Origin: Candidatus Adlerbacteria bacterium
GTDB taxonomy: Bacteria > Patescibacteriota > Minisyncoccia > Phycocordibacterales > SBAW01
Direction of reading: 5' to 3'
Assembly: GCA_028286685.1 (NCBI GenBank)
Contig: JAQBRA010000002.1
Coordinates: 129,073-193,072, forward strand
Length of the DNA stretch: 64,000 nt
The translations under genes and the position numbers were made by a program. Of this stretch, positions 1 through 64,000 are shown in pieces (within the stretch, counting starts at the first letter, position 1; every line of letters begins with the position of its first letter). The notes under the pieces are model-generated. The model made no database searches. It was not told the DNA's origin and was given only the letters and a program-made list of their open reading frames with translations.

Positions 1-390
1 CTGCCGCACCAGGCGGTGCACGCCGTACTCGTTTTTTAAAATCCCGTATGCATCCTTCCCTTCTACTTCGTACGAGGCGTTGCGGTAGCCGCCGTGATCG
101 TTCTCGTTCTTGTGGAGCTCGCGCATGCTCCAGCCGCGCTTCTCGGAAAATTTCCAATACATCTCCACAAGCATGCGGGCGAAGTCTTCGGCATCGTCAC
201 CCCCGGCGCCGGCCACAAAGCTTACGACCGCCGAGCCGCGGTCGTAAGCACTGCCGCCCTCGGCTTCTATTTTCAAATCCTGCAGCTCTTTTATGAGCGC
301 CTGTGCCTCGTGGGGATTGCTCCAAAAATCCGGCGCCGTCATGGCGCCCTCTATCTCGCGGATTCGATTTTCTATCTCGGCCTTTTCCAT
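1..390 (-). CDS. prfB: peptide chain release factor 2, N-terminal part (rest of gene beyond left window edge)
   Basis: Minus-strand reading frame from ATG (complement of 388-390) runs off the left edge with no stop. Translation MEKAEIENRIREIEGAMTAPDFWSN...YGVHRLVRQ carries the RF2-type GVHRLVR motif. It is absent from the ORF track because it has no in-window stop. Confidence 0.7.
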   Translation of the reverse strand, partial: MEKAEIENRIREIEGAMTAPDFWSNPHEAQALIKELQDLKIEAEGGSAYDRGSAVVSFVAGAGGDDAEDFARMLVEMYWKFSEKRGWSMRELHKNENDHGGYRNASYEVEGKDAYGILKNEYGVHRLVRQ

Positions 391-409
391 AAATGCATGG
401 CGGGCGAAC

Positions 410-485
410 TGGAGCCGAAGGCCGGGATCGAACCGGCGACCTGCGGTTTACGATACCGCTGCTCTACCAACTGAGCTACTTCGGC
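410..485 (-). tRNA. tRNA-Thr (anticodon CGU)
   Basis: Reverse complement GCCGAAGTAGCTCAGTTGGTAGAGCAGCGGTATCGTAAACCGCAGGTCGCCGGTTCGATCCCGGCCTTCGGCTCCA folds as a cloverleaf with anticodon loop AT-CGT-AA and an encoded CCA. Confidence 0.9.
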
Positions 486-514
486 GTATGTATAAAGGCT
501 CCGGGCTAACCGGG

Positions 515-587
515 AGCCGAAGGCCGGAATCGAACCGGCGACCTACTCCTTACCATGGAGTTGCTCTACCAACTGAGCTACTTCGGC
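515..587 (-). tRNA. tRNA-Thr (anticodon GGU)
   Basis: Reverse complement GCCGAAGTAGCTCAGTTGGTAGAGCAACTCCATGGTAAGGAGTAGGTCGCCGGTTCGATTCCGGCCTTCGGCT has anticodon loop AT-GGT-AA. It is a near-duplicate of the neighbouring tRNA-Thr; CCA is not encoded. Confidence 0.9.
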
Positions 588-799
588 TTGTACGAACTTA
601 TGCAGAGTAGCCCATTTCCGGCGTTTTTTCAAACCGGCCCAGCGCTACAGAAGAAACACAGACTTCAGCAAACCTTAATCTTATTCCCGTATTCTGCGTG
701 AGTGCATCAGAAAAGCAGCAGGCGGTTACGCGGGCAAATCTGAAGGAGGCTTCAGTAAGCAGAGAAGTTAGAGGCACGTCTACTTATACACCCACACCC

Positions 800-1945
800 A
801 TGAGCAACCAAAATTCCCTTTCTATAGTTATCCCCGCCTACAATGAGGCCCGCCGCCTGCCGGCTACGCTTGCAAGCGTATATGAGTACCTGCGCTCGGG
901 TGCCTTTCCTGCGCACGAGATAATCGTCGTCGACGACGGCTCCAGCGACAAGACCGTCGAGGTGGCTGAGGAATTTGCCAACCGTCGCGATATAAAAAAT
1001 GTGCGGATAATCCGCGCGCCCCGCAACCAGGGAAAGGGCGCGGCCCTGGCCCGCGGCATACTTGCAAGCCACGGCGAGTTCGTGCTCTGCACCGACGCCG
1101 ATCTTTCCACTCCCATAGGCGAAATGGACAAGCTTCTGCGCCGAGTGCGCCGCGACGGCTTTGACGTGGCTATCGGCTCGCGCAACGTGGCAGAAAGCAT
1201 CGTCACCAAAAAGCCCTGGTACCGCTCAATACTCAGCGGCACCTCCAACCTGCTGATCCGCCTGGTCTTGGGCCTCCCCTTCCGCGACACGCAGTGCGGC
1301 TTCAAGCTCTACCGCCGCGAGGCTGCACTGTCCCTGTTTAGGAATCTCCACTTGCCGCGCTTCAGCTTTGATTTTGAGGTACTCTCCCGCGCCAAGACTA
1401 AAGGACTGCGCGTCGCCGAGGTGGGCGTGCGCTGGGAGCATTCGGACTTTACCACGGTGCGCACGCGCGATGTTTTCCAGTGCCTCGTCGATGTGTTCCG
1501 CATCCGCTTCGGCCTTACCGGAGACGCCTCAATGGCGCAGCTCGGGCGCTTTATGACGGTGGGCGTCGTCAATACCGCCATCGACGCTGGCCTATATTTC
1601 ATGCTCACCCGATTTACCGCCGCGTTTGCGGGAGACATTGTCGCGGCAAAGTTCTTCTCATTCCTGGCGGCCACCGTATCGAGCCTGCTTCTCAACCGCC
1701 GCTGGACCTTCGGCGTGCGTGCACCGCTTACATTTGCCGAGGTCGCGCGCTTTTACGCGACCGTCTCCGCCAGCATGGCGCTCAACGTGAGCCTTATGTA
1801 TATGTTCGTGCACGGTCTTGGCATCCACGACCTCCAGGCGCTCCTGCTTACCACCCTGCTTACCTTCGGGCTCAACTACACGCTGTCGCGCCTCTGGGTA
1901 TTCCCCAAGAAAGACGCCGAGCTTGCTGCGGGCATGAACCTATAA
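800..1945 (+). CDS. GT2 polyprenyl-phosphate (Dpm1/Ppm1-like) glycosyltransferase fused to a C-terminal GtrA-like membrane domain
   Basis: ORF track 698-1945. The N-terminal part (IVIPAYNEA...VVDDGSSD...DADLS...QCGFKLY) is a GT2 Dpm1-like fold and the C-terminal ~120 aa are a GtrA-type 4-TM domain. ATG at 800 is preferred; the track start at 698 is a GTG. Confidence 0.8.
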   Translation: MSNQNSLSIVIPAYNEARRLPATLASVYEYLRSGAFPAHEIIVVDDGSSDKTVEVAEEFANRRDIKNVRIIRAPRNQGKGAALARGILASHGEFVLCTDADLSTPIGEMDKLLRRVRRDGFDVAIGSRNVAESIVTKKPWYRSILSGTSNLLIRLVLGLPFRDTQCGFKLYRREAALSLFRNLHLPRFSFDFEVLSRAKTKGLRVAEVGVRWEHSDFTTVRTRDVFQCLVDVFRIRFGLTGDASMAQLGRFMTVGVVNTAIDAGLYFMLTRFTAAFAGDIVAAKFFSFLAATVSSLLLNRRWTFGVRAPLTFAEVARFYATVSASMALNVSLMYMFVHGLGIHDLQALLLTTLLTFGLNYTLSRLWVFPKKDAELAAGMNL

Positions 1946-1948
1946 CCT

Positions 1949-2473
1949 ATGAAAAAACTGCTTATACCCGTTATGTTTCTGGGCCTGCTCTTTGCCGCCA
2001 CTCCCGCGCTTGCCCAGGAGCGCGGGGAAAACCGCGGAAGCGGCTCGGTAGTGCAGTCTATTTTCGATTCACTTGAGCGCGCGCGCGAGTCGCGACAGGA
2101 GCGCGCACGCCAGGCACAAGAAGAGCAGCGGGCATCGCAACAGGAAGTTGCAGCAGACGGGCAGACTGCAACCTCTACGGCCACTTCAACTTCAACTGTG
2201 GCCGCAGCCACCACAACCGCCGCTGCCGCTCGGCCGGACGCTCCAGTTGCACAACAGCCTGCGGCCGCAGCGATCTCAGCGCTGGGCGACCAGAACGGGA
2301 CGCCGCAGGCGGGCGTCTATGAAGCAGAGGGCCTCTCTGCCGCGCAGATGCGGATACTGCTGACTGCCGCACTGGCAATGGCGGTGGGCGGATTCTTATT
2401 AGTGGAGCGCGGGACTCTCGAGCGCCTCCTTGCCGCCGGCCCTGCGCGCCGCACGCACTCCTTACGCGTATGA
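1949..2473 (+). CDS. hypothetical secreted/membrane-anchored protein with low-complexity Thr/Ala-rich segment
   Basis: ORF track. It has an N-terminal signal peptide (MKKLLIPVMFLGLLFAATPALA), a TSTATSTST/AAATTTAAAA stretch and a C-terminal hydrophobic helix. Confidence 0.6.
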   Translation: MKKLLIPVMFLGLLFAATPALAQERGENRGSGSVVQSIFDSLERARESRQERARQAQEEQRASQQEVAADGQTATSTATSTSTVAAATTTAAAARPDAPVAQQPAAAAISALGDQNGTPQAGVYEAEGLSAAQMRILLTAALAMAVGGFLLVERGTLERLLAAGPARRTHSLRV

Positions 2474-3690
2474 GATTAAAGTTTGTCGGATACCTCCTGC
2501 TCGGAGCGGCGCTGCTTGTGCTGCTTGCAGTCATATACCTAAGCTCCGACCGGAGCCGGATCCCACTCATGTTCTCCCCTACGCAAATCCTGGGAGCCAC
2601 CTGGGGACACTACAAGGAGGAGTACCTTGAGCCCGGCACCAATCGCACGCTCGACAAGCAGCGCGAGAATGTCACCACATCCGAGGGCCAAAGCTACACG
2701 ATGCTCCGGGCCGTATGGCAGGGCGACAAAGAGACCTTTGACGCATCCTGGACGTGGACCAAAGACAACCTGCTGCACGACGATGACTGGCTCTTTGCCT
2801 GGATCTTTGGCAAACGCAGCGACGGCTCTTACGGCGTCTTGGCAGAGCGCGGCGGCAATTCGACCGCAAGCGATGCAGACCAGGATATCGCGCTCGCGCT
2901 CATATTCGCCTACGCGCGCTGGCAGGACCCGGCCTACATAGGAGAGGCGCGCCGCATACTCGACGATATCTGGGAGAAAGAAGTGATCATGATACAGGGA
3001 AAGCCCTATCTCGCCGCCAATGATCTTGAGAAATTTTCCTCCTCTGAAACGGCGATCATCAACCCTTCTTATTTGGCTCCGTACGCGTACCGGATATTTG
3101 CGGTTGTTGACTCCAATCATGCCTGGGAAGGCTTGATCGACACGTCCTACGATGTTATCGGGCGATCGATCGAGCTGCCGCTTGGCGCACCGGAAAGCGC
3201 GGGGCTTGCACCGGACTGGGTGCGCATCAACAAGGCAACCGGCGAGCTTACGCCAACTGGCGGGGACTTGACCACCAACTTCGGCTACGACGCGCTGCGC
3301 ATGCCTTGGCGCCTTGCGCTCGATTACCAATGGAACAAGGAAGAACGCGCCCGCGAGACGCTCTCCCGCATGAGCTTCCTCTCGCGGCAATGGAAAGAGC
3401 GCGGCACGCTCAGCACTACCTACAGTCACGACGGCACAGTCTTGGGCGACTACGAGACCCCCGCCTTCTACGGCGGAGTTATCGGCTACTTTATAGTCGC
3501 GGACAAGGCGGCAGCGAGAAACGTCTATGAGCAGAAACTCGGAAGCCTCTACAATCCGGATACCAACGACTGGAAGCAGCGCCTTTCCTATTACGACGAT
3601 AACTGGGCCTGGTTCGGCATCGGACTCTATCACAACCTCCTCCCCAATCTTTCCGACAATTTGCCGGCAAGCGCTTTCCTGACGCCTTAA
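2470..3690 (+). CDS. glycoside hydrolase family 8 endoglucanase (BcsZ-like), N-terminally membrane anchored
   Basis: ORF track. The SEGQSYTML ... ASDADQDIALALIFA stretch matches the GH8 signature. Its start overlaps the upstream stop (ATGA). Confidence 0.85.
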   Translation: MRLKFVGYLLLGAALLVLLAVIYLSSDRSRIPLMFSPTQILGATWGHYKEEYLEPGTNRTLDKQRENVTTSEGQSYTMLRAVWQGDKETFDASWTWTKDNLLHDDDWLFAWIFGKRSDGSYGVLAERGGNSTASDADQDIALALIFAYARWQDPAYIGEARRILDDIWEKEVIMIQGKPYLAANDLEKFSSSETAIINPSYLAPYAYRIFAVVDSNHAWEGLIDTSYDVIGRSIELPLGAPESAGLAPDWVRINKATGELTPTGGDLTTNFGYDALRMPWRLALDYQWNKEERARETLSRMSFLSRQWKERGTLSTTYSHDGTVLGDYETPAFYGGVIGYFIVADKAAARNVYEQKLGSLYNPDTNDWKQRLSYYDDNWAWFGIGLYHNLLPNLSDNLPASAFLTP

Positions 3691-3737
3691 GCCGCCCTTC
3701 ATGCGCGGCCGCGTATGGTAGCGCTTGTAACCACCCT

Positions 3738-5306
3738 ATGAATAATCACGAACAACCAATTGATCTGCGCACCGCGTTTCTGAAAACCGGCTCTTCGCGC
3801 GCGCTCTTTGCGGCAAATGCGGCACTAGCCGTCCTGTACTTCTGCGTGCTCACCTTCTTCTTCAAGCACGGCAATCCCCTGCTCTGGGGCCTCCTGGTCG
3901 CGGGCGAAGTGTTCCATCTCTGGCAGGTGCTCACGTTCCTCTACACGGTCTGGGACACCGAGCACAAGGCGCGCTTCGATGCCGCACTGGTCCCCGCAGT
4001 CGACGTGTTTATCACAGTAGCCGGCGAGCCCGTTTCGGTCGTCGAAGAGACCGCGCGCGCGGCCAGGAATATGCGCTACGCGGGAGCCTTCTCTGTCCAT
4101 ATACTTAACGACGGCTATGTCGCCAAAAAGGACAACTGGCGCGAGATTGAATCCATGGCTGCGCGCGTGGGCGTGCACTGCATCACTCGTACGGTTCCTG
4201 GGGGTGCCAAGGCCGGCAACATTAACAATGCGCTCAAGCTCACCGTCGCTCCCCTGGTAGCCATATTCGACGCGGACCATGTCCCGCACGAGGATTTCCT
4301 GGAAAAGACGGTCGGGTATTTTGCTGACGAGAAAATGGGCTTCGTGCAGACGCCGCAGTTTTACAAGAATCACGGCGCCAATTACCTGGCCCAGGCATCG
4401 TGGGAGCAGCAGGAGCTTTTCTTCGGCCCCATCTGCAAGGGAAAAAATCGGCACAACGCCGCGACCATGTGCGGAACCAACATGGTTATCAGCCGCGAGG
4501 CGCTTGAGCGCGTCGGGGGCATGTCAACCGAGTCGATCGCCGAAGATTTCGTAACGGGGCTCTTCATGCACTCACTGGGATTAAAGTCGTATTACGTAGG
4601 AGAAGTCCTGGCAGAAGGCTTGGCGACCGAGGACTTCCTCTCCTACTCCAAGCAGCAATTCAGGTGGGCTCGCGGCTCGCTCGATGTTATCTTCCGCTAC
4701 AATCCGCTTTTGCGGCGCGGGCTTACGTTCGCGCAGCGCATCCAGTATCTGGCGTCGGCGAGCTTCTACCTGTCGGGCACGGTGGTATTCATCGACCTTA
4801 TGCTGCCGCTGGCGTTCCTCTATACGGGCGCGGTACCGCTTGAGATCAGCGGCATGTTCTTGGCAGCGGTATTCCTCCCCTACATGTTCCTGACGCTCTA
4901 CTGCGTGCAGCGCAGCTCCAACTTTACGTTTACGTTCGCGTCGCTGGCGCTGTCGATGAGCGCGTTTACGATCCACCTCAGCGCCCTGTGGGCCGCCATG
5001 ACGGGAAAGAAGTCGGCCTTCGTCATAACCTCCAAGGAAGCCGTGTCGGGCAACTTTATCAGGCTCGCTGCGCCGCACATAGCCTATGTCGCCATAGCGG
5101 CCTTCGGCATCTTAGTGGCGCTCAACCGCGAGGGATTTTCGGCATCGCTCGTCAACAACATAGCCTGGGTGGCGCTCAACGCCGCGGTGTTTTACCCCTA
5201 CATAAAGGCAGCTCGCGGCGACGCGCACCCGGCAGCGGCAGCCGAGCCCGGTTCTGTGCCCCTATCGTCTCTTATAAAACCTAAGCACAAAGTTCATGCG
5301 CAGTAA
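3738..5306 (+). CDS. processive beta-glycosyltransferase, cellulose-synthase-like GT2 (BcsA/CesA family catalytic core, no PilZ domain)
   Basis: ORF track. It has an N-terminal TM region, DAD in AIFDADHV, TED followed by QQFRWARG (the QxxRW motif), and several C-terminal TM helices. Confidence 0.85.
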   Translation: MNNHEQPIDLRTAFLKTGSSRALFAANAALAVLYFCVLTFFFKHGNPLLWGLLVAGEVFHLWQVLTFLYTVWDTEHKARFDAALVPAVDVFITVAGEPVSVVEETARAARNMRYAGAFSVHILNDGYVAKKDNWREIESMAARVGVHCITRTVPGGAKAGNINNALKLTVAPLVAIFDADHVPHEDFLEKTVGYFADEKMGFVQTPQFYKNHGANYLAQASWEQQELFFGPICKGKNRHNAATMCGTNMVISREALERVGGMSTESIAEDFVTGLFMHSLGLKSYYVGEVLAEGLATEDFLSYSKQQFRWARGSLDVIFRYNPLLRRGLTFAQRIQYLASASFYLSGTVVFIDLMLPLAFLYTGAVPLEISGMFLAAVFLPYMFLTLYCVQRSSNFTFTFASLALSMSAFTIHLSALWAAMTGKKSAFVITSKEAVSGNFIRLAAPHIAYVAIAAFGILVALNREGFSASLVNNIAWVALNAAVFYPYIKAARGDAHPAAAAEPGSVPLSSLIKPKHKVHAQ

Positions 5307-6819
5307 TACGGTTTTCTGGCAGCTAGGCGGGCTTATGGCGCTCGTCGCGGCACTGGCCTTTTTCTTTTTCTTCCAGCAGTCGATGCGGCTCGACGAGTCG
5401 CAGAGCCTCTGGCAGACGGGGCGCAGCGCCCCGGAGATACTGACTATCGTCGCGCAGGACGTGCACGTGCCGCTCTATCATGAGCTCCTCCATTTCTGGC
5501 GCGTCTTCGTGGGCGACAGCGTTGAGGCGAGCCGGCTCCTGTCGCTGATATTCTACATGGCGTCCATACCGGCGCTCTACTTCCTCGGCCGGATCGCCTA
5601 TGGCCGCCAAGCCGGGCTTTTTGCCGCAACGCTCCTCGCCATATCCCCGTTTATGAATTGGTACGGCAGCGAGATACGCATGTACACGCTGTTTACCTTT
5701 TTGGTGGTACTCAACCAGTACTTCTTTATCCGCATACTCAAGTCAGCCGAAGAGACGAGAGAGAGGACCGAGCGCGCGTGGGCGCTCTACGCGCTCACCG
5801 CCCTCCTGGGCATATTCACACACTACTTCTTCTTCCTAACGCTCGCGGGCCAGGCGCTCTTTTTCGTCCTGCGCCGCGGGCTCTTTCCCCAAGGATCGTT
5901 CAAGAAATTCTTCGGAATCCTGCTCGTACTTGCGGTCATGTTCGCGCCATGGGTGTGGTGGGTCTTCCATCAGGGTCAGGCGAACCAGGCCTCGCCGGTG
6001 CTCCAGAGCCCCACCTCCATCAACTTCTTTAGCGCATTCTCGCAGTTTATCTTCGGATTCCAGACAGACCATCTCAACACCATCGTGCTGTCCCTATGGC
6101 CCATTACGGTGCTTTTGGGCTTCTTGGCGCTGCGCAGAACCCGCGCGCTTCAGCCGGAAACTTTATATTTCATGATCAGCGTATTTCTGTCGATGGCGCT
6201 GGCATTCATCGTAAGCGTGCTCATCGAGCCCGTGTTCGTCTCGCGCTACCTCATCTTTACCGTACCGTCGCTCTATCTCCTTTTGGGGGCACTCATATCG
6301 GCTTACCCGCCGCGCATGGCTTCCTTTGCCCGCTACGCAATAATCGGCCTCATGCTTGCAGGCCTCGCTATCGAAATGTTCAGCAATTCCACCCCGGTCA
6401 AGGAAAACTACCGCGAGGCGGCGCAGTTTCTGACTGAGAATGCGGCGGCGCAGGATATCGTGATACTCTCGGCACCCTTTACCGTCTATCCGGTCGAGTA
6501 CTACTACCGCGGGCCGGCTCCCATTGCTACGCTCCCCAATTGGGACCGCTACGCGTTCGGACCGCTGCCCGCCTATTCCGCAGATGCAATGCCCCAGGAA
6601 GTTACGGATACGACAAAAAATTACCAATACGCATGGCTCCTGCTTTCCTACGACCAGGGCTACGAGGAAGACATGCGTATTTATTTCGATGAGCATTTCG
6701 AGCGCGTCGACATGCGCGAATTCTCTCCGGGACTCGCGCTCTGGGTCTACAAGATACGCTACGACACGCCGCTTGCCGGCGAGGACTTCGTCCCCGGCAC
6801 CACTACCCCAGAGCAATAG
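5296..6819 (+). CDS. GT-C fold glycosyltransferase, GT39/PMT_2 (ArnT/protein-O-mannosyltransferase-like) family
   Basis: ORF track. It is polytopic, with a DE motif in the first loop (RLDESQSLW) and the typical PMT_2 N-terminal ~250 aa. It overlaps the upstream gene by 11 nt. Confidence 0.75.
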   Translation: MRSNTVFWQLGGLMALVAALAFFFFFQQSMRLDESQSLWQTGRSAPEILTIVAQDVHVPLYHELLHFWRVFVGDSVEASRLLSLIFYMASIPALYFLGRIAYGRQAGLFAATLLAISPFMNWYGSEIRMYTLFTFLVVLNQYFFIRILKSAEETRERTERAWALYALTALLGIFTHYFFFLTLAGQALFFVLRRGLFPQGSFKKFFGILLVLAVMFAPWVWWVFHQGQANQASPVLQSPTSINFFSAFSQFIFGFQTDHLNTIVLSLWPITVLLGFLALRRTRALQPETLYFMISVFLSMALAFIVSVLIEPVFVSRYLIFTVPSLYLLLGALISAYPPRMASFARYAIIGLMLAGLAIEMFSNSTPVKENYREAAQFLTENAAAQDIVILSAPFTVYPVEYYYRGPAPIATLPNWDRYAFGPLPAYSADAMPQEVTDTTKNYQYAWLLLSYDQGYEEDMRIYFDEHFERVDMREFSPGLALWVYKIRYDTPLAGEDFVPGTTTPEQ

Positions 6820-6921
6820 GGGTAAGCAAAAACCTTTCAGAAAATAGTCTGGCCCGAGAGCGCTCCAAGCGCGATACGGGAGATCCGAGGACTTTTTCTG
6901 AAAGGTTTTTGTGGAGCTTGT

Positions 6922-8412
6922 TTACTTAACTAGAGAGAGCGCGTACTCGGGCCACCAGGTGCCGGCCGAGGGGCCGCCGTTGCATGCGCCGTCGGATTCG
7001 CCCGGAGTCTTTACCCAGAGATAGGCGTCTATGAGGCTCTGGCCGGTAGCTGCAGACGGACTCTGGCCCGTCTTGCGTCCCCACGGATTGCACCATTCGC
7101 TATTGCCGCCGTTGCCGTTGCGGGCGGTATCGATGACGAAGTGCTTGCCGCCGAGCGCTTGGGACACCTTCGTGCCGTAAGCGGACTCGTCCGATGTCGT
7201 ATTGAAGTTGGACACATTGAGCGAGAAGCCGTCGGCCTTCTGTATGCCCGCCTTCTCTAGCTGCGCAGCCATATCCTTGGCGTCGATCCAGCCCGAGTGG
7301 CCGGCATCGATGTACACTTTTGTATTGCTGTTGCTCTTGAGTATGGAGACTGCCGCGGCGAGCATGTCGGCGCGCTCTCGCTGGCCCGCGCCAGAGAGGC
7401 ACGCATTGCCCGCGAGCGCATCAGGCTCGAGTATGACGACTGCCGAGGCCGAGCCAATGCCGCGCGCAAACGCGCCGATCCATTTCGTATAGGCATCCTT
7501 GCTGGAAGATCCTCCCGCAGAATAACCGCCACAGTCGCGGCCTGGAATATTGTAGGCGACTAGGACCGGCGCAGCGCCTTCCTTTTTTGCCGCATTTACC
7601 ACCTGGGCCGCATCGCTCTGCACATCCTGATTCCAGCCGCCAAACCAGGAAGCAGTCGGCTGCGCGGCCAGATAGCTCATTTTCCTGGCATCATCCGGGC
7701 GATTCTGGCTCCACGAGGCTGCCTGTGCTTTTGCAGAAGAATTTGCATTGACGTAGAAGGTCAGGTCTTTGAGCGGATTTTTGCTTACGACCGGCACGGT
7801 AACCTGTTGGGCCGGCTGCGAAGGCATCGGCTGAGACTGCCCTGCGCTCGAGGTTGCCGCTTGCACCGCGCTGGACGTCGCCACAACAGCTGCCACAGGC
7901 GGCACCGGCACGGATGCTTGCCCGTTCTCTACAAAGATATCGACGCTCTTCTGCCCGATGATCGTATCGTTTTGCCGCGCAATGAAGTTTATTTTGTAGG
8001 GACCCGCTCCCTTCCAGTTCCAGCCGGACACGTCCACACCAGACTCCTTGTGGGGCGCATCAGTGTAGCTGTTGTCCATCCAATTCCATGAGCCGCCGTC
8101 CACCTGCCAGAACATCTCATAGGTACCGGGGTCGACGCCGTCTAGAGCGGCCTTAAACGGCTGGGAGCCGCTGAGGCGCGCGTCGTTCTTGGGCCACCAG
8201 GCACTGACGCCGGAGCTTGCCACCGCGGCCTGCGAAACGCTGAGCGATACATTAATTGGCAGCAGGGTGATATTAGTCAGTATGACACCGAGGAATACCG
8301 CCTTGAAGAATCCATAGCGGCGCGCACGCAAGCGGGATGCCGCAGCGGTTGCCGTGCTGATAATTTTATTATTAAGAGCTTTAAGAGAACGTATTTCTTT
8401 TTCTACTTTCAC
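6922..8412 (-). CDS. glycoside hydrolase family 6 (cellulase/cellobiohydrolase-like) with N-terminal beta-sandwich/linker region
   Basis: ORF track. The C-terminal ~300 aa carry GH6 features (VLVAYNIPGRDCGG, ILEPDALAGN, WVKTPGESDG). An N-terminal signal anchor is present. Confidence 0.8.
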   Translation of the reverse strand: MKVEKEIRSLKALNNKIISTATAAASRLRARRYGFFKAVFLGVILTNITLLPINVSLSVSQAAVASSGVSAWWPKNDARLSGSQPFKAALDGVDPGTYEMFWQVDGGSWNWMDNSYTDAPHKESGVDVSGWNWKGAGPYKINFIARQNDTIIGQKSVDIFVENGQASVPVPPVAAVVATSSAVQAATSSAGQSQPMPSQPAQQVTVPVVSKNPLKDLTFYVNANSSAKAQAASWSQNRPDDARKMSYLAAQPTASWFGGWNQDVQSDAAQVVNAAKKEGAAPVLVAYNIPGRDCGGYSAGGSSSKDAYTKWIGAFARGIGSASAVVILEPDALAGNACLSGAGQRERADMLAAAVSILKSNSNTKVYIDAGHSGWIDAKDMAAQLEKAGIQKADGFSLNVSNFNTTSDESAYGTKVSQALGGKHFVIDTARNGNGGNSEWCNPWGRKTGQSPSAATGQSLIDAYLWVKTPGESDGACNGGPSAGTWWPEYALSLVK

Positions 8413-8779
8413 GCTTCTAACTATGGGGTCGTCTTGACATTGACAGCAAGCGGTGCACTTTGGTGCAATGAAGATCTGCTGAATCTTATTGAAAAATAAG
8501 GCCCGTTTGCTTCATACAGGTACATGGCCCTTTCATACAGCGCACATTTTGCGGCTGGAGGAAGGAGTTTTAGGAGACGCTACCGACCAGCGAGCGGGCG
8601 AAGTCGAGAATGAGATTGAGTATGGAGATAAAAAACGTGATGATAAGCGTCAGGAACTGGAGGAGAAAATTCAATAAAAGGTTGAATATGTTTATGATGG
8701 CGTCCATGGGATTATTATAGCATTTTACATGTACGACCTAGCGGAGCATGGGGACTAAAACACCCGCCCATCACTACAC

Positions 8780-9127
8780 TTACTGCACTAAATACGATCT
8801 TATTCCTATGACGGCATAGGAAAAAATTATTATGAAAATATTTAACATCGGAAGCATTGCGAACATTTTTACAAGTATATGATTTCTCGGAGATTTTATG
8901 GCGGCCACACTGGCAAAACCTCCGATGCTTGAAATTATCAAGACTAGCGGCAAGACATAGATACAGAGCTTGTATAAGCTGTCGACAAAGCCCACCGCCC
9001 CCGAACTAGGCGAAACGGCGGCAAAATACATAACAGTCCAAGCGAGCACTACAGATGGGAACAATAAGACCAGCCATAGCACCGAAAAAAATATAGACCA
9101 CTTTCTGCTCATTGGCCCCGATATCAT
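8780..9127 (-). CDS. small hypothetical integral membrane protein inside an AT-rich islet
   Basis: ORF track, 115 aa with 3 predicted TM helices. Local GC (~42%) is far below the window average. Confidence 0.45.
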   Translation of the reverse strand: MISGPMSRKWSIFFSVLWLVLLFPSVVLAWTVMYFAAVSPSSGAVGFVDSLYKLCIYVLPLVLIISSIGGFASVAAIKSPRNHILVKMFAMLPMLNIFIIIFSYAVIGIRSYLVQ

Positions 9128-9250
9128 TGGCTAATACTATCACCTCTTGTTTTTGCTTTCGGTCAAATCGGCTCGTCAGCGATTCGCTTGCAGTCCTGCC
9201 TCGCGGTTTTGCTGAACGGGACTCGTCGCAGACACAATAAGACGGGACTC

Positions 9251-9289
9251 GGTCACAGATAATTTTGCAGAGCAAAATTATCTGTGACC
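9251..9289. repeat. perfect 18-bp inverted repeat (stem-loop) ggtcacagataattttgc-aga-gcaaaattatctgtgacc
   Basis: Arms at 9251-9268 and 9272-9289 are exact reverse complements. It is preceded by direct repeats cgggactcg (9213-9226 and 9241-9253). Confidence 0.9.
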
Positions 9290-9353
9290 CCGCCTCAGAA
9301 ACGCTTCCCCGGAGCGTTTCTTCCGGCCTTCGAGTCCCCGTTGCCCGGCAACC

Positions 9354-9381
9354 AAAAAGCATCCCCGAAGGGATGCTTTTT
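9354..9381. terminator. bidirectional rho-independent terminator hairpin (aaaaagcatcccCGAAgggatgcttttt)
   Basis: A GC-rich 7-bp stem with an A-run 5' and a T-run 3' lies directly 3' of tRNA-Asp on the minus strand. Confidence 0.7.
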
Positions 9382-9389
9382 ACTCGCTG

Positions 9390-9463
9390 CGCGAGAGACG
9401 GGACTCGAACCCGCAACCTCCGCCGTGACAGGGCGGCGCTCTAACCAGTTGAGCTACTCCCGC
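9390..9463 (-). tRNA. tRNA-Asp (anticodon GUC)
   Basis: Reverse complement GCGGGAGTAGCTCAACTGGTTAGAGCGCCGCCCTGTCACGGCGGAGGTTGCGGGTTCGAGTCCCGTCTCTCGCG folds with anticodon loop CT-GTC-AC. Confidence 0.9.
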
Positions 9464-9514
9464 AAACAGGCCGATTGTAGCCTAAAATAGGCCATTTACC
9501 AATATCGAACCTTG

Positions 9515-9588
9515 TGTCGGTGGAAGGACTTGCACCTTCGACCTTGGCTTTATGAGTGCCATGCTCTAACTACCTGAGCTACACCGAC
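9515..9588 (-). tRNA. tRNA-Met (anticodon CAU, elongator type)
   Basis: Reverse complement GTCGGTGTAGCTCAGGTAGTTAGAGCATGGCACTCATAAAGCCAAGGTCGAAGGTGCAAGTCCTTCCACCGACA has anticodon loop CT-CAT-AA. It lacks initiator hallmarks and lacks the C4/C5 acceptor features of tRNA-Ile2. Confidence 0.8.
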
Positions 9589-9639
9589 ATACTTGCCCCT
9601 TAAAGGCAAATTCAACGTATCATTTTTCGGGCCCCGAGG

Positions 9640-10374
9640 CTAGTGATGCCCGTGGTGGGACTTCAGTTTCAGGTACACGTGGGCGAAGGCAAACGCCGTA
9701 ATCGGTATAGTTACCAGAAGCCCCACCACCAGGGCTAAAAGGCCCAAAAGATTAAGGCCGATAAGGGCCAGGATAAAGAGCACCAGCTGCCCTTTGACGC
9801 CATGGGTCAGCTTGCTGCTCTTGTCGATGCTCTCTATGATGCCTGCGCCGTCTATGACCGCGAGGCGGGACATGGAGTAACGCAACGACAGATAAAACGC
9901 TCCGACAAGCGCTACGACGCCGATAAGAGCCGCGGCCACGACCGCTACCACGCTTCCCTGCCACGGGCCCTCGGAGAAGTTTACCGATCCAGTAGCAACG
10001 AGGATGCCGAGCGCTAGGAGTCCGCCAACCAAGAGAGGCAGGAAAGAAATAAGGCCTGCGAGGAGGCCGGAGCAGAAGTACTTCCATACCAAGCCGAGCT
10101 TGGGCACCAGGTCGCGGTAATGCGCATGATCGCCCCGGGCAAGCCGCAGGAAGATAACCGTCATGCCGGCTCCTAATACAATGCTAACAACAGAGAAGAC
10201 TACGGACGCGAGAAAAAATGCCGGTCCCGAATCTTCAAGCGCACTTTGTATCGCCGAAGAAAAGAACTGGAACAGTATCATGGTGACCACTACCCCAAAG
10301 ACCAGCCCCGAGTGGGCTTTGACCTTGTGCCAGCCAAATACGACCGACTCCTTTATCGAAAAAATATTTGTCAT
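9640..10374 (-). CDS. hypothetical polytopic membrane protein
   Basis: ORF track, 244 aa with ~6 TM helices and a His-rich C-terminus. It lies between tRNA-Met and tRNA-fMet. Confidence 0.6.
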   Translation of the reverse strand: MTNIFSIKESVVFGWHKVKAHSGLVFGVVVTMILFQFFSSAIQSALEDSGPAFFLASVVFSVVSIVLGAGMTVIFLRLARGDHAHYRDLVPKLGLVWKYFCSGLLAGLISFLPLLVGGLLALGILVATGSVNFSEGPWQGSVVAVVAAALIGVVALVGAFYLSLRYSMSRLAVIDGAGIIESIDKSSKLTHGVKGQLVLFILALIGLNLLGLLALVVGLLVTIPITAFAFAHVYLKLKSHHGHH

Positions 10375-10424
10375 GACTTGCAGTATACCATTTTTCTTAT
10401 ATAATATGTATATAGTGCTTATAT

Positions 10425-10496
10425 AGCGGGGTGGAGCAGTAGTAGCTCGTCAGGCTCATAACCTGAAGGTCGCAGGTGCAATTCCTGCCCCCGCAA
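10425..10496 (+). tRNA. initiator tRNA-fMet (anticodon CAU)
   Basis: AGCGGGGTGGAGCAGTAGTAGCTCGTCAGGCTCATAACCTGAAGGTCGCAGGTGCAATTCCTGCCCCCGCAA is nearly collinear with E. coli tRNA-fMet (CGCGGGGTGGAGCAG...CTCATAA...CCCCCGCAA). Positions 1 and 72 are unpaired (A1/A72). Confidence 0.85.
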
Positions 10497-10567
10497 CACG
10501 AATGAAAGAGTCCCGCACAAGCGGGATTTTTTCGTGTTGCGGGAGAAAGATGCTCAAGCATCTTTCG
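10490..10567. terminator. nested hairpins immediately 3' of tRNA-fMet
   Basis: The outer 13-bp inverted repeat (10490-10502 / 10531-10543) shares its left arm with the tRNA acceptor 3' strand. The inner terminator is tcccgc-acaa-gcggga followed by a T-run (10511-10532). A second 9-bp palindrome gaaagatgc-tcaa-gcatctttc lies at 10546-10567. Confidence 0.65.
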
Positions 10568-10689
10568 TGCAGGAATTGCAGGCCGCAGCGTTGCTGTGCA
10601 TTTGCACAGCCGCGAGGCGGGGTCGCAAGCGAGCTTGGCGACGGCCAAGGTCGACTTGTGACCGATTCCTGACTGGCCTTGGCAACACG

Positions 10690-11283
10690 TTAAATCGCGC
10701 CGAATTCCTCAAATACGCGGCGATACTGGTCTATAGCCGTGCGCGTGTCCCGCTCGGTAAGCTCATACGTCTCGCCGCCGTGCGCCACCTGGTTGCGGAC
10801 CTTGTGCGCCTTCCACGCCAAATCGAGCGTACTCATTTGGAAGGGATTCGCCATCTTAAGCTGATCGCCTATCGAGCTACCCTCGTATCCTGCCTCGGCC
10901 AGGACTACCGCCAGCATAATGTCCGCCTCGAGTATCGCGCGGCGCCAGTCGCTCTGGCTCCCCGAGCTTGCCAGCTCCATGACGCGCCTCCAACGCTCGC
11001 TCTGCGGCGGAGCCGCAACGGTTTCTTCCACATGCACCTGATGCTCTTCCTTGCCATGGAAGCCCTCGTGCTCGACCATAAGGAGCTTTATCTGCGTGTA
11101 TACGATCAAGAGGACAAACAGCAGCGTAATAACCATGCCCCAGATGGCCACCTGCGTAGTGAGAAAATGCAGCCACGAAGGCAGCGTGCCCCACAAATCC
11201 CCGACGCTAAAGCTTCCGAAGAAGTCGTAGACGCGCAGCAGCAGGTACTCAAGATTTAAGAAATGAAATCCCTCTTCTTCCAT
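10690..11283 (-). CDS. hypothetical membrane-anchored protein with C-terminal HEPN-like (R-x4-H) motif
   Basis: ORF track, 197 aa. It has an N-terminal TM helix, and the C-terminal region KAHKVRNQVAHGGETYELTERD contains an Rx4H motif as in HEPN/DUF4145 proteins. It sits next to tRNA-fMet. Confidence 0.55.
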   Translation of the reverse strand: MEEEGFHFLNLEYLLLRVYDFFGSFSVGDLWGTLPSWLHFLTTQVAIWGMVITLLFVLLIVYTQIKLLMVEHEGFHGKEEHQVHVEETVAAPPQSERWRRVMELASSGSQSDWRRAILEADIMLAVVLAEAGYEGSSIGDQLKMANPFQMSTLDLAWKAHKVRNQVAHGGETYELTERDTRTAIDQYRRVFEEFGAI

Positions 11284-11288
11284 TCCCC

Positions 11289-12695
11289 TTATTGTATCTC
11301 CTTTCCGAGAGCGAATAGGGTCGCCTCATCCCCATGCGCCGCGATGAGCTGCAAGCCGACCGGCAGCTGCTTGCCGCCGCGCTCTACGGTACCCATAGGC
11401 ACTGAAAGCGCCGGATTGCCGGTAAGGTTCGCGGTTACGGTAAATATGTCTGCCAGGTACATTGAAAGCGGGTCGGACTTCTCCCCTACCGCAAAGGCGG
11501 GAGTCGGCATAGTCGGCGTCGCAACCGCGTCTACATTTTTGAACGCATCGACAAATTCCTGCCGCAATGCCTCGCGCGCGGCACCTGCGCGCCCATAGTA
11601 GGCATCGTAGTAGCCCGAGGACAGCACATAGGTGCCGAGCATGATGCGGCGGCGAGTTTCAGGACCGAAGCCCTCAGCCCGGCTCTTTGCATAGTCGTTC
11701 AAAAGGCTGTCTCCTTTTGCCGAAAGCCCGTAGCGCACCCCGTCAAAGCGCGCGAGGTTTGCCGACACCTCGGCAAAGTTGATGATGTAGTAGGTCGCCA
11801 GGGCAAAAGAGAGCGACGGCAGCTCAATATCTACCACCTCATAGCCCTTCGCCCTGAGCGCCTCGAGCTTAGTCTCGAAGGCGGCGCGCACATCCTCATC
11901 GAGCCCTTCCTCCATAAGCTTGCGCGGTACGCCTACCTTTTTGGTCGGCTTGTGCGGCGCATATAAGCCCGGGTCTATCGAAGTGCTGTCGAGCTCGTCG
12001 CGGCCCGAGATTGTATCAAAAATAATCTGTGTATCTTCTGCAGTTTTCGCCAACGGACCTACCTGGTCAAACGACGAGACCGCTGCAATGACGCCCGAGC
12101 GCGATACCCGGCCGTACGTTCCTTTTAATCCTGCAACGCCGCAGAAACTCGCAGGGTTGCGCACCGAGCCGCCGGTGTCGGTGCCCAAAGCGCCCAGGCA
12201 CAAACCGGCAGAAACTGCCGCAGCCGAGCCGCCCGAGGTGCCGCCGGCCACGCGTGCAACATCATGCGGATTTTTAGTGGGGCCGAATGCCGAATTTTCA
12301 GTCGAGCCTCCAAGCGCAAACTCGTCCATGTTGGTGCGGCCCACAAACACGGCGCCCGCCTCTTTTAGTTTCTTTATGACCGTCGCATCGTAGGTAGCAA
12401 TGTAGTGCTCAAGCATCTTAGAGGATGCAGAGGAAACGCGGCCCTCTATCAAAATATTGTCTTTTATCGCAAGCGGAATGCCGAGCAGTGGGTGGCTTTC
12501 CCCCGCCGCACGGCGCGCATCGGCAGCTTCGGCTTGAGCCACCACATCATCAAACACCTCCAGGTACGCATTCAACTCTTGGTTGCGTGCGTCGATATTT
12601 GCCAAGCAGGCGCGCGCCAAGTCGACTGCCGTTAGTTCTCCGGCAGCCATTTTCTTGCCCGCTTCGGCGATAGTAAGTTTTGTCAGGTCGTCCAT
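11289..12695 (-). CDS. gatA: Asp-tRNA(Asn)/Glu-tRNA(Gln) amidotransferase subunit A
   Basis: ORF track. It shows the amidase signature (GGSSGGSAAAV, KDNI, TNMDEFA). Confidence 0.95.
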   Translation of the reverse strand: MDDLTKLTIAEAGKKMAAGELTAVDLARACLANIDARNQELNAYLEVFDDVVAQAEAADARRAAGESHPLLGIPLAIKDNILIEGRVSSASSKMLEHYIATYDATVIKKLKEAGAVFVGRTNMDEFALGGSTENSAFGPTKNPHDVARVAGGTSGGSAAAVSAGLCLGALGTDTGGSVRNPASFCGVAGLKGTYGRVSRSGVIAAVSSFDQVGPLAKTAEDTQIIFDTISGRDELDSTSIDPGLYAPHKPTKKVGVPRKLMEEGLDEDVRAAFETKLEALRAKGYEVVDIELPSLSFALATYYIINFAEVSANLARFDGVRYGLSAKGDSLLNDYAKSRAEGFGPETRRRIMLGTYVLSSGYYDAYYGRAGAAREALRQEFVDAFKNVDAVATPTMPTPAFAVGEKSDPLSMYLADIFTVTANLTGNPALSVPMGTVERGGKQLPVGLQLIAAHGDEATLFALGKEIQ

Positions 12696-12698
12696 ATG

Positions 12699-12998
12699 CT
12701 ATTCGTCTTTCTGGATTATCTTGCGTACGACGTTATAGCCGTTCTCCGACTTGGGAAATGCCTCAATCAAAGCCGGTCCCTTCTCCAGCATGACTCCGCC
12801 CTCGCGGGGAATATCCTCGCGCATAATGTTATGCCACAGCCCAGCGTCCTGCTTAATCTCGGGCATGGGCACGGCCGACACCTGCCCGACATAGTCGAGA
12901 ATATTGGAAATGTCCTTCTGCAGGCTCTCCTCCTCTTGGGGGCTAAGCTTAAGCCGCGCAAGCAGGGCCAGCTTCTGTATGTCCTCGAGCGATATCAT
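12699..12998 (-). CDS. gatC: Asp-tRNA(Asn)/Glu-tRNA(Gln) amidotransferase subunit C
   Basis: ORF track, 99 aa, immediately upstream of gatA. The sequence is GatC-like (MISLEDIQKLALLARLKLSPQEEE). Confidence 0.9.
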   Translation of the reverse strand: MISLEDIQKLALLARLKLSPQEEESLQKDISNILDYVGQVSAVPMPEIKQDAGLWHNIMREDIPREGGVMLEKGPALIEAFPKSENGYNVVRKIIQKDE

Positions 12999-13012
12999 GG
13001 GCCAATAGTAGC

Positions 13013-15642
<2,630 letters not shown>

Positions 15643-15648
15643 AAGGTA

Positions 15649-16218
15649 TTATTGCCAGTCGAAGATATTTTCGCGGACGGTTATGACGCGCGTCACGCCC
15701 GACTGGGCGCGCCAGGACACCGCAACCGTGAGCACCGCCTCCCCTGCAGACGCCGAAGCGATGATGATCGTGCGCACGAAGCGCTGCGGAGTAACCGGAT
15801 CGGAGCTGCTATAGGTAAAGTATTTCTGGCCGCCGCCGCCATCGTGCTTGGCCAGGGTCGGACAGCCGCCCGAGGAAACTGCCGGGCATGCAACTATGAC
15901 GTTGGTCGAGGGATCTATGTAGCAGCCAGTGGAACCTGTACAGGCGGTCAAATCCTTAGTCTGCGCAGTCCCGTCGCCGGAGAGCCAATTGGAGCTGCCG
16001 CCAGCAAGCTTGTTGGTGTCGCGCACAAACCGCACGTACTCGACTCCGTCTTGGGCCAGGTAAAACGCCACCATCTGGTCGCGTGCCACCAGAACGGAGC
16101 TGAGTCCTTTTGCCGCAATGGTAAGCGGGCCCGCAATGGCGCTCGTTAAGAGCAGCACTGCCACCAGGGTCTCGATGAGCGTAAAGCCGCGGACTATGTC
16201 TTTCATTTTATTGATCAT
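15649..16218 (-). CDS. type IV pilus minor pilin (prepilin-type cleavage/methylation N-terminus)
   Basis: ORF track. Sequence RGFTLIETLVAVLLL. Confidence 0.8.
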   Translation of the reverse strand: MINKMKDIVRGFTLIETLVAVLLLTSAIAGPLTIAAKGLSSVLVARDQMVAFYLAQDGVEYVRFVRDTNKLAGGSSNWLSGDGTAQTKDLTACTGSTGCYIDPSTNVIVACPAVSSGGCPTLAKHDGGGGQKYFTYSSSDPVTPQRFVRTIIIASASAGEAVLTVAVSWRAQSGVTRVITVRENIFDWQ

Positions 16219-16786
16219 ACAGTCGCTGGGTTACGGACGTCTGGAGATCGAAGACGGAATTCTGCGAAACGCTCACCGGCACGGTGCCCGACAGCAGTAT
16301 CACTACGTGCGGCTGCAGCCCGACAGATTCCGCGCCCGAGACATAGAACTGCAAATTGGTAATGGTAACCTCGGTTGCGGTAACGGCCGCATAGGCCGCG
16401 CCGTTTTTCGATACCAGGACGGCGGTGCCTGCGGGGTCGCACGTAGATCCGGCCCCGCGGCAATACTTAATGGTCTGATTGTCGGACGACAGGAAGGCTA
16501 CCGAGGTAGCGGGGATGCTGCTGCAGTCGCGCGGCACGGTAACCGTGCCCGAAGATACATCGCAGTGGTAGTTGACGCCCGTGCGCATCGAGCGCGACAT
16601 CGCATCGAGCGAGAAGTTAAGGTTGTTTATGACCGACTTTAAGGTCTGCGCCTTGCGGTCGCTCTCAGACATTGCCAACAGCGCGCCGAGCGCAATGACC
16701 ATAACGGTCGAGAATATCGCCACCGAGACCATCATCTCAATGAGGGTAAATCCGGCTTTGCGGTTCTTTTTGGGGAAAGTAGTCAT
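16208..16786 (-). CDS. type IV pilus minor pilin (PilW/GspJ-like)
   Basis: ORF track. Sequence KAGFTLIEMMVSVAIF. Confidence 0.8.
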   Translation of the reverse strand: MTTFPKKNRKAGFTLIEMMVSVAIFSTVMVIALGALLAMSESDRKAQTLKSVINNLNFSLDAMSRSMRTGVNYHCDVSSGTVTVPRDCSSIPATSVAFLSSDNQTIKYCRGAGSTCDPAGTAVLVSKNGAAYAAVTATEVTITNLQFYVSGAESVGLQPHVVILLSGTVPVSVSQNSVFDLQTSVTQRLYDQ

Positions 16787-16787
16787 A

Positions 16788-17489
16788 TTAGCAAGAGGCA
16801 GGGTCTGCGTTGACCTTGCATACGGCGATCTGGCCCGCGCTGCTTACCTTTACCGTGCGCACATCGGTGCCGGCCGCGGCCTTTAGCTGTACGTAGGCAT
16901 ACGAGTAGACCGGCACGGCATTGACCGCGCATGCGCCCGGATTGCGGCTGGTAGCAAAGCACCCGTCCGGATTGGGGCGCCGGAAGAATATCGTAAGCGA
17001 GGTGATGGTCGTGCCGCCTGACTGGCACTCGTCATTGCCGCTGGCGATATTATGGGCGCAGAAGTCGCTGATGTAGTAGTCGGTGCCGCGGCCGTTGCCC
17101 AGCGTAAAGCGCGGGAGCTCCTCGCCGGCGTCGTACTGCCCGTTGCCTGCACTTGCGGGTATAGTGTCCGCAAATAAAAGGTAGTGGCTGGAGTCCACCA
17201 GCCCACTGTTGCCAAACTGGACGCCGAAGCCCTGGGAGAACTTGCCGGTACCAACACCGCTCTCGCGGACCGAGACGCCGTAGAGCTGCGCTTGGCGCAC
17301 CGAGAGCGCGGAGGAGTAGGCAAGGCTGCGCAGGAGCGTGGAGCTGTTGAAGCCCTGCTGGCGGAAGAGTACGAAGCCGGTAATGAGCACGATAATGAGC
17401 GACACTACCAAAAGCTCGATCAGCGTAAAGCCCCTCGCCGGGCGCGAATGCCTAAAGTAGGAGCGTAAGCGATTGAAAGAAGTCTGCAT
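16788..17489 (-). CDS. type IV pilus minor pilin (FimT/GspH-like)
   Basis: ORF track. Sequence [16 protein letters not shown] after a 20-aa leader. Confidence 0.8.
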   Translation of the reverse strand: MQTSFNRLRSYFRHSRPARGFTLIELLVVSLIIVLITGFVLFRQQGFNSSTLLRSLAYSSALSVRQAQLYGVSVRESGVGTGKFSQGFGVQFGNSGLVDSSHYLLFADTIPASAGNGQYDAGEELPRFTLGNGRGTDYYISDFCAHNIASGNDECQSGGTTITSLTIFFRRPNPDGCFATSRNPGACAVNAVPVYSYAYVQLKAAAGTDVRTVKVSSAGQIAVCKVNADPASC

Positions 17490-18237
17490 GGAAAAAGTAA
17501 GCGGTGGCGGCGCCGAGTATCAGGAACGGCGCAAAGGGCACCTCGCTACTCATTGTATATCTATTTTTAAACACTAAGAGCAGGGCTATTCCTATAAGCG
17601 CTCCGGACCAAAACGCTATGAGGAGCGCCGTAAAGCCGGCCGTCAGCCCCAAAAGCCAGCCTAAAGAAAGCTCTAATATGCCGTCGCCCCACCCCATCCA
17701 TCGGCCGCGGGATACAAGGGATATAAGAAGGAGCGGCCCGGCCAGTATCGGACCGACAAGCAGGCCCCAGTAGCCCATACTCTCCCCTACTATTGCTGAC
17801 TGGCTGAAAAAGCCGAGAAGCGCCCCGCCCAAGGCGAGCGCCATAAGCACAAGCGTCGCCGACCAGGGAATAATTTGGTGGCGCAGGTCGTAGACTACGA
17901 TAAACAAAAGCACGAGCCATACCCCAAACCAGTACAAAAACCACAAAGGCTCCGGATTTTGGAGATACGCAAAGACTGCGAGCACTGCAGCCATAGCCTC
18001 TACCGCCGGGTACTGCCAGGAGATGCGGGCGCGGCAGTAGCGGCACTTGCCGCGCAGAAAGAGATAGGACAGGAGCGGAACAAGATCGAGGCTTGAAAGT
18101 TCGTGGCCACAGCGCATGCAGGCACTCCTGCCTTTAAGGACCGAGCGCCCGGTATTGAAGCGGAATAGGAGCGCGTTAAGAAAGCTCCCCAGTATGAGCC
18201 CCAAGCCCGCCACGAAAATATATACTAGCAGCGGCAT
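17452..18237 (-). CDS. pilD: prepilin peptidase (A24 family)
   Basis: ORF track. It has an N-terminal CxxC...CxxC motif, polytopic membrane topology and a conserved MGWGDG motif. Confidence 0.9.
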   Translation of the reverse strand: MPLLVYIFVAGLGLILGSFLNALLFRFNTGRSVLKGRSACMRCGHELSSLDLVPLLSYLFLRGKCRYCRARISWQYPAVEAMAAVLAVFAYLQNPEPLWFLYWFGVWLVLLFIVVYDLRHQIIPWSATLVLMALALGGALLGFFSQSAIVGESMGYWGLLVGPILAGPLLLISLVSRGRWMGWGDGILELSLGWLLGLTAGFTALLIAFWSGALIGIALLLVFKNRYTMSSEVPFAPFLILGAATAYFFHADFFQSLTLLL

Positions 18238-18854
18238 TACGGAGCGACGTCGTAGCAGGCATCAGTGGTCGCAGCGGTTGTGCCAGTGCAGGCAGTTGCA
18301 TTGCCGTTAAAGGTAGCGGCACCCGGAACACTGAGCGTACAAGCAGTGTAGCCGGTATATACGTAGGTGCTCCCGGTGTCAGCATCAACATCTTGAGTAA
18401 GGCCGCCGGCACCCGTAGTATCTTCCATAGCTGCACCCAAGTGATAGGTTACCGGGGGATATGTTGTAGCATTACAGTTTGTGCTGCTTCCAGCTGTATA
18501 AGCAATGTATTTGTAACAACCAGTCCCGGAAGAGCTGGCACAGGCAGCGCTCGAGTTTGGATCGCTGGGGACAACCGGAAGATAAGCGCCAGCCAAACCT
18601 GTATCAGGTGCAGATTTACCACTTATGGTGCTAGCCGCGTAAATATTTTTAGGGTACACACTGTTGTCGTTGTAATAGAGAGACAAGGCAAGCTGAATCG
18701 ATTTTATATCAGCCTGCCGTTTAGCATCTCGTGATTTAGATTTAGCACCCGACAAAGAGACCATGACAATGCTCGCTAAAATTCCAATGATTGCGATAAC
18801 GACCAGGAGCTCGATGAGGGTAAAGCCGCGTCTTGAGGTAAATTCTTTATACAT
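18237..18854 (-). CDS. type IV pilin (PilA-like major pilin candidate)
   Basis: ORF track. It has the canonical [22 protein letters not shown]-terminus and a Cys/Thr-rich C-terminal region. Confidence 0.85.
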   Translation of the reverse strand: MYKEFTSRRGFTLIELLVVIAIIGILASIVMVSLSGAKSKSRDAKRQADIKSIQLALSLYYNDNSVYPKNIYAASTISGKSAPDTGLAGAYLPVVPSDPNSSAACASSSGTGCYKYIAYTAGSSTNCNATTYPPVTYHLGAAMEDTTGAGGLTQDVDADTGSTYVYTGYTACTLSVPGAATFNGNATACTGTTAATTDACYDVAP

Positions 18855-18883
18855 AACCCTAACTATAACGTTATAAATATAAC

Positions 18884-21175
18884 CTACTGTGGATTAGTAG
18901 GGGCTTCAACTTCTGGCTCCACTTCTGGAGCTTCCTGTTCCAGTGTTTTTGGATTAGAGAATTCAGCAGAGTTGAGAGTTGCACCAGTTTTAAAAGCACG
19001 ATCAATCTTCCCGTCTCCCTCATTATCAACTTGAACAAAAACCGAATCGCTTCTTCCTTCCGAAAGACCCTGTGCGTCAATTGAATAAATATGCGCTTCC
19101 CCTATCTTAGTAGGTATATTTCTTGCATCGAATTGCATAAGTTTACCTCCTACTCTTATGGCAATATCGAGCCCATAGGTACCCTTATCAGTACCAACCA
19201 CCTTATAGAAATAATTATCTTCAGCCGCCAGTACTTTTACCAACTTTTGTTCTTTATTAACAATCGCCAAAGGAAAGGTATTTTTGATCTCTCCGTGAAT
19301 TACCCCCGCCACTTCTCCCTTCTGACTATAAATACTTAGTTCGGCCGGGCTGTGTAATTGTGCACACGTCGTTGTCGAAACTTCTGTTGCATGCATTTTA
19401 TCAATCAAGGGAATTATGTCGCTTGTGGTTGCAGATGGATAGTAGGTATCTATATCATCAAGGACATCTGCAATAAGACCGATATAGGGACAATTATCTC
19501 CGTTATAGCTTTCTGTTGTCAAAATAATCTTCTTTTCCAAGGGACTATAAGTAGTACCAAAAACTGTAGATGTCGAATTTATGTAACTAAACAAGTTAAA
19601 CCTATCCGACAATAAACCCATTCCATCTTTGATATTTGCATAGAAAGACTGCTCAGTGTTTGAATATTGTTTATATGTAGGGTTACTTGAATTTCCCCCA
19701 TAAGGCTTATAGTGTTTTGCTGCAGAATGGTGAGTGCCAGCATTGGTGTAACAGTTTATATAGTCATCTGTATTTATACTTGCGCAAGGCGGAATGGTAA
19801 CAAAACTCCCATATCCCCTATTGTCATAAGTAGAGTGGGGGTTACTAGGTTCATAGAACCAGGCATTAAATGTAATCTGCATGGCGCCGTGTCCATAGTC
19901 AGGACTTACATTCTCATTATTAAACCCAAATGTAGCGCCTCCATTCTCATGTGCAGCAATGCCCCAAACTACCTTCTTCTCATAGTCACCGTCTTTTAAA
20001 TCTGAAATGTTGTTTGAGCCATTATCGCTATCGTATAGAGAATTATTAGAATTTGCGTTATTGTAATAGTGATCTATCGCTTTCAAAATAAGAGCTGGCC
20101 TTGATGAAGTTGCTATATAGTTTGTAGAACTTGCCTCGAGAGCAGCCTGATTTATTGAATCATACGGCAAGTAACTTACTGTCCCTGAGGCATTTGCCCC
20201 TACCATCCAACCTTCAATACCATCAGTCGGATCTGATACTTCATACCAGCGATATCCGTCAGCCACTACATAACCATCTGTCTGGTTTGTCGTACTAGAT
20301 ACATACACTATCCAATCCTCAGGTAGTATTTTTAAGATATCAGCGGACGTGTCAGGATCTTCTCTCAAAGCCAAAGTTCCACTTGGAGTGTTCGATATTT
20401 TTGAATAAAAAGGATTTGATAAGTCAGCATCAAAAATATTATCAACTCTGTATATCGGAGCGCTTCCTGAACTACCGAAAACCAGTCCGGTTAGACCGTT
20501 TTCGACGTAGTGGGAATCAGTTTCACAATTAGGATGAGCGTATATTTGTTCAGGAGAACCGGAGTGATCAACGTCTAAAGTAAAGCTACACAACCCCCCG
20601 TCTGAGATGTCATACGAGAGAGTTAACGTATGCCACGTAGAAGTAGAAATATTTTCAAATATAGGCTGGAAGTTAGGGTTGAGTATGTTATAGCCAGTTA
20701 CACCCCGACCTGTAAAAAAAAGTCCCATATTACCGGAATACACACCCGGATTATTCATTGCAACAACAAAATCACCGTCAAACGGAGGATTAGAAGAGAC
20801 ATAGAAATCTATATTCCACACACCCTTTGTTGTAGTTGCTCCATCGTTTGAAATAGTTGCATAACTACTAGAATTAAACTCCATACATTTTCCCGATACG
20901 CAACCTGATGAAATAACCGAAGGATTCGGTCCTGTTGGATCAGAAATATACGCAACCCAGTTACCTTGTCCTTTTATATTTCCATTTGTATATAGGTCGA
21001 AGTCATCATTGAAAGGCGCTTCTGCCTTTGCTAGGTACGGCACGGCCAGAAATAAGACTGAGACACAGGCGGCAAGTATCGCCAATGCCATACTTAATTT
21101 AGAGTTTTGGGAACAGGATAAGGAGTTTGGCAATAGAGACATTGCCCCAACTTTAGCATGCAGTTGTTTTAACAA
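18884..21175 (-). CDS. large secreted Asn/Ser/Thr-rich protein with SH3b-like and SLT-like (lytic transglycosylase-like) motifs; compositionally foreign (AT-rich)
   Basis: ORF track, 763 aa with a signal peptide. A GYRWYEV...GWMVG segment is SH3b-like. GIAAHENGG...VSPDYGHGAMQI resembles the SLT motif I/II block (AIAxQES...SPxGAxGLMQ). Gene GC is ~40% against ~62% in the flanks. Confidence 0.75.
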   Translation of the reverse strand: MLKQLHAKVGAMSLLPNSLSCSQNSKLSMALAILAACVSVLFLAVPYLAKAEAPFNDDFDLYTNGNIKGQGNWVAYISDPTGPNPSVISSGCVSGKCMEFNSSSYATISNDGATTTKGVWNIDFYVSSNPPFDGDFVVAMNNPGVYSGNMGLFFTGRGVTGYNILNPNFQPIFENISTSTWHTLTLSYDISDGGLCSFTLDVDHSGSPEQIYAHPNCETDSHYVENGLTGLVFGSSGSAPIYRVDNIFDADLSNPFYSKISNTPSGTLALREDPDTSADILKILPEDWIVYVSSTTNQTDGYVVADGYRWYEVSDPTDGIEGWMVGANASGTVSYLPYDSINQAALEASSTNYIATSSRPALILKAIDHYYNNANSNNSLYDSDNGSNNISDLKDGDYEKKVVWGIAAHENGGATFGFNNENVSPDYGHGAMQITFNAWFYEPSNPHSTYDNRGYGSFVTIPPCASINTDDYINCYTNAGTHHSAAKHYKPYGGNSSNPTYKQYSNTEQSFYANIKDGMGLLSDRFNLFSYINSTSTVFGTTYSPLEKKIILTTESYNGDNCPYIGLIADVLDDIDTYYPSATTSDIIPLIDKMHATEVSTTTCAQLHSPAELSIYSQKGEVAGVIHGEIKNTFPLAIVNKEQKLVKVLAAEDNYFYKVVGTDKGTYGLDIAIRVGGKLMQFDARNIPTKIGEAHIYSIDAQGLSEGRSDSVFVQVDNEGDGKIDRAFKTGATLNSAEFSNPKTLEQEAPEVEPEVEAPTNPQ

Positions 21176-21206
21176 GCGTCACTATCCACACCTCCTCTAA
21201 ATCTAA

Positions 21207-22778
21207 CTACTTTATCCCCCGCATGACCCAGTAGGGCTCTGCCAGGCTTTCGGAACCGTACACACCCACATCCCAGGCCGTATCGTCTATGACTAATTCG
21301 TAGCGGTATGACGGATTAAACATAACAGGAGAGCCGTTAAAGTTCTGCCCATTCGCCGGAGGATTACTGAAGTTGGCAGTCCAATACTTGTTGCCGGTCC
21401 TCTGAGAAGCTTCTTCGGCAATAATGTCAGTGCGGCCTAAGAGTGCGGGACGCTTTATAGCTAAGTCTGGGCGACTCTCCTGAGTTGCTGCTTCAACCCA
21501 ATCAGGGCAAGCATCCCCTGCTTCGGTATAGCACCTAATCATGATAAACCAGATGTGCTGAGGAGTGACCAGATTTGTTTCGTCCCTTGCGATAGTTATA
21601 GACTGTAGCGCTCCCCCGCCGAGCGTTGAGCCCTCTCCCAGATCGATTATTGCCTGGTTAGTTTCTTGGCCCAGCTTGTTGATATCATGCCCGTTAACGA
21701 AGCTGAGTTTATCGTCGTCATTGCAGTAAAGCCAGGAGCTCCCGCACAAGAAGGACTCGTCATTCTGCTCCTTCATAGTGTAGATAACAGGCTCTGGGGT
21801 AGTTATTTCCTCCTGATAAACGCCAACTGCAAAAGTGCTCGAGGCCGTATTGCCTGCCGCGTCGCTTGCGGTACAGGTAACGGTAGTGGTACCCAAGACG
21901 AAGGCTGAACCGGATGCAGGCTCGCAAGCTACAACAACTTCACTATCGCGATTGTCGGTAGCCGTAGGGAGCTCGTAGGAAATCTCTATGCTCTCTTGGG
22001 TAGTGGTGGCTACAACATCGGCATGCGGGGCGATAACCGGGGCCGTGGTGTCTGGAATCGCCGTGGCAGTAACGACTACCTTAAACGAGCTGGTAGCCGT
22101 ATTGTTTGCAGCGTCCTTGGCGGTGCAGGCAACCGTGGTAGTACCCAGGGTAAAAGTCGAGCCGGATGCGGGCAGACAGGCTACCGTAACAGTCGCGTCC
22201 ACATTGTCCGTAGCAGTAGGGAGCGCGTAAGAAACCGGGGTGCTCGTTCCTGTAGTAGCGGCTGCAACGTTAGCATGCACTGCAATGACCGGGGCTACGG
22301 TGTCCGAAACTGGAGCCGTAGGCTTGATTACTGTAACCGAGGAACCGTCGGTCGGCGGGCAGAAGCCGATAAACGGCAGGCGCACCGAGGAGCATAAGGA
22401 AATGTTGCCGGCCGTGTCCACCAAGGTCAGGAGGTAGGCAACCTTGCCGGTCGGGTCTTTGGATCCGACGGTGTAGGAAGCGTCCCAGCTGTTGCCGGAG
22501 GAGTTGCGCGCCTTAACAAAAATAGCATGGGTATTTACCAGGACTATCGGAGTAACTTTCTCGTTTGCGGTAAAAGTAATCGTAACCTTGTCCCCTGCCT
22601 TAGCCTGGGCAGGATTAGCGTTATTGGAGCCTATGTGGACCGAGACGACAGACGGAGCAGTCTTATCTTTAGGAGTGGACGCTTCAGCTAATACGGGGCT
22701 AAAAAGACCAAGAACCAGCACAAGGGCGGTTAGGGTTTTCATATGCCAAGAGAATAGCATGATCCAATAAAAGCGCAA
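21207..22778 (-). CDS. secreted protein with two tandem HYR (hyalin-repeat, Ig-like) domains
   Basis: ORF track. Two ~80-aa repeats (aa ~158-238 and ~244-320) each carry Y(A/E)LPTATDN(V/R)D...C(L/E)PASGS.F.LGTTTV.CTA.DAAxNTA. The likely start is an internal Met (MKTLTALVLVLG). Confidence 0.75.
   Translation of the reverse strand: MRFYWIMLFSWHMKTLTALVLVLGLFSPVLAEASTPKDKTAPSVVSVHIGSNNANPAQAKAGDKVTITFTANEKVTPIVLVNTHAIFVKARNSSGNSWDASYTVGSKDPTGKVAYLLTLVDTAGNISLCSSVRLPFIGFCPPTDGSSVTVIKPTAPVSDTVAPVIAVHANVAAATTGTSTPVSYALPTATDNVDATVTVACLPASGSTFTLGTTTVACTAKDAANNTATSSFKVVVTATAIPDTTAPVIAPHADVVATTTQESIEISYELPTATDNRDSEVVVACEPASGSAFVLGTTTVTCTASDAAGNTASSTFAVGVYQEEITTPEPVIYTMKEQNDESFLCGSSWLYCNDDDKLSFVNGHDINKLGQETNQAIIDLGEGSTLGGGALQSITIARDETNLVTPQHIWFIMIRCYTEAGDACPDWVEAATQESRPDLAIKRPALLGRTDIIAEEASQRTGNKYWTANFSNPPANGQNFNGSPVMFNPSYRYELVIDDTAWDVGVYGSESLAEPYWVMRGIK
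21819..22307. repeat. tandem ~243-bp coding repeat (two HYR units)
   Basis: The two protein repeats map to adjacent ~243-nt DNA units. The six-frame track shows mirrored ORF patterns twice (21988- and 22240-). Confidence 0.7.
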
Positions 22779-22801
22779 GAGTCGTCAAGAGGCTCCCAAA
22801 A

Positions 22802-22826
22802 CAAAACCCGGAATATCCGGGGTTTT
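22802..22826. terminator. terminator hairpin aaaacccggAATATccgggtttt 3' of pilin paralog 1
   Basis: An inverted repeat with flanking A/T runs lies just downstream of the minus-strand stop at 22846. Confidence 0.65.
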
Positions 22827-22845
22827 GTCCGCTATGCATAGAGAA

Positions 22846-23322
22846 TTAATTACAGCCTGCGCCGGTAAACGGAGTTGAGGTTGCACTGCTGACGCAGACC
22901 TCGCCAGCGCCCAAGGTGCCCGCACCAGACTCCAAGTAAGTCCTGATCAGCCAATTGTTGAAATTAGCCGCACCGGTGCCCGCCGTGTTGGATACGGTGT
23001 AGTTGCAGACAGAGACAGGGCTTGCGATACAAGTGCCCGTGCCGGAAGGATCGTTAAATGCGGAGAAGTCCGGAGAGGTGCAGGTAGAAGCAACGCTGTA
23101 CCCTGCAGTCGTGCAAGTAGAGAAAGCTGTAGAAGTGTCAACGCTATTGCTCAGGTTGATAACCCGAACCATCTGGCCGAGCTCGGCTACGCGCTTGGCG
23201 TCGCGGCCCTTGCCGCGTGCGCCGTTAAGGGAAACAAGCACTATAGAGGCCAAAATACCGATAATTGCTATAACGACCAAAAGCTCGATGAGGGTAAAGC
23301 CTCGGGGTTGCTTGTTTTGCAT
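22846..23322 (-). CDS. type IV pilin paralog 1
   Basis: ORF track. The sequence is [44 protein letters not shown]..., whose first ~40 aa are identical to paralog 2. Confidence 0.85.
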
Positions 23323-23380
23323 AGCACCAGTATATCCCGCCCCTCCCCCGCTTAGGCAGCGTGTGGGGATAAGGTGCTAA

Positions 23381-23857
23381 CTAGATGCAGCCTGCGCCCG
23401 TAAAAGGAGTTGTGGTCGCATCGCTTATGCAGACCTTTCCTGAAGGAATGGATCCTGCCCCAGACTCAAGATACGTCTTTATCTGCCAGTTATTAAAGAG
23501 AGCGCCGGCCGTCCCGTCTCGCTTTGACACCGCATAATCGCACGGCGCCGAAAGCGTACCCGTGGTGCAAGCAACAGCGCTGGAAGGGTCAATAAAACTT
23601 CCAAAACTGGGAGAAGAACAGGTACTTGCTCGTGCATAAGCGCCTGTGCAGGTAGAAAAAGCCGCACTGGTATCAACGCTGCTGCTCAGGTTGATTACTC
23701 GTACCATTTGGCCTAACTCTGAAATACGCTTTGCATCACGGCCCTTGCCGCGTGCGCCGTTAAGAGAAACGAGAACGATAGAGGCCAAGATGCCAATGAT
23801 GGCGATGACAACCAGGAGCTCGATGAGGGTAAAGCCTCGGGGTTGCTTGTTTTGCAT
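23381..23857 (-). CDS. type IV pilin paralog 2
   Basis: ORF track. It is a tandem duplicate of paralog 1, with an identical 5' coding region plus 30 nt upstream (agcaccagtatatcccgcccctcccccgc at 23323-23352 and 23858-23887). Confidence 0.85.
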   Translation of the reverse strand: MQNKQPRGFTLIELLVVIAIIGILASIVLVSLNGARGKGRDAKRISELGQMVRVINLSSSVDTSAAFSTCTGAYARASTCSSPSFGSFIDPSSAVACTTGTLSAPCDYAVSKRDGTAGALFNNWQIKTYLESGAGSIPSGKVCISDATTTPFTGAGCI

Positions 23858-23928
23858 AGCACCAGTATATCCCGCCCCTCCCCCGCCTGGCCATCCAGTG
23901 GGGACAAACTGAAGATGCTAAGGAAAAC

Positions 23929-23956
23929 AAAAAACCCGGCTTGGGCCGGGTTTTTT
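23929..23956. terminator. terminator hairpin aaaaaacccggcTTGGgccgggtttttt 3' of pilin paralog 3
   Basis: A GC stem with A-run and T-run flanks. Confidence 0.7.
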
Positions 23957-23976
23957 GTTACTAACAGAAAGTTAGA

Positions 23977-24462
23977 TTAGAGGCACTGGTACGGAGTGGA
24001 GGTTGCGCTGCCGATGCAGACACCGCCAGCGACAAGAGAACCTGCTCCGGTCTCGAGGTAGGTGCGTACGCGCCAGTTCTGGGTGGTCATACCTGTTGCA
24101 ACACCTGCCGCAGTAGACATAACATATTGGCAAGCAGCGGAAAGCGTTCCTGACAACGCACACGAAGCAGTTGCAGTGGTCGGGTCAGAGAACTGGGTCA
24201 AGCTCAAGCCTGTTGCAGTACAGGTGCTTACGCTGCCGACCAACGGAGAGACACCCGAACAAGTAATGGGCGCTGCAGGGTCGGTGTCAGCAACTGCTAC
24301 CGCGCGGGCGATCTGCTGGAGCTCGGCTACACGCTTCGCATCACGGCCCTTGCCGCGTGCGCCGTTAAGAGAAACGAGAACGATAGAGGCCAAGATGCCA
24401 ATGATGGCGATGACAACCAGGAGCTCGATGAGGGTAAAGCCTCGGGAGAACTTTTTATGCAT
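23977..24462 (-). CDS. type IV pilin paralog 3
   Basis: ORF track. Sequence [44 protein letters not shown]... Confidence 0.85.
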
Positions 24463-24592
24463 ATGCTTAAACTAAGTAATAAATCTGCGATTAATGGATA
24501 GGCCGCAGGTAGCCCTAGTATAGCTGCCCTCTGGAAGGCCTCATAGAGACCCTGTGGATAGCTCTCCTTAAGCGACCCCCGGAAGACCCCGA

Positions 24593-25810
24593 CTAGAGGG
24601 CCGAGGCGGTGTTGTATATAGGGAGGAGCACGGCAGCCAAGAGGAAGCCGACACCCAAAGCGAGCGCCACAATGAGTGCCGGCTCGATAAGGGAAACGAG
24701 GGTATCAACCGCGGCATTAACCTCGCGGTTGTAGAACTTGGCCAGGCGTTCGAGCAGGGTCCCCATCTCGCCAGTCTCCTCGCCGATCTGGACCATCTGG
24801 GCAAATATGGCCGGAACGTCGCCGGGACTGTAGCGCGCCAAGGCCTGGGAGAGCGGCGCGCCGCCCTTAACCGAGTCTATCGCGTCGCGCATGATTGCCT
24901 CGTACACGTCGTTTTCCACAACCTCGGCGGTAATCTCCAGAGCGCGCACCATAGCAATGCCCGAGCCGAGCATCACGTTCATGTTGTCGGCAATACGCGC
25001 CAAGAAGAGCTTTTGGTACAGCTGGCCGATGTACGGGACCGAGAGCTGGAGCCGCGAGAGGGCCAGGTGCCCCACCGGCGTCTGCACGTAGCGCCAGATG
25101 AAGTATCCGCTGACAATGAGGCCCACTAAAAGGAATATGCCGTAGTCGATAAGGAAGGTGCTGAACCCGAGAATAATCTGGGTGTAGAGCGGCAGCGCCT
25201 GGCCAGAGTCCGAGAGGATGCCGCCGATCTTCGGAATAACGACCGTGAGCATCAGGACCATGACGCCCACGAACGTAACCATGATAAACGCCGGGTAAAT
25301 AAGGGCGTTGCGGGCCTTGGCAGTAAGCTCGTAGCTACGGTCGATATAATCGGCCAAGAAGAGGAAGGTCTGGTCCAGCTTGCCCGACTCCTCGCCGGCA
25401 CGGACCATGTTCGTATAGAAAGACGAGAAGACCTTAGGGTGTTTGGCCAAAGAAACCGATATAGAGTTGCCGCCCTGCAGGTCGTCGCTAATTTGCGCCA
25501 GCACCTGGCGCAAGTACGGCTTGTCGGCCTGCTCGGCCAAAAGGCGGAAGATGCGCAAGGCGGAAACCTGGGCCTCGAAGAGCGTCGCTATCTGGCGCGA
25601 GAGAAGCACCAGGTTGCGGCTTGATACGCCCTCGAAGAACGACATCTTGCCGAACGATTCCATGAAGGACTTTTCCTGCGCCCCGGTAATGGAGGTAATG
25701 GTGATGCCCTTGCGCTGAACCGCATCAATAGCGCCGTCTTGGGTATTGGCGTTAATGACGCCGCTTTGCGATTTGCCTGCCTGGTCGAGTCCCTCGTACT
25801 TAAATTCCAT
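24593..25810 (-). CDS. pilC: type IV pilus assembly platform protein (GspF family)
   Basis: ORF track, 405 aa. It has two T2SF repeats and 3 TM segments. Confidence 0.9.
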   Translation of the reverse strand: MEFKYEGLDQAGKSQSGVINANTQDGAIDAVQRKGITITSITGAQEKSFMESFGKMSFFEGVSSRNLVLLSRQIATLFEAQVSALRIFRLLAEQADKPYLRQVLAQISDDLQGGNSISVSLAKHPKVFSSFYTNMVRAGEESGKLDQTFLFLADYIDRSYELTAKARNALIYPAFIMVTFVGVMVLMLTVVIPKIGGILSDSGQALPLYTQIILGFSTFLIDYGIFLLVGLIVSGYFIWRYVQTPVGHLALSRLQLSVPYIGQLYQKLFLARIADNMNVMLGSGIAMVRALEITAEVVENDVYEAIMRDAIDSVKGGAPLSQALARYSPGDVPAIFAQMVQIGEETGEMGTLLERLAKFYNREVNAAVDTLVSLIEPALIVALALGVGFLLAAVLLPIYNTASAL

Positions 25811-25819
25811 ATATCTATA

Positions 25820-26881
25820 TTAAATCAGCCTTTGCAGGACGTTAGGGTTCAGCGAGCGGGCGTAGGCGCTCTCGACCGAGATTTCCCCGGCACGCACCAG
25901 GTCGGCCAGCGAGCGGTTCATATCTATCATCCCCTCTTGCGCCCCGGTCTCGATAACCGTCTGTATCTCGTGGGAGCGCTTCTCGCGGATCAGGTTCTGC
26001 ACTGCGGGGTTTGATATCAGAAGCTCGCATGCTGGAATGAGCCCGCCCGAGACACGGGGCACGAGCCGCTGGCTGAATATGCCCGCCAAAGAGCCCGCAA
26101 GCTGTACACGTATCTGGTCTTGCTGCGCCGCCGGGAAGGTGTCGATGATGCGGTCGATAGTCTGCGCCGCATTGTTGGTGTGGAGTGTGGAGAACACCAA
26201 GTGGCCGGTTTCTGCGGCAGTTACCGCTGCGGCCATAGTCTCCGGGTCGCGCATTTCGCCGAGCATAAGCACGTCGACGTCCTGGCGGAAGACGCTGGTA
26301 AGCGCCTGCGGGAAGTCGGTGGTGTCCACGCGTACCTCGCGCTGCTCAATAAGCGACTTTTTGTTTTCAAACAAATATTCGATAGGATCCTCGATCGTTA
26401 CGATATGCTCGGCGCGCTCTTGATTTATCTTTTCAATGAGTGCCGCGAGCGTAGTCGTCTTGCCCTGCCCTACCGGGCCCACTACGAGGAAAAATCCCTG
26501 CTCGCGCCCTGCAAAGGACGCGAGCGCGGGCGGCAGATTTAGTTCAGCCAGCGTGCGTATCTGGCGCGGAATAAGCCGGAGCGCCACGCCGGGGCGCCCC
26601 CGCTCGAAGTACGCATTGCCGCGAAAGCGGGCCTTGTCCCCGTGCGCATAGCTAAAGTCCGCCTCCTGCGCCTGCATAAATTTCTGCTTGCGCTCGGGCG
26701 ATATCATCTCGCCGATGAGACCCATCATGTCCTCTTGGGTAAGCGCCTGCTCGGACAGTATCGGGGTCAGCGACCCTGACACGCGGATGATGGGCTGCAC
26801 CCCGGTCGAGAGGTGCAGGTCGGATGCGCCTTGGGCTATAACGAGCTCGATAAGCGTGTTGAGTTTTGTTTTGTAGTCCAT
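25820..26881 (-). CDS. pilT: type IV pilus retraction ATPase
   Basis: ORF track. It has Walker A GPVGQGKTTT, an Asp box and a His box, with PilT-type length. Confidence 0.9.
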   Translation of the reverse strand: MDYKTKLNTLIELVIAQGASDLHLSTGVQPIIRVSGSLTPILSEQALTQEDMMGLIGEMISPERKQKFMQAQEADFSYAHGDKARFRGNAYFERGRPGVALRLIPRQIRTLAELNLPPALASFAGREQGFFLVVGPVGQGKTTTLAALIEKINQERAEHIVTIEDPIEYLFENKKSLIEQREVRVDTTDFPQALTSVFRQDVDVLMLGEMRDPETMAAAVTAAETGHLVFSTLHTNNAAQTIDRIIDTFPAAQQDQIRVQLAGSLAGIFSQRLVPRVSGGLIPACELLISNPAVQNLIREKRSHEIQTVIETGAQEGMIDMNRSLADLVRAGEISVESAYARSLNPNVLQRLI

Positions 26882-26899
26882 GAAAGTAGCTTTCTCTTA

Positions 26900-28771
26900 T
26901 TACACTTCTACCTCGATTTCTTTTGCCGGAGCGGCGACGGATGCATTGGTTTCTTCCCCGCTTTCAGTAATGGCTACGGGGCTCGGCGCCGCCGCTGCCG
27001 CCGCATCGTCGGCCAGGTCAAATTCGCCGCCCAGGGTGTTTACTTCTTCAAACGGGATCACTCCCTTGGCTGATTTGATGATAGCATCCTCCTTCATGGT
27101 GAGCATGCCGCTTTTGCGCACGATGCCGAACAGTTCGTCCTCGGGCTTGCCCGCCAGAATGGCGCGCTCAAGCTCGGTATTCATATCAAACACTTCAAAG
27201 CAGGCAATGCGTCCGTGGGTGCCCGATGGGCAGTCCGCCGTGGCTTCCAGCCGGTATACCTCCGAGAGGTCGGGCAAATCTTTCTTGTACTCATCCGGCA
27301 GGTCGGCAAATTCCTTCTCGAGCATTTCCTTGGTGCTGCCGTCGACAGTCACTTTCTTGCCGCCGCCCTCGCACAGAGTCTGCACCAGGCGCTGCGCCAC
27401 GCCCAGTATGAGTACCGGCGGAATCAGGTACGGCTCTACGCCCATGTCCAAGAGGCGCGGCACGATGCCCACCGAGTTGTTGGTGTGGATGGTGGAGAGC
27501 ACGAGGTGGCCCGTAAGCGCCGCCTGCACCGCCAGGTTGGCGGTTTCGGAGTCGCGGATCTCGCCGACCATGATGACGTTCGGGTCTTGGCGGAGCGTCG
27601 TGCGCAGGCCGTTGGCGAACGTGTAACCTATTTCCGGCCGCACCTGCGACTGAGAAACGCCCGGGATCACGTACTCGACCGGGTCTTCCAAGGAGAGCAC
27701 GTTGTTGCGCTCGCGGTCGATCTCGTTGAGGAGCGTGTAGAGCGTCGTTGATTTACCCGAGCCGGTCGGGCCGGAAACGAGGATGAGCCCGTAGGGCTTC
27801 TTGATAGCCGATTTGATGAGATTGAGGTTGCGCGGCGTCAGCCCTACGCCGTCGAGCTTCCAGTCCTTGGTCTGCACGCCCAAAATACGCATCACCACCT
27901 TCTCGCCGTAATAGGTCGGGAAGGTCGAGACGCGGAAGTCCACCTTGGTCCCCGACACGCGCGCCGAGAAGCGGCCGTCCTGCGGCTTGCGCTTCTCGTC
28001 CAGGCGCATGTTCGACATAACCTTGATGCGCGCCACGACCGCGCCGTGGACCTTGGGAGGGAGCGTGATGTTGGTCAGGAGCACGCCGTCGACGCGGAAA
28101 CGCACGCGCGTCTGATCTACCAGGGGTTCTATGTGGATGTCGGAGGCGCGCTGCTCGGAGGCATGGCGCAGAATGGTGGCAACGATCTTGGTAACCGGCG
28201 CATCCTCTGACATCGCCGAGGATTCTGTCTCGGTTACCAGTTCCTCGTCTAAGACCACGGAAGCCTTCTCGCCCTTTTTTTCCTGGGCCTGGCTTTCCGC
28301 AATATTTTCAACTTCGAACTCGCCCAGGGCCTTGCCCACCTCGCCCGAGAGCCCCTTATACTGACTGAGCAGCTTCTCAAAGTCGCTCTCGAGGATAAGG
28401 AAGAGTTTGTAGGGCATCCCGACCTTCGAGGATATGAAGGTAAGCGCATCGCGCGCCTCAAGGTTGTCAGGGTCGACAATGCCGACCTCGAGGACACCGT
28501 CCTTGATGCCGATTGGCACTAAGTTGTAATGGCGCGCGGACTCTTCGGGCACGTAGCGCAAAATGTCGAACGGCACCGCAGACTCCCCTATCTCGCGCGT
28601 CGGCACGCCAAAGTACTTGCCTTTGGCCGCCAACAAATCAGAGAGCTTCACGCCGGCCTTCTGCAGTTCAAACTCCGGTTTGGCATCGGGCTTGGCAAGC
28701 AGAACCTCAAGCTCGGGTATCTGTCCCCGCTCGATCAGGCGCGCATCAGCAAGCAATTCAAGAAGATTCAT
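26900..28771 (-). CDS. pilB: type IV pilus assembly ATPase (GspE family) with N-terminal GSPII domain
   Basis: ORF track, 623 aa. It has Walker A GPTGSGKSTT, a tetracysteine-like region and an acidic C-terminal tail. Confidence 0.9.
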   Translation of the reverse strand: MNLLELLADARLIERGQIPELEVLLAKPDAKPEFELQKAGVKLSDLLAAKGKYFGVPTREIGESAVPFDILRYVPEESARHYNLVPIGIKDGVLEVGIVDPDNLEARDALTFISSKVGMPYKLFLILESDFEKLLSQYKGLSGEVGKALGEFEVENIAESQAQEKKGEKASVVLDEELVTETESSAMSEDAPVTKIVATILRHASEQRASDIHIEPLVDQTRVRFRVDGVLLTNITLPPKVHGAVVARIKVMSNMRLDEKRKPQDGRFSARVSGTKVDFRVSTFPTYYGEKVVMRILGVQTKDWKLDGVGLTPRNLNLIKSAIKKPYGLILVSGPTGSGKSTTLYTLLNEIDRERNNVLSLEDPVEYVIPGVSQSQVRPEIGYTFANGLRTTLRQDPNVIMVGEIRDSETANLAVQAALTGHLVLSTIHTNNSVGIVPRLLDMGVEPYLIPPVLILGVAQRLVQTLCEGGGKKVTVDGSTKEMLEKEFADLPDEYKKDLPDLSEVYRLEATADCPSGTHGRIACFEVFDMNTELERAILAGKPEDELFGIVRKSGMLTMKEDAIIKSAKGVIPFEEVNTLGGEFDLADDAAAAAAPSPVAITESGEETNASVAAPAKEIEVEV

Positions 28772-28878
28772 TTATATAAGTATAGCGCGTCCTCTTGAAA
28801 CGGAGGCGCGCTATCAACAAAAACAAGCGGTGCTTTCGTCCCGAGTACGGGACATACGAGTTGTCGCGGACTCCTCCC

Positions 28879-29232
28879 TTAACGTGCAGAGGTGCTCGAG
28901 CCGGTGGTTGTGCCGGTGCTGGCAGGAGGAGTGCTTCCGCTGGAGCCTACCGGAGCAAATGGATTGCGGCGGCCGGCGGCGGCCGGAGGGATAGTCACGC
29001 CGAAATCCGAGAGCGACACGAACAAGGGGTCGCTAAAGACCGAGTTGTCGAGCTTGATCGTGCGCAGGTTGCCCAAGGTCGCCAGGATTTCTTGCGATAC
29101 CGGAGAGCCGTTTGCTTCGTCAGAAGAGAGGAGCGGCGCAGAACCGCCGGAAGAATAGAAATAGAACAGCGCGCCAAGCGCCACCACGACGATACCGATG
29201 ACAACCATATTTTTCTTGAGAAGGGCCATCAT
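28879..29232 (-). CDS. PilP-like small membrane-anchored pilus protein (putative)
   Basis: ORF track, 117 aa with an N-terminal TM helix. It occupies the position after pilMNO and has an RNPF motif near the C-terminus. Confidence 0.45.
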   Translation of the reverse strand: MMALLKKNMVVIGIVVVALGALFYFYSSGGSAPLLSSDEANGSPVSQEILATLGNLRTIKLDNSVFSDPLFVSLSDFGVTIPPAAAGRRNPFAPVGSSGSTPPASTGTTTGSSTSAR

Positions 29233-29237
29233 AAAAA

Positions 29238-29786
29238 TTAGTGGAGCCAGTAGGTCCTAATAGTAAGCGCGAAGGTATATTTGCCCGCTCCTGCCGAGAC
29301 AAAGGACAGTTTCTGCACATCGAGAATGCGCAAGCTGTGCTCGATGTCCTGCAAGAAGATCAGGAAGTCCTCGTACGAAGCGACGACGGAAAAGCCAAGC
29401 GACACCGAGCCCAAGGGATCGCCCGAGGGGCCGATAGAGAGGGCATTCTGCTGGGTCGAGGCATTGGACACCTCGCCCAAGACTACGCTCGAGAGCGAGA
29501 GTCCGCGCCGGGCGGCGATGTTGTTTATGTCGATGATAAGGCGGATGTTGTCGACATTGTCGGGAATAAGGCGCACGAGCTTCTGCTCGTCCTCAGGGCT
29601 GAATGCGTTACGCGCCGACTGCAACTTGTCGCGCAAACCCTTGAGTTCCTGGGATTTGTCGAGCGCGTCGTCGTAGGCCGCAACCTTGGTCTGCGTGGCC
29701 TTAAGCCCCTGATAGGTCGGATTGGTCCACGCCACGAAAAGCCCGATGGCTGCGATAGTGAGTATGACGGGGAGTAGGAAGCGCAT
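29238..29786 (-). CDS. pilO: type IV pilus assembly protein PilO-like
   Basis: ORF track. It has one N-terminal TM helix plus a coiled coil and sits at the third position of the pilMNO array. Confidence 0.7.
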   Translation of the reverse strand: MRFLLPVILTIAAIGLFVAWTNPTYQGLKATQTKVAAYDDALDKSQELKGLRDKLQSARNAFSPEDEQKLVRLIPDNVDNIRLIIDINNIAARRGLSLSSVVLGEVSNASTQQNALSIGPSGDPLGSVSLGFSVVASYEDFLIFLQDIEHSLRILDVQKLSFVSAGAGKYTFALTIRTYWLH

Positions 29787-29787
29787 A

Positions 29788-30384
29788 TTAGTTTTGAGGA
29801 ATCTCGGCGCCGCTAGCGTTGCGGGCGTAACTGAGCAGCGACGGGTCGACCCGGGCCGATACGGAAAATACTACGCGGCCGGAAGAGTCGGTCGTAATGC
29901 CGGAAAATATGACGTCCCGCAAAGCCTTGGCGGCGCTAAACTGGTCGGACTGCAGGGCCAGGCTCGAGAAGGAGTCCGCGACGCCGGCCATCAAGAGCTT
30001 GGCCGAGCCGTCGCCGCTCATTTCCAGGTCGAGCGAGGTAAACTGCACGCGCTCAAGCGTCGTCGCCGAGAGGAAGGTGAACACGCCCGAGGGCGCCACA
30101 TGCCTCCCCAGGAGCTCCTGCGCCTGGTCGAGCCGCATATCAAGACGCTCGAGGTCTTGTATGGAGCGGGTATCAAAGGCTCCTTCCGCTTTTTTAAGAG
30201 ACTCGTCCTTGCTGGCCAAAGCCGAGTCCAGGTATTGGCCGTAGGCAAATGCCCCGCCGGCCGCCGCGAGCGATATCACAAACAAGAGTATCGAGAGGAA
30301 GGTTACGAGTCCGCCTCCGCCGCGAGAGGTCTCCCCTACCAGGGGCTTCTTAGGTATGAACGATGTGGGCACTTGCGGATCCAT
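29788..30384 (-). CDS. pilN: type IV pilus assembly protein PilN-like
   Basis: ORF track. It has a short cytoplasmic N-terminus and a single TM helix, consistent with PilN. Confidence 0.7.
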   Translation of the reverse strand: MDPQVPTSFIPKKPLVGETSRGGGGLVTFLSILLFVISLAAAGGAFAYGQYLDSALASKDESLKKAEGAFDTRSIQDLERLDMRLDQAQELLGRHVAPSGVFTFLSATTLERVQFTSLDLEMSGDGSAKLLMAGVADSFSSLALQSDQFSAAKALRDVIFSGITTDSSGRVVFSVSARVDPSLLSYARNASGAEIPQN

Positions 30385-30451
30385 TTAGATACAGTATATA
30401 GCGCAAAATTTAGCAAGCTCCTTCATATCAACACATGAGCCTTTAAAAGCC

Positions 30452-31537
30452 CTAGCCCAAGTCCTGCAATCTGCGCAGCGCCAAGCCCACGGCCACGGAA
30501 AATTCGGGGCCGGCTTCCTTGAGGATCGCCTCGAGAAATGCGGGCGCCTGCGTCTTGCCGAACGGGTCCGAGAGGCGCAGCTCATTCTGTATCTTTGCCT
30601 GCATGAATTCCTTGAGGCCCTTGAGGGTCGCTCCCCCGCCGGTCAGCACCAAGGCGCCCAGGCTCTGGTTGTGCGATTGCTCCCAGGTAGAGGCGGTGCG
30701 GGCAATCTCTGCCACGAGCGGCGTCAGGGAAAGCTCCAGAGACTGCTTGATGCTGTTTTCAGGAATGGAGAGGAGTCCGAACTTGCGCTTGCGCTCCTCG
30801 GCCTGCGCCACCGTAATGCCAAGGCCGCGCGAGGCAGCCAAGGTCATGTCCTGGCTGCCGTGGTTTATGATATGGCTCTCGCGTATGAGCCCGCGCTCGA
30901 CGATATAAAACTTGGTAGTAGCGGCGCCCATGTCCACAACCGCCACCGGAGCCAGCCCGTGGTCGAGCGCGGCGCGCACGGCGCTAAAGACCTCGATTTC
31001 AAAAAAGGATACCGCGAGCGTCGCATCCGCCGCCATGGCGCGAAACTTGGCTATCGTGTCGTTGTGTATCGCCACCAAAAGGACCTCTATCTTGCCGTCT
31101 TTACCCGCCTCCTTGCCGCCGGTAACCACGAACCAGTCCAAGAGCACCTCGTTTATGGGCACCGGTATGTATTTGCGGGCCTCAATCGGCATCACCGAGG
31201 CAAGCTGGCTTTCAAGGGACGACTGGAGCTTAACGAGCGATATGAGGCTCGAGGCGTACGGAATCGAGATGGCGGCATCCTTGGTCGTGACATTTGCCTC
31301 GCGGATAACGTCCTTGAGGGCCTCGCCTATTTTTTCCGCCGAGAGAGAAGTGGCACGGCCGATCTCCACACCCGCGTAGGGGCCGAGCGCTATCGCGCCG
31401 TACGTTTCAAGCACCACGCGGCCGTGCTCGCGGCGCAGCTGCACTACTTTTATAGATGAGGTGCCTATGTCGATGCCCAAGACGCTCTGCGTCGGCTTGG
31501 AGAACATGGTAGACAGCGATGAGAGAGAGAACGCCAT
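30452..31537 (-). CDS. pilM: type IV pilus assembly protein PilM (actin-like ATPase fold)
   Basis: ORF track. Sequence LGIDIGTSSIKVV... places it in the FtsA/PilM family. Confidence 0.9.
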   Translation of the reverse strand: MAFSLSSLSTMFSKPTQSVLGIDIGTSSIKVVQLRREHGRVVLETYGAIALGPYAGVEIGRATSLSAEKIGEALKDVIREANVTTKDAAISIPYASSLISLVKLQSSLESQLASVMPIEARKYIPVPINEVLLDWFVVTGGKEAGKDGKIEVLLVAIHNDTIAKFRAMAADATLAVSFFEIEVFSAVRAALDHGLAPVAVVDMGAATTKFYIVERGLIRESHIINHGSQDMTLAASRGLGITVAQAEERKRKFGLLSIPENSIKQSLELSLTPLVAEIARTASTWEQSHNQSLGALVLTGGGATLKGLKEFMQAKIQNELRLSDPFGKTQAPAFLEAILKEAGPEFSVAVGLALRRLQDLG

Positions 31538-32174
31538 GATGCTCTATTATATCACCATGCTGCGGAGTTTTATCGCATCTGTAGTGGACTTCATACTTCC
31601 GCCGCGGCGCACGCAGCGCGCAGTCGACATGCTCATGCAAGAAGACCTGCGCAGGCTGCAGAATGCCGGAAAGCTCCCCTACCGCACACCCGAGGCGTCG
31701 GCACTCATTTGGGAGCTTAAATACTACGGCAGCAAGAAGGCGGCCGCACTCGCGGGAGAGTTCCTGGCCGAGGAGCTCTTGGCTATCGCCAGCGAGGAAC
31801 TGGGGCCGCCGCTCCTTATACCGGTGCCCATGCACCCCAGGCGCAGGCAAGAGCGCGGGCACAACCAGACCGAGCTTTTGTGCGAGGCGGCGCTGAGACA
31901 CCTGGGGGCGCCGCCGGATGCTGCTTACGTCTATGCGCCGCGCGCCCTCGCGCGCATTAAACCTACCCAAGAGCAGCAGAAGCTTGGCCGGGCCGCTCGG
32001 CTTACCAATGTAATAGGCTCCATGCAGGCAACAGAGCCTGAGAAAATAAAAGGCCGGGCCTGCGTCGTCGTAGACGACGTTACCACCACGGGCGCCACGC
32101 TCGCCGAAGCGGCACGTGCGCTCAAGGCGGCGGGTGCCGCGCGCGTGCACCTGGTTGCCTTGGCGCAGTCGTAA
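31536..32174 (+). CDS. comF: ComF family protein (competence, phosphoribosyltransferase domain)
   Basis: ORF track 31461-32174. The C-terminal PRTase motif is VVVDDVTTTGATL. ATG at 31536 overlaps the pilM start codon on the opposite strand, so the true start may be the later Met at 31557. Confidence 0.75.
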   Translation: MMLYYITMLRSFIASVVDFILPPRRTQRAVDMLMQEDLRRLQNAGKLPYRTPEASALIWELKYYGSKKAAALAGEFLAEELLAIASEELGPPLLIPVPMHPRRRQERGHNQTELLCEAALRHLGAPPDAAYVYAPRALARIKPTQEQQKLGRAARLTNVIGSMQATEPEKIKGRACVVVDDVTTTGATLAEAARALKAAGAARVHLVALAQS

Positions 32175-32182
32175 TTACGTAA

Positions 32183-32737
32183 TTAGCTACGTAATTTGGG
32201 CACGCGCTTCTCCGCGAGACAAAATCTGAGGGCCAGATCTTTTGCCGTCGATATCCCTATGCGCGGCGATACTACTACGCCATAGGGCGGCGCATCACTG
32301 TTTTCTGCAATAAAAAGACTGCTCGCCGCATCCGTCATATCAACGCCGTCGAGCGCGCGGCTTATGCCGAATGCAATGCCTATTTTTCCGGGCCCATCGG
32401 TTTTGATCTCTATCCCGCGCACGGGCTCAACTGCCCGTATGAGCACCGAGCTTGGCGTGCCGGGCCCCTCAGTCACAACATCAAGCAAAAAATACTGGCG
32501 CATGGCGTGGACATACGCATGCCCCGCTTCCTTATAAAGGCTTCGGTTGCGGATCGTCTCGCCCTTAAAGCCGTGCGCTGCGGAATCTCCGGAGGACAGG
32601 TAGGCTTCCGTCTCGATAATTTTCCCCACCACAAGCTTGCCTGCTATTCTTCTTACCAAGAGCTTGCCCAAAAGGCCTTGCGCAACCTCGGCGGGGTTTC
32701 TGTCAAAAAAACTTCTCGACAGAGGATTCAATTTCAT
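32183..32737 (-). CDS. mpg: DNA-3-methyladenine glycosylase (Mpg/AAG family)
   Basis: ORF track. The IIETEAYLSSGDSAAHGFKGETIRN motif is present. Confidence 0.85.
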   Translation of the reverse strand: MKLNPLSRSFFDRNPAEVAQGLLGKLLVRRIAGKLVVGKIIETEAYLSSGDSAAHGFKGETIRNRSLYKEAGHAYVHAMRQYFLLDVVTEGPGTPSSVLIRAVEPVRGIEIKTDGPGKIGIAFGISRALDGVDMTDAASSLFIAENSDAPPYGVVVSPRIGISTAKDLALRFCLAEKRVPKLRS

Positions 32738-32740
32738 GCG

Positions 32741-33550
32741 TTAGCCTTTGCGGAAGAGGTACGCGGCCACGGGCACGGCGACTATGACCGTGCCAATGCA
32801 CCAAATGGCAGCCATGAGCGCATGATTGCCCATGGGAGTCCCGACCATGAGCGCGCGCATCGCCTCTATCACATGAGTCACCGGCTGGTTTTCGGCAAAT
32901 AGGCGTAAGCCCCACGGCATGCCCTCGGTCGGCACGAATGCGCTTGAAGCGAAGGTTAGCGGGAAGACGAAGAAGAATCCCATCCACTGCACGGCCTCTA
33001 CCGTGCGGGCTAAAAGGCCCATGATAGCGGCGAGCCACGATATCGCAAAGGTAAACAGCAAGAGGAGCCCCAGTATATAAAGCCACTCGATAGGCCCGGC
33101 CGTCGGACGGAAGCCGACCAGGAATGCGACCGCGATGAGTATCGCCGAGGACAGCACGTTGCGTGCCAAGTCGGCAATGACGTGCCCGGTCATAAGAGCC
33201 GAGCTTATGGTCGGGAGCGACTTGATGCGCTCGACAATGCCGCGCTGAAGGTCTGCCGCCAGAGAGATAGAGGTCGTGAGCGCGCCGAAGGCCGCCATCT
33301 GTATGAGTATCCCCGCGACCAGGAAGTTTACGTAGGTAGTACTGCCCGTCTCAATCGCCCCGCCGAACACGTAGCGGAACAAGAGCATGAACATAATTGG
33401 CTGTATCGCCAGGCCCAAGAGCTGATCCTTGTTGGTGAGTATGTGGCGCAAGCTGCGCTGGGTCAGCACCCACGAGTCGCTTAGGGCCCATGCAAGCGCC
33501 GAACGCTTCTGAGGCTGTATCGAGCCAATGGGTTTGGGTGTGTATGCCAT
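32741..33550 (-). CDS. ABC-2 type transporter permease
   Basis: ORF track. It has 6 TM segments and an ABC2_membrane architecture. Confidence 0.85.
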   Translation of the reverse strand: MAYTPKPIGSIQPQKRSALAWALSDSWVLTQRSLRHILTNKDQLLGLAIQPIMFMLLFRYVFGGAIETGSTTYVNFLVAGILIQMAAFGALTTSISLAADLQRGIVERIKSLPTISSALMTGHVIADLARNVLSSAILIAVAFLVGFRPTAGPIEWLYILGLLLLFTFAISWLAAIMGLLARTVEAVQWMGFFFVFPLTFASSAFVPTEGMPWGLRLFAENQPVTHVIEAMRALMVGTPMGNHALMAAIWCIGTVIVAVPVAAYLFRKG

Positions 33551-33551
33551 A

Positions 33552-34496
33552 TTAGTTTTTTGCCGCGGCCTCCTCGGCCTCGTGGCCGGTGAGCTTCAGG
33601 AATACGTCGTCGAGCGTGGGCTTGTGCAGCGAGAGGCTCTCGACCATAACGCCCGCGTTCTCGAGCGCCTCGAGCGCGCGTCTCACCTCGCCCACGCCGG
33701 CGGCGGCGATGCTCACCGTCCCCTCTTCGCGGTCGACATGCGCGCCTTCCCCCATCGCCTGCGCCGCGCGCTCGACATGCGCCTCGCCCACGACCACCTC
33801 GAGCCTTTCTTTGCCTACCTTGGCCTTAAGCTCGTCGGCAGTGCCCTCTGCAATAACCGTGCCGTGGTCAATGACCGCGATGCGGTCAGCCAGCTTGTCT
33901 GCCTCTTCCAAGTACTGGGTCGTCAGCAGTATGGTTGTGCCCGCGCGACGCAAGCCCTCTATCACCTCCCACATCTGCAGGCGCGAGCGCGGATCAAGCC
34001 CCGTCGTCGGCTCGTCTAGGAATATGATCGGCGGCGTAGCAACGAGGCTTGCAGCCAGGTCGAGCCGGCGGCGCATGCCGCCGGAGTAGGTCTTGGCAAT
34101 GCGCTCGGATGCGTCGGTAAGGCTAAATTGCTCCAAAAGCTCCTGCGCGCGCGTAGCGCTGTCTGCTTTGCTGAGGTGGTAGAGGCGGCCCATCATCTCA
34201 AGGTTCTGCCGGCCGGTCAGGTAGTCGTCTATAGCTGCGTACTGGCCGGTAAGCCCTATCGTGCGGCGCACATCATTTCCCTCACGCACAACATCGAAGC
34301 CGCCCACCTTTACCTCTCCCCCGTCGGGCTCTATAAGCGTCGAGAGGATGCGGACAATAGTGGTCTTGCCCGCGCCATTGGGGCCGAGCAGCGCCAGCAT
34401 GGTGCCGCGCTCCACCACAAGGTCGACGCCTTTTAAGACCGAGAGTTTGCCGTAGGACTTCGTGAGCCCCTTGGTATAAATGGCTGCATCTTGCAT
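33552..34496 (-). CDS. ABC transporter ATP-binding protein (DrrA-like)
   Basis: ORF track. It has Walker A GPNGAGKTT, an LSGGMRRR signature and Walker B. Confidence 0.9.
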   Translation of the reverse strand: MQDAAIYTKGLTKSYGKLSVLKGVDLVVERGTMLALLGPNGAGKTTIVRILSTLIEPDGGEVKVGGFDVVREGNDVRRTIGLTGQYAAIDDYLTGRQNLEMMGRLYHLSKADSATRAQELLEQFSLTDASERIAKTYSGGMRRRLDLAASLVATPPIIFLDEPTTGLDPRSRLQMWEVIEGLRRAGTTILLTTQYLEEADKLADRIAVIDHGTVIAEGTADELKAKVGKERLEVVVGEAHVERAAQAMGEGAHVDREEGTVSIAAAGVGEVRRALEALENAGVMVESLSLHKPTLDDVFLKLTGHEAEEAAAKN

Positions 34497-34535
34497 GTAA
34501 TTATAAGTATACCAAATCGGCCCTATGTGAAAAAG

Positions 34536-34562
34536 AAAATACGCCCGCGCGGGCGTATTTCC
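34536..34562. terminator. bidirectional terminator aaaatacgcccGCGCgggcgtatttcc
   Basis: A perfect 8-bp GC stem with A-run and T-run flanks lies between convergent gene ends. Confidence 0.7.
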
Positions 34563-34582
34563 AAGAAAACTCGGTGGTGTAC

Positions 34583-35272
34583 TTAGTACGTGAGACGGTA
34601 GCTGGCTACGATAGTGCCCATAAGCGCTGCGGCCGCATCAACGTTTGCCTTCTGCTGCGCCACCTCGCTAGCCGAGAGCTTGGCAATGTCGGAGGTAGTT
34701 ACTACGTCGCGGATCTCAAAGCAGGCCTGATTCTGCTTGATCTGATACGTCGTCGTATTGGTCAGCTGGCCCTCTGCGGTCGCGCTGCTGGCGTACTTGG
34801 TAAAGATAGCGCCATTGATAGTAGCCGTAGACGAGGTGGTCGTCTGCTTTGCGCAGTCGCCCACGTCAGCAGGCTCGGAGCTGACACTGAGCGTAAGGCG
34901 ATCAACAACGGTGCCCATCTGGGCGTAGAGCGCCGCGACGCCGACTGCGCCCGGAGCCTTAAAGCTGCCCGCAGCAAGACCGGTGGTCTGGAGCGTCATA
35001 GTGCCCGGGTACTGGAAGCTAAAGCCGAACGGAGTCGAGAACGACTTGAGGCCGGTAGCGGTGCCGGAGCCCGGAGCCGTAGTCTGGCCGCCAGTTGCGG
35101 CACCCGGCTGTGCAGTACCCGGATTCTGGCCAGTAGTGGCAGGCGTAGTCGTAGCGGTCTGATCCATCGGATTCTGCGGCATAGAAATTACTCCCTGGCT
35201 AAAAAGGATCCACAGGCCGCCGAGGACGACGATAATAAGGGCGAGCACGAGATACTTCATTCGTTGTGTCAT
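34583..35272 (-). CDS. hypothetical membrane-anchored secreted protein (Thr/Gly/Ala-rich linker)
   Basis: ORF track, 229 aa with an N-terminal TM helix. Confidence 0.6.
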   Translation of the reverse strand: MTQRMKYLVLALIIVVLGGLWILFSQGVISMPQNPMDQTATTTPATTGQNPGTAQPGAATGGQTTAPGSGTATGLKSFSTPFGFSFQYPGTMTLQTTGLAAGSFKAPGAVGVAALYAQMGTVVDRLTLSVSSEPADVGDCAKQTTTSSTATINGAIFTKYASSATAEGQLTNTTTYQIKQNQACFEIRDVVTTSDIAKLSASEVAQQKANVDAAAALMGTIVASYRLTY

Positions 35273-35403
35273 AAGGTATATGAAATTAATAACTACTAAA
35301 CTTTAGCACGCAAAAGCGGCACCGCCCGGACTCTCTATAGTCCCGCTTGCGGTACCAGGCGAGTATAGGCCCTGCTTCATGAAGAATGCGGGAAGACTCC
35401 AGA

Positions 35404-35562
35404 CTAAAAGCCCGCGAGCGAGACGCCCAAGTAGTAGGGCCACAGCGCGATAGCGAAAACCCCCTTCCAAAAGGGGAGGCTGAGGTAGCCTATGGTAAAC
35501 AGCCACGCCGCTATCCAGAACCCGCCCGAGAGCGTGTGGTGCTCAATTTTTATCTTTTCCAT
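35404..35562 (-). CDS. possible small membrane protein (52 aa)
   Basis: Not in the track because it is under 60 aa. ATG at the complement of 35560-35562 opens MEKIKIEHHTLSGGFWIAAWLFTIGYLSLPFWKGVFAIALWPYYLGVSLAGF, which contains two hydrophobic helices. Confidence 0.3.
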   Translation of the reverse strand: MEKIKIEHHTLSGGFWIAAWLFTIGYLSLPFWKGVFAIALWPYYLGVSLAGF

Positions 35563-35612
35563 GAAAATCAGTTAGCCCGTAATAAATGTACTGGCTAACT
35601 GTAGCACTGTTA

Positions 35613-35990
35613 CTAGGCGGAAGGGCTCGGATCGTGCCAGACCACCTCTATATTATTGCCGTCGAGATCATGGATGAAGGCGGCGTAGTAGCCGGGGCCG
35701 TACTCCTTGCGATAGCCAGGGGCGCCGTTGTCTCCCCCTCCGGCCTCAATCCCTGTCTTATGGAAGGCATCTACCTCTTCCTTTGTCTTAACGGCAAAGG
35801 CGGTGTGCCCGCCGCCCGCCGGCTGCTTTACGGAAATCCAAAAGTCGCTATGCTCGGTCTCGCCGAATCCGCACACCTTGTACTCCTCCATATCGGCCCC
35901 GAGCTTGTAGCCCAGAGGCGCCAAAGCCTTCGTATAAAACTCTTTGGACTTTAAATAATCGCTTATGCCTGCAGATGCGTGGTCAATCAT
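35613..35990 (-). CDS. VOC family (glyoxalase/bleomycin-resistance fold) protein
   Basis: ORF track 35613-36053. Start at internal Met 22 (35990) gives a typical ~125-aa VOC protein. Confidence 0.7.
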   Translation of the reverse strand: MIDHASAGISDYLKSKEFYTKALAPLGYKLGADMEEYKVCGFGETEHSDFWISVKQPAGGGHTAFAVKTKEEVDAFHKTGIEAGGGDNGAPGYRKEYGPGYYAAFIHDLDGNNIEVVWHDPSPSA

Positions 35991-36043
35991 ATATAGAGTA
36001 TACGGCGGGTTTCTAAATATTGAAGGAAGAATATTCTGTAAGC

Positions 36044-36943
36044 CTATTTGCACTCAGCCTTAAGCGCCGCCTGGTCCTCGGCACTGAGCGCAAAGCGCTC
36101 GCCCACATTGACCGGATTCATTATCGATTCCTCGCCACTGGTGTGATCCAGGCCCAAAGCGTGCCCCAGTTCGTGGGCAAGCACCCGCAGGAAGGCCGTC
36201 TGGCTGTCGAACTGGTATATGTCTATGCGCTTGCCCGAGGCATCAGACCGGTAGACCCCTTCCTCAAATTGCGTGCCCACCAGCCCGTTGCCGTTTATCT
36301 CCTCGACATTGTCGTTGATATGGTCGACCAGCAGATTGTACTTGTCTATGAGCGCATTAATCTCATCCGCCAGGCGGTTTATCTCCTGCTGCTTTGCCTC
36401 AAGAACGGCTACTTGCTGCATGAGCGTCCGTTTCTGCGCGGCGAGCTTGTCATATTCAGGCGGCGGCGCACCGCCCCGGTCGTTCCAATACTCGACACGC
36501 TCGTTGTAGGCGCTCTGGGCGTCGTTAAACGCCGCCGCCTGCCGCTTAAACTCTGCCTGCGCCGTGTTGTAATCAATCTGCAATGACGAGTACTGCTGCT
36601 TGACCGAACTTGCTACGCGGCCAGTCTCGTCTATCGCCTCATTCAGCTCCGCCGCCTGCTGGGTCACCTGCTGGCGGGTGTCGTATACCAGATTAATGAC
36701 CAGTGCGCCCTGAGCGTCGTACGCAAACAAGGGCTTGCCTTTTGCATCGCTCCAAAGGTCGGCGGCCTTGGCAATATCCCTTAAAAAATCCTCCTCGCTA
36801 ACCCCAAAGCGCGGGTCGATAGTCCCGATCCTATACTCGATAGGCTTGGTGCACGGCACATAGTGGGTCTGCCATGCGTAGGCCGCCGTGGCTGCAAATG
36901 CAATCCACAACAGCAGCGTACCGATATACTTGGGCACCCTCAT
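36044..36943 (-). CDS. matrixin-like zinc metalloprotease (HExxHxxGxxH) with central coiled-coil, membrane-anchored
   Basis: ORF track. VLAHELGHALGLDH is near the C-terminus, a long Gln/Ala-rich coiled coil is central, and an N-terminal TM helix is present. Confidence 0.75.
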   Translation of the reverse strand: MRVPKYIGTLLLWIAFAATAAYAWQTHYVPCTKPIEYRIGTIDPRFGVSEEDFLRDIAKAADLWSDAKGKPLFAYDAQGALVINLVYDTRQQVTQQAAELNEAIDETGRVASSVKQQYSSLQIDYNTAQAEFKRQAAAFNDAQSAYNERVEYWNDRGGAPPPEYDKLAAQKRTLMQQVAVLEAKQQEINRLADEINALIDKYNLLVDHINDNVEEINGNGLVGTQFEEGVYRSDASGKRIDIYQFDSQTAFLRVLAHELGHALGLDHTSGEESIMNPVNVGERFALSAEDQAALKAECK

Positions 36944-36986
36944 ATCGCTATTATATGCATTGCCATCAGCTCTGGATACGGAGGCA

Positions 36987-38096
36987 TTACTTGGTAAACG
37001 TAAGGACGACCACCTCGCTATTGGTGCCCACGCGCAGCGGAGGGCCCCAGGTGCCTACCCCGCTACTGGTGTACACCTGCATACTGCCCAGACGCTTAAG
37101 CCCGTACGCAAAGCCTTGGTACGTCAGCTGGGCCAGGTGCATAAACGGCCACTGCTGTCCCAAGTGCGTATGCCCCGACAACTGCAAAGAAATGCCTGCT
37201 CCGCTTGCCACCTCCAGATGTCTGGGCTCATGCTTGAGCAAGATTGAAGGCTTCTCGGGGGCAATAGGCAACGCCGCCAGTACGGCAGCAAACTCATCGC
37301 GACCGCCAGTAGTCTTGTAGTCGACGCCTATAAGCTGCACTCCGTCTATATCGAGTAGCTCATCTTGCAGTACGCGCACATCTGCCGAGCGCAAGGCATC
37401 CATAAATGCGGCCGCGTCGCCATACTCCTCGTGGTTGCCGGTAATAAAATATATGCCCATTGGCGCCTTAAGACTGGCGAGCGGGGCGGCAAGGCGCTTA
37501 AGGTCGGGCGCCGTCGTGCCGTCAAACAAGTCGCCGCCGATGCACACCAAGTCGTGGGCCGTGCTGTTAACAGCATCAACAACGCGCTGCATGCTTTTCT
37601 CTCCGTGTATCTGGCCAAGGTGGACGTCGCTTATGAACGCGAGCCTCCTCCCCTCCCAGGCCGGGGGTAAGTTGGGCAACTGCGCCTCCAGTTCGCGTAC
37701 TACAATGGTGCGCGCATGCGCATAGCCGTACGCACTTACTAGTAGTGCCAGAGCCATAGACGCCCAGCCTACCCACGGCACCAGGCTGCCCGCGACAAAC
37801 ACCGCCACGCCATACACCGATGCCGCAATAAAAAGGTACGCGAACGCGCCCATCCATACCGCAGACGCCTTGTAGTAGGCGCGCGTCCATACAGTGTGGT
37901 ACCGTGTGCCCAAGAAAGTTGAGAGCACGAACGTGCCCGACAACAAGCCCAGCACAAGACCAAGCGTTAGGGCTGGGACCCAGCCGTTGAGCATGAACAT
38001 GGCGGCCCATGCCTCGTATACCACCATGTTGGCGATAAACAGGAATACCGAAAATACGAGCAGGAAGGGTGCGAAGGCAAGCAGACGGCGTCTCAT
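36987..38096 (-). CDS. membrane-anchored metallophosphoesterase (calcineurin-like)
   Basis: ORF track. It has an N-terminal polytopic region followed by the ISDVHLG...GGDLFDG...GNHE motifs. Confidence 0.85.
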   Translation of the reverse strand: MRRRLLAFAPFLLVFSVFLFIANMVVYEAWAAMFMLNGWVPALTLGLVLGLLSGTFVLSTFLGTRYHTVWTRAYYKASAVWMGAFAYLFIAASVYGVAVFVAGSLVPWVGWASMALALLVSAYGYAHARTIVVRELEAQLPNLPPAWEGRRLAFISDVHLGQIHGEKSMQRVVDAVNSTAHDLVCIGGDLFDGTTAPDLKRLAAPLASLKAPMGIYFITGNHEEYGDAAAFMDALRSADVRVLQDELLDIDGVQLIGVDYKTTGGRDEFAAVLAALPIAPEKPSILLKHEPRHLEVASGAGISLQLSGHTHLGQQWPFMHLAQLTYQGFAYGLKRLGSMQVYTSSGVGTWGPPLRVGTNSEVVVLTFTK

Positions 38097-38113
38097 AGCA
38101 CGTGAGTATAACC

Positions 38114-38190
38114 TAGCGAGTGAGAGAACAAAAACTTGTTTTTGATTCCGAGCGAGCGACGGTTATATGAGACGTCCTCGTGCTCATATA
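38114..38190 (-). repeat. copy 1 of a conserved ~77-nt two-hairpin intergenic element
   Basis: tagcgagtgagagaacaaaaacttgtttttgattccgagcgagcgacggttatatgagacgtcctcgtgctcatata. Two similar copies lie at 42977-43053 and 59280-59356. It sits between the EVE gene stop (38205) and the phosphoesterase start (38096). Confidence 0.8.
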
Positions 38191-38204
38191 GCACTATGGG
38201 CTTT

Positions 38205-38669
38205 TTATGCGCCCGATGACAGCTCCACTAGGTAATCAAAATGCTTCTCGCTGACCGGCTGTACCGAGAGCCTGGTGGCCTGCGCCAGCACCATGCCGCG
38301 CAGGACCATGTCGCCCTTAACCTCGGCGAGCGTTATCGGCCGCTTGAACTTCTTTACGAACGCAACGTCCACGAGCCACCAGCGCGGCTTTTCTTTAGTG
38401 GCCTTCGGGTCAAAGTAATGGCTCTTTGCCTCAAACTGTGTGGGGTCCGCGTACGGCTTCCCTACTACCTTAGCCACCCCTACCGCCTGCTTCTCATCGC
38501 CTGAGTGGTAAAACACGCATAGGTCTCCGGGCTGCATGACCATCATAAAGTTGCGCGCCTGATAGTTGCGCACGCCGGTCCAGGCGGTTTTCTTATCGCG
38601 CTTGAGGTCGTCGATGGAATACGTTTCCGGTTCGGATTTTAATAGCCAGTACTGTTTGGGTTCTTTCAT
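38205..38669 (-). CDS. EVE (PUA-like) domain protein
   Basis: ORF track. WLLKSEPETYSIDDL... is typical of EVE domains. Confidence 0.8.
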   Translation of the reverse strand: MKEPKQYWLLKSEPETYSIDDLKRDKKTAWTGVRNYQARNFMMVMQPGDLCVFYHSGDEKQAVGVAKVVGKPYADPTQFEAKSHYFDPKATKEKPRWWLVDVAFVKKFKRPITLAEVKGDMVLRGMVLAQATRLSVQPVSEKHFDYLVELSSGA

Positions 38670-38771
38670 ATAAATACCGGCTCAGTATACCGGTGTGTGG
38701 TCAATTATATAAGGGAGTATGCGGCGGGTTTTTTGAAGAGTGGAGGAAGAAAAATATTATAAGACTGGTAG

Positions 38772-39983
38772 TTAATTAATTGAGATAGTACGAGTTTCGA
38801 GGGGAACAGCTGCGGGCTGGTTATCTTGGGGTTCGGGCGTGTCTTGCTTGAATATAGAAATCTGTACCTGTGTGTCGCTTACCCATTTAGCATACGGAAT
38901 GAATGCCGGGAATTCGTTGTACGTACCCAGCGTCTCTCCCGGCGATGCATACAGCACTATTTTTTGAAAAAGTGTCACCGTGTCTAGCACAATAGCCTTG
39001 TGCTCAAGCACCACCAGAAGTTTTCCTCCATCGGGCGATAGTTGAATTTTTTGACTGAAATCCCCATAGTCGATCCCTATGCCCAAATTTCTCTTATCAT
39101 TTCCGGAGATATCCGAAACGAAAAGGCTGCAGCCCGATTCGGTGTAGAGGCGTACCCGACACAAGAAAACACGTGAAGCTGTCTTATATTGCTCTTGGAA
39201 ATCATACGCGCTCTCTGCTGTCTCCTGAAAGAAATAAAGAGCCGAGAGAGGGACGGGGCCGCTGGAAAAGACTCTGTACGACTCTTCCGCGATCAGACTG
39301 CATTGTCCGAATATATTCTTTTGTCTTCCCGGACAATCGCTGGTGTCGACCTGACCATTCTGCACTATTACCATCTCCAGGTTTCCGTTTACGACACGAC
39401 CGTAGTGTGCGGTGGTCTGCGACAATTTTTCGAACGTAGTAAATTCGAGACTCCCCTTCAATTCAGGGACATATATGGAGGCTCTATTAACAAACCCTGC
39501 AGCTTTCAACCGCTCATCGTAATAGCGCAGAAAATCCCTAAACGCCGAACTCTCTTCTCCGATAGCAACCGGAGGACTATGCGTAACTGTGGCTATATAT
39601 TCCTTTGTTGTAGTTGTAACAGAAAAAACCCCTCTTTGATAATCATTTGCCCCGCATTCTTTTCCTTCCGGGCATAGATATATATCCTGCTGCTCGGGAA
39701 ATATTTCTTTCCACTCCAGGTTTGCATACAACGGCGGTAGTTGGTTTTCGTTTATCGTTTGGGGTGCCGGGGGGACATGGTGTTTCTCTTGCCACACCAC
39801 CCCTGCCACTATTCCAGCCGCCAACACCAAACCAAGGACAAGGAACGGAATCCATTTTCGCAATACGGAAGGCTGCAGGATGCTTACGGGAGGCTGTTGC
39901 TCTGATGGCGGCATAGGTGGCCCAACTGTAGCAGTTATAGGATAATCCGAAACCCAGTTATCAACTTTGGGTATCGACGACAT
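38772..39983 (-). CDS. hypothetical membrane-anchored protein (island-encoded)
   Basis: ORF track, 403 aa. It has a Pro-rich N-terminus followed by a TM helix. GC is lower than the surroundings. Confidence 0.55.
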   Translation of the reverse strand: MSSIPKVDNWVSDYPITATVGPPMPPSEQQPPVSILQPSVLRKWIPFLVLGLVLAAGIVAGVVWQEKHHVPPAPQTINENQLPPLYANLEWKEIFPEQQDIYLCPEGKECGANDYQRGVFSVTTTTKEYIATVTHSPPVAIGEESSAFRDFLRYYDERLKAAGFVNRASIYVPELKGSLEFTTFEKLSQTTAHYGRVVNGNLEMVIVQNGQVDTSDCPGRQKNIFGQCSLIAEESYRVFSSGPVPLSALYFFQETAESAYDFQEQYKTASRVFLCRVRLYTESGCSLFVSDISGNDKRNLGIGIDYGDFSQKIQLSPDGGKLLVVLEHKAIVLDTVTLFQKIVLYASPGETLGTYNEFPAFIPYAKWVSDTQVQISIFKQDTPEPQDNQPAAVPLETRTISIN

Positions 39984-40001
39984 GCAAAAAGCTCAGTTGC
40001 T

Positions 40002-40562
40002 TCACTTTAAAAGAGTGAGAGTCTTTTCAAAAACAGTTTTTCCTTCTTGGGGGAGATAGGAGTCTTTATAAACACCGCAAACATAGGACTCAGTGCCTGC
40101 AGCGTCCTTGCAATAATCCCAACCCGCGTGTGGCCGAGGAACTCCGGAAGCATAAACATAATTTGTATCCCGAGTAATCTCATCAGGAAAGAAACAAGGA
40201 CCATCTATGCTCGGGTCATTGCAGTCGTTCTTATGCGCATCAAAGTACGCAGCCGGCATTATTTCCAACCGATCAATATTAATTACTCGGGAAGTCTCTT
40301 CGGGGCCACCTAGATACCGGGCGGTTGTCGTCCCTTGCAGGCGCAACCCAAACCATATGACATATTTATTTTCCTCTTGCTTTTCAAGCACGGCGTAGCG
40401 AGTCCAGCTCGAAGGCATCTCGACAGTGAAATTGAATTTACTGTTGTGATACGTACGCTCCGTATGGACAGAGTAAGCGCCTGCCATCTGCGGCACTTTA
40501 TAAAAGAAAAGGGCTCCCCCAATCGCCAGAAGCACAAGTACCCCGATGAGGTATTTATACAT
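40002..40562 (-). CDS. hypothetical membrane-anchored protein (island-encoded)
   Basis: ORF track, 186 aa, with an N-terminal TM helix. Confidence 0.55.
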   Translation of the reverse strand: MYKYLIGVLVLLAIGGALFFYKVPQMAGAYSVHTERTYHNSKFNFTVEMPSSWTRYAVLEKQEENKYVIWFGLRLQGTTTARYLGGPEETSRVINIDRLEIMPAAYFDAHKNDCNDPSIDGPCFFPDEITRDTNYVYASGVPRPHAGWDYCKDAAGTESYVCGVYKDSYLPQEGKTVFEKTLTLLK

Positions 40563-40634
40563 GCCCCAAGAGTAGCACGGGTTAAAATCCTATCGCCATG
40601 GACTCTGAGAACGCTTATTTTTAGCTCAAAAAAT

Positions 40635-40666
40635 GCGGAGAGGGAGGGATTCGGTCACACATAAAA
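40635..40666 (-). repeat. direct repeat A of the tRNA-Ser 3' end (att-like)
   Basis: gcggagagggagggattcg (40635-40653) is identical to the last 19 nt of tRNA-Ser (42465-42483). The adjoining gtcacacataaaa is shared with repeat B. Confidence 0.75.
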
Positions 40667-40772
40667 TACTGCTGTATTTTTGCACGGGTCGGGCTTGGCA
40701 TATTGCAAAACCTGTGTTTTTTCAGTACTCTCACTGCGAACAAGAGTTCTTATGGAAGCAGGGAGTTCCGAC

Positions 40773-41327
40773 ATGAAACAGCAGGATACCGGGGACCGCC
40801 GAAGGCTCGTAGCCGAAGCCGCCCAAAAGCAGCTAACCGACGGCACCTGGCCACAGGTAATGAAAGTGTTCGGATACCAGAATCCGAAAGCGCCGCGAGT
40901 GCCTGACGAGGAATTCGCCCGGCTCAAGGCGCTCTATGAGCAGGCGGCCTGCCCAAACCTGGCGGCATTCGTCGACCTGGTGCGCTTCAAGGAAAAAGAG
41001 CGCGACGTAACGATGTCGTTCAACCTCAGCCTGCGCTTGCGCCTCGCCTCCGGCGCAGATAATGCCGCACTGATCCTCTCCTCCCCCGACATCATGGTCG
41101 GAACGCGCTACGGAATCGAAGGAGCTGCGGTCTGGCTCAAGAACTTTTTCGAAGCGGTACCGGATTCTGCCCCGGAATCAGTCCAATTGATGGACAAGAT
41201 CTTCGGCGAGGCGGTCGAGTTCCTCCAAGGCACGCCGCGCCAAGCGACGCTCGAGGACATGGTCAAGTTTGCGATTACCGGCGAGGGAGATATTTTCGAG
41301 CCCGCTGACAAGCCACTGAAGCACTAA
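40773..41327 (+). CDS. hypothetical protein
   Basis: ORF track 40680-41327 (TTG start). ATG at 40773 is preceded by a GGAG Shine-Dalgarno and is followed by the terminator at 41333. Confidence 0.5.
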   Translation: MKQQDTGDRRRLVAEAAQKQLTDGTWPQVMKVFGYQNPKAPRVPDEEFARLKALYEQAACPNLAAFVDLVRFKEKERDVTMSFNLSLRLRLASGADNAALILSSPDIMVGTRYGIEGAAVWLKNFFEAVPDSAPESVQLMDKIFGEAVEFLQGTPRQATLEDMVKFAITGEGDIFEPADKPLKH

Positions 41328-41332
41328 CACTA

Positions 41333-41371
41333 TGCCGCCGACTCGATAGAGTCGGCGGCATTTTCTTTTTT
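41333..41371 (+). terminator. rho-independent terminator tgccgccgactcGATAgagtcggcggca + T-run
   Basis: A perfect 12-bp stem followed by tttctttttt. Confidence 0.8.
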
Positions 41372-41380
41372 TATACACCC

Positions 41381-41406
41381 AGGGAAGGATTCGGTCACAC
41401 ATAAAA
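41381..41406 (-). repeat. direct repeat B (att-like; tRNA-Ser T-arm fragment plus shared flank)
   Basis: agggaaggattcggtcacacataaaa matches repeat A at 25 of 26 positions. Confidence 0.7.
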
Positions 41407-41414
41407 AATCAAAG

Positions 41415-41449
41415 AAACGGCACGGCCCTGGGGTGGGTCGTGCCGTTTT
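41415..41449 (-). terminator. terminator hairpin aaacggcacg...cgtgccgttt
   Basis: A 10-bp stem with a T-rich 3' side on the minus strand, downstream of the 41476 stop. Confidence 0.6.
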
Positions 41450-41475
41450 GGTTTCTGCCGGGCTTACCTTTAGCC

Positions 41476-41685
41476 CTACTCGTCGTCAGCCGGCTGAGGT
41501 TCGGGTTTGAGGTTCTGCATGACCCATTTGCGGTCTTCCTCTGACAGCTCGCGGGTAATTTGACCCCACATGACATTGGGGTACATGTCCCGCACGATAG
41601 TGCGCAATTGCGTGCCGTCTTTGGCCGCAATGGCGTCCTTGTACATATCCGCCTCAACAGGCGTCGAGTCTCTCGGGCCACTCAT
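41476..41685 (-). CDS. small acidic hypothetical protein (69 aa)
   Basis: Part of ORF track 41476-41793. The internal ATG at 41685 is preceded by a perfect AAGGAGG Shine-Dalgarno sequence 5 nt upstream. Confidence 0.5.
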   Translation of the reverse strand: MSGPRDSTPVEADMYKDAIAAKDGTQLRTIVRDMYPNVMWGQITRELSEEDRKWVMQNLKPEPQPADDE

Positions 41686-41695
41686 AGGTTCCTCC

Positions 41696-42313
41696 TTATG
41701 CGATTTGAATTGAGCGGAAGCGTTGTGCCCCCGTCCACTCATCACCATCGGCCTTCGGGTAGTCGTACCAGCCGCGCGCCGACCAGTTGTCAACTTTGTG
41801 GCAGAACGCAGCCAGTTCGTTCATCACCCGATGCGTTGATGAGTAGTCCTTGTACTCACCCTCGACATAGGTGAAGCCGTTGAGCTGCATTGGCGTCAAC
41901 ACCAAGCCGTATTCCGCGAGCTTGTCCTCACGGAACTTTTTGAACTCTTCCTTAGTCGAAAGACCGTCGCGGTTGGAAACCTGGCCATCCTCGACCAGTA
42001 TCCGCCACGGTTTCTCCAGGTCGTGGAGGAAGAAGACGAGTAGTGCGTCCGAGAGCGAGAACGGTAACGGCCGGCCAAACGCCCTGTCGAAGGCATAGAG
42101 GTGCCGGGCATAGTTCATGCCATCGACCACGTGGTCGATATAGCCGCCATCCCACGTGTGGTGATTATGAGTCGAGCCTCGTGCCCGCTCGAACAGGGCA
42201 CGATGGTCGGCTAAGATACGCTTGCAGATGCTCCCATTTGACTCGTCGATGAGGTCCAGCAGAGCCTCTATCGGGAGATAGTTGAGGGGAATATACGCCT
42301 CTTTCATAGTCAT
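41696..42313 (-). CDS. HD-domain-like hypothetical protein
   Basis: ORF track, 205 aa. H..HH....D and FLHDLEKP motifs suggest an HD phosphohydrolase fold. The start has a GAAAGGG Shine-Dalgarno sequence. Confidence 0.5.
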   Translation of the reverse strand: MTMKEAYIPLNYLPIEALLDLIDESNGSICKRILADHRALFERARGSTHNHHTWDGGYIDHVVDGMNYARHLYAFDRAFGRPLPFSLSDALLVFFLHDLEKPWRILVEDGQVSNRDGLSTKEEFKKFREDKLAEYGLVLTPMQLNGFTYVEGEYKDYSSTHRVMNELAAFCHKVDNWSARGWYDYPKADGDEWTGAQRFRSIQIA

Positions 42314-42464
42314 CCCTTTCTAAAGAACTGCCCGCACTATGCCAAAAATAAGGATAAAAAGAAAGCCGCGGTCCGGCTTTCGAATCCCTCACGCAAAGTG
42401 CCCCACACTTTGCTCCTCTCCGCTAACAAAAATGGCGCCTCATTGGCGCTCATTCTTGTACTAG

Positions 42465-42555
42465 CGGAGAGGGAGGGATTCGAACCCTCGATACGGATAT
42501 TACCCCGTATGGGGGATTAGCAATCCCCTGCTTTCAGCCGCTCAGCCACCTCTCC
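42465..42555 (-). tRNA. tRNA-Ser (anticodon GCU)
   Basis: Reverse complement GGAGAGGTGGCTGAGCGGCTGAAAGCAGGGGATTGCTAATCCCCCATACGGGGTAATATCCGTATCGAGGGTTCGAATCCCTCCCTCTCCG has the long variable arm typical of Ser and anticodon loop TT-GCT-AA. Confidence 0.9.
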
Positions 42556-42624
42556 TTGCTTGCTCAATTTACACTAAAAAAGGCCTTAGCGCATCCTGCG
42601 TAAGGCCTTTTTTTGTTTCCCCTA

Positions 42625-42972
42625 TTACATCCCCATATGCGGGATCTCCATCACGTCTATCGTCGCATTCGGGATAGTCGCATGCGGGCAGTCTGCAAAT
42701 ATCTCGCAGGCAGCCTCGTGGGTCTCGGCCTCCACTATCTGGCAGAAGTTAAGGTCGTTGCGCGTATCCTTAACGCCGTCCACGCTTACGGTCTTGGTCT
42801 TGCCCAGGGGCCAGCCCTTCTCAACAAAGCTCGAAGCGTGCTTGGCCATCCACGTGCTCATGTCCTCCCCCAGCTTCTTGCCCTGAGCCATCATCTCCTC
42901 CTGGCTCGTGGTCTTCTTCCACTCCTCCATGGTCGCGACCGGCACGCGGAATATTGCAAAGTATTTTTTCAT
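42625..42972 (-). CDS. hypothetical small protein (115 aa)
   Basis: ORF track. Sequence MKKYFAIFRVPVATMEEWKK... Copy 2 of the repeated element abuts its start codon. Confidence 0.6.
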   Translation of the reverse strand: MKKYFAIFRVPVATMEEWKKTTSQEEMMAQGKKLGEDMSTWMAKHASSFVEKGWPLGKTKTVSVDGVKDTRNDLNFCQIVEAETHEAACEIFADCPHATIPNATIDVMEIPHMGM

Positions 42973-42976
42973 GTCC

Positions 42977-43053
42977 TAACGAGTGAGCGATTAAAAGCTC
43001 GCTTTTAATTCCGAGCGAGTGACGGGCATATGAGACGTCCTCGTGCTCATATG
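42977..43053 (-). repeat. copy 2 of the conserved ~77-nt two-hairpin element
   Basis: taacgagtgagcgattaaaagctcgcttttaattccgagcgagtgacgggcatatgagacgtcctcgtgctcatatg, lying between stop 43087 and start 42972. Confidence 0.8.
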
Positions 43054-43086
43054 AGGCCAGTATACCAAACAGGCTAGTCTACTGGT

Positions 43087-44238
43087 TTAGCGCGGCAGGT
43101 CAGCTTCGATCACCGTGTCTACTATCAGACTCTGCTCCAAGACGGGAGTGATGATGTTGCGGTCGATTTTCGATTGCGCCTTAAGCAGCACGTCGAGCTT
43201 TATAGACTTCCTGAGCGCCTCGGCAAAGAGGTCGGACGCTTCCGCGTAGCGGCCTTCCGCAAGCGTGGTGCTCCCCTGCTCCATGAGGCGGTTGATGCCT
43301 ACAAATTCTCCGGAGACTGCCGTTATGGCGGTGGGGTCGATCTTTTCCTTGCCGGCATCAAAGCGTACGCGGGCTGCGGCCAAAGCGTCGGCAGCGCGCA
43401 TCTCTAGCTTGGCTGCACGCTGTTCTTCCTCCGGGCTTCCCGGCACCTCCTCTATCATGTCGTTCTCCAAAGAGACAGTAGCATCAGTGTCGGTCGCCGT
43501 ATCGGTAGCAACCGTCACCGACATAGCCATCATCGTAGTTACTTCAGCAGGCTCGGCGACTTTTGCCGAGCGCATCAGGGCTGCCGGCGCATTGGCAGGA
43601 AGAGCAGATGCAATGGTGCGCGATGCTATTTTTGCAGCAACTGCGCCTGCCCCGTCTTGGTTGGCCTGCGTGCCGCCGCCAAGCGTCGCCAAGATAGCGC
43701 TATGGGCCGACAAGCTCGACTCGAGATTAGTGCGCAGCTCCGTAGCAGCAGCAGGATCCTCGGCCTCCACTTCAGCGGCAAGCGTCTTCGCATTCTCCGC
43801 ATGCACTTCAAAATTGGCCGCAAGCGCGTGCCCGGTCTCGGCCGTAAGTTCGCCTTGCGCAGCCAGGGTCTCGGCCTCTTCAACGCGGCGCTCGGCAAGC
43901 TTTGCCGACACCTCTGCCTTGGCAACCGGCGTCGTTGCAAGCGCGATCTCAACCGTCTCATTAATAGAAACTTTTATAGGGTATAGGAAATCGCCGGGCA
44001 AAGAGCCCTGTGCCGCGCCCGCAGTGCTGGCGCCCACGAACACGACCAAGAGCACCATGGCAGGGGCAAGCACGCGCGCCTGCACGAACTGGAACGAAAA
44101 TATAAAATACGGGCTTTGCTTGGGAGCAGCCTGGGGGGAGGGCGCGCCGAAAATCCGCGCTTTCATGGCGCTTTTTTCCGCAGGCGTCATCGCCAGTTTT
44201 GCGGCCTCGTTCTTCAAATTGTGCAGCGGGTTTTCCAT
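43087..44238 (-). CDS. putative anti-sigma factor / membrane-anchored Ala-rich protein cotranscribed with ECF sigma
   Basis: ORF track, 383 aa, with one TM helix after ~55 aa. Its start overlaps the sigma-factor stop. Confidence 0.55.
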   Translation of the reverse strand: MENPLHNLKNEAAKLAMTPAEKSAMKARIFGAPSPQAAPKQSPYFIFSFQFVQARVLAPAMVLLVVFVGASTAGAAQGSLPGDFLYPIKVSINETVEIALATTPVAKAEVSAKLAERRVEEAETLAAQGELTAETGHALAANFEVHAENAKTLAAEVEAEDPAAATELRTNLESSLSAHSAILATLGGGTQANQDGAGAVAAKIASRTIASALPANAPAALMRSAKVAEPAEVTTMMAMSVTVATDTATDTDATVSLENDMIEEVPGSPEEEQRAAKLEMRAADALAAARVRFDAGKEKIDPTAITAVSGEFVGINRLMEQGSTTLAEGRYAEASDLFAEALRKSIKLDVLLKAQSKIDRNIITPVLEQSLIVDTVIEADLPR

Positions 44239-44242
44239 AGTG

Positions 44243-44770
44243 TTATTGTTGCGGCTCCAGCATCGCCTTAAGCTTTTTAAGCCCGCGGTGCACGCGCACC
44301 GACACGACGTTCTCGCTCTCGCCTATCGCCTTGGCAATCTCCTGCGGCGACAGGCCGTCGACATAGCGCATGATGACCGCTTCGCGATACGGCTCGGCCA
44401 AATCCTTAAGCGCCGCCAAGGCCAAGGTGCCGTCGTAGCGGCCCACTGCCGCCTCAAGCGTATTGCTTTCGTCAGCCGGCATATAGTCTTCCACCTCAGA
44501 CTCGTTGCGCTCCGCCATCGCCTCCAAGGACACCGTCTTGTGCTTGCGGTACTCGTCGATAATGAGGTTGCGCAGCGTCCGGTAGAGGAAGGGCCGCAAC
44601 TCGCGGATATCCTCCCCCCCTTTCTGGGCATAGACCCACACCTTCATAAAGCACTCCTGAGTCAGCTCCATGGCCCGCTCCCGGTCGGAAAGGCGCATAG
44701 CGGCATGCCTAAAGAGCTCATCGCTGTAGGCCTCAAAGGCCTCCTCAAAGGTATGTTGCAGGTCTTCCAT
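44243..44770 (-). CDS. RNA polymerase ECF-type sigma-70 family factor
   Basis: ORF track, 175 aa. Region 2 (FRHAAMRL...QECFMKVW) and region 4 HTH (LSPQEIAKAIGESENVVSVRVHRGLKKL) are both present. Confidence 0.85.
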   Translation of the reverse strand: MEDLQHTFEEAFEAYSDELFRHAAMRLSDRERAMELTQECFMKVWVYAQKGGEDIRELRPFLYRTLRNLIIDEYRKHKTVSLEAMAERNESEVEDYMPADESNTLEAAVGRYDGTLALAALKDLAEPYREAVIMRYVDGLSPQEIAKAIGESENVVSVRVHRGLKKLKAMLEPQQ

Positions 44771-44815
44771 ATATAGAGACGGGCCAAGTGCCCAAGCCTT
44801 TCCTTCCCCCTTATA

Positions 44816-45970
44816 TTACCGTATAGCCCGCGCTACCGCTTGCGCTATGCCCTTTTCAAAGGGACCGGGTATGACTTTTTGAGCTGTCGGGCGCTTAACA
44901 AGCGCCGCCAGGTTCTGTGCCGCCTTCATCTTCATCTGGTCGGTAATCTTCTGCACCCTATTGTCCAAAGCGCCACGGAAGATGCCGGGGAATGCCAGCG
45001 AGTTGTTGACCTGATTGGGATAGTCGCTGCGGCCTGTGGCCACTACGGCCGCTCCCGCGGCAAGGGCAAGCTCCGGCAGAATCTCGGGCGTCGGGTTAGC
45101 CATCGCAAATATGATGGGCTTTGGCGCCATAGTCTTTATCATGACCGGCGTCAAAACGCCCGGCTTTGATACGCCAATAAATATGTTGGCATCAACCAGC
45201 GCCTTTTCCAGGCTCCCCTCGCCACCAGCAAATACAATGCCGTCTTTTATAAGCTTTTTCTTGGTGTCGTTTAAATCCTGGCGCGCGTTCCCGACAATGC
45301 CGACGCTGTCTACCGCAATAATATTTACTTTGGGCGCGGCAAGTTTCAAAAGGCGCATAATAGCGACACCCGCCGCCCCTACCCCGCTTACCACTATCCA
45401 GCAGTTAGGGTCGTTAAGCTTTTTGCCCACGACCTTGGCCGAGTTGATAAGCCCGGCCAACACCACAATGGCGGTGCCATGCTGGTCGTCGTGCATCACC
45501 GGGATGCTGAGCCGCTTCTTTAACTCCTCTTCAATGTAGAAGCACTTGGGCGCGGCAATGTCCTCGAGATTGATCCCGCCAAACGCCGGCGCCACCGCCA
45601 TAACCGCCGCGATTATCTCGTCGGGGTCCTGCGTGTCCAAAACCAAAGGGAATGCGTCTACGTCGGCAAAGGTCTTAAACAGCGCGCACTTGCCCTCCAT
45701 AACCGGCAACGCACCCAAAGGCCCGATATTGCCGAGCCCCAGCACAGCTGAGCCGTCGGAAATAACGGCGATCATACGGCCCTTAATAGTGTAGTCGCGG
45801 GCAAGCTTCGGATTTTTAGCAACCAGGGACGACACGGCCGCCACGCCCGGTGTGTAGACTAGGGAAAGGTCGTCGCGGTTTGCCACCTTGGCGGCCGGCA
45901 TGATGCGGATTTTGCCGCCCAGCTTCTTGTGCAGGGCAATAGCTGCTTTTGAGACGTCTTTTTTAGCCAT
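44816..45970 (-). CDS. NAD(P)-dependent malic enzyme (small form)
   Basis: ORF track, 384 aa. Sequence DLSLVYTPGVA...VVSGVGAAGVA shows the malic-enzyme NAD-binding region. Confidence 0.85.
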   Translation of the reverse strand: MAKKDVSKAAIALHKKLGGKIRIMPAAKVANRDDLSLVYTPGVAAVSSLVAKNPKLARDYTIKGRMIAVISDGSAVLGLGNIGPLGALPVMEGKCALFKTFADVDAFPLVLDTQDPDEIIAAVMAVAPAFGGINLEDIAAPKCFYIEEELKKRLSIPVMHDDQHGTAIVVLAGLINSAKVVGKKLNDPNCWIVVSGVGAAGVAIMRLLKLAAPKVNIIAVDSVGIVGNARQDLNDTKKKLIKDGIVFAGGEGSLEKALVDANIFIGVSKPGVLTPVMIKTMAPKPIIFAMANPTPEILPELALAAGAAVVATGRSDYPNQVNNSLAFPGIFRGALDNRVQKITDQMKMKAAQNLAALVKRPTAQKVIPGPFEKGIAQAVARAIR

Positions 45971-45995
45971 TGGCAGAGTATATCAAAGAAAAGAA

Positions 45996-46021
45996 AAAGC
46001 CGTCTTTTCAGACGGCTTTTT
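45996..46021. terminator. terminator aaaagccgtcTTTTcagacggctttt
   Basis: A perfect 9-bp stem with A/T flanks. It overlaps the stop of the gene at 46008. Confidence 0.7.
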
Positions 46022-46415
46022 GCCAGGGCGCCCGGCCGGTAAATATCCAGCGCTTCATTCCGAAGTTCCAGAAGAAGATTGGTATCACCAGCACTATGCT
46101 CGAGCTTAGCTTATTCTCGACTACCAGCTCGTGAAAGATAAATACCCGGGCTGCTAAGTTGGGCGACTTAAGGAACACAAAGAGCGGTAGTTGCCGCCAC
46201 AGCGGCGTGTACTGCGCCCCGAATGTAATAAACCGATGTCCCAAGAAGCTAATACTGTACCCGACTGCAGCCCCAGCCAGCGAAGCTTCCACGCCCCGAC
46301 TTCGTCCCCATATATACAGGCAAGCAAATACAACTGCAGTATCTGTAATGCCTCCGATCATCCCGACGGGCCAGTACCGCAGGCCGCGAAACACATCAGT
46401 CCTAAATGGTCCCAT
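46008..46415 (-). CDS. GtrA family membrane protein
   Basis: ORF track, 135 aa with 4 TM helices and GtrA-like topology. Confidence 0.7.
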   Translation of the reverse strand: MGPFRTDVFRGLRYWPVGMIGGITDTAVVFACLYIWGRSRGVEASLAGAAVGYSISFLGHRFITFGAQYTPLWRQLPLFVFLKSPNLAARVFIFHELVVENKLSSSIVLVIPIFFWNFGMKRWIFTGRAPWQKAV

Positions 46416-46456
46416 GCCTTACTCCTTCTATCCGCCGTTATTGATATACTCCCTGC

Positions 46457-48625
46457 ATGGAGCTGTCAAAGCCGGTTACCGATTACTTCCGCCTCGTCGA
46501 CACGCAAAAGGCGGCGCTCGACCGGCTTGGTATAAAAACCGTGCGCGACCTGCTGCACCATTTCCCCACCCGATATGAGATAGCGGGCGAGGGCGCCGAG
46601 ATAGCCGGGCTGGTATCGGGCCAGGAGGCTTCAGTAGTAGGCACGCTGGAGAAGATGGAGGCCAAAAAAGGCTGGAAGTCGCGCATCCCCATGACCGAAG
46701 GCTACCTGCGCGATAACACCGGACGCATCAAATGCCGCTGGTTCAATCAGCCCTATATTTCCAAAATGTACGCCGAGGGCACCTTGGTCAAAGCGACCGG
46801 CAAGGTAACCGGGAGCGAAGGCAAGCTATACCTCGCCAACCCGCAGCTGGAAAAGGTGTCAGTAACCGAGAGCGCCCTGTTTGAGAAAGAAAAAGTCATC
46901 AATGCCGACTCCGGCGAGGAAGCGCACGAGCTGTTTGCGATCTATCCCGAAAGCCGCGGCACCACCAGCCTCTGGATGCGCCACGCGGTCGCCAAGTTCT
47001 TAACCCAAGAAGTGCTGGATCAGGTAGAGGATCCTATCCCTGCCGACCTGCTCAAGAGCTATCACTTGCCCACCTTGCGGACTGCACTGGTCTGGGTCCA
47101 TACGCCGCACAAATTGGCGCAGGCCGAGGCCGCCCGCAAGCGCTTCGCCTTCGAGGAAGTGTTTATGATCCAGCTGGAGCGCGGCCGCGAGCGGGCCCTG
47201 CAGGCCAAAGAAAAGAGCTTCGCGGTCGATGCACCCGAGCCCGAAGTCCAGAAATTTATAGACGACTTCCCTTTCGACGCGACCGACGCACAGATCGCAG
47301 CCATTGAGGCGATACTGACCGACATGCGTTCGGGCCGCCCCATGTCGCGGCTCTTGGAGGGCGACGTGGGCTCGGGCAAGACCGCGGTTGCGGCCACCGC
47401 CGCCTACGCCGCCGTGCGCACCCGGCCCGAGGGCCAGAAAAACGGCACGCTCCAAGTGGCTTACATGGCGCCCACGGAAATTCTGGCCAAGCAGCACTTC
47501 GAGTCGTTCATCGACTACTTCGAGCACTACCCTATCAACATAGGGCTTATTACCGGCTCGGGCTGCTTTAAATTCCCTTCCAAAATAAACAAAGATAAAT
47601 TTACGCCCATATCGCGCACGCAGCTCCTCAAGTGGGTAGCAGGCGGCGAGATACCGGTACTCATCGGCACGCACGCGCTCATACAAAAGAGCGTCGCCTT
47701 CAAGCACCTGGCGCTGGTCGTTATCGACGAGCAGCACCGCTTCGGCACCAATCAGCGCCGCATGCTTGCGCGCAAGGAGTCGCGGCTGCCGCACCTTCTG
47801 AGCATGACCGCCACGCCCATCCCGCGCACGCTGGCACTGACCGTGTACGGCGACCTCGATCTGACCCTGCTCGACCAGATGCCGCCGGGCCGCAAGCCAA
47901 TCATTACCGAGATAGTTAAGCCGGCCGAGCGCCCGAAAGCGTATGCGAAGATGCACGAGCAGCTGAAGGAAGGCCGCCAGGCGTACGTCATATGCCCGCG
48001 CATCGACGAGCCGGACCCGGACAAGGCCTTCGCGCTCCAGGCCAAGTCGGTTACCGCCGAGGCCAAGCGGCTCAAAAAGGATATCTTTCCGGAATACGAG
48101 ATAGAAATCCTGCACTCCAAGATGACGCCCAAGGAAAAGGACGACGTCATGGCAAGGTTCTCAAAGCACGAGGTAGATATACTGGTCGCCACCTCGGTGG
48201 TGGAAGTCGGCGTCAACGTGCCCAACGCCACGATGATATTCATAGAAGGCGCCGAGCGCTTCGGACTCTCGCAGCTCCACCAGCTGCGCGGCCGCGTGGT
48301 GCGCTCCAACCATCAGGCCTACTGCTTTGTCTGCCCCGAGTCCCGCGGCGAGTCGACACTCAAGCGTCTCAAAGCGCTCACGACCGCCAAGAACGGCTTC
48401 GAGCTCGCGGAGGCCGACCTGCTGCAGCGCGGACCCGGGGAACTCTCCGGCCGCAAGCAGTGGGGCATCTCCGACATCGGCATGGAGGCGCTGAAGAACC
48501 TCAAGCTGGTGGAGGCCGCCCGGCAAGAAGCCCGTCAGCTCATAAAGAAAGATGAGGCTCTCGCCCGCCATCCCCTCCTCTCCCGGGCGCTGGCTGCACG
48601 GGCATCACAGATGCATTTGGAGTAG
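46457..48625 (+). CDS. recG: ATP-dependent DNA helicase RecG
   Basis: ORF track, 722 aa. It has an N-terminal wedge domain and SF2 helicase motifs (GDVGSGKT, DEQHRFG). Confidence 0.95.
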   Translation: MELSKPVTDYFRLVDTQKAALDRLGIKTVRDLLHHFPTRYEIAGEGAEIAGLVSGQEASVVGTLEKMEAKKGWKSRIPMTEGYLRDNTGRIKCRWFNQPYISKMYAEGTLVKATGKVTGSEGKLYLANPQLEKVSVTESALFEKEKVINADSGEEAHELFAIYPESRGTTSLWMRHAVAKFLTQEVLDQVEDPIPADLLKSYHLPTLRTALVWVHTPHKLAQAEAARKRFAFEEVFMIQLERGRERALQAKEKSFAVDAPEPEVQKFIDDFPFDATDAQIAAIEAILTDMRSGRPMSRLLEGDVGSGKTAVAATAAYAAVRTRPEGQKNGTLQVAYMAPTEILAKQHFESFIDYFEHYPINIGLITGSGCFKFPSKINKDKFTPISRTQLLKWVAGGEIPVLIGTHALIQKSVAFKHLALVVIDEQHRFGTNQRRMLARKESRLPHLLSMTATPIPRTLALTVYGDLDLTLLDQMPPGRKPIITEIVKPAERPKAYAKMHEQLKEGRQAYVICPRIDEPDPDKAFALQAKSVTAEAKRLKKDIFPEYEIEILHSKMTPKEKDDVMARFSKHEVDILVATSVVEVGVNVPNATMIFIEGAERFGLSQLHQLRGRVVRSNHQAYCFVCPESRGESTLKRLKALTTAKNGFELAEADLLQRGPGELSGRKQWGISDIGMEALKNLKLVEAARQEARQLIKKDEALARHPLLSRALAARASQMHLE

Positions 48626-48649
48626 GAGTGCGCTATATTTGGCATCATC

Positions 48650-48721
48650 GGGCGCGTAGCTCAGTGGTAGAGCCGTCGTCTTATACACGACTGGTCGCAG
48701 GTTCGATCCCTGCCGCGCCCA
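48650..48721 (+). tRNA. tRNA-Ile (anticodon UAU)
   Basis: GGGCGCGTAGCTCAGTGGTAGAGCCGTCGTCTTATACACGACTGGTCGCAGGTTCGATCCCTGCCGCGCCCA has a perfect 7-bp acceptor stem and anticodon stem GTCGT/ACGAC with loop CT-TAT-AC. Confidence 0.8.
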
Positions 48722-48864
48722 CAAAAGACACTAGCACCTGCCCTGCGGCAGGTGTTGTGCTTTTGTGGGAGGGGTTTTTCTTATCCACTCATTAAAATTT
48801 AAGGATTAGGTGCTACTATCTAATTTTAGAGATCTCCTGTTCCACTGCATACAGCGAGGCGCCC

Positions 48865-49068
48865 ATGCCATTGGAAATCGACTACACCCTTGAGCGCACC
48901 CACCGCAGGAACATCACTGCCGCAAAAGAGCTCGGCCTTTCCTTCAATAAGGATCTGAACGGCTTTGCCGACAAGGCCGGCAAGCTCGTCGGATGCGGAT
49001 ACGACGAATCGAACGACCGGCGCTGGGGGCACCTTAGTCCCAGCGACGTGGTGAACTGCCACCGCTAA
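48865..49068 (+). CDS. hypothetical small soluble protein (67 aa)
   Basis: ORF track. It is followed 14 nt later by a strong terminator. The competing antisense ORF 48826-49233 is rejected. Confidence 0.55.
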   Translation: MPLEIDYTLERTHRRNITAAKELGLSFNKDLNGFADKAGKLVGCGYDESNDRRWGHLSPSDVVNCHR

Positions 49069-49081
49069 AGAGCAACAAAGA

Positions 49082-49114
49082 ATCCCCGACCGAAAGGCCG
49101 GGGATGTTTCTTTT
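49082..49114 (+). terminator. terminator atccccgaccGAAAggccggggat + T-run
   Basis: A 10-bp stem with one mismatch, followed by tttcttttctc. Confidence 0.75.
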
Positions 49115-49170
49115 CTCGGGCTTCTGTTAGAGTACCAGCAGCCCAGGATCCCTCTATAGAGGAGTGTTTC

Positions 49171-49350
49171 GTGTACAAAGAACAGGTAGCAAGACTGTTT
49201 GACCAGTGGGACCAGATACTCCCGAACTGGCACCTATACATGGCGGCGCTTTGCTTTAGCATAGCTGCAGTCTTATACGTAAAATTAGTCCGCGTGAAAA
49301 AAGTTCCTGCAAAACAAGCCGAGCGCACCGCCGAAGAAGCCGGAGAGTAG
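49171..49350 (+). CDS. possible very small membrane protein
   Basis: A GTG/ATG frame encodes ...HLYMAALCFSIAAVLYVKLVRVKKVPAKQAERTAEEAGE. It is flanked by the two inverted hairpin copies. Confidence 0.25.
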   Translation: MYKEQVARLFDQWDQILPNWHLYMAALCFSIAAVLYVKLVRVKKVPAKQAERTAEEAGE

Positions 49351-49430
49351 GCGTATTGTATTTTCCAAGCCGGAGACCTGAAAGAGATGCAGCTCCCCGA
49401 CTCAGCCTGACAACCAGCGCAGATTAAAAA

Positions 49431-49460
49431 ATCCCCGGCCTTTCGGTCAGGGATTTTTCT
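49431..49460. terminator. bidirectional terminator atccccggccTTTCggtcagggat with A/T flanks (3' of ftsH)
   Basis: Its sequence is the reverse complement of the 49082-49105 hairpin, with one mismatch. Confidence 0.7.
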
Positions 49461-49468
49461 TTTTCCTG

Positions 49469-51409
49469 TTAAACGAGCGGCTGGTGCTCTATGTCCTGCT
49501 TCTTTTTGGGGGTGACGCCGCCGGCGATGAGGATCTTTTCGAACTCCTCGCGCTCCAGGGTTTCCTTTTCTACCAGCACCTCCGCAATGGTGTTAAGCAG
49601 CGGGCGGTGCTTGGTAATGATGTCGAGCGCCTTTGCGTATGCCTCGTCGATTATCAGCTTTACCTCGACGTCTATTTCCGACGAGATCTTCTCGGAGTAC
49701 TCCTTGCCGTCTACTCCGCCGCCAAACAGCGCGCGGCCGCCGTCGCCTTCAAGGGCCACGGTGCCCATCTTGTCGGACATGCCATAGCGGGTAACCATGG
49801 CGCGCGCGAGCGAGGTCAGCACCTGCAAGTCGTTAGAAGGGCCGGTCGTAATATCGCCAAAGACCTCTTTTTCGGCAATATAGCCGCCCAAAGACATGGC
49901 AATATCGTCGAGGAACTCCTTCTTGCTCTGCATCTTCTTGTCCTCAAACGGGAGCTTGAGCGTATAGCCGGCAGCGCGGCCACGCGAGATTATCGAAATC
50001 TTGTGGACCGGGTCGGCGTACGGCAAGACCGATGCAACCAGCGCATGGCCGGCCTCGTGGTAGGCAGTAATCTCTTTTTCTTTCTTATTCAAAACATGCG
50101 ACTTGCGCTCCGGTCCGAGCATGACCTTCTCAATCGAGCGGATGAGGTCGTACTGCGCGACCGTCTTGCGGCCCTCGCGCGCAGCCAAGATAGCGCCCTC
50201 GTTCATGAGCGAGAAGAGGTCAGCGCCCGAGAAGCCCGGCGTGCGCTCGGCAATAACCTCTAGATTGATATCCTCGGCCAGGGGCTTCTTGCGAGCATGC
50301 ACCTGGAGAATCGCCAAGCGGTCGCCGCGGTCCGGAAGGTCGATAGTGACGCGGCGGTCGAAGCGGCCCGGGCGCAAAAGGGCCGGGTCCAAAACGTCAG
50401 GGCGGTTGGTGGCAGCCATAACGATAACCTTCTCGTTGGGCTCAAAACCGTCCATCTCGACGAGTATCTGGTTAAGGGTCTGCTCGCGCTCATCGTTGCC
50501 GCCCCCTACCCCGGTGCCGCGCACGCGGCCCACAGCATCGATCTCATCGACGAAAATAATCGCGGGCGCCGCCTTCTTGGCAGTCAGGAAGAGGTCGCGC
50601 ACGCGGGAGGCACCCACGCCCACGAACATCTCAACGAACTCCGATCCGGAAATAGACATAAACGGCACGCCCGCCTCGCCAGCGACTGCGCGAGCCAGCA
50701 AGGTCTTGCCGGTACCCGGCGCACCCATGAGCAGAATGCCCTTCGGGATGCGTGCGCCGATGTCGAGGAATTTCTTCGGGTTCTTTAAAAAGTCGACGAT
50801 TTCCAAAAGCTCCTCCTTGGCTTCCTTAGCACCCGCCACATCCTTAAACGTGATGCGCGTCTCGCTGTCGTTGGGGTCCTGGATGCGCGGCTTGCTTTGG
50901 CCGAACGAGAACGCCTGCATGCCCGCGCCCTTCACTTGGCGCGACAGGTACCAGACAAAGAATGCAATAAGGAGTATTGGAGCCAGGAACGGAGCCAAAG
51001 CTTGGAGCCAGAACTGGAAGGAGCTCTCGCGCTTGATGTCGATAGACACGCGGTCGAGCGCCTCCTTGGCAACGCCGTAATTGGCCAGGGTTTCGGTCAG
51101 ACCCGACTCGGCCTCTTTCTTGGACTTCTTCTCGGTCTGGTCCGCATAGGTCACGGCCAAGTCGTCGCCGTCGACCACTATCTTAGTGATGATCCCCGCG
51201 CTCATGTCTTGAGCCAATTGGGAAATAGCAATCTCCTCCGGCTTTTCCTGGGTATCTCCGGCCAGGTAGCTGTACGCGCCGGCGAACATTAAAAGGAGCA
51301 GCACGGAGACGCCTAGGTTTATCCAGAAAGAGTCCCCTTGCGGGAGCTGGGGAATATTAGAGCGCTTTGGGCGCTTGCCCGTGGGCAGGTCTTTTGGTGT
51401 CTCGGCCAT
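49469..51409 (-). CDS. ftsH: ATP-dependent zinc metalloprotease FtsH
   Basis: ORF track, 646 aa. It has two TM helices, an AAA module (GPPGTGKT) and HEAGH. Confidence 0.95.
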
Positions 51410-51466
51410 GTGACCTTAATACTAGCATTTGCATGAATATTTGGCGAAATGCGGTAGAGTAACTGC

Positions 51467-51910
51467 ATGTCTCTCATAGAGCATAAAAAGGCCAGGCTTA
51501 ACTACGAAATACTCGAGGAATTCGAGGCGGGCTTGGAATTGCTGGGCCACGAAGTTAAGAGCCTGCGCGCGGGCCAGGGCAAATTGGAGGGCAGCCACGC
51601 GATTGTCCGCGGTGGCGAGGCCTATATCGTAGGCATGCACATCCCTCCCTACCAGGCTAAGAACACTCCGGCCGACTACGATCCTGACCGTTCGCGCCGA
51701 CTCCTTCTTACTAAGAAAGAGCTGCAGCAATTGGCTGATTACGAGTCGCAGAAGGGCTTGACAATAGTGCCGCTTAAGGTGTATAATAAAGGAAGGAATT
51801 TGAAGGTGCTCGTGGCTGCGGCGAAGGGCCGTAAGGAATACGACAAGCGCGCCGTCCTGAAAGAAAGGGACTCCAAGCGCGAGATTGAAAGGACTTTGAA
51901 AAATCAATAA
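51467..51910 (+). CDS. smpB: SsrA-binding protein
   Basis: ORF track, 147 aa with a typical SmpB sequence. Confidence 0.95.
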   Translation: MSLIEHKKARLNYEILEEFEAGLELLGHEVKSLRAGQGKLEGSHAIVRGGEAYIVGMHIPPYQAKNTPADYDPDRSRRLLLTKKELQQLADYESQKGLTIVPLKVYNKGRNLKVLVAAAKGRKEYDKRAVLKERDSKREIERTLKNQ

Positions 51911-51972
51911 AGACGAGTGCCTAAATGTGGCACTGCGTAACAAACAGACACAAGGAAGGAAGGGGCTCTGTC

Positions 51973-52587
51973 ATGCTTGAAACCGGAATTGATACCGACC
52001 GCTTTTCTGGCCCTATGTTGTTCGGAATCGAGAACTACGATCCGTCGCGGATTCCCAAGCCGCGTTACCCGGCAGATCCAAGCATCCTCGATATGTCGCC
52101 GATCCAGATAAAGGAGCGGCGACGCAAAGAGGTGCATGCCCTGCTCGCCATGGGCCCGTACTACCGCAAGGCGCCGCCGGAACCTCTGGCCGTTCGTATC
52201 AATGACCGCCACAAGCGCGTTGACGTGTGGGGCCGCTCCCGGTGCCACATAGGCACCGCCGACGACATCAGGACGGTCGCTGGCGACGACGACCTTTCCA
52301 ACCACCTCTACATCGCCGACGACCTGTACTTGCGGGCTACTGGAATGACTCATCCCCTGTCCGACACATACAAAGCGGAGGAGGCGGAGCATTACGTCGG
52401 CGAGATAGACGGAGAAAATCTCAAAAAGTACAGCGAATCTGCCGTTACTGAAAGCGCCGACGAACTGGATGCTCTTCCGCCGGGAGTCCTATATTCTACG
52501 GACTCTGTCCGGCATCGCCTGAACGTCGTAAATATGGAGAAGCGGAGACTAAGGAAAATAAAACGAAGGAAGGAGAAAAAGCTCTGA
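51973..52587 (+). CDS. hypothetical protein
   Basis: ORF track 51925-52587. ATG at 51973 has a GGAAGGAAGGGG Shine-Dalgarno-like stretch upstream. The C-terminus is basic. Confidence 0.5.
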   Translation: MLETGIDTDRFSGPMLFGIENYDPSRIPKPRYPADPSILDMSPIQIKERRRKEVHALLAMGPYYRKAPPEPLAVRINDRHKRVDVWGRSRCHIGTADDIRTVAGDDDLSNHLYIADDLYLRATGMTHPLSDTYKAEEAEHYVGEIDGENLKKYSESAVTESADELDALPPGVLYSTDSVRHRLNVVNMEKRRLRKIKRRKEKKL

Positions 52588-52738
52588 ACATTACGCAACC
52601 ACCTGGAGAAGGCGCGGCACGCTAAGACTCTGTCTTACTGCCCGCCTTCTCCCCACATTTAGGCACTTGTCGCACTCGTTTGTTTTTCTGGCATTCATGC
52701 ATAGCATCGCTCCCCTTTTTATTGGAGAGGTGTTATAC

Positions 52739-53113
52739 GGGGATGCCAGGCTTAGACAATGAGAATGCTTGCTTGATGCGCGAAGTAGCAGTGGGAATCT
52801 GCTTAAAAATATCCCAAAACATAACTGCAAAAACAGTTGCATCGCCGTACTTTTCGGCGAACCAGTTCGCTTTCGCTTACGCCAAAGCGTAACTGGCATC
52901 CTCCTATCCTCGCCTGATGGATAGGTCCGGGTGTTATAAACCGGGCTATAGCTGGTGGCCGTAATCCATCCTCCAGCCGAACAATGGATTTGCAGATATA
53001 CAGTATTTGGTTTGCTTTACAGCTGTATACCTAAAGAAACTCAAAGCAAACTACACTTCGTAGAAGCTCTCGCAGCACCTTATTGCACGGCGGTTCAATT
53101 CCGCCCATCTCCA
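52739..53113 (+). ncRNA. ssrA: tmRNA (ssrA), one-piece
   Basis: The 5' GGGGATGCCAGGCTTAGACAA pairs with the 3' ...GGCGG-TTCAATT-CCGCC-CATCTCC-A, giving a T-arm plus 7-bp acceptor stem with one G-U. A tag-like frame GCA AAA ... GCC AAA GCG TAA (52827-52892) encodes AKTVASPYFSANQFAFAYAKA. It lies downstream of smpB. Confidence 0.6.
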
Positions 53114-53125
53114 CAAGTAGCACAG

Positions 53126-53145
53126 CCCGCCTTTCGGCGGGTTTT
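53126..53145 (+). terminator. terminator cccgccTTTCggcggg + tttt directly after ssrA
   Basis: The hairpin is embedded in a longer inverted repeat, ccacaagtagcaca (53111-53124) with tgtgctacttgtgg (53145-53158). Confidence 0.7.
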
Positions 53146-53273
53146 GTGCTACTTGTGGAAGAAATGGGAGCAAGCGAAGCTTGCGGCGGAATTGAACGGG
53201 CGCAGCGATGTTTTGCACTGGCAAAACCGCGAGCCGGGGTCGCGAGCGACTTTGCTGACGAGCAAAGTCGACT

Positions 53274-53297
53274 GGTGACTCAATCGCCCATCTCCAC
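53274..53297 (+). repeat. degenerate direct repeat of the ssrA 3' end (att-like)
   Basis: ggtgactcaatcgcccatctccac is compared with the ssrA 3' end ggcggttcaattccgcccatctccac. It is followed by a hairpin gcgcccaCTTtgggcgt plus a T-run (53312-53337). Confidence 0.6.
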
Positions 53298-53357
53298 CTG
53301 TTAAAACATTAGCGCCCACTTTGGGCGTTTTTGTTTTACAAGAGCTATTTACGCAGT

Positions 53358-53888
53358 ATGCGAGATACGCTATGGTGTCACCAGATCGGGCATCCGCCCA
53401 AAGCACAAAACTCCAAGGAGAGCACCGTGGATGCAATTGCCCGGATCATAAAGATCATTGAACTGCCCCACGGCGATGCGCCGGAATGGGTGCGTAGAGG
53501 ATGGATCGGATGCGAGATACCTTGCAAAGGGCTCGAGTGCGGACACATACCCGTGTATGTGCACAGCGTTGTTCCGCGCCTGACCCGCGGCCCGCTTACG
53601 GTTCCCGAATTTCTCGCGCTCCCCAAAGAGCAGAAAATCGACGGCTACACGGTCAACCAAGCCGATGCGCTTATGGCGCTCGAAGCCCACAACCCGGCAG
53701 CGGCCAAATGGTGGAAAGATCACGGGTTCCCTAAGAAAGGCAAGGGCAAGGACGGCTTCCGCTTCAAGCTCTCAGAAGTGAAAGTGGTCGAAGCTTATAC
53801 AGAAGAAGAACTAATGAAGCTTGGCGTTACCCTAAACCGCTACGACGACATGGAACGGGGCACTACGCGCCCTGTTGATCAAAAATAG
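53358..53888 (+). CDS. hypothetical protein
   Basis: ORF track 53331-53888 (TTG start). The first in-frame ATG is at 53358. There is no recognisable family. Confidence 0.4.
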   Translation: MRDTLWCHQIGHPPKAQNSKESTVDAIARIIKIIELPHGDAPEWVRRGWIGCEIPCKGLECGHIPVYVHSVVPRLTRGPLTVPEFLALPKEQKIDGYTVNQADALMALEAHNPAAAKWWKDHGFPKKGKGKDGFRFKLSEVKVVEAYTEEELMKLGVTLNRYDDMERGTTRPVDQK

Positions 53889-53922
53889 AAGTGACTAAAG
53901 CCCCGGCCTGCGTGCCAAGGCT

Positions 53923-54366
53923 TTATTTTTTCTTTGCTTTCTTCTGCTCGAAGTTCTTTACATGCTCGTGGTACTGGTGATAATCGGCGGTAAGCTCCTC
54001 CCCTTTTTTAATTGCGCGAGCGGTAACAAACACCTCGCCATCGTTCTTCGTTACCATGTTCGCCTTCTTGGAGTGATTTAAAAAGTACGACTTGTCTATC
54101 GCATCCATGCCGTAGTCGGGCACGAAATACACGCCATCCTGCAGCGCGCAAAAATCGCGCACGAGCTGCTTGCTCTCCTCAGGCGCGTCGCTCGCCTCAA
54201 GCTCTACCTCCGGAATCTCGAGCACATCCCCGCCTGGGTCGCAGTGCTTAAACGGGTCAACGCCTTTGGGTATCGGCCGTATGGCGACCACCCCTACCCC
54301 GTGGCGCGTAACGGCAAGCCGGCAATAGACGTCATTGAGCGATTTTAAAAATTGCTTCTTGTTCAT
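53923..54366 (-). CDS. SET-domain protein (putative protein-lysine methyltransferase)
   Basis: ORF track, 147 aa. The RHGVGVVA (GxG), FLNHSKKAN (NHSxxxN) and GEELTADY (ELTxDY) motifs occur in SET-domain order, and the C-terminus is Lys-rich. Confidence 0.7.
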   Translation of the reverse strand: MNKKQFLKSLNDVYCRLAVTRHGVGVVAIRPIPKGVDPFKHCDPGGDVLEIPEVELEASDAPEESKQLVRDFCALQDGVYFVPDYGMDAIDKSYFLNHSKKANMVTKNDGEVFVTARAIKKGEELTADYHQYHEHVKNFEQKKAKKK

Positions 54367-54372
54367 AGAGGA

Positions 54373-54720
54373 CTACCCGTGCGTGCGCAGATTGCGGACC
54401 AGGAGAGCGGCACCGCTTAAAAGCATGAACAGATACAGAGGCCAAACGGCGACAATGAGCCACGGTGCAGAAACTACCCACACCAAGGCAGCAAGCGCGA
54501 ACAAAAGCAGCGCGCCGGAGGAAACATGCATGTAAAAGAGCGGGCCGCGCGGGAGCGTGTATCCCATGCGTACGCGCAGCTCCATAAGGCAGACAATGCA
54601 AAGGAGCAACATGAGAGCTGCGCCGTAGCTGCTCGTCCACAAGCTCCACGCCACTGCAGCCGCCAAAAAAGGCGCGAGCGCGGCGGCAACAAAGGCTCCT
54701 CGGGCATAGATGCTATCCAT
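54373..54720 (-). CDS. hypothetical integral membrane protein
   Basis: ORF track, 115 aa with 4 TM helices. Confidence 0.55.
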   Translation of the reverse strand: MDSIYARGAFVAAALAPFLAAAVAWSLWTSSYGAALMLLLCIVCLMELRVRMGYTLPRGPLFYMHVSSGALLLFALAALVWVVSAPWLIVAVWPLYLFMLLSGAALLVRNLRTHG

Positions 54721-54771
54721 CGCTTCTTACTATATAGTGTTTACTAGATTCATTACAGAAAGGACGTTGCA

Positions 54772-55167
54772 ATGGACCCGAAGTTCCTACCTTTGTACGG
54801 AATCATCCCGCTCATAGGGATGATCGGCTACGTCGTGTATAACGGCCGCGCGTACCGTATCGTTAACGACCCACTGATGCTTGATAGGCATCGGGGCGGC
54901 ATCAACTGCGTGACATGGCTCATGGTGCTGGCCATATGTCTCCTTGAGTTCGCCGTACAGACAGGGCCGCACACGCCGCTCTCGCCGCTTTTTTGGTGGG
55001 TTCATCTCCCGCTCGTCGTAGCATTTGCTGTACTCGCTCTTGCCGTACGCTTTGTCTACAACGGCCACAAAAGCGCCTCGCACGGCACGCTTGCCTATGT
55101 GTGCCTCGCACTCTTCGGGGCCGTCGCAGTTACTGGCAGCGTTCTTTGGTACCAGCGATTCATGTAG
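54772..55167 (+). CDS. hypothetical integral membrane protein
   Basis: ORF track, 131 aa with 4 TM helices. It is divergent from the preceding gene. Confidence 0.55.
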   Translation: MDPKFLPLYGIIPLIGMIGYVVYNGRAYRIVNDPLMLDRHRGGINCVTWLMVLAICLLEFAVQTGPHTPLSPLFWWVHLPLVVAFAVLALAVRFVYNGHKSASHGTLAYVCLALFGAVAVTGSVLWYQRFM

Positions 55168-55209
55168 CACAACTGATCCCGGCCGCGTACGCGCGGCCGG
55201 GATTTCCAT

Positions 55210-56451
55210 TTACCGAGGAGGCTCGTTAAGCGAAATTTTATACACCGCGCCCGCGCGATCATCCGACACATAGGCCACGCCGCCCGGCTCGGCCAATACC
55301 GCTACCGGGCGACCAATAGTGTCACTTGCGCTCTTGCCGCCCGCAGGCAAAAATCCGGTTACAAAGTCGGTCGTAAATTGGTCCTGCCGCAAGGTCCCTT
55401 CCGGATTAAGGAAGTCGATGCGCACCACCTTGTAGCCTGCGGGCTCGGAGCGATTCCACGAGCCATGGTACGCCACTAACGCGTCGTGCCAATACTCTTC
55501 AGGCCAACCTTCTTCCGGCACGAATGCCAAACCGAGCGCTGCCGAGTGCGCTGGCAAGTCTACATGCGCAGCCACTGTATCCGCACAAGGGTCGCGTATA
55601 TATTGGCGCTTGTCGTAGTCGGTATCGTGCACCTTCTGCCCGTAGCAGATAGGCCAGCCGTAATTGCCTCCCTGTTTTATGATATTGAGCTCGTCCGGCG
55701 GAATATCATCGCCGATAAGGTCACGGCCGTTCTCCGTGCCCCACAGCTCGCCCGTTACCGGATGCAGCGCCATAAAGACCGTGTTGCGCAGGCCGGTAGC
55801 GACCGGTGTCATTACTCCCGTTTCCAAATTGACGGACTGCACCGACGCGCGCAGCGGGCTTGATTCTTCGCAAGCATTACAGGAAGATCCTACAGAAACA
55901 AAGAGGCTCTTGTTATCGGGTGCAGGCAGGAGCGTGCGCGTATAGTGTCCGCTGCCGGTCGGAAACGTTGCAAGCGTTTTCTGATAGGTCGCTTTATAGG
56001 TATCGGCATCATAGGCGTATGCCTTAAGCGCGCCCGTCTCGGCAACATAGAGCGTGCAAGAATCCTCTTGCACGCAAATGAACGCAAGTCCGTGCGGCTG
56101 GTCGAGCCCTGACAGCACTTCGACAATCCTGTCTGCTTGCCCGTCGCCATTAAGGTCAGGCAAGGCCGAAACTTTTCCTTCGCTTGTTTGCGAAACCAGC
56201 AGCGCACCTTTGGGATCGCGCACTAAGACGCGCGCACCCTTAACGTCTCGAGCGAATATCGTTGCGGAAAATCCTTCCGGCACCATGAGCGGGGCGGCTA
56301 GACCCTCGGGCAAAGGGGCCGGCGGCTTGGCTGCGGTAAACAGCGCGATGAGAAATGCGGGCGGCCTGTACTTAACGTATTGATAGCCAAAGTATCCCCC
56401 CACTAAAAGTACCAAGAGCACCGCCAAGGCCCACCCGTACTTGTTTTGCAT
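55210..56451 (-). CDS. PQQ-dependent sugar (glucose/sorbosone) dehydrogenase-like beta-propeller protein
   Basis: ORF track, 413 aa with an N-terminal anchor. Sequence ...NYGWP... matches the GSDH family. Confidence 0.75.
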   Translation of the reverse strand: MQNKYGWALAVLLVLLVGGYFGYQYVKYRPPAFLIALFTAAKPPAPLPEGLAAPLMVPEGFSATIFARDVKGARVLVRDPKGALLVSQTSEGKVSALPDLNGDGQADRIVEVLSGLDQPHGLAFICVQEDSCTLYVAETGALKAYAYDADTYKATYQKTLATFPTGSGHYTRTLLPAPDNKSLFVSVGSSCNACEESSPLRASVQSVNLETGVMTPVATGLRNTVFMALHPVTGELWGTENGRDLIGDDIPPDELNIIKQGGNYGWPICYGQKVHDTDYDKRQYIRDPCADTVAAHVDLPAHSAALGLAFVPEEGWPEEYWHDALVAYHGSWNRSEPAGYKVVRIDFLNPEGTLRQDQFTTDFVTGFLPAGGKSASDTIGRPVAVLAEPGGVAYVSDDRAGAVYKISLNEPPR

Positions 56452-56496
56452 GCCGTAAGTATAGCCCCTCGCCCGAATACAGGATGAATATAAAAA

Positions 56497-56518
56497 CCGG
56501 CGCGGATTTCCGCGCCGG
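56497..56518. terminator. bidirectional terminator ccggcgcggATTTCcgcgccgg with A/T flanks
   Basis: A 9-bp GC stem. Confidence 0.7.
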
Positions 56519-56526
56519 GGATTTTT

Positions 56527-56928
56527 CTAATGCCTTTTGCGCTTAGGCGCATAGGCATAGCTTGCCGCTCCAGGACTAAACATGATTGCATAGCGGACGC
56601 GCGGCAGGCCCGAAACGCCTAACTGCCGGGCGCATCCGCCCGAAAGATCGAAGACGCGGCCACGGACAAACGGGCCCCGGTCGGTGACGGGCGCCACGAC
56701 AGATCTGCCGCTAGCGCTTGTAATCTGCACCCGCGTGCCAAAAGGCAGGGTTTTATGCGCCAAGGTACAGGCCGCGTGCCGATACCGCGGGCCGCTTGCC
56801 GTAGGGCCTCCATCGAGCCTTGCTGAGTAGACGCTTGCCGTCACGATCTGCGCCCGTGCTCCCCCGGCAGACATGCCAGAGATCACGAGCGCAAACAATG
56901 CCAATGCAACGTATCTAGAAACGTGCAT
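56527..56928 (-). CDS. RlpA-like double-psi beta-barrel (septal ring lytic transglycosylase family) protein
   Basis: ORF track, 133 aa with a signal peptide. Sequence ASVYS...GxxTASG...LPFGTRVQIT...VTDRGPF. Confidence 0.75.
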   Translation of the reverse strand: MHVSRYVALALFALVISGMSAGGARAQIVTASVYSARLDGGPTASGPRYRHAACTLAHKTLPFGTRVQITSASGRSVVAPVTDRGPFVRGRVFDLSGGCARQLGVSGLPRVRYAIMFSPGAASYAYAPKRKRH

Positions 56929-56998
56929 TTACTTACTCCTATTTTGTTGAATGTAGAACGCTACGCTAGAGAACACAGAGGGACTCTACCTATAGCAA

Positions 56999-57036
56999 AT
57001 CATCCCGGCCTGAAGCCGGGATGAATCGCCTTTTTT
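56999..57036. terminator. hairpin tcatcccggcCTGAAgccgggatga + T-run
   Basis: A 10-bp stem. It lies 3' of the minus-strand gene ending at 57049; the T-run is on the plus side. Confidence 0.55.
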
Positions 57037-57048
57037 CCTACAGAGAAG

Positions 57049-57297
57049 CTACTGGGTTTGCGTCGGTGCTGGTGCCGGCGCAGCGCCGCCCCCACCTGCA
57101 TCAGAACCGCCAGTATTAGAGCCGCCCGTCGGCAAATTGACCTGTATGGTCGAGCCCGGATTCTGAGCCGGGGCACCGCGATAGCGCGTGAACCATATAG
57201 CGCCGACTGCGACGACTATCAAAAGGATAATGACGGCTACTGCCCATCCCGCAGAGGAATCGCGGGGCTCGCCGGGGTTATTTACAATGGTTGCCAT
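57049..57297 (-). CDS. small membrane protein (82 aa)
   Basis: ORF track. It has one TM helix followed by a Gly/Ala/Pro-rich tail. Confidence 0.5.
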   Translation of the reverse strand: MATIVNNPGEPRDSSAGWAVAVIILLIVVAVGAIWFTRYRGAPAQNPGSTIQVNLPTGGSNTGGSDAGGGGAAPAPAPTQTQ

Positions 57298-57446
57298 AGA
57301 GTTTATTAAAACTGATTACTGGTAATGAGGCTTAACACTATAAGGTAGCGCCTGAACGCCACATGAACCGCTACGGGCGCAGAGGGGGCCGTGGGGCTGT
57401 TATTTTGCCCCAGACGTGGTAGAATAGGTTAGCAGCAGCCACTACT

Positions 57447-58004
57447 TTGGATACCACTCGAGTCAACCATAATATCCGCGCAAAAGAGGTCCGCGTTGTC
57501 GGCGCCGAGGGAGAAAACCTGGGTGTTTTGGCCCTTTCGGACGCTATTGCCCGGGCACAGGAGATCGGGCTCGACCTTATAGAGATCTCCCCCAATGCGG
57601 TCCCCCCGGTTGCTAAAATAATGGAATATGGTAAATTCCAATACGAAGCTCAGAAGAAGCGTCGCGAGATAAAGGCCAAATCCCATGTAACCGAGACCAA
57701 GTCGGTCCAGGTCAAGATAGGCACCGGCGACCACGATATGCAGCTGAAGGCCCGCCGGGCCGCCGAATGGCTCGCCGAGGGCCACCGGGTCAAGGTAGAC
57801 CTCTTCTTGTGGGGGCGCTACAAGTACATGGAGTTCAACTTCCTCAAGGAGCGTTTGGAGCGGTTCCTCAAGCTCATCCCCGAGGACTACAAGCTCGCCG
57901 ACCCTATACAGAAGAGCCCCAAAGGCCTGGCAACAGTGCTCGAGCGGGCCAAGAAGATACAGGCCGCCCCCGCCCCTTCCCCCGCCAAACCGCAAGCAGA
58001 GTAA
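57447..58004 (+). CDS. infC: translation initiation factor IF-3
   Basis: ORF track. It begins with a TTG start codon at 57447, and non-AUG starts are common for infC. It carries IF3 N- and C-terminal domain motifs. Confidence 0.9.
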   Translation: MDTTRVNHNIRAKEVRVVGAEGENLGVLALSDAIARAQEIGLDLIEISPNAVPPVAKIMEYGKFQYEAQKKRREIKAKSHVTETKSVQVKIGTGDHDMQLKARRAAEWLAEGHRVKVDLFLWGRYKYMEFNFLKERLERFLKLIPEDYKLADPIQKSPKGLATVLERAKKIQAAPAPSPAKPQAE

Positions 58005-58013
58005 GAAACCCGT

Positions 58014-58211
58014 ATGAAAACCAACAAATCTTTCGCCAAGCGCATCAAGGTCACTCGCCGTGGCAAGCTGGTCGCGCGCAAGCCGGGCAAGAACCACTTT
58101 AACGCCAAGGAGGGCCGCAGCACTCAGATGGCCAACAACCGCACCCAGAACCTGACCCTTACCCCCAAGGTCCTGCAGCGCTACATCGGCAATCCCAGCA
58201 AGCACAAGTAA
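58014..58211 (+). CDS. rpmI: 50S ribosomal protein L35
   Basis: ORF track, 65 aa, MKTNKSFAKRIKVT... Confidence 0.95.
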   Translation: MKTNKSFAKRIKVTRRGKLVARKPGKNHFNAKEGRSTQMANNRTQNLTLTPKVLQRYIGNPSKHK

Positions 58212-58227
58212 TTAACTATTTTTATAT

Positions 58228-58578
58228 ATGGCACGCGTAAAAGGAGGCACAACCAGTAACAAACGCCGCAAGAACATTCTTGCGATGACTAAGGGCTACC
58301 GCTTCGGCCGCTCTACCAAGAAGCGCCAGGCGCGCGAGGCCATCTTCCATGCCGGAAAGTACGCCTTTGCCCACCGCAAGGATAAGAAGAACGACTTCCG
58401 TCGCCTCTGGACGGTCCGCATCAACGGCGCTTTGGATGCCATGGGCTCCGAGGTATCCTACAGCCGCCTCATCGGCGCCATGGGCAAGAAGGGCATCCTC
58501 GTTAACCGCAAGATGCTCTCCGAGCTGGCACTCCGCTCCCCTGAGGCCTTCTCCCGCGTCGTTTCCCAGGTCGCCTAG
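58228..58578 (+). CDS. rplT: 50S ribosomal protein L20
   Basis: ORF track, 116 aa, MARVKGGTTSNKRRKNIL... Confidence 0.95.
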   Translation: MARVKGGTTSNKRRKNILAMTKGYRFGRSTKKRQAREAIFHAGKYAFAHRKDKKNDFRRLWTVRINGALDAMGSEVSYSRLIGAMGKKGILVNRKMLSELALRSPEAFSRVVSQVA

Positions 58579-58596
58579 TCTTCCACAACTCATACT

Positions 58597-58627
58597 GAAA
58601 AACCCCGGCCAAAAGCCGGGGTTTTTT
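58597..58627 (+). terminator. terminator aaaaaccccggcCAAAAgccggggtttttt after rplT
   Basis: A 9-bp GC stem followed by a T-run. Confidence 0.8.
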
Positions 58628-58651
58628 GATACTTATTGTTGGGCGCCTCAG

Positions 58652-59275
58652 TTAGAGATGGGCTGCCAGGGAAGCCTTCTCCGCCCCCGCCTCAAAGCGG
58701 AAAGAGGCGCGGTTAACCTTGTCCTTGTTAACGAGCTCGGCCACTCGCTCTACAAGCGCCTTGGGGTCGGAATCAAAGAGGATGCGGTCGTTGGGGCGAT
58801 GGCCCTTTTCGAGTATGTATTTGATCTCCTCGTCAGTCTCCCAGTCGGCCTCCAAGATGCCCATGGGCTTCTGATCCTCAAACGCGATAGTAAACTCGTG
58901 GATGGTTCCGATGCGCCCGCAGCCGAAGAAGACCGCGTCGCACGAGCGGGTAAAGATAAGGTCCCGGCCCGGGAACCCGAAGCCCGTGTAAATGATCATG
59001 TCCATGTACTCGACCGGCAGGTTGTAGGCCTCGATATGCTCCTTTTCGGTATTGGCCGGCGAGAATCCCACCGTAAAGCCGCCCGCCTCTTTAGCGCCCA
59101 TGGCTGCCCACAGAGGAAAGCCGGTGGTTGCGCCGTTAACCAGCACGGCGTCGTGCTTGGCTATCTCGCGACCAAGCGCCAGCCCCTTGTCATACGCGTC
59201 GATGCCGCAATGCCCCGTCTCTGCCGCGCCTGATATGCCGAATTTTAATTTGAGATGCTCGTTCTTGGGATTCAT
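58652..59275 (-). CDS. LOG-family / TIGR00730-like Rossmann-fold nucleotide-binding protein
   Basis: ORF track, 207 aa. Sequence ...FGCGRIGTIHEF... Confidence 0.7.
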   Translation of the reverse strand: MNPKNEHLKLKFGISGAAETGHCGIDAYDKGLALGREIAKHDAVLVNGATTGFPLWAAMGAKEAGGFTVGFSPANTEKEHIEAYNLPVEYMDMIIYTGFGFPGRDLIFTRSCDAVFFGCGRIGTIHEFTIAFEDQKPMGILEADWETDEEIKYILEKGHRPNDRILFDSDPKALVERVAELVNKDKVNRASFRFEAGAEKASLAAHL

Positions 59276-59279
59276 GGTC

Positions 59280-59356
59280 TAGCGAGTGAGAGAATAAAAG
59301 CGCGGCTTTAGTTCCGAGCGAGTGACGACCATATGAGACGTACTCGTGCTCATATG
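59280..59356 (-). repeat. copy 3 of the conserved ~77-nt two-hairpin element
   Basis: tagcgagtgagagaataaaagcgcggctttagttccgagcgagtgacgaccatatgagacgtactcgtgctcatatg, lying between stop 59363 and start 59275. Confidence 0.8.
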
Positions 59357-59362
59357 GATATA

Positions 59363-60718
59363 TTATAGCTCAATAGTCGCGCTATCCCCCTGCCCCGGAG
59401 CAGTGGCCTTCACGGCCAAGTAGTCGCGGATGCGCTGGGTCAGGAAGCCGGCTGCGGCGGGCTCGCCCTCTACGACGAACACTTGGGTAAGAGTGCCGGC
59501 GCAAGCCTCCACCAGCTCCATAAGCCCTGCGCCGTCGCGGTGGGCCGAGTAGCCGTACAGGGTCTCCACGTGCGCGCGTACCGGTATGACTTCTTTTCCT
59601 ACATGGAGCTCCTTCTCCCCTTCCAAGAGCCGGCGGCCTATGGTGCCCGCTGCTTGGTAACCCACGATAAGCAAGGTAGAGGCGGGGTCAGGGAGCACGT
59701 AGCGCTCGTGGCTGAGCACCCGGCCGCCGTTGCTCATGCCCGAGCCCGCCAGAATGATCTTGGGTCCCTCAACCGACTGGATGAGGCGGGACTCCTCCTG
59801 GTCGCGGGCAAACTTCATTTCCGGAAAGGAGAAGATCTTTTCCCCCTTTGCAACGCGATCCTGAATCTCGCGGGAGAAGTATTCCGGATGATCCTCGAAA
59901 GCGGCCGTGATCTTCTCGGCCAGGGGCGAGTCCAAAAATACCGGCACTGAAGGTATCATCTTTCCGGTCATGAGCGACCGGATCTCGAATACCAGGTCTT
60001 GCGTGCGCTCGGTTGAAAATGCCGGAATAAGCAGGGTGCCGCCGCGCAAGACCGTAGCCTCAATGACGTTCTCCAAGTCCTCGCGGCGATGGCTGTCGTC
60101 CTGGCGCACGCGATCGCCGTACACGCTCTCGATAACCAAGTAATCGGGATTAGGCAGCGCCTCGGTAAGCGGCAGGAGCGGCGAGTTGCCGCCGCCCAAG
60201 TCGCCCGTTACGACCAGGCTTTTATCTGCGCGGCTAAAGCGCGACATGGCAGAGCCAAGTATGTGTCCGGCGTCATAAAACTCATGAGTCATGCCATCCG
60301 GAAGCTCCAGAGGCTCGTGCAATCCCCGCTCCTCCCACAGCTTGAGCGCATGGTCGATATCCTGCTCGGCATACAAGGGCTCGCGTCCGCCATGCCCGAC
60401 GGCTCGGATCATAAGGCTGAGCGCGTCGCGCATGATGAACTCCGCAAGCGAGCGCGTGGCATGGGTTGAGACTATTTTTCCGGTAAAGCCCGACTTGACC
60501 AGGAACGGTATGCGGCCTACGTGGTCGAGGTGCGCATGGCTGATAAACAGGTGCGAAACCGCCTTTACGTCATAGGCAAACGGCTTGTAGTTGTCTTCTT
60601 CGTGTACGCCCTGCTCGAAGCCGCAATCAATGAGGAATTTGGCGCCCCCGGTATCGAGCATAAAGTTGGAGCCGGTCACGGACCCGGCCCCGCCATAGAA
60701 CGTCAGTGTTGATTGCAT
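59363..60718 (-). CDS. MBL-fold beta-CASP ribonuclease (RNase J-like)
   Basis: ORF track, 451 aa. It has the HAHLDH motif plus a beta-CASP domain. Confidence 0.8.
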   Translation of the reverse strand: MQSTLTFYGGAGSVTGSNFMLDTGGAKFLIDCGFEQGVHEEDNYKPFAYDVKAVSHLFISHAHLDHVGRIPFLVKSGFTGKIVSTHATRSLAEFIMRDALSLMIRAVGHGGREPLYAEQDIDHALKLWEERGLHEPLELPDGMTHEFYDAGHILGSAMSRFSRADKSLVVTGDLGGGNSPLLPLTEALPNPDYLVIESVYGDRVRQDDSHRREDLENVIEATVLRGGTLLIPAFSTERTQDLVFEIRSLMTGKMIPSVPVFLDSPLAEKITAAFEDHPEYFSREIQDRVAKGEKIFSFPEMKFARDQEESRLIQSVEGPKIILAGSGMSNGGRVLSHERYVLPDPASTLLIVGYQAAGTIGRRLLEGEKELHVGKEVIPVRAHVETLYGYSAHRDGAGLMELVEACAGTLTQVFVVEGEPAAAGFLTQRIRDYLAVKATAPGQGDSATIEL

Positions 60719-60958
60719 ACGACAAGTATACAGGAGGGCACTAAAAAAACCGCCCTTGCAGGCAGTTTTTTTAGTCGGACTTCGAAAGCAAAGCGTCTAC
60801 TTGAGTGATAGGTGGGTGCCCGCACGTCCGAGCCGCAGCGCGGAAAAATATAGAGCTCCCTGTAGAACACTTAGTAACTTTTGCCCTCGACGTCCTCTGT
60901 AAGTATATCAAACCGGTTATTTTTGCCAGGTGGACAAGAAATTCCGGATTTCAGCTGC

Positions 60959-61543
60959 TTATTCGTCAATACCGAAGCGCTTGTATTTGTATATAGGGTG
61001 CTTGCCGAACCAGTGCTTTATCTCGTGTGCGGCCTCCTCCGGGGTCTCGCTGGCGTGGATGAGGTTGTAGACCGCGCGCTTCTCGATGTTAGCGCTTATG
61101 GCCGAGTCGGCAGAGTAGTCGCCGCGGATAGTGCCCATCTCAGCCAAATACGGCATCGTAGGGCCGACAATCTTGCGCACCATGTCGACAGAATGCACGC
61201 CCTGCACCACCATCTTGACCATGGGGGCGCTGGTCATGAAATCGATGAGCCATTTGCGCACCTCCTTGCCGACCTTGAGCTTGTCGGTCGTGCCAAAGTC
61301 GCGCTTGACGCTATGGCCGTACTTCTCGTAGGTCGTAGTGGTCTTGTCGCCCAGGCGGGTCAGCCACGCTTCGGTCTTAGGATAATGGTTGTCCATTTCG
61401 ACGCGGGTGGAGAGGAACATTTCCATGGCAACAATCTTGAGGTCGCGCTGTTCGAAGCGCTTTATCACCTCGCCGATAAGCCCTTTGCGCACGCCGTCGG
61501 GCTTGATAAGGACGAACGTCTTCTCTTCTTTCGGATGCATCAT
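60959..61543 (-). CDS. ndk: nucleoside diphosphate kinase (long form)
   Basis: ORF track 60959-61564. The NDK core is FVLIKPDGV...NLIHASE (His active site). Confidence 0.85.
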   Translation of the reverse strand: MMHPKEEKTFVLIKPDGVRKGLIGEVIKRFEQRDLKIVAMEMFLSTRVEMDNHYPKTEAWLTRLGDKTTTTYEKYGHSVKRDFGTTDKLKVGKEVRKWLIDFMTSAPMVKMVVQGVHSVDMVRKIVGPTMPYLAEMGTIRGDYSADSAISANIEKRAVYNLIHASETPEEAAHEIKHWFGKHPIYKYKRFGIDE

Positions 61544-61619
61544 ATGGGCCCGATAGTAGCCCAATTAAGGCGGTAAAGCAAGAATAAGTCCTTCTTATTC
61601 TTCCAAATAAAAAGACAAG

Positions 61620-62381
61620 TTACGCAGTTAAAACCTCAACCCCGTCCTTTGTTATCAAAACCGTATGTTCAGTCTCGGCCGAGCGACTACCGTCAGCGGT
61701 AACATAGGTCCACTCGTCTTCCATAAGCTCTATGTCGCCTCCGCCTTCGGTAAATATGGGCTCTATGGCCAAGACCAGGCCCTCTTCAAGCACATGGCCT
61801 TTGCCCGCCTCGCCCAAGTTGGGCACAAACGGGCCCTCGTGGGGCACCCGGCCAAGCGAGTGCCCGCCCAAGTCCTCGACGACTCCCAGCCCGTATTTGC
61901 GGGCTACGGCCTCTATGGCGGCTCCAATGTCCCCCATGCGCGCACCCGGCCGCGCAACCTTAAGCGCCTCGCGCAGAGCCTCCTGTGTCGCCTCTATCAG
62001 AACCCGGCCTTTTTCATCGCACGCGCCAGCGCACACCGTAATAGCCGCGTCGGCAAAGTAGCCGTCCAGGCTCAAGCCCAAGTCGAGCATCACCAGGTCG
62101 CCCTCCTCAACGAGGCGCTCTTCGTCCGGTATCCCATGGACCACCTCGTCATTAATAGAGACGCACAATGCCGCCGGGAAGGCGTATGCGGCGCCCTCAG
62201 GCGTGTAGTTTAAAAATGCGGGCACGGCACCTGCGGCGCGGATATATTCCTCGGCCGCCAAATCAAGCGCTGCGGTCGAGACGCCGGGCACGACAAGCGT
62301 AGCGGTATGGCGCAGAGCCTCGGCCAAGAGCTTTCCGGCCCGGCGCAGCCCCTCTATTTCTTCCTGCGTTTTTGCAATCAT
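61620..62381 (-). CDS. map: type I methionine aminopeptidase
   Basis: ORF track, 253 aa with conserved metal ligands. Confidence 0.95.
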   Translation of the reverse strand: MIAKTQEEIEGLRRAGKLLAEALRHTATLVVPGVSTAALDLAAEEYIRAAGAVPAFLNYTPEGAAYAFPAALCVSINDEVVHGIPDEERLVEEGDLVMLDLGLSLDGYFADAAITVCAGACDEKGRVLIEATQEALREALKVARPGARMGDIGAAIEAVARKYGLGVVEDLGGHSLGRVPHEGPFVPNLGEAGKGHVLEEGLVLAIEPIFTEGGGDIELMEDEWTYVTADGSRSAETEHTVLITKDGVEVLTA

Positions 62382-62386
62382 ATACG

Positions 62387-62959
62387 TTACTTGATCCCGA
62401 GCGCCCTGACGACTTCCGCGTGTACGTCTTCAATGCTGTGCTCGCCGCTTACCTCTACCAGGACGCCCTTCTCCCTGAAAAACTCGATAGCGTGCGCGGT
62501 ATGCTCCTCGTACTCGCGGATGCGGCGCTCGACCGTGTCCGACGCGTCGTCGGCACGGCCCTGCTCGCTCTTGCGCACGGCTATGCGGCGCTCAACTTCA
62601 GCGTCCGGAATATTGAGAAATACCGCTTTATACGGACGCTCGAGCCAGGCCGCCGTCTCGTCAAAAGCCTGCGCCTCGTGGAGCCTGCGGCAGGCGCCCT
62701 CAAATACAATCGCGTCTTCTGGGGCAAGGCCAAGCAGCACCTCAACAAACATATGGGATGAAAACCAGTTAGGCAGCAGCTCGCCGCTGTCTATGACTTT
62801 CTTTATTTTATCCGCTACGAAGCCGTGGCCCTTGGCCATTTCGCGCAGACGGTTGCCGGATGAATAGATATCGCAGCCCAGGCGCTTGGCCAACAGCTTG
62901 CCCTGGGTACCCTTCCCCGACCCCGGCCTGCCCATCATCAAAAATGTATTTACTTCCAT
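62387..62959 (-). CDS. adk: adenylate kinase (short, no zinc lid)
   Basis: ORF track. GRPGSGKGTQ P-loop. Confidence 0.95.
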   Translation of the reverse strand: MEVNTFLMMGRPGSGKGTQGKLLAKRLGCDIYSSGNRLREMAKGHGFVADKIKKVIDSGELLPNWFSSHMFVEVLLGLAPEDAIVFEGACRRLHEAQAFDETAAWLERPYKAVFLNIPDAEVERRIAVRKSEQGRADDASDTVERRIREYEEHTAHAIEFFREKGVLVEVSGEHSIEDVHAEVVRALGIK

Positions 62960-63008
62960 AGAAACAGAATAGCAGGATTATTAAAATCGCGCCCTGAGGC
63001 GCAATTTC

Positions 63009-64000
63009 TTAGTACTCCCGGATGGAGAGCTGCGCATCTATGCGGCGCGAGACGTCGAGAATAACGGAGACGGCGATAAGGAGTCCGGTGCCGCCGATGG
63101 CGAGATTCTGGAGGCCGGTCAGGTTCTGCACAATGATCGGCATGACGGCAATAAGTCCCAAGAACAGCGCGCCGACGAACGTGATGCGGGTGATGGTGCG
63201 GCCCAGGTGTTCTGCGGTCGAGGGTCCGGGGCGCACGCCGGGGATGAAGGCGCCGTTCTTCTGGAGGTTCTCGGCAATCTGGTTAGGCTCGAAGGTAACC
63301 GCGGTGTAGAAGTAGGTAAAGAGGAATACCAGGACGAAGTACGTCGCGCCATAGATCCACTGGTTCTGCAGGAGGCCGAGTATGGAGGTCGAGAGTCCCG
63401 CAAGGATCGCGTTGCTCGATGCCTGGAAGAAGGTCGCGAACATCTGCGGCAGCAAGAGGAAGGAGAGCGCGAAGATGATCGGAATGACGCCCGCCTGGTT
63501 GAGGCGCAGCGGGAGGTAGGTCGAGGCGCCGCCGAAGAACTTCATGCCGCGCACGCGCTTGGCATAGGTAACCGGCACCGGGCGCTCGGCCTCGGTAATG
63601 TAGACCACTGCGGCAATGACCGCGAGGCCCGCAGCGATAAAGGCCAAGTAAACCGGAATCTGTGCTGCATCGAACGAGAACAGCGTCTGGCTGATAGCCG
63701 ACGGCAAGCGCGCAACGATGCCCGCGAATATGATGAGCGATACGCCGTTACCCAGGCCGTACTCGGAAATAAGCTCGCCGATCCACATAAGGAGGAGCGA
63801 GCCGGCGACAATAGAAAGGAGGTTGATGGCGAACTGGAAGGGAGACAGCGCCGGCAAAACGCCCTGGCGCTCGAGGATGATAAGGAAGCTGATGCCCTGC
63901 AAGAAGGCGATGGGGAGCGTCAAGAAGCGCGTGTATTGCGAAAAGCGGGCGCGGCCGGCCTCGCCCTCTTCCTGGTACATGGCCTTAAGGCGCGGCACCA
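63009..64000 (-). CDS. secY: preprotein translocase subunit SecY (C-terminal part; N-terminus beyond right window edge)
   Basis: ORF track 63009-63998. The SecY C-terminal half is present, and gene order secY-adk-map matches the end of the ribosomal-protein cluster. Confidence 0.9.
   Translation of the reverse strand, partial: VPRLKAMYQEEGEAGRARFSQYTRFLTLPIAFLQGISFLIILERQGVLPALSPFQFAINLLSIVAGSLLLMWIGELISEYGLGNGVSLIIFAGIVARLPSAISQTLFSFDAAQIPVYLAFIAAGLAVIAAVVYITEAERPVPVTYAKRVRGMKFFGGASTYLPLRLNQAGVIPIIFALSFLLLPQMFATFFQASSNAILAGLSTSILGLLQNQWIYGATYFVLVFLFTYFYTAVTFEPNQIAENLQKNGAFIPGVRPGPSTAEHLGRTITRITFVGALFLGLIAVMPIIVQNLTGLQNLAIGGTGLLIAVSVILDVSRRIDAQLSIREY

Follow-up and report, generated by a model that had tools for sequence, protein, structure and literature searches.

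In tDNA islands, which are genomic islands and prophages at tRNA or tmRNA genes, the integrating element regenerates the gene that it enters, and displacement of the gene's first 3' fragment leaves a direct repeat running from the T-loop to the 3' end; copies accumulate in tandem, and the terminator is supplied by the element. For tyrosine-integrase integration into tDNA, Williams reportedly distinguished in 2002 a class whose sublocation is the T-loop. CTX-phi is said, in work attributed to Val et al. in 2005, to integrate as folded single-stranded DNA, with attP(+) forming a forked hairpin, in an Xer-dependent manner. In the bridge RNAs of IS110 and the omega RNAs of IS605/TnpB, segments that match the target reportedly alternate with conserved scaffold hairpins. 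CIMEs are reported to derive by deletion from ICEs or IMEs that are known; they and MITE-like derivatives of integrative elements have been reviewed (PMC5704250).

We analyzed a 64-kb stretch of DNA (the window) from a Candidatus Adlerbacteria (CPR/Paceibacterota) genome, in which a 183 bp unit (53115-53297) that encodes no protein lies directly behind ssrA. We think it probable that this unit is a non-coding, non-autonomous integrative element at ssrA, one of a family that lies behind Paceibacterota tRNA and tmRNA genes. It shares with tDNA islands the features listed above; unlike them, it spans about 150-230 bp between repeats and has no integrase or any gene, and unlike ordinary attP arms it contains a reverse-complement copy of the target that is split by a hairpin, together with covarying hairpins. 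Att-type repeats, the absence of recombination genes of its own, several copies per genome and presumed mobilization in trans are points in common with CIMEs and MITE-like derivatives. It differs from CIMEs in having no known autonomous parent, and it differs from MITEs, which have a fixed sequence and constant terminal inverted repeats, in that its interior is tailored to each target tRNA.

As is reported for CTX-phi, about 85-90 nt separate two target-like sites of opposite orientation, which on one strand can pair to form a duplex copy of the chromosomal site, interrupted midway (here, in the predicted fold, on the sense strand), the fold is strand specific, and tandem arrays have the newest copy beside the functional site. 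Unlike CTX-phi, whose target is dif, the element is directed to the T-loop of tRNA genes; it has about one fortieth of the size, it shows no phage genes and no Rep near any copy, and its single-strandedness is deduced from G-T wobbles. With bridge and omega RNAs it shares one target-matching segment per DNA strand and a post-scaffold segment that equals the flanking target. Its segments differ from theirs in measuring 11-24 nt, its duplication is longer (12-21 nt, against 2 nt), it matches no Rfam omega-RNA or related family, and no IS110-type recombinase or TnpB gene lies beside any copy; a retron, bridge RNA or omega RNA was rejected because no reverse transcriptase, recombinase or TnpB is nearby. 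The literature that we searched contains no description of such elements.

The ssrA gene and the insert behind it

The ssrA gene (plus strand, 52739-53114) is intact. ARAGORN finds its tRNA-like domain and tag frame (tag peptide AKTVASPYFSANQFAFAYAKA), and Rfam family RF00023 matches it at full length (model positions 1-374; 95.2 bits against a gathering score of 47, E 7.5e-36); the CCA end is not encoded by the gene. The first-pass annotation had reported a second ssrA 3' end at 53274-53297, and we found the string ggtgactcaatcgcccatctccac at that position on the plus strand. Its last 13 nt (DR2, CGCCCATCTCCAC, 53285-53297) repeat exactly, at an offset of 183 bp, the T-stem 3' strand and acceptor 3' strand of the tmRNA (DR1, plus strand, 53102-53114), and similarity is still evident in the four bases that follow (CAAGT versus CCTGT). 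In its T-loop part, this right arm is degenerate through a 1-nt deletion; 17 nt are intact in the close relative L251. Shuffles of the window lead to an expectation of 0.09 matches at up to 1 mismatch, which makes a chance match between DR1 and DR2 unlikely, and we therefore rejected a chance origin for the repeat. The terminator-like hairpins that the annotation had placed after each 3' copy are likewise there (53125-53142 and 53311-53329, each with a T run).

The right arm represents the original 3' end of ssrA, which has been displaced. The terminator behind it (TAAAACATTAGCGCCC...GGGCGTTTTTGTTTT, plus strand, 53302-53340) is the ancestral one: in the related locus L002, ssrA is followed at once by this same terminator, and L002 aligns to both flanks of the insert, which identifies it as an empty site with its boundaries at the repeat. 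The past integration at ssrA that had been proposed is thus borne out as an insertion footprint, and the proposal of a gene-carrying island is not, because the inserted unit is 183 bp long and non-coding. The ORFs at the insert (57-107 aa) are all unannotated, and each overlaps either the tmRNA gene or the structured element. We rejected a group I intron in the tmRNA or tRNA T-loop because the upstream tmRNA is complete and RF00028 gives no match; the Patescibacteria tRNA introns of one published account sit in the anticodon loop (PMC13011429). A permuted or two-piece tmRNA was rejected because the gene is complete and the tmRNA_permuted model reaches just 16-19 bits.

The modules of the insert, all described here on the plus strand, begin with the terminator that it brought (53110-53159), which has a GC stem (53125-53131 and 53136-53142), the loop TTTC and a T run. 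When extended, the stem forms a perfect inverted repeat of 15 bp in which the last bases of the tmRNA take part; the terminator has a near-identical counterpart in L251 and a similar one in L014. Behind it lies a second copy of the tmRNA 3' segment, in inverted orientation (53155-53202), which the first-pass annotation had missed. Comparison of the arms resolves this copy into a reverse complement of the acceptor 3' strand (GTGGAAGAAATGGG, 53155-53168), which pairs with 53287-53297 in the predicted fold, and a reverse complement of the T-loop and T-stem (GGCGGAATTGAAC..., 53185-53202). Exactly between these segments stands the hairpin H0 (GCAAGC-GAA-GCTTGC, 53170-53184), which has a homologous hairpin at the same position in the remaining long-type copies. 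The inverted T-arm is an 18-nt inverted repeat with 89% complementarity; when the reverse-complemented tmRNA T-arm was aligned locally, its best match fell at this site with 12 of 12 positions identical, and in each of the 13 long-type copies there are 9-12 identities with at most 1 mismatch.

RNAalifold places two conserved hairpins downstream. H1 (53199-53235, also recovered by the covariance model R1 described below) consists of three stacked stems with 13 pairs, 12 of which show changes on both sides. H2 (53238-53280) has 19 pairs, 16 of them compensatory, and the loop GACG; its lower stem (GGTCGCG / TGGTGAC) contains conserved G-U pairs and adjoins the right repeat. The order of modules in the element is thus terminator, inverted acceptor, H0, inverted T-loop and T-stem, H1, H2 and direct copy, the last running from the middle of the T-loop through the 3' end of the target.

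A structured family behind tRNA and tmRNA genes

We ran R1, a covariance model of the H1 and H2 hairpins, on the window and related genomes. It found 17 copies at E < 0.001, and L251 brings the number to 18; 16 of the 18 begin 43-92 nt past a same-strand tRNA or tmRNA gene. In 9 of 16 copies, a direct repeat of 12-21 nt covers the segment between the T-loop and the 3' end. At least 13 copies, which sit at tRNA-type genes of four kinds, share one order and spacing of modules, the core beginning 59-92 nt past the tRNA end and the repeats lying 152-226 bp apart, and the arms fit whichever gene adjoins (tmRNA, Met, Asp or Ile). In a survey of 68 tRNA-type genes, a downstream inverted T-arm copy was found at 15 (upstream control, 0), and a direct repeat of at least 10 nt at 12 (control, 0), one of which is merely the neighboring tRNA-Thr gene. 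Two weak matches lacked arms: one at L038, and core-like hairpins at L047 after a small gene whose translation resembles a GIY-YIG nuclease by eye.

The window itself holds three full and two partial copies. The second full copy (plus strand, 10498-10689; R1 101.6 bits at 10579-10665) lies behind tRNA-Met (10425-10497), and its arms fit the unusual T-loop of that tRNA. The third (minus strand, 9240-9388; R1 43.3 bits at 9249-9330) lies behind tRNA-Asp (minus strand, 9389-9463), has the 12-nt direct repeat CGAGTCCCGTCT, and is followed by a further, degenerate tandem copy at about 9160-9239. As in L004, which also has tandem copies, the outer one is the more decayed. A partial copy behind tRNA-Ser (minus strand, 42361-42463), recognized by sequence, keeps the terminator, inverted acceptor, H0 and inverted T-arm (a 12-nt match) and lacks H1, H2 and the direct repeat.

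Pairing across the family is strongly conserved. In the consensus, 94.6% of alignment cells were paired, compared with 28-47% in slid controls, and 28 of 32 base pairs had changed on both sides, a level reached by none of 500 shuffles. Wobbles favor the tRNA-sense strand (31 G-T or T-G cells against 4 A-C or C-A), and the predicted folding energy is -68.9 kcal/mol (z -6.1) on the plus strand versus -57.1 on the minus strand. On the sense strand, pairing between the inverted and direct copies is predicted to yield about 24 bp of duplex that replicate the target. H0 would branch off this replica and H1 and H2 would cap it as a fork, giving a rod that is common to the copies with an intact right repeat. 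Whether the folding molecule is DNA or RNA, its single-strandedness is suggested by the G-T wobble pairs. A tRNA-like gene on the minus strand was rejected, as the wobble pairs favor the plus strand and ARAGORN reports none.

The window and L251 copies are near-identical and yet differ by two pair swaps in H2, and such compensatory changes indicate selection on the structure. A dead insertion does not need selection of this kind, which counts against reading the unit as a plain mobile insertion and, with the strong covariation and the conserved G-U pairs on the sense strand, fits a host-functional, cis-encoded structured RNA that would arise by readthrough from the tRNA or tmRNA precursor or by processing of it. 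In this reading the 3' half of the precursor would be bound by the antisense arm, for which the downstream sense copy would be a competitor, H1 and H2 would bind a protein or ligand, and the unit would control the maturation, stability or termination of tRNA-type RNA. Part of the architecture at least is present at five of the eight tRNA-type genes of the window, in keeping with such a role. The complementarity runs into the genomic trailer and not into a CCA end, so that the pairing partner would be the precursor or the gene; on the same ground we rejected a retroviral-type primer-binding site for mature tRNA. The inverted T-arm stays matched in all of the long copies, including those whose right repeat has decayed, a pattern that mobility explains no better than a function in cis or palindrome correction would.

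A functional RNA of this kind would have to contend with the good intrinsic terminator that separates the element from the tRNA gene. The search for a promoter-like site was negative, and scans of Rfam 15 gave noise-level matches only, in permissive searches (three loci, four copies). The element is also absent from the ssrA locus of the close relatives L002, L007 and L008, and is therefore dispensable. Moreover, similarity of the core does not track the relatedness of the hosts: the window and L004 share 82.7% identity in tmRNA and 65.5% in the core, while the window and L019 share 59.8% in tmRNA and 83.9% in the core. The empty site, the decaying outer copies of tandems and this host-incongruent core argue for insertion and horizontal movement, and we consider it unlikely that the unit is a host-functional RNA. 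The terminator within the L004 element resembles the native terminator of L002, which a simple single-integration history does not predict and which counts against the mobile reading.

Could the insert instead be a scar, the joined attL and attR arms of a prophage or island at ssrA that was once larger and is now inactive? Complete attP regions have a size range that includes about 180 bp, into which the total length of the insert (~180 bp) fits. A tDNA 3' end repeated directly beside a gene that has been regenerated is the classic mark of tDNA islands, which the Islander database catalogs (PMC4383910). Independent deletions would not, however, reproduce at least 13 copies of one order and spacing at four kinds of target, and the stems covary and the arms are tailored to each target. 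Neither the related loci (about 560 kb) nor viral contigs yielded a full-length, gene-bearing relative, and we regard a deletion scar as improbable.

The genes downstream of ssrA

The gene that is convergent with ssrA (JWL87_208, minus strand, 53923-54366) encodes a stand-alone SET-domain protein of 147 aa, an assignment made in the first-pass annotation and upheld here by profile, motifs and fold. PF00856 matches over profile positions 1-104 of 105 with 35.9 bits (cut-off 22.4); the cofactor and catalytic motifs GxG, NHS and ELxxDY, the catalytic Tyr among them, are invariant in 34 homologs (G23-V24-G25, N97-H98-S99 and E123-E124-L125...Y129), and the Lys-rich tail is present. AlphaFold2 predicts a SET fold (mean pLDDT 84). 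All 50 PDB entries among the Foldseek matches listed are SET-domain methyltransferases (probability 1.00), with TM-scores of merely 0.36-0.48. In its fold and motifs the protein resembles viral vSET, the catalytic core of SETD8 and S. pombe Set7, and like other minimal stand-alone SET methyltransferases it falls in the range of about 120-160 aa without accessory domains. It differs from the minimal SET proteins of solved structure in its marginal sequence similarity to any of them (profile E 0.003) and in belonging to a large clade of roughly 140-aa proteins, in which all close homologs with a named source come from Patescibacteria-group bacteria. Bacterial and archaeal SET proteins have been reviewed (PMC3980110); we found no relevant description of CPR SET proteins in the literature searched.

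A larger island had also been envisaged, targeted to ssrA and carrying a hypothetical gene and an effector-type SET gene as cargo. The duplicated ssrA 3' end on which this idea drew exists, and gene content between ssrA and the SET gene differs among relatives. Both repeats, however, lie upstream of both genes, and the synteny of relatives contradicts the proposal: the SET gene directly follows ssrA (gaps of about 27-35 nt) in L002, L007 and L008, which lack the repeat, and lies within a few kb of ssrA in L006, L009 and L251. Its divergence tracks that of SmpB and FtsH, as expected of a core gene (72-83% identity to relatives, against 80-87% and 76-89% in the same genomes), and there is no GC anomaly or compositional shift. 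We consider such an island very improbable. On the evidence of its sequence and neighborhood, the SET gene is a vertically inherited gene of the lysine-methyltransferase type and a long-time neighbor of ssrA, not cargo. The protein is strongly conserved in free-standing Paceibacterota genomes, which suggests that its substrate has a housekeeping role.

The hypothetical gene is not part of the insert either. A start at 53358 had been assigned to it; the most likely start is GTG 53427, six bases past an AAGGAG motif, and the 153-aa product from that codon (plus strand, 53427-53888) equals the deposited JWL87_207. This orphan belongs to no Pfam or NCBIfam family, is absent from the ssrA loci of relatives and has just 2 homologs in 5.8 billion proteins, in contexts that are unrelated as far as short contigs show. 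A second ORFan (JWL87_206, 220 aa, plus strand, 51925-52587) lies in an insertion of ~830 bp between smpB and ssrA, a gap that measures about 60 nt in relatives.

Proposed mobilization of the element and its implications

If the insert is an integrative element, it would have entered the segment of ssrA from the T-loop to the 3' end, its own copy would have rebuilt the 3' end of the gene, and the original end would have been pushed to the right with its terminator to become the present degenerate copy. A recombinase encoded elsewhere would carry out strand exchange in the T-loop, with the tRNA gene and the folded or duplex site as partners; tandem arrays would arise from repeated events of this kind. 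Both mobility in trans and this crossover point are deductions from the architecture. Neither the window nor the related loci yielded a mobilizing partner or an integrase, and no integrase or cargo gene lies between the repeats. A crude scan for tyrosine-recombinase motifs was negative in the window and about 560 kb of related loci, and Pfam searches of 10 neighboring ORFs revealed no recombinase, Rep or transposase beside any copy. No protein is common to the neighborhoods, in which the ORFs are housekeeping genes or orphans. The related loci and viral contigs contained no larger coding relative; pattern scans of IMG/VR gave chance matches or nothing, and a JGI metagenome scan gave 19 chance matches in GC-rich coding DNA, and neither returned a copy of the element.

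A bolder version of the mobile reading, which we hold only tentatively and judge somewhat unlikely, is that these form a class, not described before, of target-programmed miniature mobile elements in which the antisense and sense target segments between scaffold hairpins form a nucleic-acid address. The address might act as a folded single-strand mimic of attP or as a guide RNA, and one trans-acting recombinase could then direct insertion into the T-loop of any tRNA-type gene, the address being rewritten for each target.

For annotation, a fragment of a tRNA or tmRNA 3' end in a Paceibacterota genome should not be taken to mark the edge of an island that carries genes. Compared with the element, the SET gene comes as less of a surprise; a highly conserved, stand-alone SET protein encoded beside ssrA in genome-reduced bacteria points to a candidate housekeeping target of methylation. 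If the family is mobile, its members would be among the smallest site-specific integrative elements known to us, and they would occur in CPR bacteria, a group in which little is known about mobile DNA and recombination systems. The design of the element, in which one folded strand would form a duplex copy of its target and covariation shows the scaffold hairpins to be conserved, suggests that recognition of tRNA genes may be re-addressable through short segments, which would bear on target switching by integrative elements and on programmable recombination.

The insert at the 3' end of ssrA

The tmRNA gene is complete (52739-53114, forward strand; ARAGORN and Rfam agree), with smpB next upstream and ftsH farther out. 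The first-pass annotation had read the locus as a duplicated ssrA 3' end, each copy followed by its own terminator-like hairpin, left by integration of an island. The duplication is real: the last 13 nt of the string at 53274-53297 (53285-53297) exactly repeat 53102-53114, with 0.09 matches in shuffled windows when one mismatch was allowed, and a terminator-like hairpin stands 3' of both copies. The same tmRNA 3' segment also occurs inverted, at 53155-53202, which had been overlooked.

When we aligned the window with L002, a related locus in which the site is empty, the match ran to the end of ssrA and resumed at TAAAACATT(T/A)GCGCCC...GGGCGTTTTTGTTTT, which in the window stands 3' of the second copy of the ssrA end. 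This places the insertion at 53115-53297 (183 bp), bounded by the repeat, and the ancestral terminator directly 3' of the displaced ssrA copy. Past integration at ssrA thus stands, but the insert is only 183 bp and excludes both the SET-domain gene and its hypothetical neighbor. Far from random, the insert is made up, from left to right, of a terminator whose stem reaches into the tmRNA 3' end (53110-53159); GTGGAAGAAATGGG (53155-53168), which is the acceptor 3' strand in reverse complement; the small hairpin H0 (53170-53184); the T-loop and T-stem, again in reverse complement (53185-53202); a core of two hairpins, H1 and H2 (53199-53280); and the direct repeat at its right end.

The space separating smpB from ssrA, ~60 nt in relatives, holds an ~830-bp insertion in the window (51911-52738) with the 220-aa ORF JWL87_206. 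This ORF has no homolog among 5.8 billion proteins and could be either spurious or a gene of very recent origin.

The SET gene and its neighborhood

The SET assignment was borne out. The 147-aa ORF (53923-54366, reverse strand) scores above the Pfam SET threshold, and its AlphaFold2 model (mean pLDDT 84) likewise indicates a SET fold: every one of the 50 PDB matches listed by Foldseek is a SET domain (SETD8, S. pombe Set7, MLL1/3/4, and vSET among them). Sequence similarity to any solved SET domain is marginal. The GxG, NHS, and ELxxDY motifs are invariant across 34 homologs. The clade comprises stand-alone proteins of ~140 aa (683 representative clusters at E < 1e-3), and every close homolog with a named source comes from Patescibacteria-group bacteria. 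SET and the two proteins encoded upstream of it are identical to JWL87_206 to JWL87_208 from a metagenome-assembled genome of Candidatus Adlerbacteria, which places the window in a CPR (Paceibacterota) bacterium. The hypothetical gene (153 aa, identical to the deposited protein) most likely starts at GTG 53427, not at 53358 as annotated; its two homologs among 5.8 billion proteins lie in other contexts, as far as short contigs show.

The proposal that these two genes are island cargo did not survive comparison with 80 loci from species-representative genomes, fetched via SmpB. The order ftsH(-), smpB(+), ssrA(+), SET(-) recurs in Paceibacterota relatives. In L002, L007, and L008 the repeat is absent and only ~27-35 nt separate the ssrA end from the SET stop codon; in L006, L009, and L251 the SET gene lies 0.7-5 kb from ssrA, with housekeeping or orphan genes between. 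Identity to the proteins of these relatives is 72-83% for SET, 80-87% for SmpB, and 76-89% for FtsH, and GC content is unremarkable. The synteny, core-gene-like divergence, and GC content contradict the cargo reading, and the SET gene is a genuine, ancestral neighbor of ssrA.

Several other features lie nearby. A membrane-like ORF of 115 aa (54373-54720), directly upstream of the SET gene on the same strand, lacks a tblastn counterpart across the 80 loci and may be spurious or lineage specific. A tRNA-Ile gene with anticodon UAU (48650-48722) lies no more than a few kb from ftsH/smpB/ssrA in most of the Paceibacterota loci compared (likewise L003, L005-L011, L013, L015, L017, L019, L022-L024, L027, L028, L032, L035, L037, L041, L042, and L049), which suggests that AUA is decoded without lysidine. 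In L005, a LOOT RNA (Rfam RF03000, 86.8 bits; 10107-10227) lies ~3 kb downstream of ssrA.

A structured family with arms that match the adjacent gene

The same arrangement was found behind ssrA in L004, L011, L014, and L019, behind tRNA-Ile(UAU) in L019, and behind tRNA-Met in the window. The RNAalifold structure of seven H1-H2 cores has 32 pairs, and compensatory changes occur in 16. We built a covariance model on the seven cores; it detected three window copies, one each behind ssrA, tRNA-Met, and tRNA-Asp, and 17 across the related loci and the window at E < 0.001, plus one in L251. Sixteen of the 18 begin 43-92 nt 3' of a tRNA or tmRNA gene and share its strand; the other two, in L047 and L038, are weak matches without arms. 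In the 17-copy alignment, 94.6% of cells were paired, a value inflated by fitting to the model, and 28 of 32 pairs showed changes on both sides; fitting does not account for the types of compensatory pair. None of 500 shuffles reached these values, and slid controls were 28-47% paired. G-T/T-G cells outnumbered A-C/C-A cells (31 versus 4) and the plus strand gave the better fold, which identifies the tRNA-sense strand as the one that folds. No family was detected when three loci, which together hold four copies, were scanned permissively against Rfam.

The arms are tailored to the adjacent gene. In all 13 long-type copies, the best local match of the reverse-complemented T-arm to that gene was 9-12 nt with at most one mismatch, even for unusual T-loops such as the TGCAATT of the tRNA-Met gene; the direct arm ranged from 21/21 identical to decayed. 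We also surveyed 68 tRNA-type genes in 51 loci independently of the model. Inverted T-loop/T-stem copies of at least 9 nt followed 15 genes and preceded none; direct repeats of 10 nt or more followed 12 genes and preceded none, although one of these 12 is simply the neighboring tRNA-Thr gene. Exact repeats of 12-21 nt start in the T-loop and end at the gene 3' end, a pattern known for integrases with T-loop crossover.

All copies with an intact right repeat share one rod fold, running from an acceptor helix past the H0 branch and a T-loop/T-stem helix to the H1/H2 fork; alternatively, the inverted arm can pair, via the terminator, with the 3' end of the gene itself. L020 (6935-7125) has the terminator, inverted arm, H0, inverted T-arm, and a 17-nt direct repeat around a shorter, different core, so the flanking architecture is more general than the core family. 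In L017 (7100-7170), an extra ~55-nt hairpin between H1 and the GCCGGGGTC junction indicates that this position tolerates insertions.

Evidence of movement and of selection on structure

Evidence of movement includes the empty site in L002, the patchy distribution among close relatives, and tandem arrays with a more decayed outer copy, in L004 and behind tRNA-Asp in the window. The second L004 copy (7082-7260), directly after the first, is more diverged and below the model threshold; it retains the terminator, H0, and inverted T-arm. Two further lines of evidence are the incongruence of core and tmRNA identities between the window and its relatives (65.5% and 82.7% against L004, 83.9% and 59.8% against L019) and the partial copies that the window carries behind tRNA-Ser and behind tRNA-Ile. 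Behind tRNA-Ile (48723-48772), the terminator stem reaches into the acceptor 3' strand (TTTTGTGGG), a trait shared with short-type elements behind tRNA-Ile in L019, L027, and L028, but H1 and H2 are missing; this is either a deleted copy or the native state beside which cores insert.

The window and L251 copies are near-identical, and two of their differences are compensatory pair swaps in H2, which shows selection on structure. The inverted T-arm stays matched where the direct repeat has decayed, and the element-internal terminator of L004 resembles the native terminator of L002. These three observations complicate a purely selfish reading.

We found no recombinase, Rep, or transposase gene near any copy, no larger relative carrying genes, and no copy in IMG/VR or the JGI metagenome collection, where all pattern matches were due to chance. 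Full-text literature searches returned no description of such an element; none of these negative results proves that it is new. The group I introns reported in Patescibacteria tRNA genes lie in the anticodon loop and are unrelated. In L047 (8108-8495), a 99-aa ORF looks, by eye, like a GIY-YIG nuclease; the weak core match directly after it (41 bits) has no tRNA-derived arms and no adjacent tRNA gene. An 804-aa ORF directly 3' of the L004 tandem elements (7481-9895) matches no Pfam family and has a D...E-A-K stretch recalling, by eye, PD-(D/E)xK nucleases; it could be a defense-type gene in a variable region behind ssrA.

The description that best fits the ssrA insert is a miniature non-autonomous element that integrated at the T-loop-to-3'-end of ssrA and belongs to a structured family targeting tRNA-type genes in Paceibacterota. 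The foremost rival reading is a trailer RNA with a function in the host. The element would most likely move by site-specific recombination in trans, presenting a replica of its target, possibly as folded single-stranded DNA (as in CTX-phi), duplex DNA, or RNA.
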